From Octopus vulgaris (taxonomy: Eukaryota), in the NCBI GenBank assembly GCA_951406725.2, contig OX597817.1, forward strand, positions 100,192,001 through 100,256,000: a DNA stretch of 64,000 bases. Reading direction: 5' to 3'. Position numbers and translations under genes: made by a program. This document shows, one piece after another, positions 1 through 64,000 of this stretch. The first letter of the stretch is position 1. Each line of letters begins with the position of its first letter. The notes under the pieces are model-generated. The model saw nothing but the letters and a program-made list of their open reading frames with translations, made no database searches and was not told the origin of the DNA.

Positions 1-1030
1 TGAAACAAATGGTAGTTTGAAGGAGCAAGGTCAGGAAAATAAGGTGAATGAGGAATTTTTTCCCAACCAAGCTCTTCGATCTTCTGTAATGTGATCTTTG
101 CAGTGTTGGGTTGCACATTGTCCTGATGAAACATCACTCCTTTTTCATTCACTATAGTGGGTCTTTTTTTTCTTCAAAGCTTGCTTCAAACGCTCTAATT
201 GCTGACCATAGACTTGAGCATTGATTGTTGCATTAGGTGGTAACAATTCTAAGTGAATTACTCCTTTGCAATCCCACCAGATAGAGAGAAGAACCTTTTT
301 CTATGAAGTTCCCTTCTCGGTTGTGCTTTTTGCCTTTTACCAAGCCACTGTTTACGATGTTTAACATTTTGATAGAAGGTCCATTTTTTGTCACAAGTCA
401 CAGGTCTATTCAAAAAGGGTGAAATGAGTTTGTGAAAGGGGAGAAAAGAGCAGATGTCAACTTGGGATTTGTGGTTGCTTTCGAACAATTCATGAGGCAC
501 CCATTTTCCAAGTTTAGGAACCTTTCCAAGTTGTTGAAGATGACAATGAACAGTTGTATGGTTTGAACTAAGCTTTATTGCCAATTCTTCGACTGATAAT
601 ACAGGATTTTCTTCAAGTAATGCCTCAAGGGGCTTATCATCAAACTCAACTGGATGTCCTGTTTGATCTTCATCTTCAAGGCTGAAATCTCCACTTCTGA
701 ATTTTGCAAACCATCTGCAAGTTCTTTCAGTCAAGCTTTCTTTCCCATAAACTGAGTGTATGTTCCGAGTTGCTTCAGCTGCAGAGTTTCCTGTTTTATA
801 ATCATAAAGCATTATGTGCCTCAAATGCTCTTTGGATACTTCCATGTTAGAAAGGGTTTTAATCAAAGAAATTTTAATTCTATTATTCTGTAAAATAATA
901 TTTAAATAGTTTAAATGTACACAAATGCATAAAAATAATTTTTAATTCCATTAGACATTCTAAAATACTATTGAATTTCATTCAATTTAAAAAAAAAGTA
1001 AAATCAGACAGAACTTATGGGATGACCTGA
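1..1030 (-). mobile_element. Mariner transposon, defective, runs off window
   Basis: ORF 258-866 with mariner HTH, WVPHEL and TCDKKW motifs; HQDN motif in another frame near 115-135; TIR-like end TCAGGTCATCCCATAAG followed by TA at 1031-1032. Confidence 0.9.
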
Positions 1031-1111
1031 TAAAATAAGTTTCAGTCATTATTTTAAACAAAGGGATATAATATAAATTCAGTGATAAACAAGATCAGCT
1101 TTGGAAGTTTA

Positions 1112-1490
1112 TTATTCTTTTACTCTTTTACTTGTTTCAGTCATTTGACTGTGGCCATGCTGGAGCACCACCTTTAGTCAAGCAAATCTTATTCTTTGTA
1201 AGCCTAGTATTTATTCTATCAGTCTCTTTTGCCAAACCGCTAAGTTACAGGGACATAAATACACCAGCATTGGTTGTCAAGCAATGTTGGGGGGACAAAC
1301 ACAGACATATGCACACATGTACATGTATATATATATATATATATATATACATATATACGATGGGCTTCTTTCCATTTACGTCTGCCAAATCCACTCACAA
1401 GGCTTTGGTCAGCCTGAGGCTATAGTAGAAGATACTTGCCCAAGGTGCCATGCAGTGGGACTGAACCCGGAACCATGTGGTTGGTATGCT
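1112..1490 (-). mobile_element. tRNA-derived SINE family 1 (internal (TA)n tract)
   Basis: B-box-like GGTTCAGTCCC head, GCACCTTGGGCAAG core, GTAAAAGA tail; related copies at ~4140-4345(-), 5645-5900(-), 17259-17578(+), 52190-52320(-), 55692-55870(+), 57655-57990(+). Confidence 0.8.
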
Positions 1491-1734
1491 TACATACAAT
1501 TATCATGATTTTTCTATGACTAAACAAAAAAAATGTGATTTTGATGGGAAAGTTATATTCTGAAAGGGCTTAATTATTGAGTTGAAGCTTAAATATTAAT
1601 TGGATCGTGGATACCTAATTATAGAGTAGTGGATTTATTGTATAAGGATTTCTACTTTTTTAACAAATTGTTGGTTACACCTATACATTCAAGACATTTT
1701 GAAGTACTAAGATAGATAAAAGGATTGATATTGA

Positions 1735-3042
1735 GTGTGCAATAGGGTATTTAAGCTTAGACTAGTCTTGGAAAATATGACAGCAACTTTAATCTCTGCT
1801 TATGCTCCTTAATTGGGACTGCCAAGACAAACAAAAAGACCATTTTTATCATACCCTTTTACAGATTACCTTGATAAATGACAGTGACCTCATTTTCATG
1901 GCTGGTGACTTCAACAGTCATGATGGGCAGTATCCTGGTGGATTTCATGGAGACTATGTCTTTAGTCCTAGAAATGAAGAAAAAAGGCTCTTGGGGTTTT
2001 CTGATGAAAATAGCCTGTTGGTCTACTATACAAACATCAAGAAAGCTGCCAGCCACCTAATTATCTATCAATTTGGTGGGTACACAAACCAGATTGACCA
2101 CATTCTCACCAGAAAATGAGAAAGACAGATACTTGTAAAGGCAAAGTTCTTCCCTGACAAAGAATGTACTACACATCATATGTAATTGATCTCAGAACTA
2201 GAAGGACTCAGGGACACAAGTTTGTCAGGAAAAGGAAGTTGTGGAACCTTAAAGATTCATCAAACAGAGATTTAAGGAATTCCTAATTGAAGAATTTGAC
2301 AAAGAGGTGGAGACAGAGACATATAAGATTGAGGACAACTGGAAGTTCTTATAAGACAACCTACTGAAGGCTACAGACCAAATCTGTGACTGGTGCAAAG
2401 TTCCAGCCAGAGCAAGACTGACGTGGGAGTGATGGTGGAACAGTGAATTAGACAGACAAAAGCAAGACAGGTTTGGATAGATTGGAAGAATAGTGGCAGC
2501 AGACAATTATACCAGGTAACTTGAAGAGATACTAGGTAACAGGTATATTTAGCAAAGGGAAAAGCAGAAAGGAAGAGATTTGCCAAGGTCCCTCATGAAG
2601 GCTAGATGCATGAGGTGTTCCTATTTGCAAGACAGTATATCAGAGAGAATAAAGACATTGCCAGAAAGAAGTGTCTTCAGATGGATAATAATGGGGCACT
2701 TGCATTTAGTGATTCTGAAAAGAAAGAGACATGAAATACTACTATGAAAGACTATTAAATGTGGAGAATGCATGAGAGAATGAGAGCCTTCTACCTGTGA
2801 ACCCCCAAAAAGGGACCTATCATTTTCATTGACAGTAGTATGATAGATAAAGCAATTAAGGATATGAAGATAGGGTAAGCCCCTAGCCCATCAGGAATCA
2901 TGCCCGTGATGCTTACAGTATCTGGTGGTGTGGAATATGGCTTAGTCACCTGTATAGTTAATCAGGTGGTACAGGAGAGAGTTACACATAGCAGTGTTAC
3001 CATCAACTGTTACAAGGATAAAGAAAATGCCTTAGAGGAAAA
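1735..3042 (+). mobile_element. Old RTE-clade LINE fragment (AP-endonuclease C-terminus to RT start)
   Basis: AGDFNSH and QIDHIL endonuclease motifs; colinear with the copy at 21208-24410; many stops. Confidence 0.85.
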
Positions 3043-4349
3043 TACACACAGTCATATTATCACTCAATGTCCAATCAATTTATTAATACTGATGAGACAT
3101 TTCACTTAACCTGGTGTAGCAAGTAGCAGCTCAGCTGAATAAAAGTCTGGCATATGCAGCTGAGGTAGTATCAAATGATATATATATATATTTGTGTACC
3201 ATTTCTCCATTTTCCCCCCCATCCTTGTTTTCATATACATTCGCTGCTTTCTTCCAAGGAATCTAATGCTCTTAGCTTAGTTTTTCTTTGGGGCTGGCCA
3301 GATTAGAGCAATCTCAAGTATAACCAGCCAAAATTGCAAAGATAATCTGGAACTCGACTGAGGAAAGAAAACTTTGAATGACCCGTCCATGTTTTTTCTT
3401 GTCCGACTTTTGTATCATCTGTCTGGATGTTTTGTTGTCCCTTTTTTGTATCATCTAGCTGTCAGGATGTTTTGTGTTCTTGTCCCATTTTTTATATTCC
3501 TTTATATATATACATAGTCAAAAAAATGACAAAGAAAAGCTTTGACATATTTTTAATGATTCATTACAACTATTTCTGTAACAACTCTACTTGCAATGCA
3601 CAATATTCAAAGTGAAAATTTACACAATATTCAAAGTGAAAATTTATGTAATGTTTGCAGTTTTAGACATTAGAGTAGAACTTCATCAGACATGCATCAA
3701 AGGAGTGCTCTTACAAATGTGTATCTTCTAGATATTGTCTTTTTTTTGCTTATATCAGGAGGAAACAAAAAGTAAATGAAAGTATGGCTAAGGGATGAAT
3801 AATTAGTATAGAGATCCAATGGGAAGGATGAAGAAGAAGAAGAAAAAGAAGGAGGAGGAGGGGAGGAGGCTAAGGATATTAATAAATTTACTAGAGAGAC
3901 CTATGAATATTTCATGAAATTAGAATAAACCTATTGGGGTATTCCTGAAAACTTTATTTAAAAAGCCTGAAAGCATAACCTGTGTTGTGTCTGTATCAAA
4001 AGATAGTCACTCATTTGCTATTCATTGAAAAGTGAACAAAATTGGTATGCAATGATTATGTAAGGCACTTTATATTTAAAATTTACTAGCAGAGATACCC
4101 AGTATTGCTCAAGACTAAATGGCATAGTTTTTTTATTGTTTTACTTGTTTCAATCATGTAACTGTAGACATGTTGGAGCACCACCTTTAGTTGAAGAAAT
4201 CGACCCCAGGATTTATTCTTTGTAAGCCTAGTACTTATTCTATTGGAGTATTTTGCCAAATGGCTAAGTTATGGGGATGTAAACACAGCAACATCAGTTG
4301 TCAAGCGATGGCGGGGGCACAAACACAGACACACACACACATATACATA

Positions 4350-4648
4350 CATATGGGACCAGTCTGGTGGCACTGGCATCAACCACACTTGAATGGTGCT
4401 TTTTATGTGCAACCAGCATGGGTACCAATCAGGCGGTACTGTCATCAGCCACAACAATGAGCTCGCTTGACTCAACAGGTCTTCGTAAGTGAAGTTTATT
4501 GCCCAGTCATACAAGGGTACTCTTAAAAGGGCTGGTTATGCTGCAGTGGCATAGGCCACAGTTACGTTCTCACTTGGCTTGCTGGGCCTTCTCAAGCACA
4601 ACATATCTCCAAAGGTCTCGGTCACTTGTCATTGCCTCTGTGAAGCCC
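4350..4648 (-). mobile_element. RTE LINE 3' fragment
   Basis: Reverse complement matches the ORF end and 3' UTR units of other RTE copies. Confidence 0.75.
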
Positions 4649-4654
4649 ATATTT

Positions 4655-4826
4655 ATGTGTGTGTATATATATATATGTGTATATATATATATATGTATGT
4701 ATGTATACATACAAATATATATGTATATATACATATATTATATATATATATATGTATATATACATATATATATGTATATAAATACATATATATATGTATA
4801 TGTTTATACACACATATATATGTATA
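4655..4826. repeat. Compound (TA)n/(TATG)n microsatellite
   Basis: Directly visible. Confidence 0.95.
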
Positions 4827-5304
4827 TCTCTTATTATAAAAGGCAGATTTTATCTGCCTCCCTTTGTCACTTATAGAAATCTACAATATAGGATTTCTTC
4901 AATTACAATTTACCTAGCATTTTTAAGAGTAGAATGCATCGGGTCATGCCAGGTCCAGTTTTTAAAATTTAAACTCCAATTAAGCAAAATTTACAGAAAA
5001 CTCACATTCTGGTGTGTATGTCAAATGCTTTTCTTAATGTGGTTTACACCACACGCACACGCACACACACAGTGTGCAACGAATAAACTGAAACTAATTC
5101 ACTGTGTGTGTGTTGACAGGTAGACAATAGAATGCGATGGCGATGGCGATGTAATATTTGTTTCTGTCTATGACGCTGATAGATACATGAGTAAAATGTA
5201 TGGGAAGCTAAGAGATAAGAGTGAGTGAAAATGTTCTTGGAAGAGAGTAAATAGCAAGAGAGTGATTTGAGGAAGACTTTACATTAAATAACCGTAGTGG
5301 CTTG
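4827..5304 (+). mobile_element. Possible non-autonomous Helitron 5' part
   Basis: Begins A|TCTCTTATTATAAAAG, like the 5' end of the Helitron at 6374; no CTRR end seen. Confidence 0.4.
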
Positions 5305-5322
5305 TATATATATATATATATA

Positions 5323-5580
5323 CATACATAAGACAGTAAGGTGTGATTTGAGGGAGATTTGGCTGCTATTTCTGCCATGTAGGGGTCTCCCTCATAGGCT
5401 CATACATACATATATACATAGATAAGACAGTAAGGTGTGATTTGGGGGAAATTTGGCTGCTATTTCTACCAGGTCTAGCTACCATGTAGAGGTCCCCCTC
5501 ATTGGCTCATATATATATACATACATAAGACAGTAAGGTGTGATTTGAGGGAGATTTGGCTGCTGTTTCTACCAGGTCTG
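5323..5580 (+). repeat. Three tandem ~100-bp units (TAAGACAGTAAGGTGTGATTTGAGGGAGATTTGGCTGCT...)
   Basis: Units start near 5325, 5420 and 5523, separated by (TA)/(CATA) spacers; core also dispersed near 11822 and 17040. Confidence 0.85.
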
Positions 5581-5940
5581 TTAGGCCTTCTCATGTAAAC
5601 TCAAGCTTTCTCATGCCTTGAACATAAGACCAAAGCAGAGAATGTATTCTTTTATTCTTCTGCTTTTTCCAGCCATTGGTCTGTGGCCATGCTGGGTCAA
5701 TGCCTTGAAGAATTGTAGTTTAATGAATCAACTCCAGTTTTATTTTTGTAAGCATTGTACTTATTCTATCATTTTCCTTTGTCAAACCACTAGGTGACAG
5801 GGATGTAAACAAACCAACATTCGTTGTCAAGCAGTGGTGGAGGACAATCACAAGCACAGACACGCACACACACACACATACATGCATACACATATACACA
5901 CATACATACATACATATATATATATATGTGTATATATATA

Positions 5941-6199
5941 TTGCAGCGTTGAAGGTGTTTATAAGCCATTTAAGAAACACACAAAAACCGTTAGATTCAC
6001 TTCAACATTTAAATTTAATTTGCCAAAATATTTTCCTCGCTTTGAGACCGCGACCTGTTCACTGACAAAAATATCGTGCTAACAGGTCGCGGTCTCAAAG
6101 CGAGGAAAATATTTTGACAAATTAAATTTAAATGTTGAAGTGAATCTAACGGTTTTTGTGTGTTTCTTAAATGGCTTATAAACACCTTCAACACTGCAA
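5941..6199. repeat. Near-perfect inverted repeat (119-bp arms, 21-nt loop), Penelope-like inverted terminal structure
   Basis: 5941-6059 is the reverse complement of 6081-6199 with about 2 mismatches. Confidence 0.9.
6019..6069 (-). ncRNA. Minimal type I hammerhead-like motif, G3-C8 core variant
   Basis: Minus strand UUUGUCA-GUGAACA-G-GUCGC-ggucucaaa-GCGAG-GAAA-AUAU-U-U-UGGCAAA; 7-bp stem I, palindromic minimal stem III, mismatch at base of stem II. Confidence 0.55.
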
Positions 6200-6271
6200 C
6201 TGTTTTCGTTCCAGCACACGATCTGAGATCAAGTCACTTGCTATGCAAGTACATCTCTGTAACTATATATA

Positions 6272-6310
<39 letters not shown>

Positions 6311-6373
6311 TGGTAAAAACAGTAAGATAACAAAAGAAAGAAAGAGACCTCAATATTATGTAAATAGAGGAAA

Positions 6374-6761
6374 TCTTTATATATAAAAGTGAGGTTGTGT
6401 GTCTGTCTCCTACGATTTAGATTCCTAACTACTCCCACATTTTGCGGTGCAGTTTAACCAAAACCGGGTATCTTATAGTCGTGATTCATATCGAGCCCGT
6501 CTGGGTATTAGCGGGCGTCTACGATGAGTCTACGATTTAAAAAAAAATTTACCATCAATTTTTCCCATTTTTAATCCATTTTTGACATATATAACGGAAT
6601 TTAAAATTTATTATTAAATCTCAGAACGTAAAAAGATACAGTAACACCCCTCCCCCTTTCTGGTTAGCCATATTGAGATGGCTATTATACTTTACATCTC
6701 TAAAAATGCTTATATAATTATTTCCCTTACAAACCCGAGCAACGCCGGGCGATACTGCTAG
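6374..6761 (+). mobile_element. Non-autonomous Helitron (388 bp)
   Basis: 5' TC after A, subterminal hairpin CCCGagcaacgcCGGG (6734-6749), 3' CTAG followed by T, no TSD. Confidence 0.85.
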
Positions 6762-6789
6762 TATACATATATATATATGTGTGTATATA

Positions 6790-7500
6790 GACATAAGAAG
6801 CATCGAATGTGGCATGCAAGAGAGACGTTTGCGTAGGGGTGGTCATGTACTGTGGATGAATGAGGAGAGCTGTGTGAAGAAGTGCCACTCCCAAACAGTG
6901 GAAGGAATCCAGGGTAGAGGGAGACCCAGGAAGACATGGGATGAGGTGGTGAAGCATGACCTTCGAACGTTGGGCCTCACAGAGGCAGTGACAAAAGACC
7001 GAGACCGCTGGAGGCATGCTGTGAATGAGAAGACCTGGCAAATAAAGTGAGTCCACAGCTGTAAACTACACCAGTGTTCCATAACCAGTCCACTAAAAAG
7101 TACTTTGGATTGTAAGGCGAGATGACGTGCTTGAGGAGACCTATTGAGTCAAGGACATCAACATTAGCAATATTAAAATCAAATCAAATGGAAATTGTAG
7201 TTGTGAGCCCTGTGCCTGTAGCACGTAAACAGCACCATCCAAACATGGGCGATGCTGAGTCAAGTACATCAACAAAAGCAATATCAAAATCAAATAAAAT
7301 GAAAATTGTAGTTGTGAGTCCCATGCCAGTGTCACCTTGATTAGCTTCTGTGCCGGTGGCATGTAAAAAGCACCCACTACACTCTCAGAGTGGTTGGTGT
7401 TAGGAAGGGCATCCAGCTGTAGAAACACTGCGAGTTCAGATTGGGGCCTGGTGCAGCCTCCTGGCTTCCCAGACCCCAGTTGAACCGTCCAACTTATGCA
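6790..7500 (+). mobile_element. RTE LINE 3' end
   Basis: QERRLR...GRGRPRKTW C-terminus (ORF 6781-7050) plus 3' UTR. Confidence 0.9.
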
Positions 7501-9838
7501 TCACCATCAACATCGTTTAACGTCCGTTTTCCATGCTAGCATGGGTTGGTCAGTTCAACCAGGGGTCTGGGAAGCCAGGAGGCTGCACCAGACTCCAGTC
7601 TGATCTGGCAGTGTTGCCCTTCTTGAAGCCAACAACTCTGTGAGTGTAGCAGGTGCTTTTTACATGCCACTGGCACAGGGGCCAGAGGAGGCTGGCAACT
7701 GCCACGATCAGTTGGTACATTTTACATGCCACCGGCATGGAAGCCAGTCAAGGTGGTGCTGGCATCAGCCACGTTCGGATGGTGCTTTTTACGTGCCACT
7801 GGCACGAGTATCACAACTACAATTTCCATTTGACTTTTATTTTAATGTTGATGATGATGTACTTGACTCAATAGGTCTCCTCAAGCACAGCAGGTCGCCC
7901 TACAATCCAAGGTAAGCACAGCAGGTCGTCCTACGATCCAAGGTACTTTGAATAGGCTGGGGCTGGTTATGTGAAGCTGGTGTAGGATATGCTGTGAAGC
8001 ATGGCAGTTCACACACATGCATTGTACAATCTACCTTTCACTCTGAGTGAGAGACCCTTTGTCACCAGTAGGGGTAAAATCTTTCTAAACTTTGCCCGGG
8101 CTATTCTTATTCTAGTGGTAACACTCTCTGAGCATCCACCCCCAACTACTAACTTGGTCACCTAGGTAGCGGAAGCTATCAACTACTTCTAGTTTCTTCC
8201 CTTGAAGTGTGATGGAATCTGTTTTCTGAGTATCTGTGGTGTCTATTGCCCCTGTGCATTTGCTGCACACGAAAGTTATCTCCTTGGTTAATCTTCCTTT
8301 GATGTTGCTGCACCTCTTATGTGTCCATAGCTTACACTGGGTACATCTTACGGAGTTTCTACCTACACCTTTTCTACAGATTGAGGAGGGTCACCTACCT
8401 GAGGGAGTGTGTGATGAGTTCACCTTCCTACTTACTAGAACTTTGGTCTTTGCTACATTGACTCTAAGGCCTTTTGATTCTAAACCTTGCTTCCACACCC
8501 GAAATTTCTTTTCTAGTTCCAGTAGTGATTCTGCTATGAGGGCCAGGTCATCAGCATAGAGGAGCTCCCAGGGGCAATCCATCTTGAATTCCTCTGTTAT
8601 TGCCTGGAGGACTATGATGAATAAAAGGGGACTGAGGGCTGAACCTTGGTGGACCCCTACTTCTACTTGGAATTCTTCACTATACTCATTGCCAATCCTA
8701 ACCTAATGGCCTCTCTGTATAGGGCCTGTACAGCCCTTATTAACCATTCGTCAATCTCCAGTTTCTGCATTGCCCACCAGATAAGGGATCAGGGGACCCC
8801 GTTGAAGGCTTTCTTCAAGTCCACAAAAGCTAAGTATAAGGGTTTATCTTTAGCTAGGTATTTCTCCTGCAGTTGTCAAACCAGGAATATGGCATCAGTG
8901 GTGCTTCTACCCGGCACAAAACCAAACTGCATCTCTCTCCCTAATGAGATGGGCTATGACCCTCTCCGTGACCTTCATCACCTGATCCAGCAGTTTGATA
9001 CCCCTGTAGTTATTTCTATCAAGAGCATCACCTTTACCCTTGTAGCAATTGACTATGGTGCTGCTATGCCAGTCATTGGGCATGGCTCCATCATGAACTA
9101 CCTGGTTTACAATGCGGGTGACTAGGCCATAGCCCACACCACCAGATGTTTTAAGCATCTCAGCAGTGATTCCTGATGGGCCGGGAGCTTTTCCTGACTT
9201 CATACCCTTGCTTTATCTACCAGGAAGCTGTCTATTCGGATAGCTGGTTCCTCTACTGGGTCAACATTTGGCAGGCTCTCCTCCTCCCATTTATTCTCCA
9301 CATTCAGCAGTCCTTCATAATGGCTTCTCCAAGCCTCTTTCCAGAATCATTAAAAGCAAGTGCACCATCATCCATGCAGACACATTTCTCTCCTGTGACA
9401 TCACAATTTTCTCTCACACACTGTCTTGCAATCCGAAATACTTCAGTTCTTTTGTCCTCATGTCACTGGACATTGGCAAACTTCTTTTTCGCTTCACCCT
9501 TGGCTATGTATACTTGCTGCCCAGCCTTCCTTTTGGCTACCCAGTACAGTTTCTTGCTACCCCCACCCTTCCAGGCCTGTTTCTTTTCTCTAATGGCTTT
9601 GTCTACCGTACTATTCTACCACCATGTAACTCTAGGTCTAGAAGGGACTTTGCACCATCTGCACTCTGTGGTACTCAGTAAACTGTCTCATAGGAATTTC
9701 CAGCTACCTTCTATGTTCAAAGTCTGTAGCTCCTCCTCCCTCTCATCAAATTTCTTGATGAGGATGTCCCTGAATCTCTGACCATGTGAAGGGTTCTTTA
9801 GCTACCAAATCCTTCTTTTTCTTGGTATCCTTCTGGCC
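7501..9838 (-). mobile_element. RTE LINE, 5'-truncated with internal deletion, tail-to-tail with previous copy
   Basis: KAPGPSG, NYRGIKLL and LLYADDL RT motifs on minus strand; 3' UTR and degenerate (TGA)n tail at 7501. Confidence 0.92.
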
Positions 9839-10179
9839 TATATATGTGTATGTATTTCTACCAATCTATAAAATTCAACTTTTTACCATCTTCTTACATT
9901 TCATTTCTACTACATTTTAAGCTTTATTCCCATTTGTCTATTGCACTATATTTCTCCACTCCTAATTTTCTGTTAATTTCTTTCTTTCTCCTCCATCTCT
10001 TTCTCTAAATTGCCTTTGAAGTTAAATCTATTAACGTTTTTTTTTAAAAAATAACTTGCTAGTGTTCCCCTTCATCATATATGCGGTAATCACATTAAGT
10101 TAAAATGGTTTATTGATGTGTTTTATCTCTCTTTTTTTCCTGGCATTGTTTCACATTTTATTCACTCTGGAATAATATC

Positions 10180-10620
10180 AATGTTTTCTTCAAAACATCA
10201 AAACATCAGGATAACCCCAAGGACAAAGAAATAAGAACCCACAGTATGGTAGAAGCCAGAGCCACTCATAATAAAAAGGAGTATTGGTGGAATGTCCCAG
10301 TGAAAACGGGATAGAGTACAGCTGTGGAAATTAGGTGCCCAGCAGATATTAACATAAAGCTGAAGATTAGTGAAAAAGAGAATACCTACACCAAACAACT
10401 GAGAAATCTGTAGTTTCTCTACCCAGATTACAAGTTTCAGGTTTATACCTGTAATTATTGGGGTATTGGGATATGTAACACACTGCCTAAATACCAATTT
10501 TGAGAAATTAGGCTTCTTAAAACCAGAAAGGAGAAAGCTAATTTGAAGACTACAGATCCAATCCATCGCTGGAACTGTAAAAATCAGTAAAACTTTCCAG
10601 AATTTTATTGTTTAAATATA
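10180..10620 (+). mobile_element. R4/Dong-like non-LTR retrotransposon 3' fragment (restriction-like endonuclease)
   Basis: Translates YWWNVPV...VEIRCPADINIKLKISEKENTY...IPVIIGVLG...LQIQSIAGTVKI, resembling REL-endonuclease C-termini; stops and frameshift present. Confidence 0.65.
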
Positions 10621-11300
10621 TATGATCGTGTTTAGATAATGTTTTTAATGCATTTTGCATTTAGAGAAGGTCATTTGTAAAAAATATATATTTTGTCTCA
10701 AAGTCAAAAATGCAATCAAAACTCCCCATTGTCCCCCCCACCCCTCATTATTTCATACACAAATAAATTGATGCAGACTTTGTGGAGTTAACACTGAAAA
10801 TATCACCCACATCATAAACAGGTGTTTGAAAATGTCATCATGGTATTATCTACCAATGAGACTTGATGAAATCCATCAGATCGATAACTTCTAACAAAAT
10901 ATACAAATCTCCACACATACATGCATGCATACATACATACAAACAAACAAACAAACAAACAAAAATACCCTGTTATTGAAATTCCAATAAAAGAGCCTTG
11001 GATCTAGGTTAGAAACCGGCTCTCTCTCTGTTGGCAAGAAATCTTGAAATAAAACTGAATAAGACACATATATACATACGTACGTACGTATGTTGTAATT
11101 TTCAACTCCAATACTGAACAGAAGTGAAGGCTTTTGCAAAATTGACAGATTTTATATTAAATTAAAATGAAGCATTATTTTTTTATGTAAATAAGCTGAA
11201 TAATCGCCTGTAGAATTTATACTAGAGACGCATATGCCTTGTTTATAAGAAGGTGGAGCGTTATTTGAGGAAGGTTTGTTTATTGAGCGACCATATAGAG

Positions 11301-11557
11301 CAGTGCTTCTTAACCCTTTTTTTTTCTTTTACCTATAGACCCCTTTGATTTCTATTTTACTCTGCAGGACCCACCCACCCCATAACCATTCGATGTGTAA
11401 ATAAAATCCTTTTATATTTTTATAATCGAATATCATTTGGAATTGCATAGAAAAATTGTTGAAATATTTTATGGATTGGAATTGAAGAAGTATAACTAAT
11501 TTTATTACACGTAAATTTTAACAACAAAATCTTATATGGATACCGGTTGAGAACGTC
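11301..11557. mobile_element. Degenerate hAT/Charlie-like MITE
   Basis: Ends CAGTGCTTCTTAACC ... GGTTGAGAACGTCT. Confidence 0.4.
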
Positions 11558-12198
11558 TTTTACCCATAGCCTGTTAGTAATTAATTGCTTGTCAGCTGTG
11601 AACGAAATATCCGCCGAAGTGGAATGCAATGGACAAAAACAAATTAAGCCACGCCTAATATAAAAAAAAAGTCCTATTTCAGTGAATATATGGTCAAAGA
11701 CGTTCTAGTCATGACCATCCCTTTCTTTTTTCGAGTATGGTGTATTTTGGATTGTATTTTCAGGCCTTGTGTCTCTAGTAGAAAAAAATATCTACTATGT
11801 CCCCGCTGTTTTCAAGATGGTAGGGAGATTTGGCTGTTGTTTCTACTAAGTCAAGTAACCAAGTATAGAGTCCTCCCTGACTTTGAAAAAGGAAAAATAT
11901 ATGTAATGTTTAAAGGATGAAAATATTTCTGCTGTAACAATTACGAAAGATTAACAAAAATATATAATAATACATGTTCATATCAAAGAAAACTCGATTA
12001 ATTCTCCATAACCTTCACAACATAAATTCAAATGAAATCAAGAAATGCTTTCAGTGAAGTTTAGGCTTAGCTATCTAATCGAAGTCCTAAGAATCGTATG
12101 TTCTGTTGCATGAAATACAGGAATTCTAAAAATGAAGAGAAAACTACTCTTCCTTTCCCATGAAATACAAGACTTTGAGGGACAGCGTTTCCAAAACT

Positions 12199-12424
12199 CC
12201 GCCATATTTTCAACTAATGTTTATATGTATTCGTAATTTGAAAATTATTGTTCAAATGACCATCCCCGCAAAAATAAATAGGCGAAGTTTCGTCTTTATC
12301 GCCAATAAATAAATAAAATCAAAATAGCATATAAAAACTACAATATACAGAAAGAAATGTAGTTAAATTAATACTGTTCTGGTAAAAAAAAACGAGAGAA
12401 ATGTTATGATTACAATAATGGCGG
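12199..12424. promoter_or_regulatory. Two outward-facing YY1-like ATGGCGG motifs (candidate bidirectional promoter)
   Basis: CCGCCATATTT at 12199-12209 (minus strand AAATATGGCGG) and AATAATGGCGG at 12414-12424. Confidence 0.4.
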
Positions 12425-12437
12425 TGTCCTTAGCAAC
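12424..12437 (+). promoter_or_regulatory. RFX X-box (GTGTCCTTAGCAAC)
   Basis: 14-bp motif with a strong TAGCAAC half-site at the inferred TSS of a gene whose orthologs (CCRK/DYF-18/LF2) are ciliary regulators. Confidence 0.65.
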
Positions 12438-12439
12438 GA

Positions 12440-12717
12440 ACTAATTATAAACATTGAATAAGGAATATTTGACATACAATTACTTTGGTTCGCCTACGAT
12501 AAAATGATTTGATGTAAATTAAAAGGTGAATAAAATTGTTTCAGCTATTGATATTCCTTGGATTTCTTAAATAACTATAATTACGTTTTTTGTATAAAAG
12601 CAGCACAACTGAACATTTTGAGTTACTTTTACGACATAAGCTCTTGTGAAGATATGCTTTTGTCGAGTAATTGATTTACAATACATTCAGGGCAATTTTG
12701 GTAGTGAGAAAGAGTAG
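12440..12717 (+). other. CDK20: Probable non-coding first exon of CDK20
   Basis: Consensus donor AG|GTAAGT at 12718 just downstream of a repeat-free, CpG-containing region with X-box and YY1-like motifs; coding exon 1 has its own acceptor, so an upstream exon is needed. Start not determinable. Confidence 0.6.
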
Positions 12718-14242
12718 GTAAGTGTATTCTTTAATATGAACTAATTTCGAACGCTGATTAAAATAATCGGCAGCATTTGAAATTAATCCACTTATAAGTA
12801 TTAAAGTTTGTAATAAATGCAATTAAATAGCAGGGTATCTCGAGCACTTTATTGTGTTAGATAAACACCTGTAAGTTAAGTTCGAAAATCAAGATTCCAA
12901 TTCCCGATCGAATTCGTTACTCTTTTTGCCTTTAATGCCAGTTAAAACGTTGAAAATACCACATTTATTTGTTTCTCTGGTAAATGATATAAGACCTTTA
13001 GTTGTCTATCTTACTTGATTAGGCAAATGGTTTTCATAAATGCACTACTTCTAAAATATTTAATCTTATATTTTACAACACGATCGATGGGTTATATCTG
13101 AGATTAAATTTAAATTGTTTACAGCGAAATTGTTAGCTCTTCTTAAACTTTCAAAAAATTTACCCTAAGTTCATATTCCCTTAACGACAAGAAAACTTTT
13201 CTTATAATTCCATTTTCCCCCTAAAATTCGACCCTAGAGTACTGTTCACATCCATGAGGCAGTGCTGCTGCTAAACACATCGACATTCTAGACCAGTGTC
13301 TCTAATAGAGTGTATGTATGAGGTGAGGCCAGGCAAATTGCAGTGTTTAAAGAAATTTGGTTTTAAAACTTGTCCAAAGCCATGATAAAGAAAGATATGA
13401 AAGAACAGTAAATGAGTGGAAATCGAACCGGTGAGTGTGTTAAATAATAAGGCACTAAAAGAGAATTACTCTCCCCAGACACAATAATATATAAAATTAT
13501 ATGAAGAAGAAAACTATTTTCTCTTCTTATTCATAAAGAAGGAGTGGGGTAAAATTTATCTTTTTTTATTTTTTGGTGGAACCTGGAATTTGTCAGTTTG
13601 AGGAATGTTGTTCTGGACTATATTCAAAAGACAGTCATTTGGTTGATATGTAATTATTCTCTCACCAAAATGCTACATGCACGAAATTAGGATATGCTAT
13701 TTCAATTTTTTGCCTTTTGTCTTCTAAATTAGTTAGTAATACATTTTCCACCAGTGCACACTTGTCTTTTCTACTTTTGTCATTTTGTGTCTCACCTCTG
13801 ATACTCTATACATGACAGAATTCTCTTTGTCTTTCCTTGTCCAAACTATAACTATCTGAAATTTCCTCTATTATGGAAACAAGTGAAGAATAAAAGATGA
13901 AAAATACATTAACAGACAGATTTTCAAGCTGAACATCAGCCACATATCTCCAAACTGGAATATCCTGCAAAAGTCATGTGCACAGTCTCTTCTCTGACAA
14001 ACTTGTAAAATAATGTTTTGTACCATAATATTTTGCATCTTGCTTATAATGTTTTGTTTCTCATTTTATTTTTGATATTGATAGTTTTCACTGTACAAAT
14101 GTTTATAAAATAAGGAAATTACATAAAAAATATTTTATATTGTTTATCTAGTAGAATTCAAATTGGATAACATAAATAAATAAATAAGTGAAAGAAGAAA
14201 AAATTATCCAACTACTATGTTATCTTCACAAACTTTTTTAAT

Positions 14243-14721
14243 GCACGACCTTTGAACGTTGGGCCTTACCGAGGTGATAAGTGACCAAGACCTTTGGAGA
14301 TATGCTGTGCTTGAGAAGACCCAGCAAGCCGAGAACATAACCGTGGCTTATGCCAGTGCAGCATAACCAGCCCATTTAAGAGTACCCTTCAATCATTGGG
14401 CAATAAACAGTACTTGCAAAGACCTGTTGAGATGTCAGTACTGCCTGATTGGCACCCATGCCAGTGGCACATAAAAAGCATCATTCGAGCATGGCTGATG
14501 CCAGTACTGCCTGACTGGCCCTCATGCTGGTGGCATGTAAAAAGCACCTACTACACTCTAGGAGTGGTTGGCATTAGGAAGAGCATCCATCTATAGAAGC
14601 ATTGCCAGATCGGATTAGAGCCTGGTGCAGCCTTCTGGCTCGCCAGCCCTCAGTCAAACGGTCCAACCCATGCCAGCATGGAAAGCAAACGTTAAACGGC
14701 GACGATAACAATGATGATGAT
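14243..14721 (+). mobile_element. RTE LINE 3' end
   Basis: ORF terminus, 3' UTR units, GGAAGAGCATCC motif, (GAC/GAT)n tail. Confidence 0.85.
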
Positions 14722-15140
14722 TCTAAGTAGATATTTAAGATATAATAACAGTTAAAAATCATGGATTTATGGGGTCCCAATAATGTCACAGGTGGTGATG
14801 GTACATTATTCTTTTTACATAACTTAAGAAAAAAAAAAGGGTTAACTTAAAGCTGATTAGTAAGTTTTCAGGGGAGCATGCAGCTATAAACTATTTGCTT
14901 TATCCAATGCCATATAACTTACCTAATGATTTTGATGAACAGATGTGACAGTATAAAGAAGCAATTAGAAAAGGAGTAATTTTCATAATTTGTAACAGTT
15001 AACTCAGTTTTTAATATAATCAAATATAACTTCTTGTACTCATTTATAGTTAGTTAGTTTGTTTCAGCAATTTATTATTATTGAAACTTTAATACTGGAA
15101 GAATTAGATTTCTTTTCACAGTTCAGATGTCACACACACA

Positions 15141-15215
15141 ATGGAACAGTATACCATTCTTGGAAACATCGGAGAAGGAGCACATGGCATTGTTTTCAAA
15201 GCTAAATATAAGCAG
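15141..15215 (+). CDS. CDK20: CDK20 coding exon 1 (MEQYTILGNIGEGAHGIVFKAKYKQ)
   Basis: acaATGg start, Gly-rich loop, donor CAG|GTAAG at 15216. Confidence 0.96.
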
Positions 15216-16615
15216 GTAAGATTTATTAGTATAGCTATTGAGCACTAGCATAACTTGAGTGGAGCAGAGGAGGCAGTCCTTCCCAGGTAGCACCACTTTT
15301 GGATCTGTTGCAGGCTATAAGCCTCTATACACTGTATTGAAATGAAATAATACTGGTTTTAATATCAGGACATGAATACGACCCATCGTTAAATACAACA
15401 ATCAATCTAGTCACTGTGCATATGTATCTTTTGTGGGGGCTGGGGGCAGCAAACTGAAGGGTGGCACACACTCTATCTACACCACTATTATTTAGTACAA
15501 ATGTCCATGTGCTGTTAGAGGAAGTAGGAACTAATGGGTGCTATTTCTTCTCGTGTTTCACCAGTGTACATTTCTTTTGTTTAATTTCTGGTTCAATTGA
15601 ATCTGTTATTTCACTTATTTACCATTGCTTGTAACTATTAGTTAGAATTTTAATCATAAATTTGTCAACTCCAAGCCCCATATTTGTTTTGTTTAATATG
15701 ATAACTTCATTTTCTATCAACTAATGGAATTTGTTTTTTTTTTAGTTATAAAATATTAAAATAATGGAATTTAAGGCAGTGATTTGACAACTGTTAAAGT
15801 GTTATTTCGAATGCTTCACAGTATTTTTGTTTTAACTTTGCACTCTTAATTCAAATCCTGCGATTGTCATTTTTGCCTTTCATCTTTCAAAACATACTAA
15901 TTGAGGGCAGAGTATTGATCAAAATGTACTAATCAAGAGCAGGAAGGGCGTTGATAGAAGTGTTTGAGAATTAGAAAAGATGCTTTGCAGTATTTGGTCC
16001 AGTGCTTTGCAACAGCTCTAACAACAATGCCTGCAATGACACTGGTGCTAAGTTGTATCAGCCCAAGTCAGCAACTTTTCTTGAGGAGATTTTACTGACC
16101 CAAGTCAGGAGCCTTTATCCCACTATTGATAAACATCAGTAATGTGGAGAAGGGAGACTTGCGTGCATAGGCAACAGCTAGTCTTCTTTGAAAGAAATTT
16201 TGTCCAGACTTGCACATACAGGTGCAGATACCTGGTCAACATTGACTGACAGAGGCACTACAGAATGGAAATTACGTATCCTCATCATTGTCATTTGTGC
16301 CTCACTTCTCCATTGCTCTCCTCTGCCTAATAGTAATGTCTGTTTTGTTCAGTAATGTCCAAAAAGTTATTTGTTATAAGTAAGATGATCTCTATGTGGA
16401 AATAGACAGTCGTCTATTAGCATGAGTTGGTAAAAATTAGACTAGCAGCTTTTTGTGAACTGAAAAAATGTGCCATCATTGGTCACCTGTTTTATTTGTT
16501 TTAATGGCTTACATATGTTGGGTCTTCTTCTTTGTCTTATTTTAATCAGAAGTTATAATATAGAAATGTTTGGAACAGAACAAAATGAAAATGAAAATTT
16601 TTCTTTTTCTTTTAG

Positions 16616-16689
16616 AATGGTCAAACTGTTGCATTGAAGAAAGTCAGATTAAAAAAACTGGAAGATGGAATCCCAAGCACAGCCATCAG
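16616..16689 (+). CDS. CDK20: CDK20 coding exon 2 (NGQTVALKKVRLKKLEDGIPSTAI-R)
   Basis: Pyrimidine tract + TAG acceptor, VALKK catalytic Lys, donor AG|GTAAAT. Confidence 0.96.
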
Positions 16690-16817
16690 GTAAATTTCTT
16701 TAGAGAATATATTTTTATTATTCAATATAATAACCTGGGGCAAGAGCATACACATTTTTTCACACATAAATCACAACACAAATACATGACAGTACATGTG
16801 TATAAATCCAACATTGC

Positions 16818-16864
<47 letters not shown>

Positions 16865-17258
16865 GCACACACAGGAAGAGCCTTGTATGTGGCTGCTCGA
16901 CGTGCTAGAAATAATAACCATGGAGAATACTGAAAATTATATACTCACTATATATTTCTGCACTCTCTCACATGTATATGCAATGTCAGAGGAACAAACC
17001 AGCTAAATATTATTACATGGTTACTCAAGATGCTAGAAAATGCAGCCAAATCTCACAAAATCCCATGTCAGAACCTAGTGTTATTTTTCAAAGAAGTTAA
17101 TTTTGTTTACAATGCATTTTTCAAAAGTCATATTCATTCCTTTAAGTGAATTGCTATACATGTTGAGTCATTTGCTGAAAGCAGCAGCAAACTTACATTA
17201 AATACGATCTCTTTTTCACTATTATTGCCTTGATCATATTTTTCTGTAGTTGTGTAGG

Positions 17259-17578
17259 AAGAAGCTTGCTTCCCAACCACATGATTCTAGGTTCAGTCCC
17301 ATTGCGTGGCACCTTGGGCAAGTGTCTTCTACTATAGCCTCAGACTGACCAAAGCTTTGAGAGTAGATTTGGTACTCAGAAACTGAAAGAAACCCATCAT
17401 GTATGTGTGTGGGGGGGTCTTTGTATCTGTGTTTGTCCCTCACCACTGCTTGACAACCAGTGATAGTTTATTTACCTTGCCATAGCTTAGTGGTTCAGCA
17501 GAAAGACTGATAGAATAAGTATCAGGTAGTGCCCCACCATCGCCACAGTCTAATGATTGAAATAGATAAAAGAAAATA
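17259..17578 (+). mobile_element. SINE family 1 copy
   Basis: Same head, core and tail as 1112-1490. Confidence 0.8.
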
Positions 17579-17594
17579 TTTAGTGTGTGTGTAT

Positions 17595-17860
17595 ACAGGG
17601 TGCGATGGGTAAATTGTTGCAATTTTATATTTTTAATTTCATGCTTGCGCATTTCTTGTTTTTGATTTTGTCAACTACACAGTATAGTAGGGTCAGTTGG
17701 GTACCAACTGTGAGAAAAACAGCACCGTGATGTAATTCACTCATGACGCAATTCACAATTTGGAAACGACATGAGTACTACTTGGCATTTGCACTGGAAG
17801 TTCCAATACAAACATTTCAGAGTGTTTGGGTGTCATTCTGAGGACAGTGCAGAGGATTCT
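17595..17860 (+). mobile_element. 5' end of a Tc1/mariner-superfamily element
   Basis: TA|CAGGGTG terminus followed by HTH-like ISECLGVILRTVQRI; abuts an opposite-strand Tc1. Confidence 0.5.
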
Positions 17861-18944
17861 TGTAGTGATGATGGTGGAGGATATCAACTCCTTACTTGTT
17901 TTTCTAAAATGCACCATAAATGTTCAATAATATTGAGATCTGGGGACTGTGGTGGCCAGATAAGATGTTCAACTTCACTAAAATGTTACTCATGCCATTC
18001 AGTATCAACTTTAGCTGTGTGAATTAGTGCATTATCATCCTGAAAGATTGCATTTCCCTCTGGAAACAGTTCCACAACCATTGGCTGAATTTGATCAGAT
18101 AAAATGCTTAAATAGTCTTGACTATTAATTCTGCCATGAAGGAAAACCATTGGGCTAGCAGATTTCCAAGATGTAGTCTCCCCCTACTCCCCAGATCCTC
18201 CTCCATGTTTAAGATTTGGAAGAAGACAGTCTGAGTCAGATGCTTCTTTTGGCTGTCTCCACATGTATACTCAGCCGGTGGTCAGAAATTAGGTAAAGGA
18301 TGACTCGTCCGAGAAAATAACATCCTTCCACTGCTCTAGGGACCAATTCTGTAAGTTTTTATTCCACTCTAAATGCTTTGCAACTTTTGTTTTTGAAAGT
18401 AGTGGTTTTCTGATTGCAGCCCTCCCATGAAATCTAGCTTTGTGCAGCTCTTGGCAAACAGTTTTTGTGGAAACTGGGTGCAGGAAGTGGTCATTAAGCT
18501 CTGCAGCAATTTTGGGAGTTGTCCTTTTGTGATCCTTTCTAACAATTCATGTAAGAGTCTGACGGTCCTTATCTGAGAGTTTTGGTTTTCTTCCGGAGTT
18601 TTGTTTTGACGAGGAGGTTTTTCCCTCTTCCTCAAAGGCTGTCATTACTTTCAAGACAGTACTTCTTCAAAACCCAAACATTTCAGCTGTTTTCGTTACG
18701 CTAGCACCTGCCATATGAGCACCAACAATTTGACCTCTTTGAAAGTCCAATAGATCTGTCATTTTAATGAATTTTAATTACCTTTTTCTGATGATATCTC
18801 AAAAGAAACAGCAATTTTAGCAAAACATATTAAGCATCACTAATAATAAATAAAAAAAACAGAAAAATAAACCAGCTCTTGATGGTTTTATAGATATTTC
18901 AAAATTATGATGCTAGGTATTTCCATTATTTTGTTCAACTCCTG
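17861..18944 (-). mobile_element. Tc1-like transposon relic
   Basis: Minus strand GQIVGAHMAGASVTKTA...NSGRK.KLSDKD, FSDES, FQDDNA and SPDLNIIEHLW motifs; terminus CAGGAGTTGAACAAAATAATGGAAA with TA at 18945-18946. Confidence 0.85.
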
Positions 18945-18975
18945 TATACACACACACATATATATATATTTACAT

Positions 18976-19021
<46 letters not shown>

Positions 19022-19022
<1 letters not shown>

Positions 19023-19329
19023 GATAAACGTCGCCGTTTTTAAGCCTAGCCAGTCTCATGGGCCTGGTTTCCTGGTTTCTGTGGCGTATATGTTCCCGCC
19101 AACTGGATGGGAGGCAAGTCCATCGCAGCGTTACTCAAGAAACAAGAAGAGAGAGTGAGAGAAAGTTGTGGCGAAAGAGTACAACAGGGGTTTCCACCAT
19201 CCCCTGCTGGAGCTTCATGGAGCTTTTAGGTGTTCTTGCTCAATAAACACACAACGCCCGGTCTGGGAATCGAAACCGCAAGCCTCCAACCGCGAGTCAG
19301 CTGCCCTAACCACTGGGCCATTGTGCCTC

Positions 19330-19332
<3 letters not shown>
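19022..19332 (-). mobile_element. tRNA-derived SINE family 3
   Basis: Head GTGGAGGCACAATGGCCCAGTGGTTAGG (A box)...GGTTTCGATTCCC (B box) followed by non-tRNA body; flanked by (TA)n. Confidence 0.8.
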
Positions 19333-19374
<42 letters not shown>

Positions 19375-19397
19375 GCACACACACATACATACATATA

Positions 19398-20899
19398 TAT
19401 GCTGACGACCTTGCCTTAATTGCTGAGTCACTATCAGAACTAGAGAAGTTTCAGATGTGGAAACAAGGATTAGAATTGAAGGGCCTTCGAGTCAACCTAG
19501 CTAAAACCAAAGTCCTAATAAATAGGAAGGCAGACAAACCACAAATACCTTCAGGTAGATGGCCCTACTCGATCTGTAGAAAAGGCATAGGTAGAAAGAT
19601 GTACCCAGTGTAAGCTATGGACACATTACAAGTGCAGCAATATCAAAGGAAGGCCAACTGGGAAGATAGTTTTTGTATATGGCAGATGCTCGGTAGCAAT
19701 AAAGACTGAAAATGTGCAGAGAACAACTTCCGCCACATTCCAGGGAGAAAAACTAGAAGTAGTTGATAGCTTCCGTTCCCTAGGTGACCAAGTCAGTAGC
19801 AGCTAGAATAAAAATAGCCTGAGCAAAGTTCAGAGAGCTCTTACCTCTACTTGTGACAAAAGGCCTCTTACTCAGAGTAAAAGGTATACTGTATGACGTA
19901 TGTGTATGAACAGCCATGCTACATGGTAGTGAAACATGGGCCTTGACTGCTGAGGACAAGCGTAAGCCTGCAAGGAATGAAGCCAGTATGCTCCAATGGG
20001 TGTGTAATGTCAGTGCGCATACTCAACAGAGTGTAAGTCCCTTGAGAGAAAAGTTGGACCTAAGAAGCATCAGATGTTGTGTGCAATAGAGATGACTGCG
20101 CTGGTATGGTCATGTGGCAAGAATGGATGAGTATAGCTGTGTGAAAAAGTTTCACACCCTAGTGGTTGAGGGAACCTGTGGAAGAGGTAGACCCACGAAA
20201 ACCTGGGATGAGGTGATGAAGCACTACCTTTGAACATTAGGCTTCACCGAGGAAATGACTAGCGACCGAGACTTTTGAAAATATGCTGTGCTTGAGAAAA
20301 CCTGGCAAGCCAAGTGAGACCATAACCCGTGGCCTATACCAGGGGTGTAACCAGCCCACTTATATGTACCTTTCCTTCATTGGACATTAAACTCTTCTTG
20401 TGAAGACCCTGTTGAGGCAAGTGAAATCGAAATCAAACCAAATTCGCAAATTCAATGACTGGCACCTGTGCCAGTGGAGCGCTAAGAGCACCATCCGAGC
20501 GTGATCGCTGCCAGAGCAGCTAACTGGCTTCCATGCCGGTGGCATGTAAAAAGCACCATTTGAGCATGATGATTAACAGTGTTGCCTTACTGGCACATGG
20601 AAAACATTCGAGCGAGGCCGTTGCCAGTGCCGCTGGACTGGCTCCTGTAAAGGTGGCATGTAAAAACACCACTTGAGCATGGCCGTTGCCAGTACCGCCT
20701 GACTGGCCCTCATGCCAGTGGCACGTAAAAGCACCCACTACACTCTCGGAGTGGTTGGCATTAGGAAGGGCATCTAACTGTAGAAACTCTGCCAGATCAG
20801 ATTGGAGCCTGGTGCAGCCATCTGGTTCGCCAGTCCTCAGTCAAATCGTCCAACCCATGCTAGCATGGAAAGCAGACGTTAAATGATGATGTTGATGAT
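19398..20899 (+). mobile_element. RTE LINE, 5'-truncated at YADD
   Basis: YADDLALIAES..., ORF end, five 3' UTR units, (TGA)n tail. Confidence 0.92.
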
Positions 20900-20932
20900 A
20901 TATATATACACACATATATACATATATATATG

Positions 20933-20964
<32 letters not shown>

Positions 20965-20994
20965 TACATATATATATACATACATATATATATT

Positions 20995-21207
20995 GTCACC
21001 TGACTGGCTGCTGTGCTGGTTGCACGTAAAAAGTACCCACTACACTCTTGGAGTGGTTGGTGTTAGGAAGAGTATCCATCTGTCGAAACCTTGCCAGATC
21101 AGATTGGAGCCTGGTGCAGCCTCCTGGCCTGCCACTCCTCAGTCAAACTATCCAACCCATGCCAGTATGGAAAGCAGACGTTAAACGAGGATTATGATGA
21201 TGATGAT
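20995..21207 (+). mobile_element. RTE 3' UTR fragment
   Basis: 3' terminal region with (TGA)n tail, directly followed by the long copy. Confidence 0.8.
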
Positions 21208-24200
21208 CCCTCAGCCAGGGCTATCCAATGGACAGAAAGAGAGAAAGTAAAAGACCAATTCTATGACACCCTACTGCAGACTACCTCATCGACGAACGAC
21301 AGGGACCTTCTCTTTGTGGCTGGTGACTTCAATGGGCATGTTGGATGACATGCTGGGGGCTTCCATGGCGTACATGGAGGCTACAGTTATGGTTCCCGCA
21401 ATGAGGAGGGAACCAGGCTGCTGGAGTTCTGCGATGCGAATAATCTTATGGTTTGCAACACTAACTTCAGGAAACCTACCAGCCACCTAGTCACCTACTG
21501 ATTGGGCTGACATACTAGCCAAATCAACTACATTCTTGCCAGAAAAAGGGAAAGATGGCTACTTATAAATGCCAAAACCTTCCCAGGCGAAGAATGTACC
21601 CCACAACATAGACTGGTAGTTAGTGACTTTAGGATCAGGACTAAGAGGACGACCAGAAGACGACCAACATGGAGAAGAAGGGTCTGGAAGCTTAAAGACC
21701 CTGCGAATGGACAGAGATTTAGAGACATGTTACTTGAAGCCTTTGACGAAATGAAAGGGGGTATAGCTACACATGGGGTAGAAGACAACTGGACGCTTCT
21801 GAGGGACAACCTGCTGAAAGCCACTGACCAGATCTGTGGCTGGTGCAAAGTCCCCTTAAGACCCAAAATAACGTGGTGGTGGAACAATATTGTTGACAGG
21901 GCTATTAGACAAAAGAAACAGGCTTGGAAGGACCGGAAGAACGGTGGTAGCAGGGAAGTGTATCAGACTGCCAGGAGGGAAGGTAGGAGGTAGGTGTATT
22001 TAGCCAGAGGGTAAGCAAATAAGAAAAAATTTGCCAATGTTCTGTGCCGTGAGGATGAAAGACTTGAGGTATTTCGTGTTGCAAGACAGTGTGTGAGAGA
22101 GAATCATGATGTAGTAGGAGAGAAATGTGTTCGCATGGATGATGGTTCACTTGCACTAAATGAGGATGCAAAGAGAGACTTTTGGAGACGCCACTATGAA
22201 AGGTTGCTGAATGAGGAAAATGAATGGGATAAAGAGAGTCTGCCGAATGTCGACCCAACAGAGGGACCAGCTATCCGAGTTGACAGTTCCTTGGCAATTA
22301 GAAGCATGAAGACAAGGAAAGCCCCAGGCCCATCAGGAATTACTGCAGAGATGCTCAAAATATCTGGTAGTGTCGGCTATAGCCTAGTCACCCGTATAGT
22401 TAACCAGGTGATACACGAAGGAGTCATTCCCAATGACTGGTGTAGCAGCATAATAGTCACTACTACAAAGGTAAAGGTGACGCCCTAGATACAAATAACT
22501 ACAGGGGTATCAAGCTGTTGGATCAGGTAATGAAGGTTACAGAGAGGGTCATAGCCCAACTAATTAGAGAGAGAGTTAGTTTAGATGAGATGCAGTTTGG
22601 GTTCGTGCCAAGGAAAAGTACCACTGATGTTATATTCCTGGTAAGACAGCTGCAGGAGAAATACCTAGCCAAAGATAAGCCCCTGTACCTGGCTTTTGTT
22701 GACATGGAGAAAGCCTTCGACAGTGTCCCCCGATCCCTTATCTGGTGGTCAATGAGGAAACTAGGGATAGATGAATGGTTAGTGAGAGCTGTGCGAGCCA
22801 TGTACAGGGACACTGCTAGTAAGGTGAGGGTTGGCAACGAGTACAATGAAGAATTCCGGGTAGAAGTAGGGGTCCACCAAGGTTCAGTCCTCAGCCCCCT
22901 CCTATTTATCATAGTCCTCCAGGCAATAATGGAGGAATTCAAGACAGGATGCCCCTGGGAGCTCCTCTATGCTGATGACCTTGCTCTAATTGCTGAGTCA
23001 CTATCAGAACTGGAGGAGAAGTTTCAGGTGTGGAAACAAGGATTAGAATCAAAGGGCCTTAGAGTCAACCTAGCTAAAACCAAAGTCCTAATAAGTAGGA
23101 AGGTAGACAAATCACAAATCCCTTCAGGTAGATGGCCCTGCTCAATCTGTAGAAAAGGCGTAGGTAGAAACTCTATAAGATGCACCAAGTGTAAGCTTTG
23201 GACACATAAGGGGTGCAGCAATGTCAAAGGAAGGCTAACTCGGAAAATAGTTTTTGTATGTGGCAGATATGCTCAGGAGCAATAAACACTGAAAATGCGC
23301 AGAGACCAACTTCCACCACATTCCAGGGAGAAAAACTAGAAAGAGTTAATAGCTTCTGTTACCTAGGTGACCAAGTCAGTAGCAGGGGTGGGTGTGCTGA
23401 AAGTGTAACTGCTAGAGTAAGAATAGCCTGGGCAAAGTTCAGAGAGCTCTTACCTCTGCTGGTGACAAAAGGCCTCTCGCTCAGAGTAAAAGGCAGACTG
23501 TATGATGCATGTGTATGAACAGCCATGCTACATGGCAGTGAAACATGGGCCGTGACTGCTGAGGATATGCGTAAGCTCGCAAGAGATGAAGCCAGTATAC
23601 TCCGATGGATGTGTAATGTAAGTCTTCATACTCGATAGAGTGTAAGTACCTTGAGAGAAAAGTTGGACCTAAGAAGCATCAGTTGTGGTGTGCAAGAGAG
23701 ACGTTTACGCTGGTATGGTCATGTGACAAGAATGGATGAAGATAGTTGTGTGAAAAAGTGCCACACCCTAGCGGTTGAGGGAACCTGTGGAAGAGGTAGA
23801 CCCAGGAAAACCTGGGATGAGGTGGTGAAGCACGACCTTCAAACTTTAAGTCTCTCCGAGGCAATGACTAGAGACCAAGACCTATGGAAGTATGCTGTGC
23901 GTGAGAAGACCCGGCAGGACAAGTGAGACCATAACCCATGGCCTCTACCTGGGATGTAGCCAGTCCACTTATGCATACCTTTCCTTCATTGGACACAAAG
24001 CTCTACTTGTGAAGACCTGTTGAGGCAAGTGAGATTCAGAATCGAAATCGAAATCGATCAACATCAATAGAAATTGTAGCTGTGATTCCAGTGCCGGTGG
24101 CACGTAAGCGAGCCATCCGAACGTGGCCATTGCCAGCGCCGCCCCGACGGGCCTCCGTGCCGGTGGCACGTAAAAAGCACCATCCGACCGTGGCCGTTTG

Positions 24201-24410
24201 CCAGCCTCGTCTGGCACCTGTGCCGGTGGCACGTAAAAAGCACCCACTACACTCACGGAGTGGTTGGCATTAGGAAGGGCATCCAGCCGTAGAAACACTG
24301 CCAGATTAGACTGGGCCTGGTGCAGCCTTCTGGCTTCACAGACCCCAGTTGAACCATCCAACCTATGCTAGCATGGAAAGCGGACGCTAAATGATGATGA
24401 TGATGATGAT
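21208..24410 (+). mobile_element. Longest RTE LINE copy (partial APE, RT with PHD insert, 3' UTR, (TGA)n tail); disrupted ORF
   Basis: AGDFNGH, QFGF, FVDMEKAFD, GVHQGSVLSPLLF, YADD, YLG, GRGRPRKTW motifs over ORFs 21091-23926. Confidence 0.95.
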
Positions 24411-25939
24411 ATGATTTTTCAAAAACCAACCCATTAAACAATTTTCAATTCTCTACCTTCTGTTTCAATTATGTCATATTTACTTAATATTGCAGTCCAG
24501 TTTTATTAATATTTGAATAAATTTTAAACAGAGTTGCATAAAATACAACAATTTCCTTTCCACCGCTTTCTTTGATTTCTCTTCTAACAATTTCCACTTT
24601 TTTTATTCCATCTAACATTTCTCTTTAGTCAAGGCAACCTTTTTTAAAAATATATATCTTTCTAGTTCTTTGAATTTTTTTTCAGTTTTAAAAGCACATT
24701 TTTATAAATATAAATACCTTCCATTTTCAGATACCTATATTTAATTTCTGTGCAATCTTCAATAAATATTTGTTTCTGCTGTTCTTCGATTTTTCCCCTC
24801 ATCACCATCATCATCATCATCATCATTTAACATCTGTTTTCCAAGAAGTGAGAATGAGTTGGTCCACTCTCAATGCTCTACAAAGAGTGTTGACACCCAA
24901 AAGCAGCTTATAGCATACAAAAATAGGATTCTTGAAGATTGAATCATGTGATAGCTTGACACTGATTGGTTGCTTAATAGACCAATCATGTGAAACTACT
25001 GTGATTTGGCCATGATGTATGACTGCTTTCTAAGCAGTTCAGTTTTGAATTACCTCATGTTGCACATGTTTTTCCATGATTTTTATCAATTCTCCTGACA
25101 GTTTTTGCTAGATAAGTTCTTCAAGTTCCTGATCCACAGTGTTTTTATTTGTCTTCCTTGTTATCCAACTTAGCATCACAATGGAGAATCATGAAGAAAA
25201 CCTGGAACACAAGTTCCATGCTATCCTCATGATTTTTCCAGAGTTCTAAGTTCACTTATCCAATTTGAAAACCTACCTGTTAAAATTTAAGAAATTGAAT
25301 AATCTGCCTCTTTACAGCAAATGGGCCAAAGAGAAAATTAAATGCAGACACGAATACACACACACAATATTTGCTGCATATCAACTCTTTTACTTGTCTC
25401 TGAATCAGTCATAAATTACAATAACTTACCATTTTTTTCTTAATATTATCATAAATTGTTGAGGAATATATGTTACACTCACACATAATAGCAATTCTGG
25501 CTTTCATCTCTCTTCAAAGGCCATTTTATTTCAGTTCCTAGGTGCAATGCACGAATCACATGCTTTCTTTTCACACTATTCTCAAATTGGTTACACTCAT
25601 TAATATTGGAAGACAGTTTCACTAATGGATAGACAATAGACAGAAAAACTTGGGTGCTTACAAAAGACTAAGATGCTGATAACTCTTCTTTTCAACTTGA
25701 ATATAAAACAATGACTGAGTGATGGCAGTGGTGAAAGGAAAATATAAAGTTGGTGACATGCAAAAAAGAATGCTGGTCAGTTGAGCCTGCTGGACTATTG
25801 GACACTGGCTTAATGGAACTTTATTACATGAATAAGCAGTCATTACAGCATCAGATATAATGCTTTATTGTATTTAATCTAGCTTCTTGTATTCTGAGCT
25901 CATATTCAACTGAGGTCAACTTTGCTTTTCATCCTTCTG

Positions 25940-26197
25940 ATCATCATCATCAACATCTTCCTTGTCGTCATTGTTGTTGAGTGTGTTTTCCATGCTAGCA
26001 TGGGTTGGACAGTTTGACAGGAGCTGGACAGGCAAAAGACTGCACCAGGCTTCTATGTCTGTTTTGGCACAGTTTTTACAGCTGGATACCCTTCCTAACA
26101 CCAACCACCCAGCAGAGTGGACAGTGCTTTTGGCATGGTTTTTACAGCTGGATACCCTTCCAAATGCCAACCACTTTACAATGTGTACTGGATGCTT
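25940..26197 (-). mobile_element. RTE-related 3' UTR fragment with internal duplication
   Basis: TTTTCCATGCTAGCATGGGTTGGAC and two copies of CAGCTGGATACCCTTCC. Confidence 0.65.
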
Positions 26198-27120
26198 GAC
26201 AAGTGAAGTAGCTGTCCAGGGTGGTGAACTGGCAGAATTGTTAGTACACTTGACACTGTCTTGCAATATTTGTTCTGGTTTTGTTGTTTTCAGAGTTCCT
26301 GTTGTGGCCTATTTAGAAGGTAGACATAATCCAATGTTCAGTTTAACACCACCCCTGATCCTTGGGTGCCTTTAGTAGAGTCCATTTTGTTGCAAGCATT
26401 AGGTCCATGTCTCTGGTCTGAGGATAGCTACAGCTCTCCCTTCCACAAGTTCCTGAAGCCTAGTATAAGGGCATGAACAGTGTTTTCCCTCCTGACTAGA
26501 TGTTAAATATATATTTATGTGCAATATATTTCATTTATATCCATATTCATATTCAACAAACAAAACAATAAATGAATAGATTAGAAGCACTGATACTATG
26601 GTAGTACAGAAACCATAAAGGGAACTGAAAATAAGTCAAAACAGATCTCCTTAGTTGTGGAAGAAGAACATATTTATCCAACAGTTTAGTTGTGTTCTAT
26701 TTAGTGATATTGTATGACTCCTTTATGGTGACATCTGTTTTTAGTGTCTATGGAGTAAACATTGTTCGATTTAAATCAACTGTATTCTAAGCTTGAATTT
26801 TCTTTTATTATTGATATTCTGGTTCACAAAATTTTACGACTTATATCTCATCTGGATTACTTTTAGCATGTAAGTAAACTAAAACGTATACTATAAACTT
26901 CTGCATCAGTTATGACTACAATTTACATACATTCACTAATATATCTTCTAAAAATCAAAAATCTTTGTAATAGATATTAGTTATGAAAATATAACCATTA
27001 AATTCATAATAATTGTTTGAAGCAAACCATGTATATTTTAAAGCTTCAGAATTGTTTTGAAATTAACTTATATTAGACTCATGGAAATATGATTCTTTTA
27101 TTTTACTTTTAATTTTTCAG

Positions 27121-27160
27121 AGAAATCAAGGCTCTACAACAGATAGAAGATAATCCCTAT
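27121..27160 (+). CDS. CDK20: CDK20 coding exon 3 (R-EIKALQQIEDNPY)
   Basis: TTTTTCAG acceptor, GTAAGT donor, phase-compatible with neighbours. Confidence 0.95.
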
Positions 27161-28575
27161 GTAAGTTAAATCTTGAAACTCCTACTTAGTTCATTATTCT
27201 TACAATATGGTAGAAAAGCAGATTCAAAGACAATAAGGATGTGAATACTCTATGAATTTAGAATTATGCAGAACATAAGAATAATGTTTATTTTCTTTCT
27301 TAAACATTGTTTATACATACAAATGTTATATCCTCATAAAGGAGACAGGCCATAGCACTCCATATGTATTACAAGATAAGGTTGTTAGATGGATGTATGT
27401 ATCTTTTCTACATTCATTTAGTTCTTTTTCATTTTTATATTATTTTTATGGTTTAAAGGAGTAAAAGCAGTGCCCATGAATTTTGTAAGGTCATATTATG
27501 ACTGGAAATTTGGTTTGAATCCTCACAACAGAATAGACTAAAGGTATTCAAGGGCTGAATGGCAGTGCTAAAGAAATTGAGCTAAGACTGTCTCCTTAAT
27601 ATATCTTCACTCTCTCAGAAATATTTTCATTTTCTGCTATGTGTTGTTTTACCAGTTATATAATGTATTAAATTTACCAATATTTACTGTTGCTAATCAG
27701 TTTTATTAGCACCACTGCCATCCTATATTGAACCATAAAGAAATGAGAGTTTTCTGATCTGTTACATTGCTTGATTGAGTGTTTTTTTGTGAACGATTAA
27801 TATTATTATAATAATGTATTTTAAAAATTTTTTTAAATTTCCTTTTTTAGCAAATTTCCCGAATATTAAGCATGTAGCCCAGCTCTGTTTAACATGTTGT
27901 GCATAGTAATCTATGTACTAATTACTATACTATAAATATAATTAAGTTACTCAGAAAATGAAATGCAATAGAAATATATTCATACACATATGTACAAAGA
28001 AACAATTTATCTTAGGTCAGGCACGGGCCACCTTTCTTGAAAAGTAGGCCACATGAAACATAACTCATCATCAGACAGGCTGTTTGCTAAAAAAATTCAA
28101 AGTAATTTTTCATTAGGCATGCCATTCAGAAAATCTCATGGGCCTCAGTATGCCCATGACTGTTTTAGATATTGATGGTTATAGTTGTTAGCAGTGCACA
28201 TTTCATTCAAATAGTAACTAAATATGTAAAGGGAATATTTCTTTTGTTTTCACTTGTTAAATCCTTTATTAACCTTGGGTCAGATATTCTCTCTGACTCA
28301 ATAATGGAATGATTGGGTAGAGATACACATTATATGTAGCCATGTTTAATAGTTGAATTAGAGGTATATGTAGTTAATGTCATTATTATAGTGCAGGATA
28401 GATATGAGATAACATTTAGATCTAAATTAATTTTTTTAATGTTAATGCATAGATAATTCATAAAACAGCTGACAACTGTAGTGAGTGGTAGTTAACTGTT
28501 TCCAGATATTTTCAGAACAGATTTGGCTTAGGTTTTAAAAAATTCATAAAGGTTATAGAAATTGGTATATTTCAG

Positions 28576-28764
28576 GTTGTCAGACTTTTAGATGTCTTTC
28601 CTCATGGTGCTGGATTTGTACTGGTTTTTGAATATATGCTGTCAGATCTGTGGGAAGTGATTCATGATTCTGAGCATCCTCTCACTGAGTCACAGCTCAA
28701 ATCCTACCTACTTATGCTACTCAAAGGTGTTGCATTTTGTCACAAGAACAATATCATGCATCGT
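28576..28764 (+). CDS. CDK20: CDK20 coding exon 4 (VVRLLDVFPHGAGFVLVFEYMLSDL...NNIMHR)
   Basis: TTTCAG acceptor, GTAAGT donor, 189 nt open frame. Confidence 0.97.
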
Positions 28765-29710
28765 GTAAGTTTATTTGTTTTATTTTACCTTTAATACAAT
28801 TTTTTAAAATTTCCAAACTATATTTCTGGAAAATAGATTAATTTAGTATATATAAATCACAGTAGGTGTATGTACAACGACCAGCACATACATTTCCACA
28901 ATTCTCAACTAATTTTCACCAAACTTTACACAAACATTACTTGTCCCAAGGATGGTCATGCACTATAATATATTACCCAGAGCTGCGTAAATGGATGTAA
29001 TTGTTTTGTATGTAGGGTCTTCCATACTTTTTTAATCTTTTTATAAAAGTGAAAGGATTTTGTCTATTTATTTATTTCGACTGTCCACCTGTGAGTGTGA
29101 TTAAATTGACCAGGCACACTGTACACAATGAATATCCAATACCAAACAATCTTAATCTCCATATTTAAACTGCAATAAACTTTGGCAAGCTTACCTTTAT
29201 TTATTCTGAGTTACTTGAAAGGTGATGTTCTCTTCCCTTCCTTCTATTTGTTGATAACTCTGTTTACCTATCAATGCGTTGTTTCACTTTAAGGATGCTT
29301 ATTTATCCATCCATTATGATATTTTTATTGTTGTCCATCGCTTCAAATATGTTTTAGCATTGTCATTCTAACCTTTTTTAAATAATCATATATGATTCAT
29401 CCCAAAGAATCAACCTTTAAATAAGAGTTTTGCTTCCACTAGCAAAAGCTTTACACATCTTTCAGAAAGCTCCATACCAATTTAGCTTTATGTAGCATTC
29501 GCTGTTAGTTTATGCGCAGGCTCTGTGGGAAGACAGAATAAAGGGACTTTTGTTAGCTTATCTCTCTGAAAAAATAGCTCCCTTTGCTGTTGAAAAAAAT
29601 AAGCTTGCAGAGGGGATGTTTCAACGTCTTCCTTCAATTTCATTACACCATTTATGTGGCTGTTTCTGACAAGAAAATTCGCTTTCATGTAAAACAACTA
29701 TATTTTGTAG

Positions 29711-30538
29711 TCATTCCACTGTAAGGGAGTGACATTTCTTCACACAGCTCTCCTCATCCATATGCAGCACATGACCATACCAGCTCCATCGTCTCTCTTG
29801 CACACCACATCTGATGCTTCTTATGTCCAACATTTCTCTCAGGGCGCTTACACTCTGTAGTGTGTGTACAATGATATTACACACCCAGCGGATCATACTA
29901 ACTTCATTTCTTTCAAGCCTACGCATGTCTTCAGCAGTCACAGCCCATGTTTCACTGCTGTGTAGCATGGCAGTTCGTACACATGCATCATACAATCTAC
30001 TTTTCACTCTGAGCAAGAGGCTCTTTGTTACCAGTAGAGGTAGGAGCTTTCTGAACTTTGCTCAGGCTATTCTTATTCTAGTGGCAACACTCTCACAGCA
30101 TCTGCCCCCACTATAGACTTGGTCACCTAGGTAGCGGAAGCTATCAACTACTTCTAGTTTCTCCCCCTGGCATGTGATAGAATCAGTTTTCTGAGCATCT
30201 GTGGTGTTTATTTCCCCTGTGCATCTGCTGCACAAAAAAGCTATCTTCCTGGTTAACCTTCCTTTGATGTTGCTGCACCTCTTATGCTTCCATAGCTCAC
30301 ACTGGGTACATCTTATGGTTTTTCTACCTACACCTTTCCTACAGATCGAGCAGGACCATCTACCTGAAGGGATTTGTGATGTGTTCGCCTTCCTACTTAC
30401 TAGGACTTTGGTTTTTGCAACATTGACTCTAAAGCCCTTCAATTCTAAACCTTGCTTCCACACCTGAAATTTCTTCTCTAGTTCTGGTAGTGATTCCACT
30501 ATGAGAACAAGGTCATCAGCATAGAGGAGCCCAGGGGC
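29711..30538 (-). mobile_element. RTE LINE internal fragment (YADD to near C-terminus)
   Basis: ORFs 29711-30016 and 30062-30499. Confidence 0.9.
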
Positions 30539-30559
30539 TTATATTTATAAATTAATATA

Positions 30560-30777
30560 AACAGCCTGGTGCAATGTAATACCATAAAGGAAAAATTCAA
30601 TGTCACACTAAGTGTGACTACGGGTGCCAAAGCACCTACATTGCTAGAAATAAGAGTTAAAATACTCTTAATATATTTGCATTCTTCTTTCCACATTAAG
30701 TGTATTTTAACATTATTTCTAACAATGTAGGTACTTCAGCACCCTTAGTCACACTTAGTGAGAATTGAATTTTTCCA
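30560..30777. repeat. Imperfect inverted repeat related to the hammerhead-bearing unit at 35515-35940
   Basis: GGAAAAATTCAAT...CACTAAGTGTGACTA...CCTACATTGCTAGAAATAA is mirrored by TTATTTCTAACAATGTAGG...TAGTCACACTTAGTG...ATTGAATTTTTCC. Confidence 0.7.
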
Positions 30778-30867
30778 AGATATATATATTGATCTTGCCA
30801 ATAAAAGGTTCAATATCACCTCATAAAATGATGAGGTTATGCAAGAATGTAAAATTACATAATATCA

Positions 30868-31104
30868 TGTCGGTGCTGCATTAATGCACATGTGCCGGTG
30901 TTGCATAAATGCACCCATGTTGGTGGCATATAAAAAGCACCTAGCACACTCAGCTAAGTGGTTGGTGTTAGGAAGGGCATCCAGTCATAGAAACCATGCC
31001 ACAGCAGAGTTGGAGTCTGGACAGCTCTCTGCTAGCTAGCTCCATGTCAAACTGTCATCTATCCCATGCCAGCAGGGAGAGTGGACATTAAATGATGATG
31101 ATGA
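30868..31104 (+). mobile_element. RTE 3' UTR fragment with (TGA)n tail
   Basis: GTTAGGAAGGGCATCCAG motif and tail. Confidence 0.75.
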
Positions 31105-32568
31105 TCATCATCATCATCGTTTAGCGTCCGTTTTCCATGCTAGCATGGGTTGGACGGTTCTACTGGGGTCTGTGAAGCCAGAAGGCTTCATCAGGCCCAG
31201 TCAAATCTGGCAGTGTTTCTACGGCTGGATGCCCTTCCTAACGCCAACCACTCCGTGAGTGTAGTGGGTGCTTTTTACGTGCCACCCGCACAGGTGCCAG
31301 ACAGAGCTGGCAAACGGCCATGAACGGATGGTGCTTTTTATGTGCCACCAGCACGGGGGCCAGGCGAGGCTGGCAACGGACACGAACGGATGGTGCTTTT
31401 TACGTGCCACCGGCACGAGGCCAGTCGGGGTGGCGCTGGTAACGGTCGCGAAACGGAAGGTTCTCTTACATGCAACCGGCACTGGTAACACATCTGCAAT
31501 TTCCATTGATCGATTTCGATTCTGATCCTCACTTGCCTCAACAGGTCTTCACAAGTAGAGTTTTGTGTCCCAAGAAGGGAAGGTATGCATACGTAGGCTG
31601 GCTCCATCCCATGTAGAAGGCCACGGGTTATGGACTCACTTGTCCTGCCGGGTCTTCTCGCGCACAGCACACTTCCAGAATTCTCAGTCTCTAGTCATTT
31701 CCTCAGTGAGACCTAAAGTTCGAAGGTCGTGCTTCACCACCTCGTCCCAGGTTTTCCTGGGTCTGCCTCTTCCGCAGGTTCCCTCAATCGCTAGGGTGTG
31801 GCACTTTTTCACACAACTATCTTCATCCATTCTCACCACATGACCATACCAGCGCAAACGTCTCTCTTGCATACCACAACTGATGCTTCTTAGGTCCAGC
31901 TTTTCTCTCAAGGTATTTACACTCTGCCGAGTATGAGCACTGACATTACACATCCATTGGAGCATACTGGCTTCATTTCTTGTGAGCTTACGCATATCCT
32001 CAGCAGTCACGGCCCATGTTTCACTGCCATGTAGCATGGCTGTTCATACACATGCATCATACAGTCTGCCTTTTACTCTGAGCGAGAGGCCTTTTGTCAC
32101 CAGCAGAGGTAAGAGCTCTCTGAACTTTGCCCAAGCTATTCTTACTCTAGCAGTTACACTTTCAGCACACCCGCCCCCGCTGCTGACTTGGTCACCTAGG
32201 TAACGGAAACTATCAACTATTTCTAGTTTTTCTCCCTGGAAAGTGACGGAAGTTGATCTCTGAGCATTTTCAGTGTTTATTATTCCTGAGCATCTGCCAC
32301 ATACAAAAACCATCTTCCCAATTAGCCTTCCTTTGACATTGCTGCACCTCTTATGTGTCCATAGCTTACACTTGGTGCATCTTATAGAGTTTCTACCTAC
32401 ACCTTTTCTACAGATTGAGCAGGGCCATCTACCTGAAGGCGTTTGTGATTTGTCTACCTTCCTACTGATTACGACTTTGGTTTTAGCTAGATTGACTCTG
32501 AGGCCCTTCGATTCTAATCCTTGTTTCCACACCTGAAACTTCTCCTCCAGTTCTGATAGCAACTCTCA
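31105..32568 (-). mobile_element. Young 5'-truncated RTE LINE with probable TSD GATGATGATGA
   Basis: ORFs 32044-32562 and 31684-32037, full 3' UTR; GATGATGATGA at 31094-31104 and 32569-32579. Confidence 0.92.
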
Positions 32569-34467
32569 GATGATGATGAGAATATATATATATAGGTGCA
32601 GGTGTGGGTGTGTGGTAAGAAGTTTATTTTCCAACCACTTGGTTCCAGGCTCAGTCATTCATTTATAACTTTGTCATTTTCATCAAACCAGTCTTGGTTT
32701 TTATGACATGAAAATCCAAGAACTTCTCTGGATGACTCACAAATAGTATCTCTAAGTTGACCCCATCATTCTAACATTACGTAACTTTTCATCAAGTGCT
32801 TGAACAAGAATATCCTTGTTATCTACTTTGAGCTTTGAAATATCAAGTCTCCGTATGATTTTTTTTACAATTTTACGTTATGGCTGGCTTTGGTCTCATT
32901 GTTATCTTACTAAAAACATAGCATGATCAGACCAGCAATGGAAAGAATGTGTTAATTTAATATCAATTCTATCTCAGCTTCAGACAATCACATAGTCAAT
33001 CAAGTGACCATGACCTGATCTAGAATGATACCTAATTACTTCGTTTTTATTGGACTGTTGAAAAAGTGTATTGGTGATAGAAGGTTCAGATTCACTGCTT
33101 AATGATAGTTGTATCAGTCCTTTTGAGTTAATTTTGCTAAGACCATGTTTACCAAAAATATTTGGTCAAGAAAGGTAATATGGTATTAAAATCTCCTAAA
33201 AGGAAAATTTTGTTTTGACTGGGAATTTGGTTCAAAAATATTTATAAATCAAAATAGAACTTATCTTTAGCTGCATCTGTAGAACTAAGTGTTGGTGCAT
33301 TCAGACATACTAGTGTAGCATAATTTTGTAGGCCAAATGGGATTCGCATTAACATTAGATAATCATTAAATCCATTTGGTAAGGATTCTAGTTTATGTAC
33401 AAATCATTACTAATAGTGAAACCCACACCAGATTTCCTTTTTTCTGCTTCAGATTTACCAATCCAGAAGAAAGTGCACTCTCCAACAACTTCATTCAGCT
33501 GACCAGAATTTAGTAGCCTTATCTCTGAAAGAGCAGCAATACTAACATTTTTACTTCTCAGAAACTGATCAAGAAGTGATGTTTTGCACTCAGGACACTT
33601 CTTGTGGTCCAGTGGTGTGTGTACATGTCAAGCTTCTATACTCATATCTATTTCTCTACCCTTTTTCTTTTGTTTTCTCATATTTTTCCAACTGTATGGT
33701 TGAAAGTTCAGCCATTCACAGTATAATGACAGGATTGTGTGAGCAAGCAATTTTTAGGACACCTTTTTTAGCCCCCTCCCCACACAAGTGAAAGCAGTGC
33801 CATCCTAAATAGGCTGCTTTGTAGTTAAGAAGAGGACATATCAGTTTCACAGAATGGTCATCTACTTCTTAGCACCATACATGAAAAGCTCAAGCTAGGG
33901 ACCTCCAGTGACTTTCCCCATCTGCCCCTGTTGCTATCACTGTAGGATTTGATTTGTTCTCATGTTGTCACTAAATGGCCTGCACCGTGAGTTTCTTTAA
34001 AGTGGAATTTGCTTGTGCTGCACAAAACACACTCTCTCCACCTAAAAAGCACATAACCTGTACTAGAGCACAGTGTGCCACTTGTCAAATGCAGACTTGG
34101 TCACAGATCAAGTAGTTATGGTATGGCTTGATCTACCAATTGGCTGAGGGTTTGTGGCTCAGCACATGCACAAACACACACATACAAAAAATATAAAATA
34201 TTAAAAATATAAATATAAAAAGGAATTGTGCTGTTGGTGATTGTTTTTTCCTTCTTTGAACTTTTCCTGTTTTCCTTTCTGACGGAGAGCTATGCTCAAA
34301 ACATCAAAAACTCTTTTTACTTAGCATCAAACTAATACATTCCATGTGCATGTCCTTTAGTTGTTTGGTTATTGTTATTTTTAATGTTCATTTATTCAAT
34401 TTGACTATATATATATATATATATATATAGACAGCTGTGTGCAATGTTTTACCAAAAAGGAAAACTA

Positions 34468-35512
34468 TTGGGTTGGCAAGAAAGTAATTTTGGTTTTTTA
34501 GTGTGAAATAAAAGTAATTTTTTTTCATTTTTTTTTCTTGCAAAGAATGAACTTTAATCAATTATATATTTTCCATTTTGCTCAATGACCTTTTGCCATC
34601 ATTCTGTCAACTTCATGATTCTGCAATCATCAAACTTCTGGTCCTTATTTGCCAATTCTAGGCATTTTTCTTTGACTGCTTCCTTCAGTTTCATTAGTTG
34701 TTGACAGTAAACATCTGAATTGATCCTTGGTTCCTTGGAAGCAACTCAAAATATACAACACCTTTGTAATCCCACCAAATCAACAGCATGACTTTTTTTT
34801 TATGCATTTCAGCTTTCAATGTGGTTTGTGCTGGTTCATTATGCTTGGACCATGATCGTTTTGGATTGATATTATTGTAGACAATCCAGTTTTCATAACC
34901 AGTGATAATTCATTTCAAAAACAAAAGGTTTAATTTCATTGCATTTGAGATGCATATTGAAAATATTGATTCATTGTGTTAAGTGAATCTCTTTCAATGT
35001 ATGTGGAACCCAGATATCGAGCTTCTTAATGACTCCAAGACATTTTAAGTGATTTTCAATTGTGTGTGATACATTTAACTTTTCTGCAATCTCTCACACA
35101 GTTATATGGCAAATCAGATTCAATTATAGCTTTGGTTTGGTCATCATCAACTTCAGCAGGTTAACCAGAAAGTTGGTTGTCTTTGAGTGAAAAATCTCTA
35201 GAAAGTAATTTTTTAAACCATTTCTAACACATGCATTCTGTTAAGCAATCAGCACCATAAGCTTCACATATCTCTATGTGAGTCTCAGCAGTTTTCTTGC
35301 CTTTACAGAAATAAAAAAAGCAAAATATAGTGAAGATGTTCGTTTTTGCACTCCATGTTAAAATTGACACTGAACTAACAGCTGTGAACTAAATTATGTG
35401 CAATTTGCTTCTAAAGTAAGTTAAAAGTAACAGCTATCAAATGTCAAAAGTCATCCAAAAAATCATAACTCCCCTATTTGTGAAAAACGAAATTGCTTTC
35501 TAGTGAACCCAA
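34468..35512 (-). mobile_element. Internally deleted mariner with both TIRs and TA TSD
   Basis: TA|TTGGGTTGGCAAGAAAGTAATTT ... AAATTGCTTTCTAGTGAACCCAA|TA; minus-strand DIWVPHTL and ITGYENWIVYNN motifs. Confidence 0.88.
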
Positions 35513-35662
35513 TATATTTGTCACTAAATATGACTAGGGTGTTAGAAACACTTACATTCCTAGAAATAAGAGCCAAAATTCTATAATGCTGTAGTCAAAG
35601 CACATAATTGTATACATACTTACTGAAGGTACTATAATTGCCTGAAAACACCAATCGAGAAT

Positions 35663-35715
35663 TCCTTATACTGACAGGTCAGTTTCAGCAATTTTCGTTG
35701 CCTCATCAGTAAGGA
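35663..35715 (-). ncRNA. Type I hammerhead ribozyme, essentially intact
   Basis: Minus strand UCCUUA-CUGAUGA-GGCAA-cgaaaa-UUGCU-GAAA-CUGA-ccug-UCAG-U-A-UAAGGA; perfect 6-bp stem I, full core, GUA cleavage triplet. Confidence 0.85.
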
Positions 35716-35986
35716 CTGGCTCAACTTTAACAGATTCCGGACTGAATTCTCTGTCAGTATATATGTTTTCACCATATAAAAATCTATGGATGATTTATTC
35801 AATCATTAATGTGTATACATAAAATTAATATAGACAGCCATATGCAATGTTTTACCGAAAAAGGAAACTATAATTGTCACTAAATATGACTAGGGTATTA
35901 GATACACCTACATTGCTGGAAATATGAGCTAAAATGCTCTAGGAGTTAAATAATTCGAAACAGGTTTATTATTAGCTATTTTACTG

Positions 35987-36782
35987 AATTACTATTTTTA
36001 AATCTCATAATGAGAGATATTCAGCAAAAGTACTTTGTAGTAAAGATCATTTGCCAACATAACACAGCAGTCCTGGTTTAGGACAAATGTTGCTGTAATT
36101 TAGCCTCAGAAAACATTGTCTTCAGCTGGCTGTATGACACAATGTGTCTTTATATTTTCGAACAAGGGAATCTAGCACCCCCACTCAGCTCAGCTCAAAA
36201 CAATATCTGTGTATCACGATTTCTGGATTATTTCTTTTCATTAGCACAATAATTGTCCGGCTAGAGGTGGCGCTGCCAAATTCCTGTTTGAAATATATTG
36301 TTTTCAAAGTGACAACTAGTCACTGATCTATAAATTAGAAAATTACTATTTTTAAATCTCACAAAATATAAGGACATAGATCGTGTTGTATAGCCAGCTG
36401 GAGACAATGTTTCCTGGGGGTAAATTACAGCAACATTTATCCTAACCCAGGACTGCCGTGCCATGTTGGCAAACAATCTTTACTACAAAATACTGTTGCT
36501 GAATATCTCTCATTGTGAGATTTAAAAATAGTAATTTTCTAATTTATAGATCAATGACTAGTTGTCACTTTGAAAACTATATATTTCAAATGGGAATTTG
36601 GCAGCGCCACCTCTAGCCGAACAATTATTCTGTGCTGATGAAGGGCAATAACCTGGAAATTACAATACACAGATATTGTTTTGAGCCGAGTTGGGGTGCT
36701 AGATTCCCTTGTTCAAAAATATAAGGACACAGATCATGTCATACAGCCAGCTGGAAACAATGTCTCCTGGGGCTAAATTACA
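35987..36782. mobile_element. Second ~354-bp tandem unit, present as >1 copy in each orientation, each orientation with a decayed minimal hammerhead
   Basis: AATTACTATTTTTAAATCTCA at 35987 and 36341; 36362-36782 is a permuted reverse complement of the unit; hammerhead motifs at 36629-36673(+) and 36206-36249(-). Confidence 0.8.
36629..36673 (+). ncRNA. Minimal type I hammerhead motif (decayed), sense to CDK20 pre-mRNA
   Basis: UCUGUG-CUGAUGA-AGGgcaauaaCCU-G-GAAA-U-uaca-A-U-A-CACAGA; sister copy has GAAAUCGUGAUA, suggesting an ancestral palindromic UCGCGA stem III. Confidence 0.65.
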
Positions 36783-36897
36783 TCTGTTTATTCAAAATTC
36801 TTTATTTAATTCAAAAGGTAAGCACAACCATTACAATCAACTCATTATAAGGATATTCTTTTTTTAACTTACAGAAAATAAACTTCATTTCTTGCAG

Positions 36898-37019
36898 GAT
36901 TTGAAACCTGCTAATTTATTAATAAGTTCCACTGGACATTTGAAAATTGCTGATTTTGGTCTAGCCAGAGTTTTCCAGAACAGTAATAACTGCGAGTACA
37001 GTCACCAAGTGGCTACAAG
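36898..37019 (+). CDS. CDK20: CDK20 coding exon 5 ([41 protein letters not shown])
   Basis: TTGCAG acceptor, catalytic loop and DFG, donor AG|GTAAG. Confidence 0.97.
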
Positions 37020-37414
37020 GTAAGATTGTCAATTTATGTAAAGTCTACTGTTATAACTGAACTTGGGTCTACTTTGTCCTCTTTCCATTTACACCATCTT
37101 CATTGCCTTCATGAAGACATGATGATAGTATAAAGAGGAAGCAAAGCCCACACACACATGCACAAAAAAACAAAGATACAACACTTATAAAAACTGCATA
37201 TTTTACTAAATTTTACAAAATTCTGAGTTCAAATTCTGCCAAAGTCAACTCTGCCTTCCAGGGTCAATAAAATGAGTACTGGGATCAATGTAATTGGCTG
37301 GCCCCTCTCACCCAAAATTTCAAGCCTTGTGGCTATAAAAGAAAGAATTTTACTACATAAATAATTCATTTGCTTATCCATATTTTTCTTTTAGTTTATC
37401 TTCTTTTCTTGTAG

Positions 37415-37477
37415 GTGGTACAGAGCTCCAGAACTTTTGTATGGAGCTAGGAAGTATGATGAAGGTGTTGATTTATG
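37415..37477 (+). CDS. CDK20: CDK20 coding exon 6 (WYRAPELLYGARKYDEGVDL-W)
   Basis: GTAG acceptor, APE motif, GTAAAT donor. Confidence 0.97.
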
Positions 37478-38545
37478 GTAAATATATTTTCAGAGTAATT
37501 TCCTGAATAATGGTAATTAAAATGAATTGACTGTAATTTATAATTTTCCAAACAGTAGAAAGGTTAATAAGTATTTATTAAAGACTACATTTATCTGAAA
37601 AAAGAGAGATTGTAAACTGCTGTGAAAAGATTTTGTTGGTTACTGTATAAACTCTAATTCTAAACTGTCATCTTAGCCAGCATTAGCTTTTCTCATATAA
37701 TTGTAATTAAAAGAATTTATTCCACTTTTTAGAAGTTTTCAACGGTGGATTAACGATAAAGAAAAATAATCCCTAACTTATTAGATTTTAAATGTCTTAT
37801 AGTTTTTAAGCAGCAGTGTAGTAAAGTAAGTATTATTGTGATGGTGGCAATAAATGAGATATGTTGCCTTACCATTTTTCTTTTGTGCAGCCTGTTATTA
37901 TTAGTGTGAAATTAAGGAAAAGACTATGCCTCCTCTCCATTCCCAAGTGCAGTTTCCTGGTTTCTCTGTGTCTGTATGATCTTGTTATATATACAAAAGA
38001 ATTTAAAATGGAACAGAAAATAAAATAAACACTTTTAGTATTAAAGTTTTACTACTCTTTTGTAAAAGTATTTGAGTTGTTATTAACTGGAATACATTAA
38101 CATTTGTTAGTAAGAGGTGTTTTTAATGTCACATAACCAGCAATAATCTTTGTTGGTTTCACCAAGCTTTTGTTTAACTCAAGATAAATGGTGCAGGATT
38201 AAAATGAAGTACTTGGGTGTCAGAGTTGTCAACCTCATTAGGAGGCATTAATATCCATAGGATTTTGTTTATGTTAATTTTGTTACATTGTTCATCAATA
38301 TGTTAATGCTCTCTCTCTCTCTCTTTCACACACACACACGATGGGAAGTTTTCAGCTTCTGTCTACTTATTTAAAATATATCAGAGAAGTTGTTACCAAT
38401 GAATATATTTAAATTTCTGTTACTTAGTTGCCAAGAGTGAACCAAGTATTTTGACAATTTTTATGTATTATTTTCAGTTGTTGCATTTTATTTGCAAATA
38501 TTTTATATTTATGATTAATCATAAAGCCTTTTATTTCACTTTCAG

Positions 38546-38597
38546 GGCTGTAGGCTGTATTTTTGGAGAATTATTGAACAACTCCCCACTTTTCCCA
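38546..38597 (+). CDS. CDK20: CDK20 coding exon 7 (AVGCIFGELLNNSPLFP)
   Basis: TTTCAG acceptor, GTATGT donor. Confidence 0.96.
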
Positions 38598-39149
38598 GTA
38601 TGTCTACTTACATCATTTCATTATTATATGTTAACATTACATGTCTTAATATAATTTTATCTACATATTAATCACCTCTTGTTTCAATCTTGTTGCCCAA
38701 TTTCAATACTACTCTCAGTCTGTTGTTAAAATAGCATTACCCTAAATGACATATTCCAATGACCAAGGGTGTTAAATGTCTTCCTTTTGGCTAAAGAGTA
38801 ATGAATTCTTATTCTCATGCTGGTGCTGTGAAGATCCCTTGAGGTGGTTCTGAGTCACACACACCCCAATTGTCTAACAATATAGCAAGCCAAGTATGAG
38901 GGACTACCTCAATGAAGTAGCAAACATACCTAAAAGCTTACTGCTTTTAGTTACCATTGCTGATATACTGTGTTTATCAGCAGATATTTTCACTAATTCT
39001 AATTTACAAATTAATATGAATGAAAACTAATCCTAGACTCTTATATACTTTTCTCTGAAGTGAAGCATAAGAAGGTATTAAGTGACTTTAATGACTTGCT
39101 TTTATGTTTAAATAAATAAATAAATTTGTTTTTTGTTTCCTCCTATTAG

Positions 39150-39221
39150 GGTGATAATGATATTGAGCAGCTGTGTTGTGTATTGAGAGTTTTGGGGACA
39201 CCAACTGAGAAAACATGGCCG
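39150..39221 (+). CDS. CDK20: CDK20 coding exon 8 (GDNDIEQLCCVLRVLGTPTEKTWP)
   Basis: TTAG acceptor, GTAATC donor, CDK LGTP...WP motif. Confidence 0.96.
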
Positions 39222-40470
39222 GTAATCATTGTTAAATTTTAGTATTTTTCTAATAAACCATAGAATGTTACAGTAGGTTAGTTTTGAGGACTGTTATTAA
39301 GCATTTGATGCACTAAATGCCTTACAATATTTGGTTCAGCTCCTCTGACTTCAAGTCTCATTAGACTTGGTTTACCCTTTCATATAGTTAAACAATAAGT
39401 ATTTCTATCATTATAACTATTAGTCTTATGTCTGGCAAGAATTAGTGTCATACATTTTTCATACAGAGCTTCTCTAGTGTCTTAATTAGAAGATGCCTTT
39501 CATCATGGTCTAATCTTTTCTTTATAAAAAGAAATGGGGTAACTAAAAAGATAATATAGTATAAACACCAGTTAATACAGTATAACTATAAAGCCAATAA
39601 CTTCCACCATATAACTGCCAGTACTACTGAGTGTATTAAAATTGTAAACACCACCTGATAGTATGTAAACATCACCTAGTATAATGTAATGGGAAATACA
39701 GTACCTAAAGCTGCTCTATTGCACACCTGTCCAAATTATACCAGCATGAAAAATAAGTTATTGTCAATCATTTGTTATTTTCAATACCAAGGCAATATTA
39801 TATTTTCCCCATCACTGTTTCTCTTTCTCTCTTCCATGCACACACACACACATACACACACACACATATGAAGTTTTCAGTACCTTACAAATTTCATAAA
39901 AGATATTAAATATAGATAACAGAGAAAGCTTACATATGATGCTACTTTCAATTTAAGTGGTTTAATTTAGTCTTGAGTAACAGACGTTTGTTTATCTTTT
40001 TATTTCTCTTTTATTTATTCTATATTTGAAATTTCAAAAGTAGAACACTTAGAATGTGTCATTTGGAGGCTATATTTAGTGGTAATGGATTGGACAAAAT
40101 GCCTCGCAGTATTTAGTTATGACCCTTCACATTCTGAGTTTAAATCTCATCCAGACCATCTTTGCTTTTGATTCTTCTAGGTTTGACAAAATAAAGTACC
40201 AGTCAAGTACTAGAAATGATTCAATCTAGTATATCCTGTCTCCCAAAAAGTAAAACTTGTGCCAATTTTAGAAATCTATATTTAAACACAGGCAAAATGG
40301 TATGTTAAATCGTTTGCTTTACAACCACATTGCCCTAAGTTCCATGCTACTGTTAAGCAACTTGGCAAAGTGTCCTCAACCACAGTCTCAACCTTATGAG
40401 AAAAATTTAGTTGTTAGAACCTGAAAATTAATTTGCTTGCTTGCTTTTGTAAGATTGAAAATATTAGTAT

Positions 40471-41957
40471 TGTTACGGAATCACCCGTCGTCGCCGCTCG
40501 CCCGAACGGGCAAGTTCGCCACGGAACCCAAAGAGGAGAGAGGAGAGATACATACAACAACAACCGCAGCAGCACAGAGAGATACAGAGAGGCAACCGAG
40601 AGAGACACAAAGCGGCAAGGCAACACTGGCTTACATTTAACACTAGTTTATGACAATCAATGGTTACAACATCAAAGCATTTAAAGGAAACAACAAATCA
40701 ATACAGGTATACAACAGATCAAAACATTTAACAACATGCAGATACAATATAACAGTCCGGTAACGACACAACAAGGTCAATATATCAGCATTTCAAAGGT
40801 ACACGTCCGAAGACACAGTTCTTTTTCAAATCACATCAACAGATAACGTTCACAGTTCTTTAAAGTCTTTACAATCTCATTTCTATTTTCTTTTGTAATA
40901 TGTATCAACACAATTCTGAACATAAATACCACAACTCGATAATCGACACATCAACAAGTCCTTTACTGTTCTTTTCACTGTTCAATACACCAATTCTTTT
41001 TCCTTCTTTTTCTTCACATATCAACACACAATTCACGTACCTTAATTCCTAATTAGAATTGCCAGTGTCCCATATTGCACCCCATCTCTCTCTCAATACT
41101 GCTAACTCCAGCTTGCCAAGCTCCTGAATCCCACCGCTTGCTCCTAAGATTCCAACTCCTTGTCCTGACTTCCAAGATCCGTCTGTGCTCTTTGACGACC
41201 GAATACCAACTACCCAAAACCTCACTTGCTCTCTCCCTTCCCACTGCCCTCATCTCCATCTGTCTCTACTGCTTATACCCTCTCTATCTGCCCTGGTCCC
41301 TAACTGCCTGTCCTCCTCTGCCCCTCATCCTCTCTCACTGCCAATATCCTCTCCATCTGCTCTTAGATTCCTTACTCTATCTTTTTCTCACTACTGCTAG
41401 ATTCTTCCTCACATCTCTCTGACCCCTAATCGACCAGGAAGACTGCTTCAGCGTTGGGTGAGCTTTGTGGTTGATGGCTGCTTGGGGCCAGTGGAGCCCG
41501 ACAGGCAGTGCATAGTAAAAGCTCAATTGAGGGTCGGGTGGACCCTAGTAGAAGCAGAAGCTGGCAGGGCGCTGCCTGGGTCGGCCGATCTTTTGGAAGT
41601 GGCACAGGCGATTTGTAGAAGGCAAATCGAGGAATCGTGCCAGATGGCGAACCAGTGGTGGGGCCAGTTCTGCCGATACGGCAACGCAGTTGAAGGAGAT
41701 GGTGGCCCACTGATGCAGTTGAGGAAGCGGTCCGCAAGGAGTCGCTGGTGCTTGGTTGGCACTTGGGTGAGCTCTGTATTCGATGGTTGCGTGGGGCCGG
41801 TGGAGCCCGACAGGCAGTGCGGAGTAAGGCCAAAAGGTCCCTCCAAAACCCCATTAATCTCCCAGTAAACAAAGGACTGTTACTTTTTACTCCAGTCCTG
41901 CCGGCACCATCATTCCAAAGTAGGTCAAGAAATACTGCACTAGCCAAACCCACAACA
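40471..41957 (-). repeat. 3' LTR (1487 bp including a 390-bp insertion)
   Basis: Preceded on the minus strand by the polypurine tract AGGTAGGGGGTAG (41958-41970). Confidence 0.9.
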
Positions 41958-42229
41958 CTACCCCCTACCTAAGCTTTGTCGACCCGACAAAAGCATAACA
42001 AACCCGCAGCTCCGAGGGCGAGCTCCAGCAGACGTTTCTCCTCCGGGGGTCTCACCTCCCACGGCCACCACCTCAGCACCAGCCACAGGTTGGCACCCTC
42101 CCTCTGCGGCTTGGGTAACACCTCTGCCAAGGCCGCCTACAATAGGCGCACCATCTGAGGAAGTTCCTCAAATCCCTCACACAGGCAGGGTCCGGCCAAT
42201 CCTTCACAGTGGCCACCTTCCTCAGGGCT

Positions 42230-43798
42230 CTATAACACACGTAGCACCTCGCTGTGCCATCCCCATTCCGCGCAATTATCGCCGACGACCAGGGACCATT
42301 CCGCCTTTCCACTGTTCCCCGTTGCCGATATCTCCTCTTGCGCTGCTGTACTGGGACCTTCCTCCGGCCTTGCTGCTTCCTCAAGCGACGACCGCCTTGG
42401 TTGATGAAACACTCCGCCATGTTCGCGCGACCAACGTCCTGCGCTCCTCACCAACGGTTGCTTCTTCTGCAACTGCATCAGCGGACCACGATCTCCTTTA
42501 ACTGCATCACTGCACCGGCAGAACTGACCCCGCCGCTGGTTCACCGTCTGGCGCAGTTCCACGATTTGCCCTCTGCAAATCGCCTGCGCAGCCTTCAATA
42601 AATCGGCCGACCCAACCAGCGCTCTGTCAACTTCTGCCTCCACCAGGGTCCAGCCGACCCTCAATTGAGCTCTTACTCCGCACTGCCTGTCGGGCTCCAC
42701 CGGCCCCACGCAACCATCGAATACAGAGCTCACCCAAGTGCCAACCAAGCACCAGCGACTCCTTGCGGACCGCTTCCTCAACTGCATCAGTGGGCCACCA
42801 TCTCCTTCAACTGCGTTGCCGTATCGGCAGAACTGGCCCCACCACTGGTTCGCCATCTGGCACGATTCCTCGATTTGCCTTCTACAAATCGCCTGTGCCA
42901 CTTCCAAAAGATCGGCCGACCCAGGCAGCGCCCTGCCAGCTTCTGCTTCTACTAGGGTCCACCCGACCCTCAATTGAGCTTTTACTATGCACTGCCTGTC
43001 GGGCTCCACTGGCCCCAAGCAGCCATCAACCACAAAGCTCACCCAACGCTGAAGCAGTCTTCCTGGTCTTGGTGGACCCACTACCGTTCGTAGCTGTCTC
43101 GCCTCATCAACGGGCTTGGTCCTTTTCCTCACCAGCTTCCGCACATCAGGCCTCACAACATGCACGCTCGGCCGCCAGTCCATCCACACCTGTGGCCTCT
43201 CCACAGTGGGAACCATACAGTCCTTCTGGGCCCCAAGAGACAGGGGCCCAGACACCAAAGGACCCGCACACGGCATAACACCTGCCGCGACCATTACACA
43301 CAGAGCCGGAACCTCGGATTCAGCGACATCCGCCCCAGACCTCGCCAGCTCTTCGTCCCGAGCTCCGAGAGACAGGGGTCGAGATGCCAAGGGCTCCAGA
43401 CACGGAACAACAGCATCAGCCATAACACCTTCAACAGGCCTTTCGGATTCCTCAACCTCTACGGGTTCCAAATCACAAGATTTCTTGGGTACAGCGTCAC
43501 AAATTTCGGCAACCAACCCAGGTTCCGCAACACTTCCTTCACTATCTGTTTCACTCGATGCTTCGTTTGACGGGCAATCTCTGCCCACAAGACCGTCGCT
43601 ATCCCCGGTCCAACACCGATCCTCCAAAGCTGACCCATCCGCAACCTCAAGCTCCTGCTGATCTGCCCACAGGCCCTGTCGCCTCTTGTCCATTCTTTCT
43701 AAGAATGCGTCTGTCTGCGCCATCTGGCCCCTCAACATCTCCACAATCAGGGCAAGCGAAATCTCCTCGTCTCCGGTCCGACAACCAGACAAATCCAT
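42230..43798 (-). CDS. LTR-element internal ORF (522 aa from first ATG), probably gag-derived, with internal repeats
   Basis: Uninterrupted frame starting ~36 nt after the PBS; predicted helical N-terminus, acidic linker, two ~100-aa repeats; no protease/RT/integrase motifs. Confidence 0.55.
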   Translation of the reverse strand: MDLSGCRTGDEEISLALIVEMLRGQMAQTDAFLERMDKRRQGLWADQQELEVADGSALEDRCWTGDSDGLVGRDCPSNEASSETDSEGSVAEPGLVAEICDAVPKKSCDLEPVEVEESERPVEGVMADAVVPCLEPLASRPLSLGARDEELARSGADVAESEVPALCVMVAAGVMPCAGPLVSGPLSLGAQKDCMVPTVERPQVWMDWRPSVHVVRPDVRKLVRKRTKPVDEARQLRTVVGPPRPGRLLQRWVSFVVDGCLGPVEPDRQCIVKAQLRVGWTLVEAEAGRALPGSADLLEVAQAICRRQIEESCQMANQWWGQFCRYGNAVEGDGGPLMQLRKRSARSRWCLVGTWVSSVFDGCVGPVEPDRQCGVRAQLRVGWTLVEAEVDRALVGSADLLKAAQAICRGQIVELRQTVNQRRGQFCRCSDAVKGDRGPLMQLQKKQPLVRSAGRWSREHGGVFHQPRRSSLEEAARPEEGPSTAAQEEISATGNSGKAEWSLVVGDNCAEWGWHSEVLRVL

Positions 43799-43833
43799 AG
43801 CGAAAAAGCCGATCAAGCGCAGCAATCAGGACG

Positions 43834-43851
43834 ATCCCACTTCTGACACCA
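43834..43851 (-). promoter_or_regulatory. Primer-binding site complementary to tRNA-Leu 3' end
   Basis: TGGTGTCAGAAGTGGGAT, 2 nt inside the 5' LTR; complements ...AUCCCACUUCUGACACCA of tRNA-Leu(CAA/CAG). Confidence 0.9.
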
Positions 43852-43853
43852 GT

Positions 43854-44968
43854 TGTTACGAGGGTGGGACCTCCGATTCGAACTGTTACGGAAATCCTCA
43901 CACAGGCCCGTTCGATGCAGCGAATAAGCTACGGAAACTCGTCGGAGAGAGGAGAGAGAGGAGATATACACAACAACAACAACAACAGCAGCACAGAGAG
44001 ATACCGAGAGGCAACCGAGAGAGACGCAATGAGGCAAGGCACAACTGGCTTACATTTAACACTAGTTTATGACAATCAATGGTTACAACATCAAAGCATT
44101 TAAAGGAAACAACAAATCAATACAGGTATACAACAGATCAAAACATTTAACAACATGCAGATACAATATAACAGTCCGGTAACGACACAACAAGGTCAAT
44201 ATATCAGCATTTCAAAGGTACACGTCCGAAGACACAGTTCTTTTTCAAATCACATCAACAGATAACGTTCACAGTTCTTTAAAGTCTTTACAATCTCATT
44301 TCTATTTTCTTTTGTAATATGTATCAACACAATTCTGAACATAAATACCACAACTCGATAATCGACACATCAACAAGTCCTTTACTGTTCTTTTCACTGT
44401 TCAATACACCAATTCTTTTTCCTTCTTTTTCTTCACATATCAACACACAATTCACGTACCTTAATTCCTAATTAGAATTGCCAGTGTCCCATATTGCACC
44501 CCATCTCTCTCTCAATACTGCTGAATCCCACCGCTTGCTCCTAAGATTCCAACTCCTTGTCCTGACTTCCAAGATCCGTCTGTGCTCTTTGACGACCGAA
44601 TACCAACTACCCAAAACCTCACTTGCTCTCTCCCTTCCCACTGCCCTCATCTCCATCTGTCTCTACTGCTTATACCCTCTCTATCTGCCCTGGTCCCTAA
44701 CTGCCTGTCCTCCTCTGCCCCTCATCCTCTCTCACTGCCAATATCCTCTCCATCTGCTCTTAGATTCCTTACTCTATCTTTTTCTCACTACTGCTAGATT
44801 CTTCCTCACATCTCTCTGACCCCTAATCGACCGCACAAGGCCAAAAGGTCCCTCCAAAACCCCATTAATCTCCCAGTAAACAAAGGACTGTTACTTTTTA
44901 CTCCAGTCCTGCCGGCACCATCATTCCAAATTAGGTCAAGAAATACTGCACTAGCCAAACCCACAACA
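43854..44968 (-). repeat. 5' LTR (1115 bp)
   Basis: Adjacent to the PBS; near-identical to the other LTR over ~900 bp. Confidence 0.9.
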
Positions 44969-45308
44969 GTATATTAAATGAAAATCTCAATTGCATCTCT
45001 TTCTGACCTCTTTCAAGGTCAATAAAATAAATCTTGGTGCCCTAGCATGACTTCAGTTTAGAGCTAAAACTAGTAAAATCTTCTACTCTCACACATCCCA
45101 AAAACTGATAGAATAGGATTCCTTACATTTCAACTAAGTTGTTAGTGGTAGGAAGGACATCTAGCTGTAAAATGAAATCTAACAATATTTAAATAGATAT
45201 TAAACAGTTAAGAACAATTTTCTTCACTCATCTATGTAGTTCTGACAATAAACAAAAAAAAATTGTTATGCAATTTATTTAAAAAAAATTTTTCTTTTGT
45301 TATTGAAG

Positions 45309-45464
45309 GGGATGTCAGAATTACCAGATTTTAAGAAGATTACTTTCCCAGAAAATCCAGCAATTCCTATCAAAGAAATAGTTCCAGATGCTTCAGCTCA
45401 TGCATCAGATCTACTTGGAAAGTTTCTTGTGTATCCTTCAAAAGAGAGGATAGCAGCCAAAAAG
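45309..45464 (+). CDS. CDK20: CDK20 coding exon 9 (GMSELPDFKKITFPEN...YPSKERIAAKK)
   Basis: T-rich tract + GAAG acceptor, AAG|GTACAT donor, 156 nt open frame. Confidence 0.95.
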
Positions 45465-45537
45465 GTACATTCTTAACATTTTGTTGTGGCTCATTTAACT
45501 GTATTTTAACATGTGTGTGGAAATGAATTTATTGATC

Positions 45538-46500
45538 AGTACCATATAAACTCGTGTATAGGTCGTAACATTTTCTGAGAATATATAGTAAAACCATCAG
45601 GGAACTTATCTACTAAATCTACAAAATCTCAAAACAAAATATATTCCACTAATTCAAAATACACAATTATATAGAAATGGACAGGTATTAAAGGCAAACT
45701 CATACTGACTAAAAACACCAAAGGATGTTGATGATACAGTTGAATGGTTACCAAAAGATGTTCATAAGTTTGTGGCTAATCAATTTAAGATTTGTGACTT
45801 ATAATTTGTCAGCAATCAGAATTATAGATGAAAATTAATGTTTTGACAGGCCAACCAATGTCACTGCAGATTTTTAGAACATCTCAGTTTATAGAACATA
45901 AGTAACATCCCCTGGGAGTTTTAGTTTGCATGGGTGAAAGGACTAAGTTAAAACTTATTTTTAAAAAGGAAGCTACACCAAAGGTTAATTTTCCAAATGC
46001 TACACTAGTCAATGAGCAACTCAAAATATGGCACATATTCACATATGTTTATTCAGACAAAATATAGTTAGAAAGGCACATATTCACATATGTTTATTCA
46101 GACAAAATATAGTTAGAAAGGCTTGGCCCTCTACTTGAACCAACATCTTTGTTAGCGGGGGATCAATTCTGTGCACATTTGTGCGAATCAATCAAGCAAG
46201 AAACTGAAGCAAAACAAGAAATTGTTATCTCAGGAGGATGTGCTATAATTCTACAATGATTGGATGTTTCATTCAATAATATTTCTAAAAGGATTTCAGG
46301 AAGTTATAAAATATCTTAAGTAAGCAAAGAACTGATGAAGGGAAATATGCAAGTGTAGACATGGTTGTTAAATGATGCTTGGGAAAGCATAACCTGTGAC
46401 ATAATTATAAATTCTTTCAAAAATGTATTAGTTCAAATGAACTGGATTGAACTAGGGATGAAAAGCTATTTGAAGAATCTTTTCAGGGGTATGAGGATGA
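45538..46500 (+). mobile_element. Pogo/Tigger-like transposase relic
   Basis: CAGTA...CTCGTGTATAGGTCG terminus; SLLAGDQFCAH and VISGGCAIILQ*LDVSFN (DDE_1 family) motifs. Confidence 0.65.
46030..46122. repeat. Perfect 45-bp tandem duplication
   Basis: GGCACATATTCACATATGTTTATTCAGACAAAATATAGTTAGAAA x2. Confidence 0.95.
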
Positions 46501-47744
46501 GAATTGGATATCTCTCTACTTAACAGAAAAGAACTGGAGAATCATTAGTGTGTTGGAGCTGAGCTTAGTGATGATGATAGTTTGAGAGAGTGATACTTGA
46601 CAAAAATATTTGTGAAATATTCTATATTGTATATCTTTTGAAATGTTCATATTAAGCTTTCTTTGGTTATCACATTGTTTATGAATTGAATGTTGTATAT
46701 TTTTTATGGACAATTATAATTAGTGAATAAAAAATACATTATAAGAATATATTTCTGTTAAAAACATTACATTTTACATATCATTTAACATTGCCCTCAA
46801 TAGCTAGTAGTCCATGAAATATTTTGTTTAACTTCATACTATATTCATTCATTTACTAATCATTTATCATTTCTGAATTTCATAATTTACTGTGGGTAAA
46901 CAAACTATTTGAATCCCTCTTGACAAGATGGCAAAACCAATTAAATATTGTTAATATTTATTGTTGCACTATATAGAAATTGTATAGGCCACCATAGTGT
47001 ATTGTCTGCATATTGTTGATATGTAATTTGCTCCCCTTGATACATTTTAAAACATGTTTTACATTAGAAAATATATCTGATATAATTAAAGTACATGGTG
47101 AGGGTGTGCATATGCTAGGATAGATAGTGTGTTACTTATTTTGCTATAAGTAGATGCCAGAAAGTTAATTTAACATAGAAGATTATATTTCTGCTAAATA
47201 AATTTTTCACAACAGCCAATTTAAATACTTATTACTCTAAGCACTGTGCCAATTATTACTCTCTCTCATTTTCAAAATAAATAAATAAATGCTTCATTTA
47301 TTGTGAACTCAACCAAATAAGATGTTTTCTTAATTAGAATCTTAAAATGGAACATTTTAAATTTTCAGAAAGTGGTACATTTCAAACTACTCCATCCTGT
47401 GTTTCATATATAAAGATCATGGGACATTATATACAAATATTGTATATATGTTGTATAAATTTAGATCTTTAATAATAATAAAAGATGGGGTAGTTTAGTT
47501 CTTAAGTTTAATGTGCACCCCTAATTTGTAGGTTTAAAAATCTGGAAAAAAAACCCTATGTATTTTAAATTGAAAAAGGTATGAAAATTCTTATCTTCAC
47601 AACAAAAATTTCTGAAATTATGAGCATAATCTTCCGTTATTGGATCAATTTTTAAGGTACTTTAGGCTATTGTTGATTGTTATACACATGAAAGAAATTT
47701 TTTATCATACTTTTATACCTGTGATTTTCTTTTTCTATTTTCAG

Positions 47745-47924
47745 GCTTTACTTCATCCTTACTTTTTCAGTGTTCCTCTTCCGTGCCATCATTCAGATTT
47801 ACCAGTGCCTTACAGAGGTTGGCAGATGAGACGCAGACAACAAACACATGACTACAATCCAGATATTCCTTTGGAAAAATCTCTGCTACCTCTTGAAGCA
47901 TTAACTTTTTTTATGAATCAATAA
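47745..47924 (+). CDS. CDK20: CDK20 coding exon 10 (ALLHPYFFSVPLPCHHSDLPVP...FFMNQ*)
   Basis: TTTTCAG acceptor, ALLHPYF kinase end, CDK20-like tail, TAA stop. Confidence 0.95.
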   Translation, partial: ALLHPYFFSVPLPCHHSDLPVPYRGWQMRRRQQTHDYNPDIPLEKSLLPLEALTFFMNQ

Positions 47925-48704
47925 TAGACTTTTATAGAAATTAATAGCATTTAAAATATACAAATCTTATGATTTTTGACAAATTTATACTTTTCTCCAA
48001 CTCTATATCAGTTTTCACATTTTTCATTACAAAAAAAGGGGGAAAGCAGCTACATTGGATGAATGATAGTTTATTGTGGATGAAACATTGTATTGATTGA
48101 CTGATGTAGAGCCATTGGAATATAATCACCAAACTTCAAGGTGATTATATTCCAATGTGTTAGGTTGCTATAAAAAAAAATATTTAATATTCCAAGAAGC
48201 CTTTAATGAAGACTCAGCTTTCCAGTGAAGAGCTTTATCCAAAACATTAGATATTTCTTCTCATGGCCTAACTTTTCCTTCTATTTATAACGTTAAGCTT
48301 CATAGATGAGATAAGGATAATTACAAAGAGATTGTTGTGGAGACCAACACAAGTATATCACAAATAGATTATGATGAGGATCAAAACAAAGTGTTTACTC
48401 TTTTACCAGAAATGATACATAAATTCTGATTCTTAAGTTGAGATAGACACCCATCCACTTGACATTTGCAGCTTCCTTAATAATTATTGATGTTTATCCT
48501 AATTAAAAATGAATGAAAGGTTGAGACAATCACTTAATACTAAAATAATATGGAGTAATCAAACTATTAACCTTAGCTAAAATGTTTCTTTCTACACTTG
48601 GTTTTTGTAAAGTATATTATGAATATCTTCAGATGACATATATACATATCACTAGGTATGAAATGAGATAAATCACTAAGATATCATTGATAAAAGAAAT
48701 GATT

Positions 48705-48710
48705 AATAAA
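48705..48710 (+). terminator. Candidate CDK20 polyadenylation signal AATAAA
   Basis: AATAAA ~780 nt after the stop, followed by T/GT-rich sequence; AT-rich context makes this uncertain. Confidence 0.35.
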
Positions 48711-49280
48711 ACGATCTCAAGCTACTAATGCTTGTGCAATGATGTTTTCTTTTAACAAATGTATTTTCCTAATACTTAATAAGTTTTTTTTTCCACTTAC
48801 ATTTTCATTCCATGCTATGAAATTTGTTCTCTGTAATATTTCTCAAAAAGAGAAAATCATTAACCTTTAGTTTTTAATAATTATCTTCATAAAAAGGAAG
48901 TTAATTCTCTTTTTATATATTTTTTGCTCAGTTAAATTTCAGTTTTTGTGCTTCTGTATAATCAGAGCTTAATCAGTGAACTTGTAATATCTTCTGTGAA
49001 CAAGGTTAATTGAAATAGGCAGTAAATAAGTAGTAAACTTCAATTTACTACTGCATGTTAATTAAATATGACTGATTTATATTTTCAAAGTTTTATATTT
49101 TACAGGTGTAGCTTCACAATTATAAGATTATAGATAAGATTTTATATTTTGGTTAAGAAATTAGCAGAGTAAGAGTTAATAATTGGTGTCAGAGTTATTT
49201 CCACGAACCCAAACTAGACTGCAAGATGTATTGGATACTTATTTTCCTATGTTACTGAGGAGATAAGTAATGACCTCTTG

Positions 49281-49490
49281 AAACCTTTTGATACTGACCC
49301 AGGTTCTATGACATAAACTAATTGTTTTAAAGTGATCTAAATTATGATCTTCCATAAAAATTTTATGCTAATTTGTTAAGACCCCAACTTGATAATGATA
49401 AAGTTATTTTACTAAACACTTCAATATTTTAATAATTAACTGAAACAAAGGCAGCATATGATGACAAAAGTATGGTAACAAAAGAGTTAA
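49281..49490. mobile_element. piggyBac-like (TTAA) MITE, degenerate
   Basis: AACCTTTTGATAC ... GGTAACAAAAGAGTTAA ends; homologous copy at 61801-62024. Confidence 0.55.
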
Positions 49491-49599
49491 GGGCTTTCAT
49501 CCACTATGGCAGAAAGTCAGTTTGAAAATCACTCAGTAGACAACAGCAGGTAAAACATGGATATGTAAGAAAGATTACTTAGGTAGGTAAATTATTTAG

Positions 49600-50450
49600 T
49601 GTGAGTTCTGGGTGAGCACTGTAGAAGAGATGAAGATGTCAAGTTGCAGGGGTACAATGGTCCTGTTTGACAAGTAACATTTGATTCAAGACTTAAAAGA
49701 CAGATGGAGCCCATAGACAGTAAATTTGAATCAATGTAGTTGATATTAAGGGCGACAACACTACTTTTTCCAAAGCATTTAAAAGTGAGAGCCACCATTT
49801 AATGACATGACAAGCAAATCTGTTGTAAATCTGGATCTGGAAATCAGTTCAGTGGTTAAGGAAGAGAGAGAGAGCAAGAGAATCTAGATAATAATAAAAA
49901 TAATTATCTGCAACAATTTCTGTCACTTTTGAGATGTTGGAAATGTGTGCATGTGAGAGGGAGAGAGAAAAAGAGTCAACAGTCAAAGAAGAGTGGGGTT
50001 ATGTCTGGAACTGTTTGAGTGTGATGGAAGAGATACCACCAGGACTAGTCACTTTGGTGGGTTTGAACTATCAGAGGGTTTTTTTCGGTGTAGATTTACC
50101 TCAAAGGATTATACAACAACTAAGCAGAAGTTTGAGGTGAGACATGCTGCTGGGTGTAAATTTGCAGTCATTTGATTCATTCATGGAAGGGAAGTCATCC
50201 TATGAGGCACAATGGCATCATCTGAAGATCCACTTGTCTAAGAAAGCTTTCATGGATGATGTAGAGCTGTTGATTAGGGATGAGAAATCAGAGGTGAGGA
50301 TTTTGCACAGACCAGATGAGCTGATAAACTGGGCTAGAATATGTTTTAAAGCAAAGAAGACTTGGAATGTAACACTTGTCAAGGGAAGAAAGAAATGAAG
50401 TGTGAGGTTGCAGAAGTCATGCTTACAATGGCAAGGGAGCCTGGGAAAAC
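49600..50450 (+). mobile_element. HERO-clade non-LTR retrotransposon RT relic
   Basis: FRCRFTSKDYTT..KFEV..AAGC and KAFMDDVELL...ELINWARICFKAKKT..VTLVKG resemble HERO RT (FMDD; W.RM.FKP.KSR). Confidence 0.7.
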
Positions 50451-51329
50451 TAGAACGAGTACTACTGAGGATAGGAGGATTTCTGTTTTGGTAAAAAAAA
50501 AATCTGTTGTAATTTTAAAGGTAAGACAGCAAGCAGGTTGTGTGATGTTTGACAACATCCTTTGCTTTTTTGATTGTAGTGGTGAGTTACAGCCTCCAAG
50601 ATGGTGACTTCTTTTTGTTTTTCTGGCCTGTACTCTATTAGGGTAATATCATCATCATTATTATGTTAATAACACCTATAAGGAGGTGCCTTTTCCATTC
50701 ACCAAAGTGAATGGCGCTTTGGTCAGGAGGAACTGATGTCACCAGACAATAGCCAATGTTCCTCAGATGTTTTGACCCTGAACCATAATGCCCTCCCATT
50801 GGTAGGTCAGTAGAGGTGGCCAAGTCATTGCTCCTCACTGGTTTCCAGCTTAACTCCTTTCTCTTACTTCAAAGCCAACAAGAAACTCTTTCAGCGGCCT
50901 TTCCCATCTTGTGCACAGCTACCCTTCACTCCTTTCCTCTCATTCCAATGGTTGTAAGCATCCTCCATGCCAACCTCAACTGGGAAAAAACCATACCTGC
51001 CATCCCTTCTCTTTACAAGCCTGCAGAAGGCTTCATTATTTGGCATGCTTCTGTTCATGGGCCTCGTCACACCCCTCTTCCCACAGGACTGAGTTCAATT
51101 AAAATCATTATGTGCTTTTCTTTAGACTTTATTATAAATAATTTGCATGTATCAGGGGACCACAGTTCTTGTATTTATTCTACTTTACTATTTCATTAGA
51201 TTTTAATCAGATTGATTTCCCATACCACCATATAGTTTATTTTAGATTTTAACTATTCTCAGTATGAATATCTTGATACACTAACATTGTCCTCTCTGCT
51301 CATATTTTTCATTGACAACCCTTTCTGTG

Positions 51330-52125
51330 TTGTCAGCCAGATTCTCGTCCCGGCCAACCTGGGCCCTCGGAAAGGAAGCTTCATTGTTTGAAGAGAATTG
51401 TGGAAAACGAACCCTGTTTGAAGGCTTCTGACATTGCAAAACAGCTAGAAGTTAGTCCAAGAACATATGTTACATATCTGCATAAGCTTGGGTATTATGG
51501 ACAAGCAGCTAGAAGAAAACCTCTCCTTCAACCAATTAATATCATGAAAAGAAAGAAATGGGCTAAGGAGATGTCAGAAAAGTCCAGTTCATTTTGGGAT
51601 AGAATGGTTTTCTCATATGAATTCAGATTTGCATTATTTTCAGACAGTGGATGTGTTTGGGTCTGGAGGCTTCCAAATCAAGAATTTGATTTGAAACAAC
51701 TCCAACCAACTGTGAAACATGACGGTATCTCTGTAATGGTATGGGGAGCTGTCACTAGCAATGGTCATTCTGAGCTGATCAAATGTGTTGGAACCATAAA
51801 CTCTGAAAAATACATCAAAATACTTAAGCAAGGACTACTTCCGGTGTATTCACACAATAACATAACAAAAAATGAGTTTTATTCATGGAAGATGGGGCTC
51901 CATGCTACATAGAGAAAAGAATCAACACTAGCTGACTAAAAATAGCATCAAAAAGCTTCCTTGGCTGAGCCAATCTCCTGACATGAATCCAATTGTAAAT
52001 CTTTGTAGCATACTAGATAGAGCTATATGAAAAACTCAACAGAAACCTAAATCTAAAGATGAATTGTTTTGATTGTTGTGTGACAAGTGGGCAGAAATTC
52101 CACAAGAGACAATCACAAAGCACAT
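51330..52125 (+). mobile_element. Tc1-like transposase relic
   Basis: ORF 51388-51912 ([27 protein letters not shown]) then WLSQSPDMNPIVNL. Confidence 0.88.
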
Positions 52126-52529
52126 CATAATTTCAAAATTAAAGGTATCTATTTACATCCTGCATCTCTGTGAACATATACACAACAGATTCTTTCAGTT
52201 TCCATCCATTAAATCTACTCACAAGGCTTTGGTTGGCCTGGGACTACAAGAGAAAATACTTGCCCAGGGTACCATACAATGGAACTGAACCCAAAACCAT
52301 GTAGCTGGGAAGCAAATTTCTTAATTAATTACAACCAAATCTGTGCTTAGCTACTCCTGTGCATCATAGCAAAAATGAAAAATGATTGTTGAGAAGTCAC
52401 TAAATGTTTACACTCTGTGAGATGTACATTCACTTCCATAAATTAATGAAAGGATTACCACCATTTCTTACAATTCCATACACAAGCCTTACTTCCACTA
52501 AATAATGCTTACTGTGACCGTTAATAACA

Positions 52530-53400
52530 GGAAATGGCATGGTTTAAGCTCACTGCTTCCAAGTCCTTCCCTAGTGGTCTCTGTATGGACCACTATGTCC
52601 TCATATTCTAGGAATGTCACACACTTCTGTCACCTCAGAAGCTATCCATTTTCTTCCATTCCTTATCTGGAGGAATGATATCAAAAATATCATAACTTGT
52701 CTAATAACAATGCCAATATTTTTCCATCTACACTTAGTAGGAAAATTGGCCTCAGCTGGTTAAGAGTTGATGAGTTCTGCTCTTAGGGGAGGTAGATACT
52801 TTCTGCTCATGATCACTTTCGAAAACAAAGAATAACATGTTGGTTAGAGTAGATTTGGTATGGCAGGCATCTTGTCCAGAGACCCTTTTATCATACATCT
52901 TTGATAAATGTCTGGGGATCTTGCATTCAGATATCTCCAAGATTGATTAAATTTTGCTCCTGGTGCTGTTAGTTTTGGTATCCTTCAGATTAGTGGTACA
53001 GGGATATCTCAAAGATTGTCACTATACATTTTGTACAAGTGTCTCCACCTTTGCTACATATCAATTTATCATTTCTGCTATCCTGAAACACATCTCTTGT
53101 CAACTTGTAAAGATCTTCAAAAACTTTCTTTGGCTCTACCACCTGAGCCTTCTTTCTCAATATGTACCAGCTGGCAGAGAAACTTCTTAACATCATCAGA
53201 GAGCAGCTTCAATAGTGCCTTTTCTTCTTCACATGCCTCAATCCATCTAGTCCTCAGAGATTTCTTCTCCCTCCTCACTTCTTCTATAAAGTGACTCCTC
53301 CTGCTAGTACTTTCTGGTATATTCTTGTCTCCATTTAGTGTGCCAAACAGTTCCTTACATGTATTATATATTTGTAGTAGCTGAGGTCACCAATTGTGGC
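52530..53400 (-). mobile_element. Second HERO-like LINE relic
   Basis: Minus strand SRR..IEEVRREKKSLRTRWIEACEEEK, QLRPIFLLSVDGKI and RKWIASE...DIVVHTETTREGLG segments. Confidence 0.6.
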
Positions 53401-55332
53401 GAGTGAAGTGACATGCCATATCACATCGTTATGATGTAATTGGCTATCAAATGTAGCATGTAGATGTAACGTTTGAAGGTTCTCACATTGGAGTAACCAG
53501 TGAACATCGAAGAATCAGCACCAAGAAAGAAGAAATATTTATATATATTTATTTTTGTTTGTCTGACAGGTAGCTAGAGATACAGCAATAATTGTAGTGG
53601 CAGTGACAAGTTCGCTTGCAGGTTGGTAGTGTAGAAGTTGCTGTCTGTCAGTATAGAGGGAAAGAGTAAGGAATGCAAAGTGCTGACTGGAAAGGAAGAA
53701 AGGATAAAGGTGGCATTGTGACTAAAAGCTTCTCTTTGTATGTCTAGTGAAATACAAAGGGAAGTGTTGCTCCTTGGTCATAGCTGACACAAAAGAGGAA
53801 GAGACTGGAAATGTTTTCTGTTATATAGACTATGGTCGGTAATGTAGGTCAAATCCTAAACAAAAGATTGACCTTTCTTTGACCAGCATAAGTCCTTGGG
53901 GGTCAAGTGTTTCCCCATCAATCATCTGGTGTGGAGAGGAAAACAAATTCCCGCTTGTTTTGACAAACAACAAGCGGGTGGATTTGGTTTCAGGTCTCAG
54001 GCAGGGCCAAGAGAGGTCCCTACAGATTGAATCAGCAAGTAACTGGAGCTCTTCTTCCACTGTCAGTCCCCTTTTCTTGGTTCCCATCTTCTTCAGTATT
54101 GCACTTTCAAACTTCTTGTAGGCTGATAGTTCATTTGCTTTTGGTCACTTAATCTTCACTCACCTGTCCTCTTATCCTCTGAATGTCTTTTAAAGTAATC
54201 TTTCAGAAGTAGAGAATATGAATACTTCCAATTCAAAATCACTATTCCAAGGTTTAATGTAAAACTCTTTATTATCAGTGAATTTTTAAAATCATAAAAA
54301 AAGATATTTTTCACAAAGTATTTCCTCTACTAGTATTTTATACATATTCATTGATTATGGATCCTCCTTATCATAACAAATGTTTCTTCATAGACAAGAA
54401 ATAGCTGTCAATAAAAACTTAAGGTACAATAATGGAGTTATAAAAAACAATCATTCTAGTTCTGGAATCTTCTAGTCACAATGGGAATGGATGTAATTGA
54501 GTTCACTACATTTAATTTGCTCCCCTCTTGTTCTGTTCAAGAAAACACCATACAAGGCAATGTTGAAGTATCCAGATGTCTATCTTCCTATCTGCTACTG
54601 TCATCAGAGTATGCTTTAACAAAAATGCAAATGAAGCAGCTGAAATTCTTGAAGACAAAATGCTTAAAATTATTATGTAAACTAGTTGAATAGGAAATAA
54701 ATATCTATAAGGTCATCTAGAACCAGCAAAAAAAAAATCTATGCAACAATCTTCATATATTGAAGTCTTATCCAAATAATTCTTTATAACACAACTCCTT
54801 TTGCATATCACATGAAGGAAGTAGTGCATTTGAAACACCAATTTAACAAAGTTGCTTATTTCATTTAGCAGTAATAACATTTTATTAAGGCTTTTATTAC
54901 TACAATGAATATAAAGTTTGCAATAATATTTGTAACTGGAACACAAGGTCCCCAAATAATGTCACCTTCTACTAGATTAATATTCTTTTTAATTTTGTTA
55001 GTCTATCAAGATAAAAATCATCAGGTGATATAAAGGCAGATCCCTAGGGATTTCGGCTTTGATAATTTCTTATTTGATATTTAGAATTTTATTTACATTA
55101 GAAAATTTTTTAAAATAAAGATGAATAGTTTTATAAATAACTGTAAAGGATTTAGCTAAACAGTTTTATGGAAATTTTGTTGTGAGAAACTGAAGAAATT
55201 TGTTCTTCAGATGCATTAATAGTATATTTCTAGATAGATCTAAAAGTAAAACATAATGGAGATACTCAAATGTACTAAATATACTTCTCAAATTTCATGT
55301 ATAAGAATGGAAACAGTTTATTTCTAAAGGAA

Positions 55333-55537
55333 AGGTGTCAAGCTGGTAGAATCAAAAGCACACCAAGTAAAATGCTTAGTGGCATTTCGTCTGGGTTCAA
55401 ATTCTGCTGAGGTTGACTTTGTCTTTTATCCTTTCAAGGTGGATAAAATAAGTACTAGTTGAGTATTAAGGTCAATGTCATCGACTAGCCCCATCCCCCA
55501 AAATTTCAGGCCTTGTGCTTATGGTAGAAGGGACTAT
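55333..55537 (+). mobile_element. SINE family 2 (Nin/Deu-like core)
   Basis: AGCTGGTAGAA A-box, GGTTCAAATTC B-box, GACTTTGTCTTTTATCCTTTCAAGGTGGATAAAATAAGTAC core; relatives at ~37222-37348, 40075-40275, 15770-15900. Confidence 0.7.
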
Positions 55538-57654
55538 TTCTAAAAGAAGTGTTATTAAATTAGAAATTCTAAGTCTGAAATAGGGAAATAATAAATAAAA
55601 AGAATCTAAATATCAACTTGCAATATCTACATCAAAAAATTTATGCTATCTGTATAAATTTCCTGTCTCATCACTTACAATTTTCAAGCAAGCACAGGCG
55701 TGGATATGTGAAGATGTTCACTTAATATCCACATGGTTTCAGGTTCAGTCCCACAATGCAACAACATGGGAAAAGTCTCCTACTATTACCTCAGGCCAAC
55801 TGATCTTTGTGAGTGAATCTGATGGATAGAAACAATATTAAGTCTCACACATATCTGTGTGTGTGCATGTACACATACATGCAAATATGCATGAATCTTA
55901 GTATTTTGCCTGTCACCATTTGAGTGCAGTGGTGCTGATACTGACATTGTTCACATTTATTCCTGATCCCTTTGTGCTTCTGGAATACAAAAATCCCTTA
56001 CCTGAAAAAAAGTGAAGATTAGTGACAGGAAGGGCATCAGGCTGTAAAATTCTACCTGAAAATCAATTCCCACCCAAGATATACTAACATGAAAAAAATA
56101 AGAGGATGTGAAATAAATGAATGGCCATAAAGATACACAGACACAAAAATAGCATCAATTTCAATGATGTAAAAACATACATTAGAGGTATTGTCCCAAT
56201 AAACAAAAAGAGGGATGGTCATAGGTGGAAAGCTTTCATCATAAATCTTTAATTCAATCAAAGTTGACTTCAGGGTAAACAACTGTTTGCAGCAATTTGG
56301 AAGGAAAAACAAATGTGTCAGTTAGGCATCATCATCTTATATCTGCTTTCCATGCTGGTATGGTTTGGATGGGTCTTCATGTCTGAATCATCTTCCATTG
56401 GGAGCCACTTTAACCATAAACTGGTGCTCATATTTGGTTTGGTTTCTACAGCAGGATGCCCTTCCTTTTGCCAACTGCTTTACAGAATGTGCTGTGTGCA
56501 TTTTCTCATGGTACCATACTAGAAACATTGAACAGCCCTTGGTGAGACAGGACAAGAGGAATCCTACAACCCTACACTTTCTCAAGTTGGGGTGCACTGT
56601 ATGTAATAAATATAGAGTGTACTCAGTAATGTAAAGCATGTAAACCAAGACAGGGAAATGAGAGAGAACAATAGCACCAGAAAAGCCAGAAATGGGTACA
56701 GGAGATGGGGAATAGAGGTGTAGGCAAAGGTGTCATTTGCTCTGAGGAATGAGAGAGAACAATGACATTAGAGCAGAATGGATAGAATGAGAGCAGCAAA
56801 AATGTATTGGGAAGAAGGCAAGGATATGTAGGGGTGATGTTGGGAGGGCAATCTTTGGTAATAGCAGAGGTGGTAAAAAGTAAGAATGAATGGGTGAAAA
56901 GAGCAGTACGAAGGGAAAAGGCAGGGTTATTTAGGTGAAGTCAAGTAGTAGTGGCAGGGTGATTGACAATAGCAAAAATGGACAACAATAGGGATGGGTG
57001 ATGAGATAAAGGCAAGAGTGGGTAAGGGGTTACAATAGAGAGTGAGAGAGAGAGAGAGATTGTTGGCTGGCAGCACAACAGAGTGAATAGTACATTTTAC
57101 AAGCAGATGATAGTGATCTAATTCAGCTTTTTGAAGATGAGGAGGTAGAGTTATGAGAATGGTGCTATTAGAAGGTGATGGGGAGATGAATGATAGAGGG
57201 TTATGAATGATAAGGAAATAAGGAAGCAGAAGGAAAGTGAGTAATCAATATTTGTCAAGATTATAAAGCAGAGTACATTGCATTTCTAAAAGTTATTGTT
57301 TGTGTCAGAGTACATGTTGCTATGGGTGGGTGGATCTGCTGTAGCATTGTGTATTGCCAATCAGTATGGTCGCTTATAAGGTGCAGCATCTTCAGATCAA
57401 CCTTCACCACTAGTAAGTCTTCCTTGATCTCCCTCTTCCATAGGTTCCATTAAGTTGAAGTGTTCAGCTGTTCCTTATACAACAGTTGTCCTTCATGCAC
57501 ATTACATGCCCAGCATGGATGCAGTCTGAATGGTACCAGTGAAAGAATGTTTATAAAAAATTTGCTATACATGGAAGCACAAGTTATTGTCAAAGTATTA
57601 CCTTTGCGATAGCAGTTTAGTCCCAGTATTTCAAAGTAAAAAATCCATATAGTT

Positions 57655-57990
57655 AAGAAGCTCACTTTGCATCAATGTAGTTTCAAGTTCAGTCCTACTG
57701 CTCAACACCTTGGGCAAGTATCTTCCACTATAGCCCCAGGTCTTGTGATCACAACAGAAACTGAGTGGAAGCCCATTGTGTATGTATGCATATATATATA
57801 TATATGTGTGTGTGTGTGCTTGTCCTCCCACATTATTTGACAATCAGTATTAGTTTGTTTGCATCCCCATAACTTAGCAATTCAGTAAAAGAGACCAGAA
57901 TAAGTACCAGACTTAAAAATTTAGAACTGGGTAGTGACCCATCATTGTTGCTGTCCAGTGATTGAAACAAGATAAAGCATAAGAGTTCTA
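57655..57990 (+). mobile_element. SINE family 1 copy
   Basis: GTTCAGTCC head, CACCTTGGGCAAG core, internal (TA)(TG) tract, matching tail. Confidence 0.7.
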
Positions 57991-60900
57991 AAAGAGCATA
58001 AATTTTAATCAGAAGAAACCCAATGGAAAAGTCCAGAAATCAATAAATGAATTTAAATATCTACTAAATACAATGGAGAACAATCCAATTCAAACAAACT
58101 CTGACAGTAAATATTGAAAACTTTCCATAAAGCCACTTTTAAAAGACAGCTGTCTTGAAATATTGTTTGCAAAAATTATTTTAATAACTGAAATTTTATA
58201 ATGAAATGGAGTTAAAATATATGTTATATATGTTAGAATATAACAAAGATGGAATTGGAGAAAATGTACAAAATCGTTTTTTTCTCCAATATCTCAAAAC
58301 AAAAGAAGCAATGTGGAGTTCAATAGAACAACTGAGAACAAAATATCTCCAAGCAGATTTTCAATTTTTAGAAAAGCTTTGATTTTAATCAGAGTATGTA
58401 TAAAGCTAGTTCAGTACTACTTGATTAAAGCTTTGATATAATTGACGTAAGCAGTCTGAAATCCTGAGTCATGCAGTTTTAGAGGAGTATTGCATGCAGT
58501 GTGCTGTCCAAGATTAGAGACTATAAAGACATTAAAAAAGTGAAGAAAAATTCATAATAAAGCAGTAATAACAACTAAATATATGAATAATTTTATTCTG
58601 GTTGTGTCAAAACATATATACTCTTATTGAAAAATTGTACACCCATACATTTTTCAAACTATTGCACTAACTCTATTTTCTATAACAGCAACAGTTAATA
58701 GTTTTACTATCAAAAGACAAATAAAACGATTTTGTTAGGGTTGTCAAGTAGCTGGAATTTAACTTTTGAATTCTCTTAATCAATGTTTCTAAAAATAAGG
58801 TCTGCTAATCACCTACAGATCCTTGCCTGTTTGGTTATTGTTTTTTTTTTTAAACTCTGCTGGGTCTTTGCGTCTTTTATAAAACAACTTTTAAAAGAAG
58901 CAAGGTCATATGCAGAGACACTAAGAGAATCCATAACATACATAATGCAAGGTTGATCATACTGTAGAAAATTTGAGACAGGATAAAAATGTAAAACTAG
59001 AGATGGGATTCAAAGAATTATTTGAAAAATAATAGAAGATACAAATTACATACAAAACCCCAAATACAAGGTTGGCTGGCTAAACTGAAACTGTGAGTTG
59101 AAACATTTCAAAGCCTGCAACTAAGGCAAATGAAAAGTCAGAAGCAAGAAACTCCTTCACATGTATATTTATTGGAAAATAAAGCAAGCTGCTACTAATT
59201 ATGTCTACCATCAAAAGCTGTAACTGACTGACTACAAATATAGAAGGCTGAACAAACCTTTTTTTTTTTTTTTGTCTCAGCCATGTTTTTGACCTAAATG
59301 CAATCCAAATAGCAGATCTCAGTATAATGACACTGTTATAACAAGCAGACTTATCCATAACTCTCCACATCCAAAAAGTCATACAGATTCAGATATGACC
59401 AGTTTTACAGCAACCTTTAACATCATTACTAAGGCTGAATTCTTGCTTTGCATTTCAGAAGGCTTGACTTTAATTATACTGCAGTCGGTTAATACTGAAT
59501 TTCTTTTTATTCACAAAGATTCTCATTTTCCCTCCCATGTCCTTCAGATGGCTGAAAAACTTTGAGGTTCTCTCAACCCTATTAGAACTGGCTACATGAA
59601 TACTCCAACCCCAGGAAACATGTGACCCTTTACCTAAGTTATTTTTATCAGTCCTAGCTATCATCCTGTTTACAGCATGTTTTGTTTTTTCTTTTTGCAA
59701 GGTTGGTCAGGTTGATGGATGTAAACTAGCCAGAAAGAAAACATTTCCTGTAATCTTAAGCTTAACCAGAGTATGGTAAACTGTTGCCTTTGTACATATT
59801 ACTAGAGGTGTAATGTGGAACATGTTCAGCACAGCTCATTTCACAAATAACACTAGTTTGCAGTAGTTTTGCTTGCTTGAAGGGGAAGGAGGTTTTAGGT
59901 TTATTTGGAGTTTGATTATATCAAATATGATATCAGTTTTTGTCTTACATTGATTTTAGGAAAGTTATCAGTTGTGTTCTTCACTTTAAACCATTCTGTT
60001 CATTTAAGATTAAGGCCAAGATAATTTTTTTCAATTTTATACACACAATCACCAAATTACAAATTTAAAAAAGAAAACCCCCAAAAAACAGAAAACAAAA
60101 TTATAGTAATAAAGACAGATACATACAACACCATAAAAGTATACAGTTTAATGGAAGGAAATGTTTTTGAGGTTATGTTCCTGAAACAGAAATTTTTAAT
60201 ATAGAGTATCATCTGGCAGTTATTAATTGAAAAAGATTATAATGTAAACAAACTCCTACTAATGAAGAATAGTCTGTAAACTTTGAAAGATTATGAGAGT
60301 GGAAAAAACATTTTGAAATGTATCTTTGTTAGATTTTTCCAGGCTAATTTGTATACAATGATCTATGCTTGAAGCTATGTGTCTTACTTATTCCAGCATT
60401 TGTTGCTTATATCTTCAAGTACTCACTTTCAATGAAAATTAGTTTTATACTGTATTTCAAGGCTGTCTGTCATTATTATGCTAAACTTGTAAAATATGGA
60501 TAATACTAGTGGGTATAGTAAGTGGAAACACAGCTTGGATATCTTGTCAGATTTGTGAGTCTTTTCCCACAGAAAAAATCATCAACTTGTTACAAATATG
60601 CTCTTTGTTAGGAGAGCATATTTCATATATTTCAGAGTGAAATTGGGTATCCAAGACAAACCATGAGATCCTCACTCAACCAGACAAACTGGTGTTGTAA
60701 ATCTGAAGTAATGGACCAAAAGCATAAGGAAGACAATGAGCTTTGGTGTACCAATGAATGGTTTAGAAGGAACAAAGAAACCACTTTAATGATCACTATT
60801 TATGTATGGTTGATAACCCAGGAAATAACTCCAAGACTAATTCAAAGACAGATTGCCTTCATTCACAAGACAAGTACCATTTTGTGTCGAAGTATCTGTT

Positions 60901-61800
60901 TCTGTATTCAATAAGTCTGTCATCAATGAATCTTAGTGCTGCACATTGGCAGGAAGCACTGAAACTTACCTGCAATCTGTAAATATAAAGATGCCTAAGT
61001 TCTTCACTCAACCTGAATTAACAAACAATGCATGGTTTACATCTTCTAAAGATCTCAGAAGAATCACTGGGACTTACACTGAATCAAAATAAAACTGCTA
61101 GCTCTGGGAACACAATTTAGTTTTTATCAACAAAGAAAAAAGGATTTCTTGCACTTCTTTAGTATGGATGATAACAGTTTACTGCTATAATGCTAAAGGT
61201 TTGCTAAATGAAGCGAGATGTCAATATGAATCAAACTATATCTAATTTTCATTAAAATAAACAATTTATTACATAAATGTAAGTGTAAATTGCTAAATCT
61301 TCACATAAAGTAAACTAATTATACTAAATATACCATACAGTATACTAAATATACCATACAGATGATGCATTTCATAAGTACTAAGTTGCTAGTATTTGAA
61401 AATAAATTTCTGAAGAAAAAAAATGACATGATGCAAATTCTAAGAAAGAGTTTTGAAATCAGTTCCCCAAGATTAGATAAGACAGAAACCTTCCAAAATG
61501 CAGCCTAGTGATTCCAATAACTCTAGTACAATCTATAACATAAAGCAAAAATACCCCTCCCCCACCGAAAAAACAGTACTATCAAAGGTGTAATCTAAGA
61601 CCAGTCATATGCAAAATATTAGCTCTTAATTCACAATACTCATAAAAGATAATATTTTGAAAACAATCTGTTTAGCTGTCTAACCCTGTATATTGGCTAT
61701 TCAAAATCATGGCAAGACACACACAAAAAAACAAACAAAAAAACTAATGGGAAAAAAATGAAAGAATGATTTTTTAAGAATTCGATAATTTTAAAAATAT

Positions 61801-62024
61801 TTAACTGTTCTGATACTAACCCACACAAAACGGTCTCTGATTCAATGATGCAAACTTCCTGTTTTAAAGAAATCTAAATTAAAAGCTTTCATCAAAATTT
61901 CATGTCAATTTATGTTCTAAACATCATCTTAAAAACAAAATTATTTTATTAAATTCTTCATTACTTCTAAAATTAATTGAAACAACATTGTATTTCAGTA
62001 TAAATATGGTAACAAAAAGGTTAA
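61801..62024. mobile_element. piggyBac-like (TTAA) MITE
   Basis: TTAAC...GATAC start and GGTAACAAAAAGGTTAA end; body matches 49281-49490. Confidence 0.55.
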
Positions 62025-64000
62025 ACATTTTTAGAAAAATAATTTTAAGATTGAAGCTAATTCTCAAAATGATATCACCTTTAATCCAAGTAAACTAATT
62101 CATTTATAACAATATTACCTTTATTTATAATTATAATCCATTGAAAATTTTTAATTAAAAATATGATATACAAGTTATGTCAAAACTGATCATTTGAAAA
62201 TTTAATGAAAGTTAGTTTTACATTTTCTTTAACCCACACATGTAAATGCATAGAAATATTGAGCATATGTCCTAATCCCCAGAGTAACATTACATTAGGC
62301 AATAAATGCCTATTTGATTTCCTCTTTTTTATATATTTACTTATCAACAAATAGTTATCCATAGAAATCAAGATAACTCAATAAATTCTCAAACATGTTA
62401 AAATCAATTTAAACCGTACAACAAAAATTCTCTGAAATTTATGAGCAAACTACCAATAAATATATCAGTTGGGAATTAAAAACACCCATTGATAAAACAC
62501 CCAAGCATCAGTTATTGTGAGATAAAAATGAAAAATTGTTTTAAATGCTGTTAAATAGAAATATAAAATGGAGAGGGTATTAATATTAAACCACTTAGGA
62601 TTTTTTTCTTTTAAAATTTGGATATTTGAAAAAGGAAATTTAATGCAATAAAAGACATTTTAAAAATAAGATTTATAAAAAAATAAAATTTTAAAACATT
62701 CTTCAACCTCAAAATTAATTTTTTTTTAGACAATTTAGAGTATTAAGAAGGGTCAGTTTATATTAGGCACAACCAATAGTAAATCTATAAACTGTGAAAA
62801 ATAGGGAGCACCAACAATTTCAAATTTAAAGCCCATAAGACTGTTAAATATCACTTTGCTTTACACAGAAAATAAAGTTCAAAAGCAATTATGCTTATGT
62901 AAACTGTGTGTATGTGTATGTGTGTGCACGCAAAATGTATAATTGCCCTAAATATACCTGCTTCTGGATTTATTTTAGTTATGTTTGGTGAGATATATCT
63001 CATAATGTTAATGGAGGGATAAAATGAAAAAGCATTAAGAGCAACAGCGCAAAAATCCAAAAAATTCCAATTTAGTATAAAAACTTCCCAGCAGACTTCA
63101 AGCTGTTCTTAATGCTTTCTACGACATCCTTTTATGGCTGTAAACAATAACCACATACAGGAGTAATATAATAAATCAGCAGCGTGTAAAGACGGATTTG
63201 AAATGTTTGAGATTCTTGAAAAGAAATTTGATTTAATCATTGATCCAGATCACATGGTGGACATGTGTCAAGGGCTTCAGTTCGAGATCTTCCACGATGC
63301 AACATCTGAAAAAAATAACAAAAATTTCATTTGTAACAAAAAAGTACAAGTTAAATGTTGCATTGACTTAGAAACTGAACAAACATAATTAGAAATGTCA
63401 AGGTAGAAATAATGGCAAAAGTCCAAGATGATCATTGCCAGGAATTTAATATTCTAAGATTATCATTGCCAATATTTTCACATTTCAAATTGATAAAACG
63501 ATATGAGAAAATTAAAATATTTGTCTTCTAGTTTGAACTCAACAACTTGTTTCCCATCATCATTATTTAATGTCCACTTTTCCATACTTGCATGGGTCAG
63601 ACTATGTCTAAGATAACAGTTAAGATAAAAGCACCATCATATATAAACAAATTTTTAAGTATACAGATATTTTTAAAAATCAAAGATGGCATTGATGTAC
63701 AAATGTGTGAGAAAGGGAAAGTCTGCCTGAACTCTTACTATTTATATTTATTTTCTAAAGCTATATTCAGTTACCCATAGTTTAATGTCTATTGTTCATA
63801 ATTAGGTACATAAACAAGATTTCAACATTAGCTCATTTTATACCAAATAGTACATAAAGCGGAAGTATTTTGTAGTTACATAAGGATATGCAATTCACTT
63901 GCTATAAATATATGATATCACAAACAAATGTACAATTTATATTTTCTGAAGCTACATTCAGTTACCCATAATTTAATGTTTAATATACTTACAAATTTGA

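Follow-up and report, generated by a model that had tools for sequence, protein, structure and literature searches.

A mariner-interrupted copy of a dispersed 356-bp retrozyme-like hammerhead family in an Octopus vulgaris intron

Animal hammerhead repeats and the octopus locus

Metazoan non-LTR retrozymes are described as tandem units of 170–400 nt that carry canonical type I hammerheads and are expressed as circles; the repeats of the mussel Mytilus galloprovincialis measure 350–390 bp, and Penelope-like elements have been proposed as helpers (PMC7229834). A preprint that surveyed 31 vertebrates, 3 insects and 1 coral ties retrozymes to the terminal repeats (pLTRs) of Penelope-like elements, those of Xenopus being homologous to them; monomers and dimers were common, 42–44% of Xenopus copies were intronic, and cleavage was seen in 1 of 9 tested elements (Li, Clavereau and Pollet 2026; 10.64898/2026.07.22.740005). 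Penelope-like elements themselves occur as partial tandems and inverted 5'-truncated copies with an optional 30–40-bp tail in (TA)n targets (10.1101/2021.04.23.441226), the tail being put down to two internal sites at which reverse transcription can begin (PMC11167929).

We analysed a 64,000-nt stretch of the Octopus vulgaris genome (the window) that holds a hammerhead motif within a gene intron. We are fairly confident that it belongs to one old, mariner-interrupted copy of a dispersed 356-bp retrozyme family that was presumably copied by a Penelope-like enzyme and is likely inactive today. The family resembles the described metazoan non-LTR retrozymes in its non-coding monomer of 170–400 nt, its GC content under 45%, its canonical type I hammerhead, its head-to-tail copies and the co-existence of autonomous Penelope-like elements (PMC7229834). 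It differs in being old, decayed and known from DNA, and in consisting mostly of dispersed insertions of one to two units without long arrays. With the retrozymes of Li et al. it has in common the dispersed monomers and dimers, many of them intronic, and a Penelope-like link; there the link is sequence homology to pLTRs, whereas in the octopus it consists of insertion marks and we found no homologous autonomous element. Since neither a long array nor a dimer with two fully intact cores was seen among 81 family loci, the family falls outside the 'active retrozyme' as those authors define it (10.64898/2026.07.22.740005).

The hammerheads of pLTRs share with the family the type I fold, a palindromic stem III, partial tandems, two 3' ends and AT-rich targets (PMC4209133; PMC11167929). 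In contrast, the octopus family has no ORF, and its stems I (6 bp plus a distal helix) and III (4–5 bp) are full length, not the minimal form with a long stem II and short stems I and III. The satellite hammerheads of newts, axolotl and cave crickets (PMC7229834, PMC2837043) and SMalpha of Schistosoma are likewise of type I in a short repeat, with double-hammerhead potential and compensatory stem changes; the octopus stem III is longer than theirs and could also close as a monomer, and its copies are dispersed, not arranged in satellite arrays.

We found no report of an octopus or other cephalopod hammerhead repeat in the literature searched, including the accessible parts of PMC10886601 and PMC2837043. 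The main text of PMC7229834 names no cephalopod retrozyme (its supplement may list cephalopods), and the O. vulgaris repeat paper mentions neither ribozyme nor retrozyme in its text or supplement. The family may be catalogued under another name in Repbase, Dfam or the octopus repeat library. In all likelihood it belongs to the known animal retrozymes as a new member that has since decayed, and does not form a kind of its own; as such it extends non-LTR retrozymes to the octopus genome.

Table 1. Features of the element, its ribozyme and its surroundings in the window
Feature	Positions	Strand	Evidence
Type I hammerhead with extended stem I (core fold 35663–35715)	35653..35726	-	sequence, constrained folding, pair counts over 47 copies
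One full 356-bp monomer, non-coding, 32% GC	35513..35868	-	repeats, profile matches; no open frame of at least 150 aa
Preceding partial monomer, 5'-truncated, pseudo-LTR-like, without ribozyme	35869..35941	-	direct repeat 86%; nhmmer E 6e-18
3' extension ('tail'-like end), severed by the mariner, entering (TA)n	34424..34467	-	direct repeat; nhmmer E 8e-6
(TA)n microsatellite, 3' end of the element, likely insertion target	34407..34430	.	sequence
Decayed mariner, later TA insertion splitting the element	34468..35512	-	terminal inverted repeats; broken transposase frames
Upstream arm (the earlier note's 'off-switch')	35751..35761	-	family pairing with downstream arm
Downstream arm, counterpart of the upstream one; eroded in the window copy	35614..35629	-	sequence, duplex computation
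Second remnant of the same family, same intron, ribozyme-less	30538..30766	.	3'-end fragment 30538–30669 (minus) and inverted fragment 30698–30766 (plus)
Host intron of the CDK20-like gene, GT...AG between HR and DLKPAN codons	28765..36897	+	sequence

The hammerhead motif and its genomic family

On the minus strand the window element runs from 35941 to about 34424, where it ends in (TA)n, and comprises about 1.3 monomers with one ribozyme (Table 1). Direct repeats 35513–35585/35869–35941 have a spacing of 356 at 86% identity, and a further pair, 34410–34464/35813–35867, has a spacing of 1403. The mariner and its TA duplication account for 1047 bases (1045 bp plus TA), and 1403 minus 1047 is 356, so the period is 356 once the mariner is removed. 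An earlier note on this DNA, made from the letters alone, had described direct copies 356 bp apart after removal of the mariner and no coding capacity, and both hold; the monomer lies within the size and GC ranges of retrozymes and contains no long frame. Contigs of runs X11 and X12 include joints that skip 1047 bases at the mariner. The 3' end of the element is also seen as the end of other copies, and a profile of the monomer recovers all six family pieces in the window. The note's placement in a CDK20 intron stands as well for the plus-strand kinase gene, which we take to be CDK20-like from its kinase motifs and that note; its next splice junction (37017–37413) is present in contigs of runs X1 and X3. 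As the ribozyme lies on the minus strand of this plus-strand gene, it is antisense to the pre-mRNA.

Every part of the hammerhead that had been named from the letters, and its predicted cut site, agrees with the sequence: 35715–35663 of the minus strand form a complete type I motif. Stem I (35715–35710 with 35668–35663) is followed by the core segment CUGAUGA (35709–35703), a 5-bp stem II (35702–35698 with 35691–35687) whose opening pair is G-U, the core segment GAAA (35686–35683), a 5-bp stem III with a 4-nt loop (35683–35679 with 35674–35670) and a GUA triplet (35671–35669), with the predicted cut between 35669 and 35668. The CUGANGA and GAAA core, the NUH triplet and the three stems, with stem I open, are those of type I. 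Constrained folding adds a part absent from the earlier note, a 7-bp distal helix (35726–35720/35659–35653) that prolongs stem I beyond a 4 x 3 internal loop, which is a trait of extended type I hammerheads. Pair 10.1–11.1, canonically G-C, is G-U in the window copy; across 47 family copies it is G-C in 27 and G-U in 15, consistent with CpG decay.

An Rfam search of the whole window at gathering thresholds gave no match, and in E-value mode only Hammerhead_3 appeared (24.5 bits, E 0.006), a weak match to a type III model that lies under its cut-off. The motif is not a chance occurrence, because it recurs in a genome-wide family (64 exact matches, against 0 for the reversed control) with compensatory changes. 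The minimum-energy fold of the window copy is not the hammerhead (folding z -1.8): nearest-neighbour folding places the predicted hammerhead 3.7–4.2 kcal/mol above the ensemble, owing to a competing pairing between the core and the 3' strand of stem III. A loop change in the window copy was considered as the cause of this predicted misfold and rejected, since the competing pairing is present in all five structures printed (the window copy and four others) and reverting the base had no effect. The consensus that RNAalifold derived from 35 copies was weak; it showed the misfold and missed the long arms around the ribozyme. Retrozyme monomers are described as highly self-paired; for predicted circles the folding z was an unremarkable -0.5 in the window copy and -1.4 to -6.2 in six others.

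With the monomer as query, at least 71 matches on many contigs were obtained in the genome (G000) from the 40 scored of 1646 first-look candidates; a second-subfamily query scored 40 of 2271, the search being one that scores 40 candidates and skips very common words. Full-length matches are 79–89% identical to the monomer. Exact searches with four patterns gave 4, 64, 47 and 31 dispersed matches. Since the exact degenerate hammerhead motif (the 64 matches) is present in 12 of 57 similarity-selected loci, we put the number of copies with a ribozyme at about 300, a rough minimum. Over 85 rows, counted after exclusion of the segmental duplicate L091, the median nearest identity is 82%; one local duplicate pair reaches 95%, and no other value exceeds 86%. 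Within the window copy, the direct repeats disagree at 17 of 115 sites, a half-distance of 0.08. On a scale in which 0.09 corresponds to 25 million years (PMC13282606), the window copy would be about 20–25 million years old, provided that the scale fits this genome and that the repeats were identical at insertion. Judged by its divergence, the family looks old and decayed and is likely dead today.

Pairs were counted over 47 aligned copies, of which roughly half had been selected through the core motif; duplicates and truncated copies that aligned poorly were left out. The earlier note had held that a lack of conserved core and stems among genomic copies would speak against a ribozyme; of 752 cells 91.5% were paired, compared with 21–43% in slid controls. 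The covariation it had asked for was likewise found, with two-sided changes in 7 of 16 pairs, including two stem I pairs that switch between subfamilies (U-A to A-U in 13 copies and C-G to U-A in 13). Most of these changes go back to a single division into two subfamilies, so they amount to few events, and the shuffle numbers cannot be read as probabilities. Stem III comes in four versions, each a perfect palindrome. The centres of 47 short-loop matches are CG in 29, AT in 5 and TG or CA in the other 13, which is CpG decay; 31 long-loop matches comprise CGCG (14), CCGG (1), CpG-decay forms (13) and three others, among them the window copy. A palindromic stem III is a mark of hammerheads that work as dimers (PMC4209133), and its occurrence in four versions makes the family a clear case, provided by nature, of selection for the pairing of double hammerheads.

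Positions 35751–35761, which had been suggested as an off-switch across the cleavage site, are indeed complementary to 35667–35677 over 11 nt. A conserved switch was rejected as a family feature: the upstream arm is one side of a long hairpin whose other side, the downstream arm, lies 3' of the ribozyme. The variable base of the upstream arm tracks this downstream arm (23 G-C and 11 A-U among 42 rows); where the upstream arm has A, in 13 rows, the ribozyme strand keeps its C in 12. This covariation is one subfamily split and essentially one event. The downstream duplex is the stronger one in most of 37 copies computed. The window copy is among the exceptions, with -16.6 kcal/mol for the upstream arm on the cleavage strand versus -13.4 on the decayed downstream partner, and in its 121-nt fold 35751–35761 sits in a local hairpin of its own. 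A transient block during transcription is still conceivable in the first subfamily.

Insertion ends and Penelope-like elements

The earlier note had proposed a genome-wide search for tandem arrays of the 356-bp unit, and in the loci examined the outcome was dimers and not long arrays. Head-to-tail pairs of the ribozyme motif occur in 3 of the 81 family loci (L101, L108 and L112), 356, 346 and 344 bases apart, and a fourth pair (L080, at G000:C4:160339465) has its motifs 299 apart. Head-to-tail copies that each carry a canonical type I hammerhead are thus a property of the family, with cores partly decayed; L101, L108 and L112 have core or stem changes, and none of them holds two clean ribozymes.

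When same-strand runs were compared, 57 of 81 (55 loci) stopped in two clusters about 55 nt apart, roughly 150 and 210 nt downstream of the predicted cut. One cluster coincides with the query end and is inflated, though such ends are also seen directly in copies. A microsatellite follows 33 of the 57 clustered ends versus 9 of 24 other ends, a comparison made without a genome background control. The 5' starts are scattered, runs reach 748 bases, and 21 of the 55 loci contain an inverted copy. The copies show the marks of Penelope mobilisation: truncation at the 5' end, partial tandems, inverted 5' copies, a 3' tail in some and (TA)n targets. Their end spacing of about 55 nt is longer than the 30–40-bp tail of Penelope-like elements. 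The pattern of ends supports, from the genomic side, the existing proposal that retrozymes are mobilised by Penelope-like enzymes.

At least two young ORF-bearing Penelope-like families with GIY-YIG ends are present in the genome, together with older ones. An autonomous partner was sought by a GIY-YIG search, and the two young and several older families inspected had no similarity to the monomer; a search of 48 Penelope-like loci, 226 kb in total and not all with complete terminal repeats, gave 0 matches to the monomer profile at E 1. The flanks of different copies share nothing beyond microsatellites and further common repeats. Of the 81 family loci, 2 are flanked by remnants of Penelope-like proteins, neither contiguous with the unit: the one at L006 is unrelated and has a terminal motif of its own, and the one at L086 lies downstream. 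The earlier note had allowed that the unit might prove to be merely the pLTR of a Penelope element. No such link, and no flanking ORF with reverse transcriptase and GIY-YIG domains, emerged from the 81 family and 48 Penelope-like loci, a sample that is not exhaustive.

The young families have features of their own. One is very young (L053:244–5460 in G000:C6, also L050–L055) and has two ORFs, a 479-aa upstream frame and a 781-aa RT/GIY-YIG frame with a CxxxxCxxC linker; its 504-bp terminal repeats are 100% identical, and it is inserted in (TA)n. Hammerheads are described as usual in elements of this kind; a simple pattern search of its terminal repeat found no CUGANGA...GAAA core. The other (L142 and L143, in G000:C10 and C1) is GC-rich, with frames of 884–1008 aa and near-identical 6.2-kb tandems, and the same simple pattern found no hammerhead core in it. 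Minimal hammerhead-like motifs (CUGA-GA, hairpin, GAAAC) were seen in other abundant repeats at L006:1945–1915 (minus), L009:918 (plus) and L012:2788 (plus), which are probably terminal repeats of further Penelope-like families. At L059:4428–5000 a 287-bp tandem duplication lies directly 3' of the stop codon of an older Penelope-like ORF.

Origin and present state of the window copy

The explanation we prefer starts from the motif, the period, the family, the covariation, the dimers and the pattern of ends, all of them observed. Each hammerhead of an ancestral tandem transcript would have cut it, probably with two palindromic stems III pairing to assist, and the 356-nt monomer probably closed into a circle. 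TA-rich microsatellite DNA would then have been nicked by the reverse transcriptase/endonuclease of a Penelope-like element, and copying may have begun at either of two internal sites of the RNA, some 150 and 210 nt past the cut. Continued across the ribozyme junction for about one to two rounds, it would have produced partial tandems truncated at the 5' end, often accompanied by an inverted copy. The junction-spanning copies could stem as well from an uncut tandem transcript as from a circle.

The insertion marks are the same as those of Penelope-like elements, and the unit might instead be a pLTR remnant of an autonomous element whose ORF-bearing copies went unsampled. Xenopus retrozymes are homologous to pLTRs (10.64898/2026.07.22.740005), and the 81 loci examined come from perhaps hundreds or thousands. 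Against this, what precedes the monomer in tandem copies is the monomer again and not an ORF, the protein matches flank just two loci and are contiguous in none, the profile found nothing in the 48 Penelope-like loci, and the hammerhead is canonical, unlike the minimal pLTR type (PMC4209133). We consider this origin unlikely, and keep it in view because the sample is partial. Slightly less probable still is that the family keeps, at some other place in the genome, a young master array that is transcribed and yields circular RNA even now. The limits of the genome search, the young Penelope-like helpers and the possible loss of collapsed arrays from the assembly would leave room for one, but the exact motif searches returned only dispersed matches, and nearest identities (with L091 left out) do not exceed 86% outside the single 95% pair.

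That the window copy is kept by selection, cutting a CDK20 antisense transcript with the upstream segment as its off-switch, strikes us as very improbable. Its core and all three stems are intact, and its upstream arm does favour the cleavage strand; yet 8 of the 57 similarity-selected motifs pass the same test of intactness, so the state of the window copy is unremarkable and needs no selection. It has also lost the G10.1–C11.1 pair and, with the break in its stem III palindrome, much of the predicted homodimer (-15.5 versus -25.9 kcal/mol), and the variable position of the arm follows the downstream arm and not the ribozyme strand. Of 24 listed runs, 4 were examined, all of them as contigs. 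Those that span the copy come from runs X1 and X3, taken by guess for RNA; they show 0 differences from it, but at depths of 3.9 and 2.6, and they pass through the predicted cut site, that of X3 continuing into the mariner. Such cover is compatible with intron read-through and uninformative on strand, ends or circles. With about 1.3 units and one ribozyme, no 356-nt circle or monomer could be released from the window copy. The term retrozyme-like, which the earlier note had applied to the locus, consequently suits the family, with its non-coding 356-bp monomer, tandem dimers and covariation, and not a working unit at this antisense locus. Most likely the window copy is a neutral fossil without function.

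Within the preferred reading of a Penelope-copied retrozyme family, a more specific version is possible though doubtful: the family may be a fossil record of Penelope machinery copying a 356-nt ribozyme circle from fixed internal starts for one to two rounds over the ligation junction, with no sequence debt to any sampled autonomous element and with a dimer-switched hammerhead. In the folding model behind the switch, the monomer would be held off by the pairing of core and stem III, and palindrome-driven dimerisation would activate it, the palindrome having been kept through four different versions. If true, this would open the proposed partnership of retrozymes and Penelope-like elements to a direct test with a Penelope-like protein of the same genome. 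The four palindromic versions of stem III and the pattern of ends are the most valuable findings, since they bring dimer cleavage and copying by Penelope-like enzymes within reach of a test.

Two other stretches of the window deserve mention. Adjoining the element, 35987–36782 holds nested inverted and direct copies of another very abundant short repeat, with a spacing of 353 bases, arms up to 95% complementary and high depth in 4 of 4 runs examined; the arrangement looks like a Penelope-type tandem/inverted insertion. Finally, a GC-rich stretch at 42233–43825 (minus strand) carries a 531-aa open frame that is probably retroelement-derived.
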